From contig CAYYQL010000053.1 in NCBI GenBank assembly GCA_964473825.1, forward strand, positions 1 through 13,607: a DNA stretch of 13,607 nucleotides, given 5' to 3'. Position 1 is the first letter of the stretch; the number at the start of each line of letters is the position of its first letter. Shown one piece after another: positions 1 to 13,607 of this stretch. A program made the position numbers and the translations under genes. Origin of the DNA: an uncultured archaeon (GTDB lineage Archaea > Asgardarchaeota > Thorarchaeia > Thorarchaeales > Thorarchaeaceae). Under the pieces are notes generated by a model, which was given only the letters and a program-made list of their open reading frames with translations, did no database searches and was not told the origin of the DNA.

Positions 1-519
1 CCAAATATCGCAGAGCGTTGCCAGGTTCTCATTACTGACGACTGCCGCCCTCCTCTGAGTGAGCAAACCAACCTCCTTCACGCTCGGACGCCACAGATAG
101 TCCAAGACCGCCATGGAGATGGCAGCATCTCCCAGCAATGCAAGCACTCTGGCCATCTCAGGCACCATACTGATCTCCTCTAGACTCTCCAGGTCAACTG
201 CGGAGGTTTCGTTTCTCACGAAGTGAGCCTCAATCTCAAGGAACAGATTCTTGGTACTGAGCTGGAACATCGCAATCTTGAGAAGCTCATCATCTGCAAA
301 CTTGATATCCAATGTCTGTTCCAAAGTACTTCCCAGTTCGAACTCTATCTCTTGCATCATCTGAAGGATGTACCCCAATTGACTCTCCCAGCGGTCCAGT
401 TTGTCGAGAGTGCGTGTATTCTGCCGGGGAGTGACACTCCGGGTATGACGAACCGTTTCAGCAAGACCAGCGACCTTCGCCTGCAGGTCAATCGCAGACC
501 AAGCAAGGCTCTCCTTCAC
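1..519 (-). CDS. RNase III-like (Mini-III-type signature) nuclease-domain protein, 3' end runs off the window; not in ORF track
   Basis: Open frame from GTG at 519 to position 1 (173 codons, no stop): MKESLAWSAIDLQAKV...LEQTLDIKFADDELLKIAMFQLS...ARVLALLGDAAISMAVLDYLW...EVGLLTQRRAAVVSNENLATLCDIW. This parallels the RNase III pattern LExxLGYxFxDxxLLxxALTHxS...ERLEFLGDAVL...EGxLTxxRAxLVSNxxLA. The start overlaps the upstream stop (GTGA, 516-519). Confidence 0.8.
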   Translation of the reverse strand, partial: MKESLAWSAIDLQAKVAGLAETVRHTRSVTPRQNTRTLDKLDRWESQLGYILQMMQEIEFELGSTLEQTLDIKFADDELLKIAMFQLSTKNLFLEIEAHFVRNETSAVDLESLEEISMVPEMARVLALLGDAAISMAVLDYLWRPSVKEVGLLTQRRAAVVSNENLATLCDIW

Positions 520-1307
520 ATCAAGCCCTCTCCAGGGATGTAGTGGGTGACAGTCGTCTTCCGATCGATGTCACGTTGTTGAAACATCGCCTGAACACCA
601 TAGTCATTGGATAAGAGACAGAATGCGATACCAATGATGGGAGGTGCGAAGGAGAGGTCAAAGACCACATTGTTCTCAGTTATCTCTTCCAGTAGGATCT
701 TCTCAACATGGGCATAGGTGGACATGAGGTCGCCCGACTTTCCACCTTCGTAGTAGCCTACCACACTCTCAGGCAGTTCGTGCCAGACCTTCTCCCATCG
801 TTTCGTGACTCCATCGGGAACATAGCGTTCAAGACCCTTAGATACTCCCTTCCCGAATCTAGCTTTTTCTACAACTAAGACAAGGCGATTGTAATGAAAC
901 TCGGCATCCATGGCAAACCATCTCACCAGGGGGCGTGCATCGTCAGGTCGGGAGATAGAGGTCACGACTGCGGTCGGAAGAGTGACATTGAGCACACGCC
1001 TGACAGGCTGAATTGCTCGAGGATGCAACCGATAGATTCTCTCTTGTGATTCCTTCCTGCTGGTGATTATCCCCAAGGTCTCCAGATGTTTTGTGTTGTA
1101 GTAGAGTTTCGGATCGGTAACAACAACCTCCTCCGGATCAATCTCCTTACCATTCTCTTCTGCTGCAGCAATCATGGCATCCCTGATTTTGTCGCGCAGG
1201 TGATTTCCATTCTTAGGACCGGTCTCGAGCTCTTCGAGAATCACTCTCCTAGCTCGGACATTCTGAATCTCTCGCCGAATAACGTCATCTGCTGATTCCC
1301 AATACAT
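516..1307 (-). CDS. Winged-HTH transcription regulator with C-terminal CARF-like (Rossmann) domain
   Basis: N-terminal wHTH pattern (RRVILEELETGPKNGNHL...KLYYNTKHLETLGIITSRKESQERIYRL). The C-terminal half has CARF-like beta/alpha order: TAVVTSIS / RLVLVV / DLMSTYAHVEKIL / VVFDLSFAPPIIGIAFCLLSNDYG / VQAMF. The ORF track starts at 1349; ATG at 1307 is preferred because a GGAG lies about 10 nt upstream. Confidence 0.7.
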   Translation of the reverse strand: MYWESADDVIRREIQNVRARRVILEELETGPKNGNHLRDKIRDAMIAAAEENGKEIDPEEVVVTDPKLYYNTKHLETLGIITSRKESQERIYRLHPRAIQPVRRVLNVTLPTAVVTSISRPDDARPLVRWFAMDAEFHYNRLVLVVEKARFGKGVSKGLERYVPDGVTKRWEKVWHELPESVVGYYEGGKSGDLMSTYAHVEKILLEEITENNVVFDLSFAPPIIGIAFCLLSNDYGVQAMFQQRDIDRKTTVTHYIPGEGLM

Positions 1308-1465
1308 CTTCGGACAACTCCGACAATATAGAAGACCTACATATTTCATATAGATGTTATTCCTATCGACTGTTCTGGGTGTTACATACCTATTGCCCAG
1401 ATATTACCCTCGTAGTTCGCGTTCAGAAATCGCCCCCTAGAGGCCATTTGGAGGTGTTTCAGCAC

Positions 1466-1504
1466 TTGCATTTCAATGCAATGACTATGATACATATATA
1501 TGTA
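1466..1504. promoter_or_regulatory. Two palindromes in the divergent wHTH/actin intergenic region (candidate operators)
   Basis: TTGCATT-TC-AATGCAA (1466-1481) and the perfect 14-bp palindrome TACATATATATGTA (1491-1504). Confidence 0.35.
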
Positions 1505-1547
1505 AGATGTTTCTTGTACAGAAACGTCGAAAAATCGAGGGAAATCC

Positions 1548-1563
1548 CGACAATCCTTAAATA
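1548..1563 (+). promoter_or_regulatory. Putative archaeal BRE/TATA promoter of actin
   Basis: CTTAAATA at 1556-1563 preceded by CGACAAT, about 100 nt upstream of the actin ATG, implying a roughly 70-nt 5' UTR. Confidence 0.5.
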
Positions 1564-1659
1564 CGTCAGACCGTAACTTCCTGCCAGCACAGAGTTCTGA
1601 ATCTTCGGGTGAAGAATCGAAAAACTATCTTTGCATAAACAAGTAAGGACCGAAATAAA

Positions 1660-2799
1660 ATGGCTGAAGACGAGTTCCTAGGAGCTAAGCCCGTAGTCAT
1701 TGATAATGGCACGGGATTGAGCAAGAACGGGTACGCCGGGGAAGATCAGCCGAGGAGCGTCTGGCCGACGCTTATTGGTTATCCCCGGTACGAGAGTATC
1801 ATGACGGACGTAGACCACTACACCAGAGACTACTACATTGGTGAGGAGGCAATCAACCTCCGAGGTGTCTTACGTCTGGTCTATCCCATCACTCATGGGG
1901 TGATTGATGACTGGGATGCAATCGAGAAGATATGGTCGTATACATTCTACAACGACCTCAAGGTTGACCCCAGTGAAAATCCAGTGCTTCTGACCGAGGC
2001 ACCATTCAATCCACGTGAGAACAGGGAGCGCATGGCAAGCGTCATGTTTGACAACTTTGGAGCACCAGCAGTATATGTGGCCACTCAGGCAGTGCTGTCA
2101 CTGTACGCATCTGGTAGAACCACAGGCCTGGTCATCGACTCTGGTGACGGTGTGACACACATAGTCCCAATCTATGAGGGCTTTGCAATCACTCACGCCA
2201 TCAGAAGAATCGACCTAGCTGGAAGAGACATCACAGAGTACTTGCGCAGGTTGCTCAGGCAGAGGGGTTACTCCTTTGTGAGCGGCGCAGAGAAAGAGAT
2301 TGTGAGAGACGTAAAGGAGAAACTCTGTTACGTTGCCCTTGATCCTGAAAAGGAAAGGACCGTGGCAGACAAGGCAGGAGTCGACAAGCCCTACATGCTA
2401 CCTGATGGCGAAGTCATCACTGTGGGGGCAGAGAGATTCCAGGGTCCAGAGCTGTTCTTCAATCCAAGCGCCATTGGTCTCGACACCATACCACTCGACG
2501 AACACATCGTCGAATCAATCAAGGCGTGTGACGTTGACCTGCGACGTGACCTGTACGCAAACATTGTACTCTCAGGTGGTTCAACTATGTTCCCAGGCCT
2601 GAAGGAGCGGCTCCACAAGGAGATCACCGAACTGGTACCCGAGAACATCGAAGTACGAATCATCGCTCCACCTGAGCGCCAATACTCAGTCTGGATTGGA
2701 GGCAGCATTCTAGCCAGCCTCAAGACCTTCCAGAAGATGTGGGTGACTCGCAAGGAGTTTGAGGAAGCGGGACCAGAAGTCATTCATCGCTGTATCTAG
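1660..2799 (+). CDS. Actin (Asgard actin, Lokiactin-like)
   Basis: 379 aa, collinear with eukaryotic actin: [113 protein letters not shown], ending HRCI. Confidence 0.98.
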
Positions 2800-2816
2800 T
2801 TCAAACAACAAACTAT

Positions 2817-2856
2817 GAAGGTAGGGCCGCGAGCCCTCCTTCCTTCTCATTTTTCT
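2817..2856 (+). terminator. Hairpin plus pyrimidine/T tract after actin
   Basis: GAAGG-T-AGGGC / CGCGA loop / GCCCT-CCTTC (2817-2842), followed by CTTCTCATTTTTCT, 17 nt after the actin stop. Confidence 0.55.
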
Positions 2857-2891
2857 TAGACCGGCCTTGGTCTATCACATTCAACCGCATT

Positions 2892-3227
2892 CTACCCAGG
2901 ACAATAGATCTTACCTGGCGAGGGCTCTTCATACATGTCATCTCCATCACGAACGGGCATAAATGCAACCAGCAGTCCAATGAATGGAGAGAAAGCAATG
3001 CCGATGACAAAGTAGGCACTGATGAGTAGGCTAGCTTCAGCCTCGCTCACCAAGAATACCTCTCGGAGCACAGGAAGTGCGGGGCTGAGAAACGGCACAC
3101 CCAAAGGGGCCAACAACGTGCTCACCAAGACAATCTGAACCAATGAAGACTGTAGAGGAGTCCCATCCTCATTAACATCAAAGTCCGCACTAGTCCCAGA
3201 ACCACTTCTTTCTCGAGTCTGCCCCAT
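2892..3227 (-). pseudogene. Truncated MFS transporter (only TM1-TM2)
   Basis: LVSTLLAPLGVPFLSPALPVLREVFLVSEAEASLLISAYFVIGIAFSPFIGLL is a typical drug-exporter MFS N-terminus. The expected motif A (DRxGRR) and the remaining ~10 TMs are absent, and the ORF ends at 111 aa. Confidence 0.7.
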
Positions 3228-3318
3228 AGGATTAACCCTTACTTATTCACTATGGTTAAATTGTAAGACCTCGGGTTGGTGGCAAATGGAGTTCTAGACG
3301 ATTCATAATGAGCCTTCT

Positions 3319-3915
3319 CTATTCAAGAGCTGAGAGAAACTCTTCCGTTTCAAATCCCTCTTCAATCAGCTCAATGTCTTGGACACCAACGCGTTCAGCA
3401 TCGTAGCTGCGGGCTATGATTGTTGCATCAAACTTCTCTCGTGCAGTGGCCTCTCGTCCTCTCCAGACATAGAGGTCATCCCATGCATCGAGAATGAAGA
3501 CATCATCGCTTTTCAGCGACTCTCGTGCCAGTGGAACCTCTGCATAATAGGTCTCATCAGCCTTTCGGTGTACTCTCCAAAGCCTGTAGTCGTGCTTCTC
3601 AATGTGAACTTTCCTGAGGATTCCCTCAGTGTCTTGATCAGTAATTTCGAAATTCGGGAACAGCGACTTGAACTCCTCAGGTTCATCGCCACCGTCGATA
3701 TGGTCTATGTCAGCATGTCCCCTTCTTGCTGTATCTCTCATAACGGCCTCAGCAGCCGTGAGGAATTTCTCATCCACGGATGAATCAGGCCCTATCCAGA
3801 GATATATCTTAGGACCTGTGTCAACAAGATAGCAGTCTCCGCGACCGAATGACCCAGGATGAGGTACGATGACCAGATTCCCTTTTTGAATGTGATAGAC
3901 TGTGAGTTCGGGCAT
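3319..3915 (-). CDS. Two-domain gelsolin (Asgard 2DGel-type actin regulator)
   Basis: Two gelsolin repeats: FGRGDCYLVDTGPKIYLWIGPDSSVDEK...GDEPEEFKSLF and LKSDDVFILDAWDDLYVWRGREATAREK...EEGFETEEFLSAL. The start is ATG 3915 (MPELTVYHI) or the upstream ATG 3942 given by the ORF track. Confidence 0.93.
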   Translation of the reverse strand: MPELTVYHIQKGNLVIVPHPGSFGRGDCYLVDTGPKIYLWIGPDSSVDEKFLTAAEAVMRDTARRGHADIDHIDGGDEPEEFKSLFPNFEITDQDTEGILRKVHIEKHDYRLWRVHRKADETYYAEVPLARESLKSDDVFILDAWDDLYVWRGREATAREKFDATIIARSYDAERVGVQDIELIEEGFETEEFLSALE

Positions 3916-4024
3916 AGAGGATTTGGAGCTGAACATAGTCATAAGTCATGTTAGTATAGTGTTTCGACGGAATCATCTGAAACCGTCCGAGAACTCCCGC
4001 CCTATTCGTTGGGAGGTGTTGGGG

Positions 4025-4762
4025 CTAATCGTCGGGGAACAAGAGGCTGCGTGTACGGTCTAAGATCTCGGTATATTCCGGTTGACCAGTTGCATAGACC
4101 CAAAGGAGCCAGTCGAAGATCTCTATTTCCTTGGGATCAGTTACGTCAGCTCGCACGAGCTGCTCGATCTTCCCCGCCCATTTGAGGCGCATAACCTCGG
4201 TATCCAAGAGCATATCTATAAGCTGCCTCATCTCGTCTTCTGAGAGGGGTAGATCAAATACTGGAAGAGCATTTCGGACTTCCTCTCGCACCGCACTCTC
4301 AAACTCCGCCGGATCGTAGTGTAGACCGAATGTGATGAAGTTCTCTGCGGTCCTGCGATAGTAGTCGGTTGTGCGCTTTCCTGTTCGTACTACGCCATAT
4401 TTGACAACAAACCCGCCATCTATCAATCTTGGCAGATGATGATAGACTTGGTTCTTTGTGAGAGGGGTATACTCCTCCTTTTCTTTGGCGAGTCGAAGAA
4501 GCTCATATACGGACAGCTCATTTCTATGGACGATTCGTTCGCGTATTATTCGTTCGCCTGACGCCTCATCATAAGACTCTTTGACCATCTTGTCTTCGAT
4601 TCCGTCGCGTAGCATCTGCAGTATCTGCAATCTGACAGGGTCCCGAAGAACAGCTGCCCTATCCTCATCACTGACAAAATCAACACGACGCATCGGCTTC
4701 CTACCTGCATCTGTTAGTTCAATACCTTCGATGCCATCAGGAACTGGGACCAATGCATTCAC
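4025..4762 (-). CDS. ArsR-like winged-HTH transcription regulator with helical C-terminal domain
   Basis: LRDPVRLQILQML...LSVYELL...TKNQVYHHLPRLIDGGFVVKYG...TDYYRRTA. There is a ~25-aa insertion between helix 2 and the HTH. Confidence 0.85.
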   Translation of the reverse strand: MNALVPVPDGIEGIELTDAGRKPMRRVDFVSDEDRAAVLRDPVRLQILQMLRDGIEDKMVKESYDEASGERIIRERIVHRNELSVYELLRLAKEKEEYTPLTKNQVYHHLPRLIDGGFVVKYGVVRTGKRTTDYYRRTAENFITFGLHYDPAEFESAVREEVRNALPVFDLPLSEDEMRQLIDMLLDTEVMRLKWAGKIEQLVRADVTDPKEIEIFDWLLWVYATGQPEYTEILDRTRSLLFPDD

Positions 4763-4776
4763 TCACTGAGCCATCG

Positions 4777-4804
4777 GAGGAACGCCAACTTATTAACGTT
4801 CCTC
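4777..4804 (-). promoter_or_regulatory. TATA box flanked by an 8-bp inverted repeat (candidate autoregulatory operator)
   Basis: GAGGAACG (4777-4784) - 12 nt - CGTTCCTC (4797-4804). The spacer reads TTAATAAG on the minus strand, about 30 nt upstream of the GTG at 4762. Confidence 0.55.
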
Positions 4805-4955
4805 GGTACAAGCTTTACGCACCCAACATGGTTTTTTATACCAACATTGACTTGACTTAATGGTGTCGGAGCACAAACCTTTTATCGGGTTCATGGGGCG
4901 GAACGCCGCAACACTCGAGGGCGCGTTCTGGTAGAGCAAGACCGTAGGGCGCTGG

Positions 4956-6029
4956 ATGTCAATGGACATGAATTGTATGCAGAGAACAGAGAACCACCTT
5001 CCACGATTGCTCATAGATGCGCTACCAAACCCGGTGTGCATAGTAGATAGGAAAAATAGGGTTCGTTTTGTAAACAGAAGAGCCCTGGAGATGTTAGGCA
5101 GTAAATCTGATGATGCCCTTATCGGCCACTCGTTAATCGAATTCCTGGCCCCCGAAGACCGAGAACGGGCCGAAAGAGACCTTCAGAGATGTAATGAATT
5201 CATGCCTGGTAGTCCACACGAATATCAGATAGTGAACGACCGTGGAGAGAGAATTCCAATTGTTGCCACATCTGCGATTGTGCCATGCGATAATGACAGC
5301 GAATGTATCATATGCGTTGGAACATCCGCCGAAGCGAAGAACAGTCTTCTGCAAGCGAACAATCTTGCATCTTCAAGAGCTATGCTCTACCTAGATATTC
5401 TGAGAAACAATGTTAGTAACAAGCTCCAGATCATACTGTCGTCCGTTGAACTGCTCATGCAAGATGGTCTGAAAGAGAACAAGAAACCTGAGCTGCTGTC
5501 AAATGTGTTGCAAGCAGTTGACTGCTGCCAAGAGAGTATTAGGTATGCAGAGGAGATGGAACGACTGTTGGTGGAACCCCTTCGGCCAAGACGGCTTGAT
5601 CTAGCAATAAGGAACGCTATACTTGATGTCTACAACAACCGAGAAGATATCAATCTATCAGCAAGTTTCGGAGTAGGAGAGGGGATAGTCATGGCAGACG
5701 GCTCTCTTGAGAATCTGGTGCGAAATTTGATCGATGAAATCTGTCTATGTAATCCAAGAGAAGACAAGTTGGTATCAATTGATGTAAGGGAAACCGAATC
5801 AGAGTATCTGATTATGATTGCTGACAACGGAGTAGGGATACACGATTCAAAGAAAAATGTCTTCAATGGGGACCGGAAAGGACGCCTTCCAGGAATCCAA
5901 GTATGCAGAACAATAGTCGAGAAGTACGGCGGAAGCCTCACTATTCTGGACAAGGTAATCGACAGACCACACAATGGGGTCAGAGCCAGAGTCACTTTTC
6001 CGCGCTGTGAATATCCAGAAAGTCACTGA
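4956..6029 (+). CDS. PAS-domain sensor with degenerate histidine kinase (HisKA/HATPase_c) module
   Basis: PAS: LIDALPNPVCIVDRKNRVRFVNRRALEMLG...LIGHSLIEFLAPED. HisKA-like YLDILRNNVSNKLQII. HATPase G1 box IADNGVGI and C-terminal CRTIVEKYGGSLTI...GVRARVTFP. Several alternative start ATGs lie at 4956-4977. Confidence 0.85.
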   Translation: MSMDMNCMQRTENHLPRLLIDALPNPVCIVDRKNRVRFVNRRALEMLGSKSDDALIGHSLIEFLAPEDRERAERDLQRCNEFMPGSPHEYQIVNDRGERIPIVATSAIVPCDNDSECIICVGTSAEAKNSLLQANNLASSRAMLYLDILRNNVSNKLQIILSSVELLMQDGLKENKKPELLSNVLQAVDCCQESIRYAEEMERLLVEPLRPRRLDLAIRNAILDVYNNREDINLSASFGVGEGIVMADGSLENLVRNLIDEICLCNPREDKLVSIDVRETESEYLIMIADNGVGIHDSKKNVFNGDRKGRLPGIQVCRTIVEKYGGSLTILDKVIDRPHNGVRARVTFPRCEYPESH

Positions 6030-6040
6030 GAATTGAAACA

Positions 6041-7045
6041 TCACTGGCTCTCATATCTGTCCATCTGGCAAATCTCGTTTAGACGTTCTGGAAACGGTTC
6101 GAATAACGTCTGCGTCTTGATGTATTCGTCACCAAAGCGGATGGCCCATAGTTTCAGCATCTCAGTGAGCGAAACAATCGAACTCACACCGTATCGATAG
6201 GACTCTATCTGCTGGTGGAAGTAATCTCTCTCGCCATTGGAAAGCTCGTCATTGAAGTAGCCATAGATGGTATAAAAGGCGTTCACAAATGATGAACTCT
6301 GCAAGCTTGTCGATGTTGCCTCTAGCAGATTCGCCCTGTACCTCGTGATTAGTGTGGAGAAGGCCTCGTCAGCTCTATTGACCACAATGTTGCCCAAGAT
6401 GTTCAGATGCTTCTGACTGAATACCTTGAGTAGATACTTGTTCTCGGAATGGAAATTAACAAGGTAACTCATCTCGCCAGTGTCTTCCACCTCGCGCAGA
6501 GATGCAAGCAGGAACACACGGATGAGAAAATACTCCCGAATCTGCTGGTTTCGGAGCCGTCCATCACTCTCTACCGGAAATCCCTGATATTCACGAAGGA
6601 TGCGTTCGCCAAACAGACCAGAACCTTGGCCTGCCACACCGGCCCCAGGGTCTTTTCCTTTGTAGTAATTGATACCCTTCATGCTACACGAGGGGGATCC
6701 CATCCGAAGGATAAATCCGTCAAGGCGACCCAGCTCGGGCACAACACGATCGATATACTCAAACATGTCATTGGTGAAATCTGAGTCGGTAGCAGGCTGG
6801 ACAAACCGTTTCTCACCGTCTACCATGACTATGCGGAGCCATTTTCGAGGTGCCCCCAAGCCGATCTCCATCTCGGGACAATGCGTCACAAATTCAACAA
6901 AGGGCCTGACCTTCTCGACAAAATCAGAGAAGAGCAGCTGCCCGTTCCACCAACAATTGCAGAGACCGAGGCACTTGCTCACGTACAGCTTGGGTCTAGG
7001 ATGAGTCATTGGATGAATATTTTGCCTGTCCTCCACTTTAGTCAT
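6041..7045 (-). CDS. DUF523 (TudS thiouracil desulfidase-like) plus DUF1722 (YbgA family) protein
   Basis: VSKCLG, HCPEMEIGLGAPR, LDGFILRMGSPSCS, GLFG, PVESDGRL..IREYFL (DUF523). LVNFHSENKYLL, IYGYFNDELS..ER, YIKTQTLFEPFPE (DUF1722). Confidence 0.9.
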   Translation of the reverse strand: MTKVEDRQNIHPMTHPRPKLYVSKCLGLCNCWWNGQLLFSDFVEKVRPFVEFVTHCPEMEIGLGAPRKWLRIVMVDGEKRFVQPATDSDFTNDMFEYIDRVVPELGRLDGFILRMGSPSCSMKGINYYKGKDPGAGVAGQGSGLFGERILREYQGFPVESDGRLRNQQIREYFLIRVFLLASLREVEDTGEMSYLVNFHSENKYLLKVFSQKHLNILGNIVVNRADEAFSTLITRYRANLLEATSTSLQSSSFVNAFYTIYGYFNDELSNGERDYFHQQIESYRYGVSSIVSLTEMLKLWAIRFGDEYIKTQTLFEPFPERLNEICQMDRYESQ

Positions 7046-7116
7046 TCAGAAGAGAAGAAAGATGTGCATCTCAAAACTACTATAAGATAGACTAGAGACG
7101 GTAATAGTGGAGAAAG

Positions 7117-13607: not shown

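Follow-up and report, generated by a model that had tools for sequence, protein, structure and literature searches.

The window, a stretch of 13,607 nucleotides from the contig of an uncultured Thorarchaeota archaeon, begins with three genes and one shared intergenic region, whose features are collected in Table 1. A gene encoding a protein with a winged helix-turn-helix (wHTH) and a CARF domain, here called X, is followed on the same strand by an RNase III gene, and an actin gene is transcribed divergently from X.

Table 1. Features of the X locus; positions refer to the window.
Feature	Position	Strand	Basis
RNase III gene without dsRBD, first 173 codons (complete protein about 227 aa), truncated at the contig end	1..519	-	Pfam PF00636, orthologues
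Gene X, 263-aa wHTH-CARF protein, CARF_m5 family	516..1307	-	ORF and translation; stop codon 516-518
GTGA stop/start overlap of X and the RNase III gene	516..519	-	ORF coordinates
CARF (Rossmann-like) sensor domain of X, residues 109-263	519..983	-	VIA-align, Foldseek
Motif II equivalent DLSFAPP, residues 217-223 of the 263-aa X	639..659	-	alignment
Two Thorarchaeota-only segments, about residues 150-190 of the CARF domain, including invariant W175	738..860	-	alignment
Winged-helix DNA-binding domain (predicted), residues 1-108, ArsR/SmtB-PadR type	984..1307	-	fold matches (model)
Shared X/actin intergenic region, 352 bp	1308..1659	.	ORF boundaries
TATA-like promoter element of X, lying about 40 nt before the M15 start codon	1341..1361	-	conserved in intergenic regions
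Inverted repeat TCGAAAAATCGA, candidate operator, upstream of the actin TATA box	1527..1538	+	fixed spacing
Actin TATA box CTTAAATA, with the ATG of actin about 100 nt downstream	1556..1563	+	conserved in intergenic regions
Actin gene, divergent from X	1660..2799	+	Pfam Actin E 1e-131

Translation of X most likely starts at position 1307, which corresponds to M15 of a 277-residue ORF; all 26 homologues begin at the same methionine, and the alternative ATG at 1349 falls within the conserved TATA-like element. The family of the protein has been identified with the PADLOC profile PDLC01987 (“CARF_m5--CARF”), which covers residues 14-242 of X with an E-value of 8.2e-18. The same profile recognizes an orthologue from outside Thorarchaeota over its full length (E 8.4e-60) and a paralogue linked to type III CRISPR genes (E 3.7e-41). 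The name CARF_m5 reportedly comes from the CARF classification of Makarova et al. 2020. Other sequence searches were less informative: no Pfam family scored above threshold on X, its relatives gave weak matches to PadR, HTH_20, CARF_Card1 (0.017) and Csa3_N (0.035) with the CARF families below threshold, and a PDB sequence search with the X profile returned nothing significant. The second wHTH gene of the window (4025-4762) was considered as a paralogue of X and ruled out (hhalign probability 0.5%).

Both domains of X are recognizable in its AF2 model (pLDDT 91.6). Residues 1-108 align in VIA-align with CzrA, RosR, TubR, SmtB and PadR (Z about 9-10), and contain the helix VTDPKLY(F/Y)N, which is nearly invariant, forms the best-conserved stretch in the alignment across Asgard families and is taken to be the putative recognition helix; D65, Y69 and N71 are invariant. 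For residues 109-263, the top 13 of 48,161 chains are all CARF domains (Z 10-13.4 over 122-138 aligned residues), among them VC1899, Can2, Csm6, Cdn1, Card1, Csa3 and Cad1, and Foldseek against CARF domains gives E-values of 3e-5 to 1e-3 at a probability of 1.00. The preliminary description, made from the letters of the window, had proposed a winged helix followed by a CARF-like fold, the reverse of the Csa3 order, and this architecture is borne out by the model, both fold comparisons and the PADLOC profile. On the strength of the model, X is a predicted transcription factor whose winged helix would bind DNA.

The CARF domain of the Thorarchaeota proteins differs from that of the other Asgard orthologues in two respects. 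The two additional segments are represented by gaps in all non-Thorarchaeota members. The second difference, the altered motif II pointed out in the preliminary description, is also confirmed by the alignment: the consensus D-(I/L/V)-(T/S)-x-G-x-(K/R), located after the fourth strand, is replaced by DLSFAPP, in which the Asp and Ser are retained and the Gly-Gly and the basic residue are gone. Lysine or arginine at the last position of the motif occurs in none of the 45 Thorarchaeota copies, while D[VLI][TS]xG[TGS][RK] is present in 42 of 45 orthologues from other Asgard families. Family f2, in which no RNase III gene occurs, has lost the basic residue as well. Because this residue of the pocket is lost, the Thorarchaeota X would respond to a ligand other than the cyclic oligoadenylate made by Cas10, or to none; judging from the motif, ligand binding may have been lost altogether.

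X is found in 78 of 85 genomes of the Thorarchaeota family, mostly as a single copy, and its sequences cluster by genus and family in a quick tree. In the same tree, a branch with 97% SH-aLRT support sets the actin-linked clade apart from the CRISPR-linked paralogues, and the nearest paralogue clade adjoins RAMP, Cas4 and CARF_Card1 genes. Several Asgard lineages have X as a core gene, inherited vertically and not mobile.

The junction between X and the RNase III gene is tight. The stop codon TGA of X (516-518) and the start codon GTG of the RNase III gene (517-519) share bases on the minus strand (“tcac” on the plus strand at 516-519), so that the 4-bp overlap noticed at first reading stands. 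In the 46 Thorarchaeota loci with enough flanking sequence, the RNase III gene always lies directly downstream of X; a 4-base NTGA overlap occurs in about 22 of them, in most others the spacing falls between -13 and +20 nt, and in a few loci the start is called 51-87 nt downstream. Since it is conserved over these 46 loci, the tight junction is not a product of chance. The pair is present in about 80 of 85 Thorarchaeota genomes, in agreement with the expected conservation in relatives, and in no other family: no RNase III gene lies downstream of any of 45 X orthologues from other Asgard families. The proposal that the regulator exists to control the nuclease is not supported, as only Thorarchaeota show the coupling and the RNase III gene stands alone in other lineages.

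The downstream partner, previously called RNase III-like, has a genuine RNase III fold. Since the gene runs off the start of the contig, its full-length features were taken from complete orthologues: a 55-70-aa N-terminal extension of two helices, and an RNase III domain in which about 33 aa are inserted ahead of the GD motif. Pfam Ribonuclease_3 (PF00636) matches with 32.5-34.7 bits (cut-off 27), the model has a pLDDT of 93.7, and the top 25 matches in the fold search are all RNase III domains (Z 8.9-14.2). The gene occurs in 80 of 85 Thorarchaeota family genomes, mostly in single copy. Outside Thorarchaeota the family is patchy, and in five families it occurs with the same N-terminal extension and without X.

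These properties bear on a model in which X assembles with the RNase III into a CARF-plus-nuclease effector split over two proteins. X would lend a sensor and a nucleic-acid-binding domain to a nuclease devoid of a dsRBD, and would gate RNA cleavage. The family-wide overlap or near-abutment of the genes is what products needed in matched amounts would show, the nuclease indeed lacks a dsRBD, and the CARF insertions seen only in Thorarchaeota go together with the presence of the RNase III gene. Against these points, the same RNase III family occurs alone in the five families mentioned and X orthologues occur without RNase III in more than ten; because each is found alone, neither protein needs the other. 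A complex prediction for the two proteins gave a score of 0.00 (mark 0.32), which counts neither way. Overall, we regard such an effector as improbable.

The divergently transcribed actin gene was missed in the preliminary description. Pfam Actin has no other match in this genome. In 46 Thorarchaeota loci the actin gene lies upstream of X in divergent orientation, and the two genes stand head-to-head in nine further Asgard families, including Hermod-, Baldr- and Frey/Jordarchaeia (ten families in all). One more Asgard family has actin co-directional and downstream of X, and three families have X with no actin nearby. The gene beyond actin and the genes downstream of X vary between lineages. 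Compared with RNase III, actin is the older and more deeply conserved partner of X. The pair also forms one end of a more extensive block of conserved genes (ComB, CDP-alcohol phosphatidyltransferase, NTP transferase and Sua5), seen in Thor-, Hermod- and Freyarchaeia loci. Because of this position, part of the actin-X adjacency may be inherited gene order and not the outcome of selection for co-regulation.

X and actin are separated by 246-543 bp in every Thorarchaeota locus and by 116-561 bp in the other families. Two promoter elements can be distinguished within this intergenic region; (i) on the X side, an ATATATA-type element at -31 to -44 of X in most Thorarchaeota intergenic regions; (ii) on the actin side, TATTTAAG, the reverse complement of the actin TATA box, in 39 of 45 Thorarchaeota regions (shuffle maximum 7). 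An inverted repeat of the form CGA-W(4-6)-TCG, located 27-30 nt upstream of CTTAAAT, is present in 11 of 45 non-identical Thorarchaeota regions, that of the window included (shuffles 0.07), and is a candidate operator. In four other families the intergenic regions contain the box TATRGAYGATATC with 0-2 mismatches; its best Thorarchaeota match is the TATA region of X itself, where the plus strand at 1349-1361 reads TATAGATGTTATT, a marginal match with two mismatches that 2 of 100 shuffles equal. Long palindromes that none of 60 shuffles reach in an inverted-repeat test occur only in families f2 and f6, and the best palindrome of the window region is not above chance (14 of 60 shuffles). No single operator motif common to all families was found. 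An Rfam scan of positions 1-3000 gave no match, and a scan for sigma-70 promoters and terminators, a model unsuited to archaea, stayed at chance level. The actin leader is conserved, with a length of 65-80 nt. No base pairs were predicted in its consensus structure from 19 Thorarchaeota loci.

Taken together, the observations on this locus suggest, tentatively and with somewhat less than even confidence, that X is a core transcription factor acting on the promoter region shared by actin and its own operon, under some ligand or with the ligand lost. X could instead autoregulate only the X-RNase III operon, the proximity of actin being inherited synteny devoid of regulatory meaning. The wider conserved block, the persistence of X in the three families with no actin nearby and the position of the best cross-family box match on the TATA region of X are consistent with such autoregulation. 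However, actin and X are never split by another gene in the ten families, despite repeated insertions downstream of X, and the inverted repeat has its fixed position beside the TATA box of actin and not that of X. Restriction of X to its own operon appears unlikely, if worth keeping in mind.

The CRISPR and defence context of the locus has been examined at the level of the window, the genome and the family. No cas genes were found in the window, and this genome, 95.7% complete, has no match to the Cas10 palm, nor to CD-NTase (SMODS), DAC or mCpol; the lack of a CRISPR context, previously remarked for the window, is confirmed. The Cas10 palm is matched in 12 of 86 family genomes and absent from the other 74, and it is also absent from three closed genomes that all bear X. 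Co-occurrence with Cas10 or cas genes, expected of a type III CRISPR ancillary module, was not observed.

Still, the X-RNase III pair might be pictured as a CRISPR-independent antiviral or toxin-antitoxin-like module, a role also raised in the preliminary description. Type III CRISPR signalling is the best-known setting of CARF domains, the nearest paralogues of X lie beside the RAMP, Cas4 and CARF_Card1 genes, and the RNase III family is patchy outside Thorarchaeota. Since Cas10 is absent here and from most of the family genomes, a defence or toxin-antitoxin function is not supported. The patchy, mobile and multi-copy occurrence in variable neighbourhoods that marks such systems is not seen either: both genes are single-copy core genes, near-universal in Thorarchaeota (78-80 of 85 genomes), vertically inherited and kept in fixed chromosomal synteny. 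No mobile-element or defence-island genes are found near the locus, no signal-making enzyme was found in the genome, and PADLOC does not match the RNase III. An antiviral module is accordingly very improbable, and the locus is a candidate switch for archaeal actin.

With X as a regulator of the shared promoter region, the following sequence of events can be proposed. X would be derived from, or sister to, the wHTH-CARF regulators of type III CRISPR loci. A dimer of X would act on the short intergenic region common to X and the sole actin gene, and would there control the operon of X and probably the actin gene as well. The Thorarchaeota operon would also have acquired the dsRBD-less RNase III gene, translated in step with X via the stop/start overlap, and the CARF pocket would sense a different ligand or none. 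A bolder extension can be formulated, in which transcription of the single actin gene of Asgard archaea is controlled by a CARF regulator that senses a small molecule and was recruited from type III CRISPR signalling; Thorarchaeota would have rewired this switch, remodelled its pocket and joined it to a dsRBD-less RNase III with sequence affinity to Drosha, adding a post-transcriptional layer such as processing of the 65-80-nt actin leader. We consider this extension speculative and doubtful.

We know of no described regulation of the eukaryote-like cytoskeleton in Asgard archaea, and literature searches on CARF, Asgard actin and Asgard RNase III found no paper on this pairing. The locus places a putative DNA binder with a sensor domain in a fixed position beside the only actin gene in many Asgard classes, and offers a testable target composed of one protein and about 350 bp of DNA. 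It would represent a CARF domain at work far from CRISPR immunity, in genomes without Cas10, and comparison of the canonical pocket of Hermod-, Baldr- and Freyarchaeia with the remodelled one of Thorarchaeota could lead to a new CARF ligand, or to a function that needs none. To our knowledge, archaea are usually described as lacking RNase III, and the coupled gene adds to them a core RNase III without dsRBD.

Among known regulators, the other CARF_m5 proteins are similar to X in sequence and share the whole wHTH-plus-CARF architecture. They differ in that the Thorarchaeota clade lacks the basic residue and Gly-Gly of motif II and carries extra segments, and X is linked to actin and RNase III instead of cas genes. 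Csa3 (Csa3a/Csa3b; PDB 2wte, 6w11, 6wxq), the cA4-binding CARF-wHTH transcription factors of Sulfolobales, share both domains with X, as well as the presumed logic of a CARF sensor governing a winged-helix DNA binder, and the Csa3 CARF superimposes on that of X with a Z of 11.3 and an rmsd of 3.1 over 130 residues. However, the two domains come in the opposite order in X (residues 1-135 of Csa3 align to X 111-260), and X has no CRISPR neighbourhood, no Cas10 in its genome and no ligand-contacting basic residue. RtcR, a bacterial CARF-AAA+-HTH activator of the RNA-repair operon rtcBA, is by its description a precedent for a CARF regulator outside CRISPR immunity acting on RNA-metabolism genes; the same description, a bacterial protein with the architecture of a sigma-54 AAA+ activator, sets it apart from X.

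The nuclease can be compared with known RNase III proteins. Its domain is closest in fold to class 1 bacterial RNase III (Rnc; PDB 3o2r, 1o0w, 7r97, 1jfz) and Drosha RIIIDa (Z 12-14.2). Compared to E. coli rnc, the equivalents of D45 and E117 are invariant, whereas all family members have Ala in place of E41 and Thr in place of D114; alignment with the E. coli protein reveals no counterpart of the C-terminal dsRBD, and the Thorarchaeota protein has the N-terminal helical extension. The full carboxylate set (E41, D45, D114, E117) and dsRBD of bacterial Rnc are thus not present, and the NCBIfam RNaseIII model (TIGR02191; Rnc) scores 36.6 bits, far below its cut-off of 166. Mini-III (MrnC/YazC; PDB 4oun) likewise consists of a single RNase III domain without dsRBD, but its fold match is weaker (Z 7.9 compared to 14.2 for class 1), and the Thorarchaeota protein exceeds its approximately 140 aa by about 90 aa through the N-terminal extension and internal insertion. 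Drosha RIIIDa is the best PDB sequence match (E 1.2e-13), and in it, too, an insertion separates the first helix from the GD motif.

The first base of the window is also that of contig C53 in the Thorarchaeaceae assembly (3.27 Mb, 95.7% complete). The minus strand of positions 1-1349 holds two genes, that of the 263-residue wHTH-CARF protein (here called X) and that of an RNase III. The start of X is most likely the fifteenth codon of its longest reading frame (position 1307), since all 26 database homologues begin at that codon. The ATG at 1349 belongs to a conserved TATA-like element, some 40 nt ahead of M15, and the 14 surplus N-terminal codons (1349-1307) coincide with the predicted TATA element of X; automatic gene callers choosing this ATG probably over-extend the protein. 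The preliminary description had reported a GTGA stop/start overlap between the two genes and an RNase III-like downstream product. Both points hold, the second through Pfam Ribonuclease_3 and fold matches, and no second RNase III match occurs elsewhere in the genome. About 520 bp past the actin gene lies a two-domain gelsolin gene (3319-3942), adjoining a second wHTH gene (4025-4762) that was ruled out as a relative of X (hhalign probability 0.5%).

Features of the X/RNase III operon and of the region shared with the actin gene
Feature	Position	Strand or side	Detail
RNase III ORF	1-519	minus	173 codons, then contig end; Pfam Ribonuclease_3 above threshold
X/RNase III junction	TGA stop 516-518, GTG start 517-519	minus	overlapping
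X ORF, longest form	516-1349	minus	277 aa
DLSFAPP motif	639-659 (X residues 217-223)	minus	motif II equivalent
ATATATA-type element	about 40 nt before X start	X side	Thorarchaeota intergenic regions
Inverted repeat, candidate operator	1527-1538	upstream of actin TATA	TCGAAAAATCGA
Actin TATA box	1556-1563	actin side	CTTAAATA; conserved
Actin leader start	start of leader	actin side	AGCACAGAGT; conserved in Thorarchaeota
SD-like element	directly before actin ATG	actin side	GAGGACCGA; conserved in Thorarchaeota
Actin gene	1660-2799	divergent from X	sole Pfam Actin match in assembly

A confident AlphaFold2 model of X, built from an alignment of 26 homologues (pLDDT 91.6, pTM 0.86), was compared exhaustively with 48,161 PDB chains. 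Ranks 1-13 are all CARF domains (VC1899, Can2, Csm6, Cdn1, Card1, Csa3, Cad1), with 122-138 residues aligned at Z 10-13.4, always onto model residues 109-263; residues 1-108 resemble the winged-helix repressors ArsR/SmtB, PadR and TubR (Z 9-10), and the Foldseek result is consistent with this comparison. The domain order is the reverse of that in Csa3, because Csa3 aligns with the CARF domain of X through its N-terminal 135 residues. Pfam gave no family above threshold for X; the PADLOC profile PDLC01987 (CARF_m5--CARF) gave E 8.2e-18 for X and, for a distant orthologue matched over its whole length, 8.4e-60. Judged by this profile, X is a divergent member of a minor CARF family that has already been catalogued. 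Motif II was compared in 90 orthologues, 45 from Thorarchaeota (the family of the window) and 45 from other Asgard families. The canonical form D-[VLI]-[TS]-x-G-[TGS]-[RK] is present in 42 of the latter, and the terminal basic residue occurs in none of the 45 Thorarchaeota copies; it is likewise absent from the single sequence of f2, the sister family of Thorarchaeota within their order. The Thorarchaeota copies further contain two surplus CARF segments and a longer winged-helix insert. The CARF-like fold, the wHTH-then-CARF order and the altered motif DLSFAPP, proposed earlier from the sequence, are all borne out.

Profile searches of 400 Asgard genomes revealed X in 78 of the 85 genomes of Thorarchaeota and full-length orthologues in more than 12 further families, with Hermodarchaeota, Baldrarchaeota and Frey- and Jordarchaeia among the groups represented. 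Approximately 90 loci were fetched, in which actin and RNase III were located by tblastn. In all Thorarchaeota loci with sufficient flank, actin is divergent upstream, across an intergenic region of 246-543 bp, while the gene directly 3' of X is that of the RNase III; within this family the pair is thus kept in relatives. The NTGA overlap is found in about 22 of 46 Thorarchaeota loci, most remaining junctions measuring -13 to +20 nt. Outside Thorarchaeota, RNase III was downstream of X in 0 of 45 loci. Nine families (f2, f3, f4, f5, f6, f14, f16, f28 and f29) still have actin divergent from X; in f17 actin is the co-directional downstream gene, and in f15, f18 and f19 it is absent within 3 kb of X. 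In complete Thorarchaeota loci (L002:7488-8978, L004:3970-5535) a gene for a protein of about 500 aa with HD and HD_assoc_2 domains is convergent on the RNase III gene; it is not visible in the window because the contig ends.

In a quick maximum-likelihood tree the X orthologues are split from 15 weaker matches by a branch with 97% SH-aLRT. These matches are distant paralogues with the wHTH-CARF layout, about 200-240 aa long, several of them adjoining RAMP, Cas4 and CARF_Card1 genes; the CARF_m5 profile that matches X also matches them (E 3.7e-41 for a type III CRISPR-linked paralogue). The paralogue loci (L101-L116, e.g. L106:3001-3651, L103, L105; families f11, f15, f16, f21, f22) have RAMP, Cas4, Cas_NE0113/CARF_Card1 and Cas10-like neighbours, and their proteins are probably the CRISPR-associated kin of the actin-linked clade. 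By this tree the actin-linked proteins are a clade of their own, related to CRISPR-associated regulators of like architecture.

The Cas10 palm domain was detected in just 12 of 86 Thorarchaeota genomes, and neither in the genome of the window nor in three closed genomes carrying X; SMODS (CD-NTase), DAC and mCpol gave no match in the window's genome. These searches support an independence of the pair from CRISPR signalling. A defence or toxin-antitoxin module, suggested at the outset, is disfavoured by the core, single-copy and syntenic distribution.

Beyond the folds, family membership, motif change and conservation, which are shown, X would act as a DNA-binding regulator at the intergenic region shared with actin. 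Both binding and target are suggested by the repressor-type winged helix, by a helix that hardly varies and is presumed to be the recognition helix, and by the classic divergent regulator-target layout kept across Asgard classes, with further support from repeats at fixed positions. The inverted repeat precedes the actin TATA box by 27-30 nt in 11 of the 45 non-identical regions from Thorarchaeota, window included, versus 0.07 in the shuffle control. A near-identical box, TATRGAYGATATC (0-2 mismatches), occurs in the intergenic regions of four other families, and those of f2 and f6 contain 15-17-bp palindromes matched by no shuffle; in the window, neither the best match to the box (1349-1361) nor the best palindrome rises above a marginal or chance level. 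Repeats, box and palindromes are compatible with a candidate operator for a dimeric winged-helix protein. The argument from actin linkage is tempered by a conserved block downstream of X: the actin-X pair stands at its edge, which may make part of their adjacency a matter of historical gene order. The block, comprising ComB (2-phosphosulfolactate phosphatase), CDP-alcohol phosphatidyltransferase, NTP transferase and Sua5, is seen in Thor-, Hermod-, Frey- and Jordarchaeia (L007, L008, L002, L004, L063-L078), an unusually deep synteny.

The actin leader (window 1586-1659; e.g. L028:2580-2647, L092:2656-2736) measures 52-107 nt, mostly 60-85 nt, and contains, besides its conserved start and SD-like element, a recurring GAATCT-containing hairpin. 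Single-sequence folds gave small hairpins, and no consensus structure of the leaders was predicted.

Full-length RNase III orthologues have about 227 aa, with a two-helix N-terminal extension ahead of the nuclease domain and no dsRBD. The model is all-helical (pLDDT 93.7), and RNase III domains take all of its 25 top ranks in the structural comparison (Z 8.9-14.2); class 1 bacterial RNase III, Dicer and the mitoribosomal RNase III-like protein are closer in fold than Mini-III (Z 7.9). In an alignment with E. coli rnc from its annotated record, the counterparts of D45 and E117 never vary, and E41 is replaced by Ala and D114 by Thr in the whole family. No other residues of the E. coli enzyme are as critical in mutagenesis as D45 and E117, which makes nuclease activity plausible. 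The family is present in 80 of 85 Thorarchaeota genomes and sporadically in f8, f10, f11, f21 and f22, where it stands alone, without X, in unrelated neighbourhoods. These stand-alone loci (L174-L185, e.g. L174:2998-3675 in a closed 4.36-Mb genome) belong to a minority of genomes within each family, have varied neighbours and keep the N-terminal extension. As each gene occurs without the other in other families, the Thorarchaeota operon is therefore a union of two genes that work alone elsewhere; a physical complex of their products is possible, though of low probability.

No paper on this CARF-RNase III/actin pairing was found in the literature search, the closest one describing an rnc gene of canonical, dsRBD-bearing type that adjoins an Asgard Argonaute (PMC11217426). 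The best PDB sequence match of the RNase III family is RIIIDa of human Drosha (6v5b, 9asm; E 1.2e-13). In Drosha RIIIDa the first conserved helix and the GD motif are set apart by an insertion, in the same place as the insertion of about 33 aa between the FQPSTKNLFLE element and the GD motif in this family (positions 94-128 of A3, the family alignment), and either common descent or convergence would account for this common feature.
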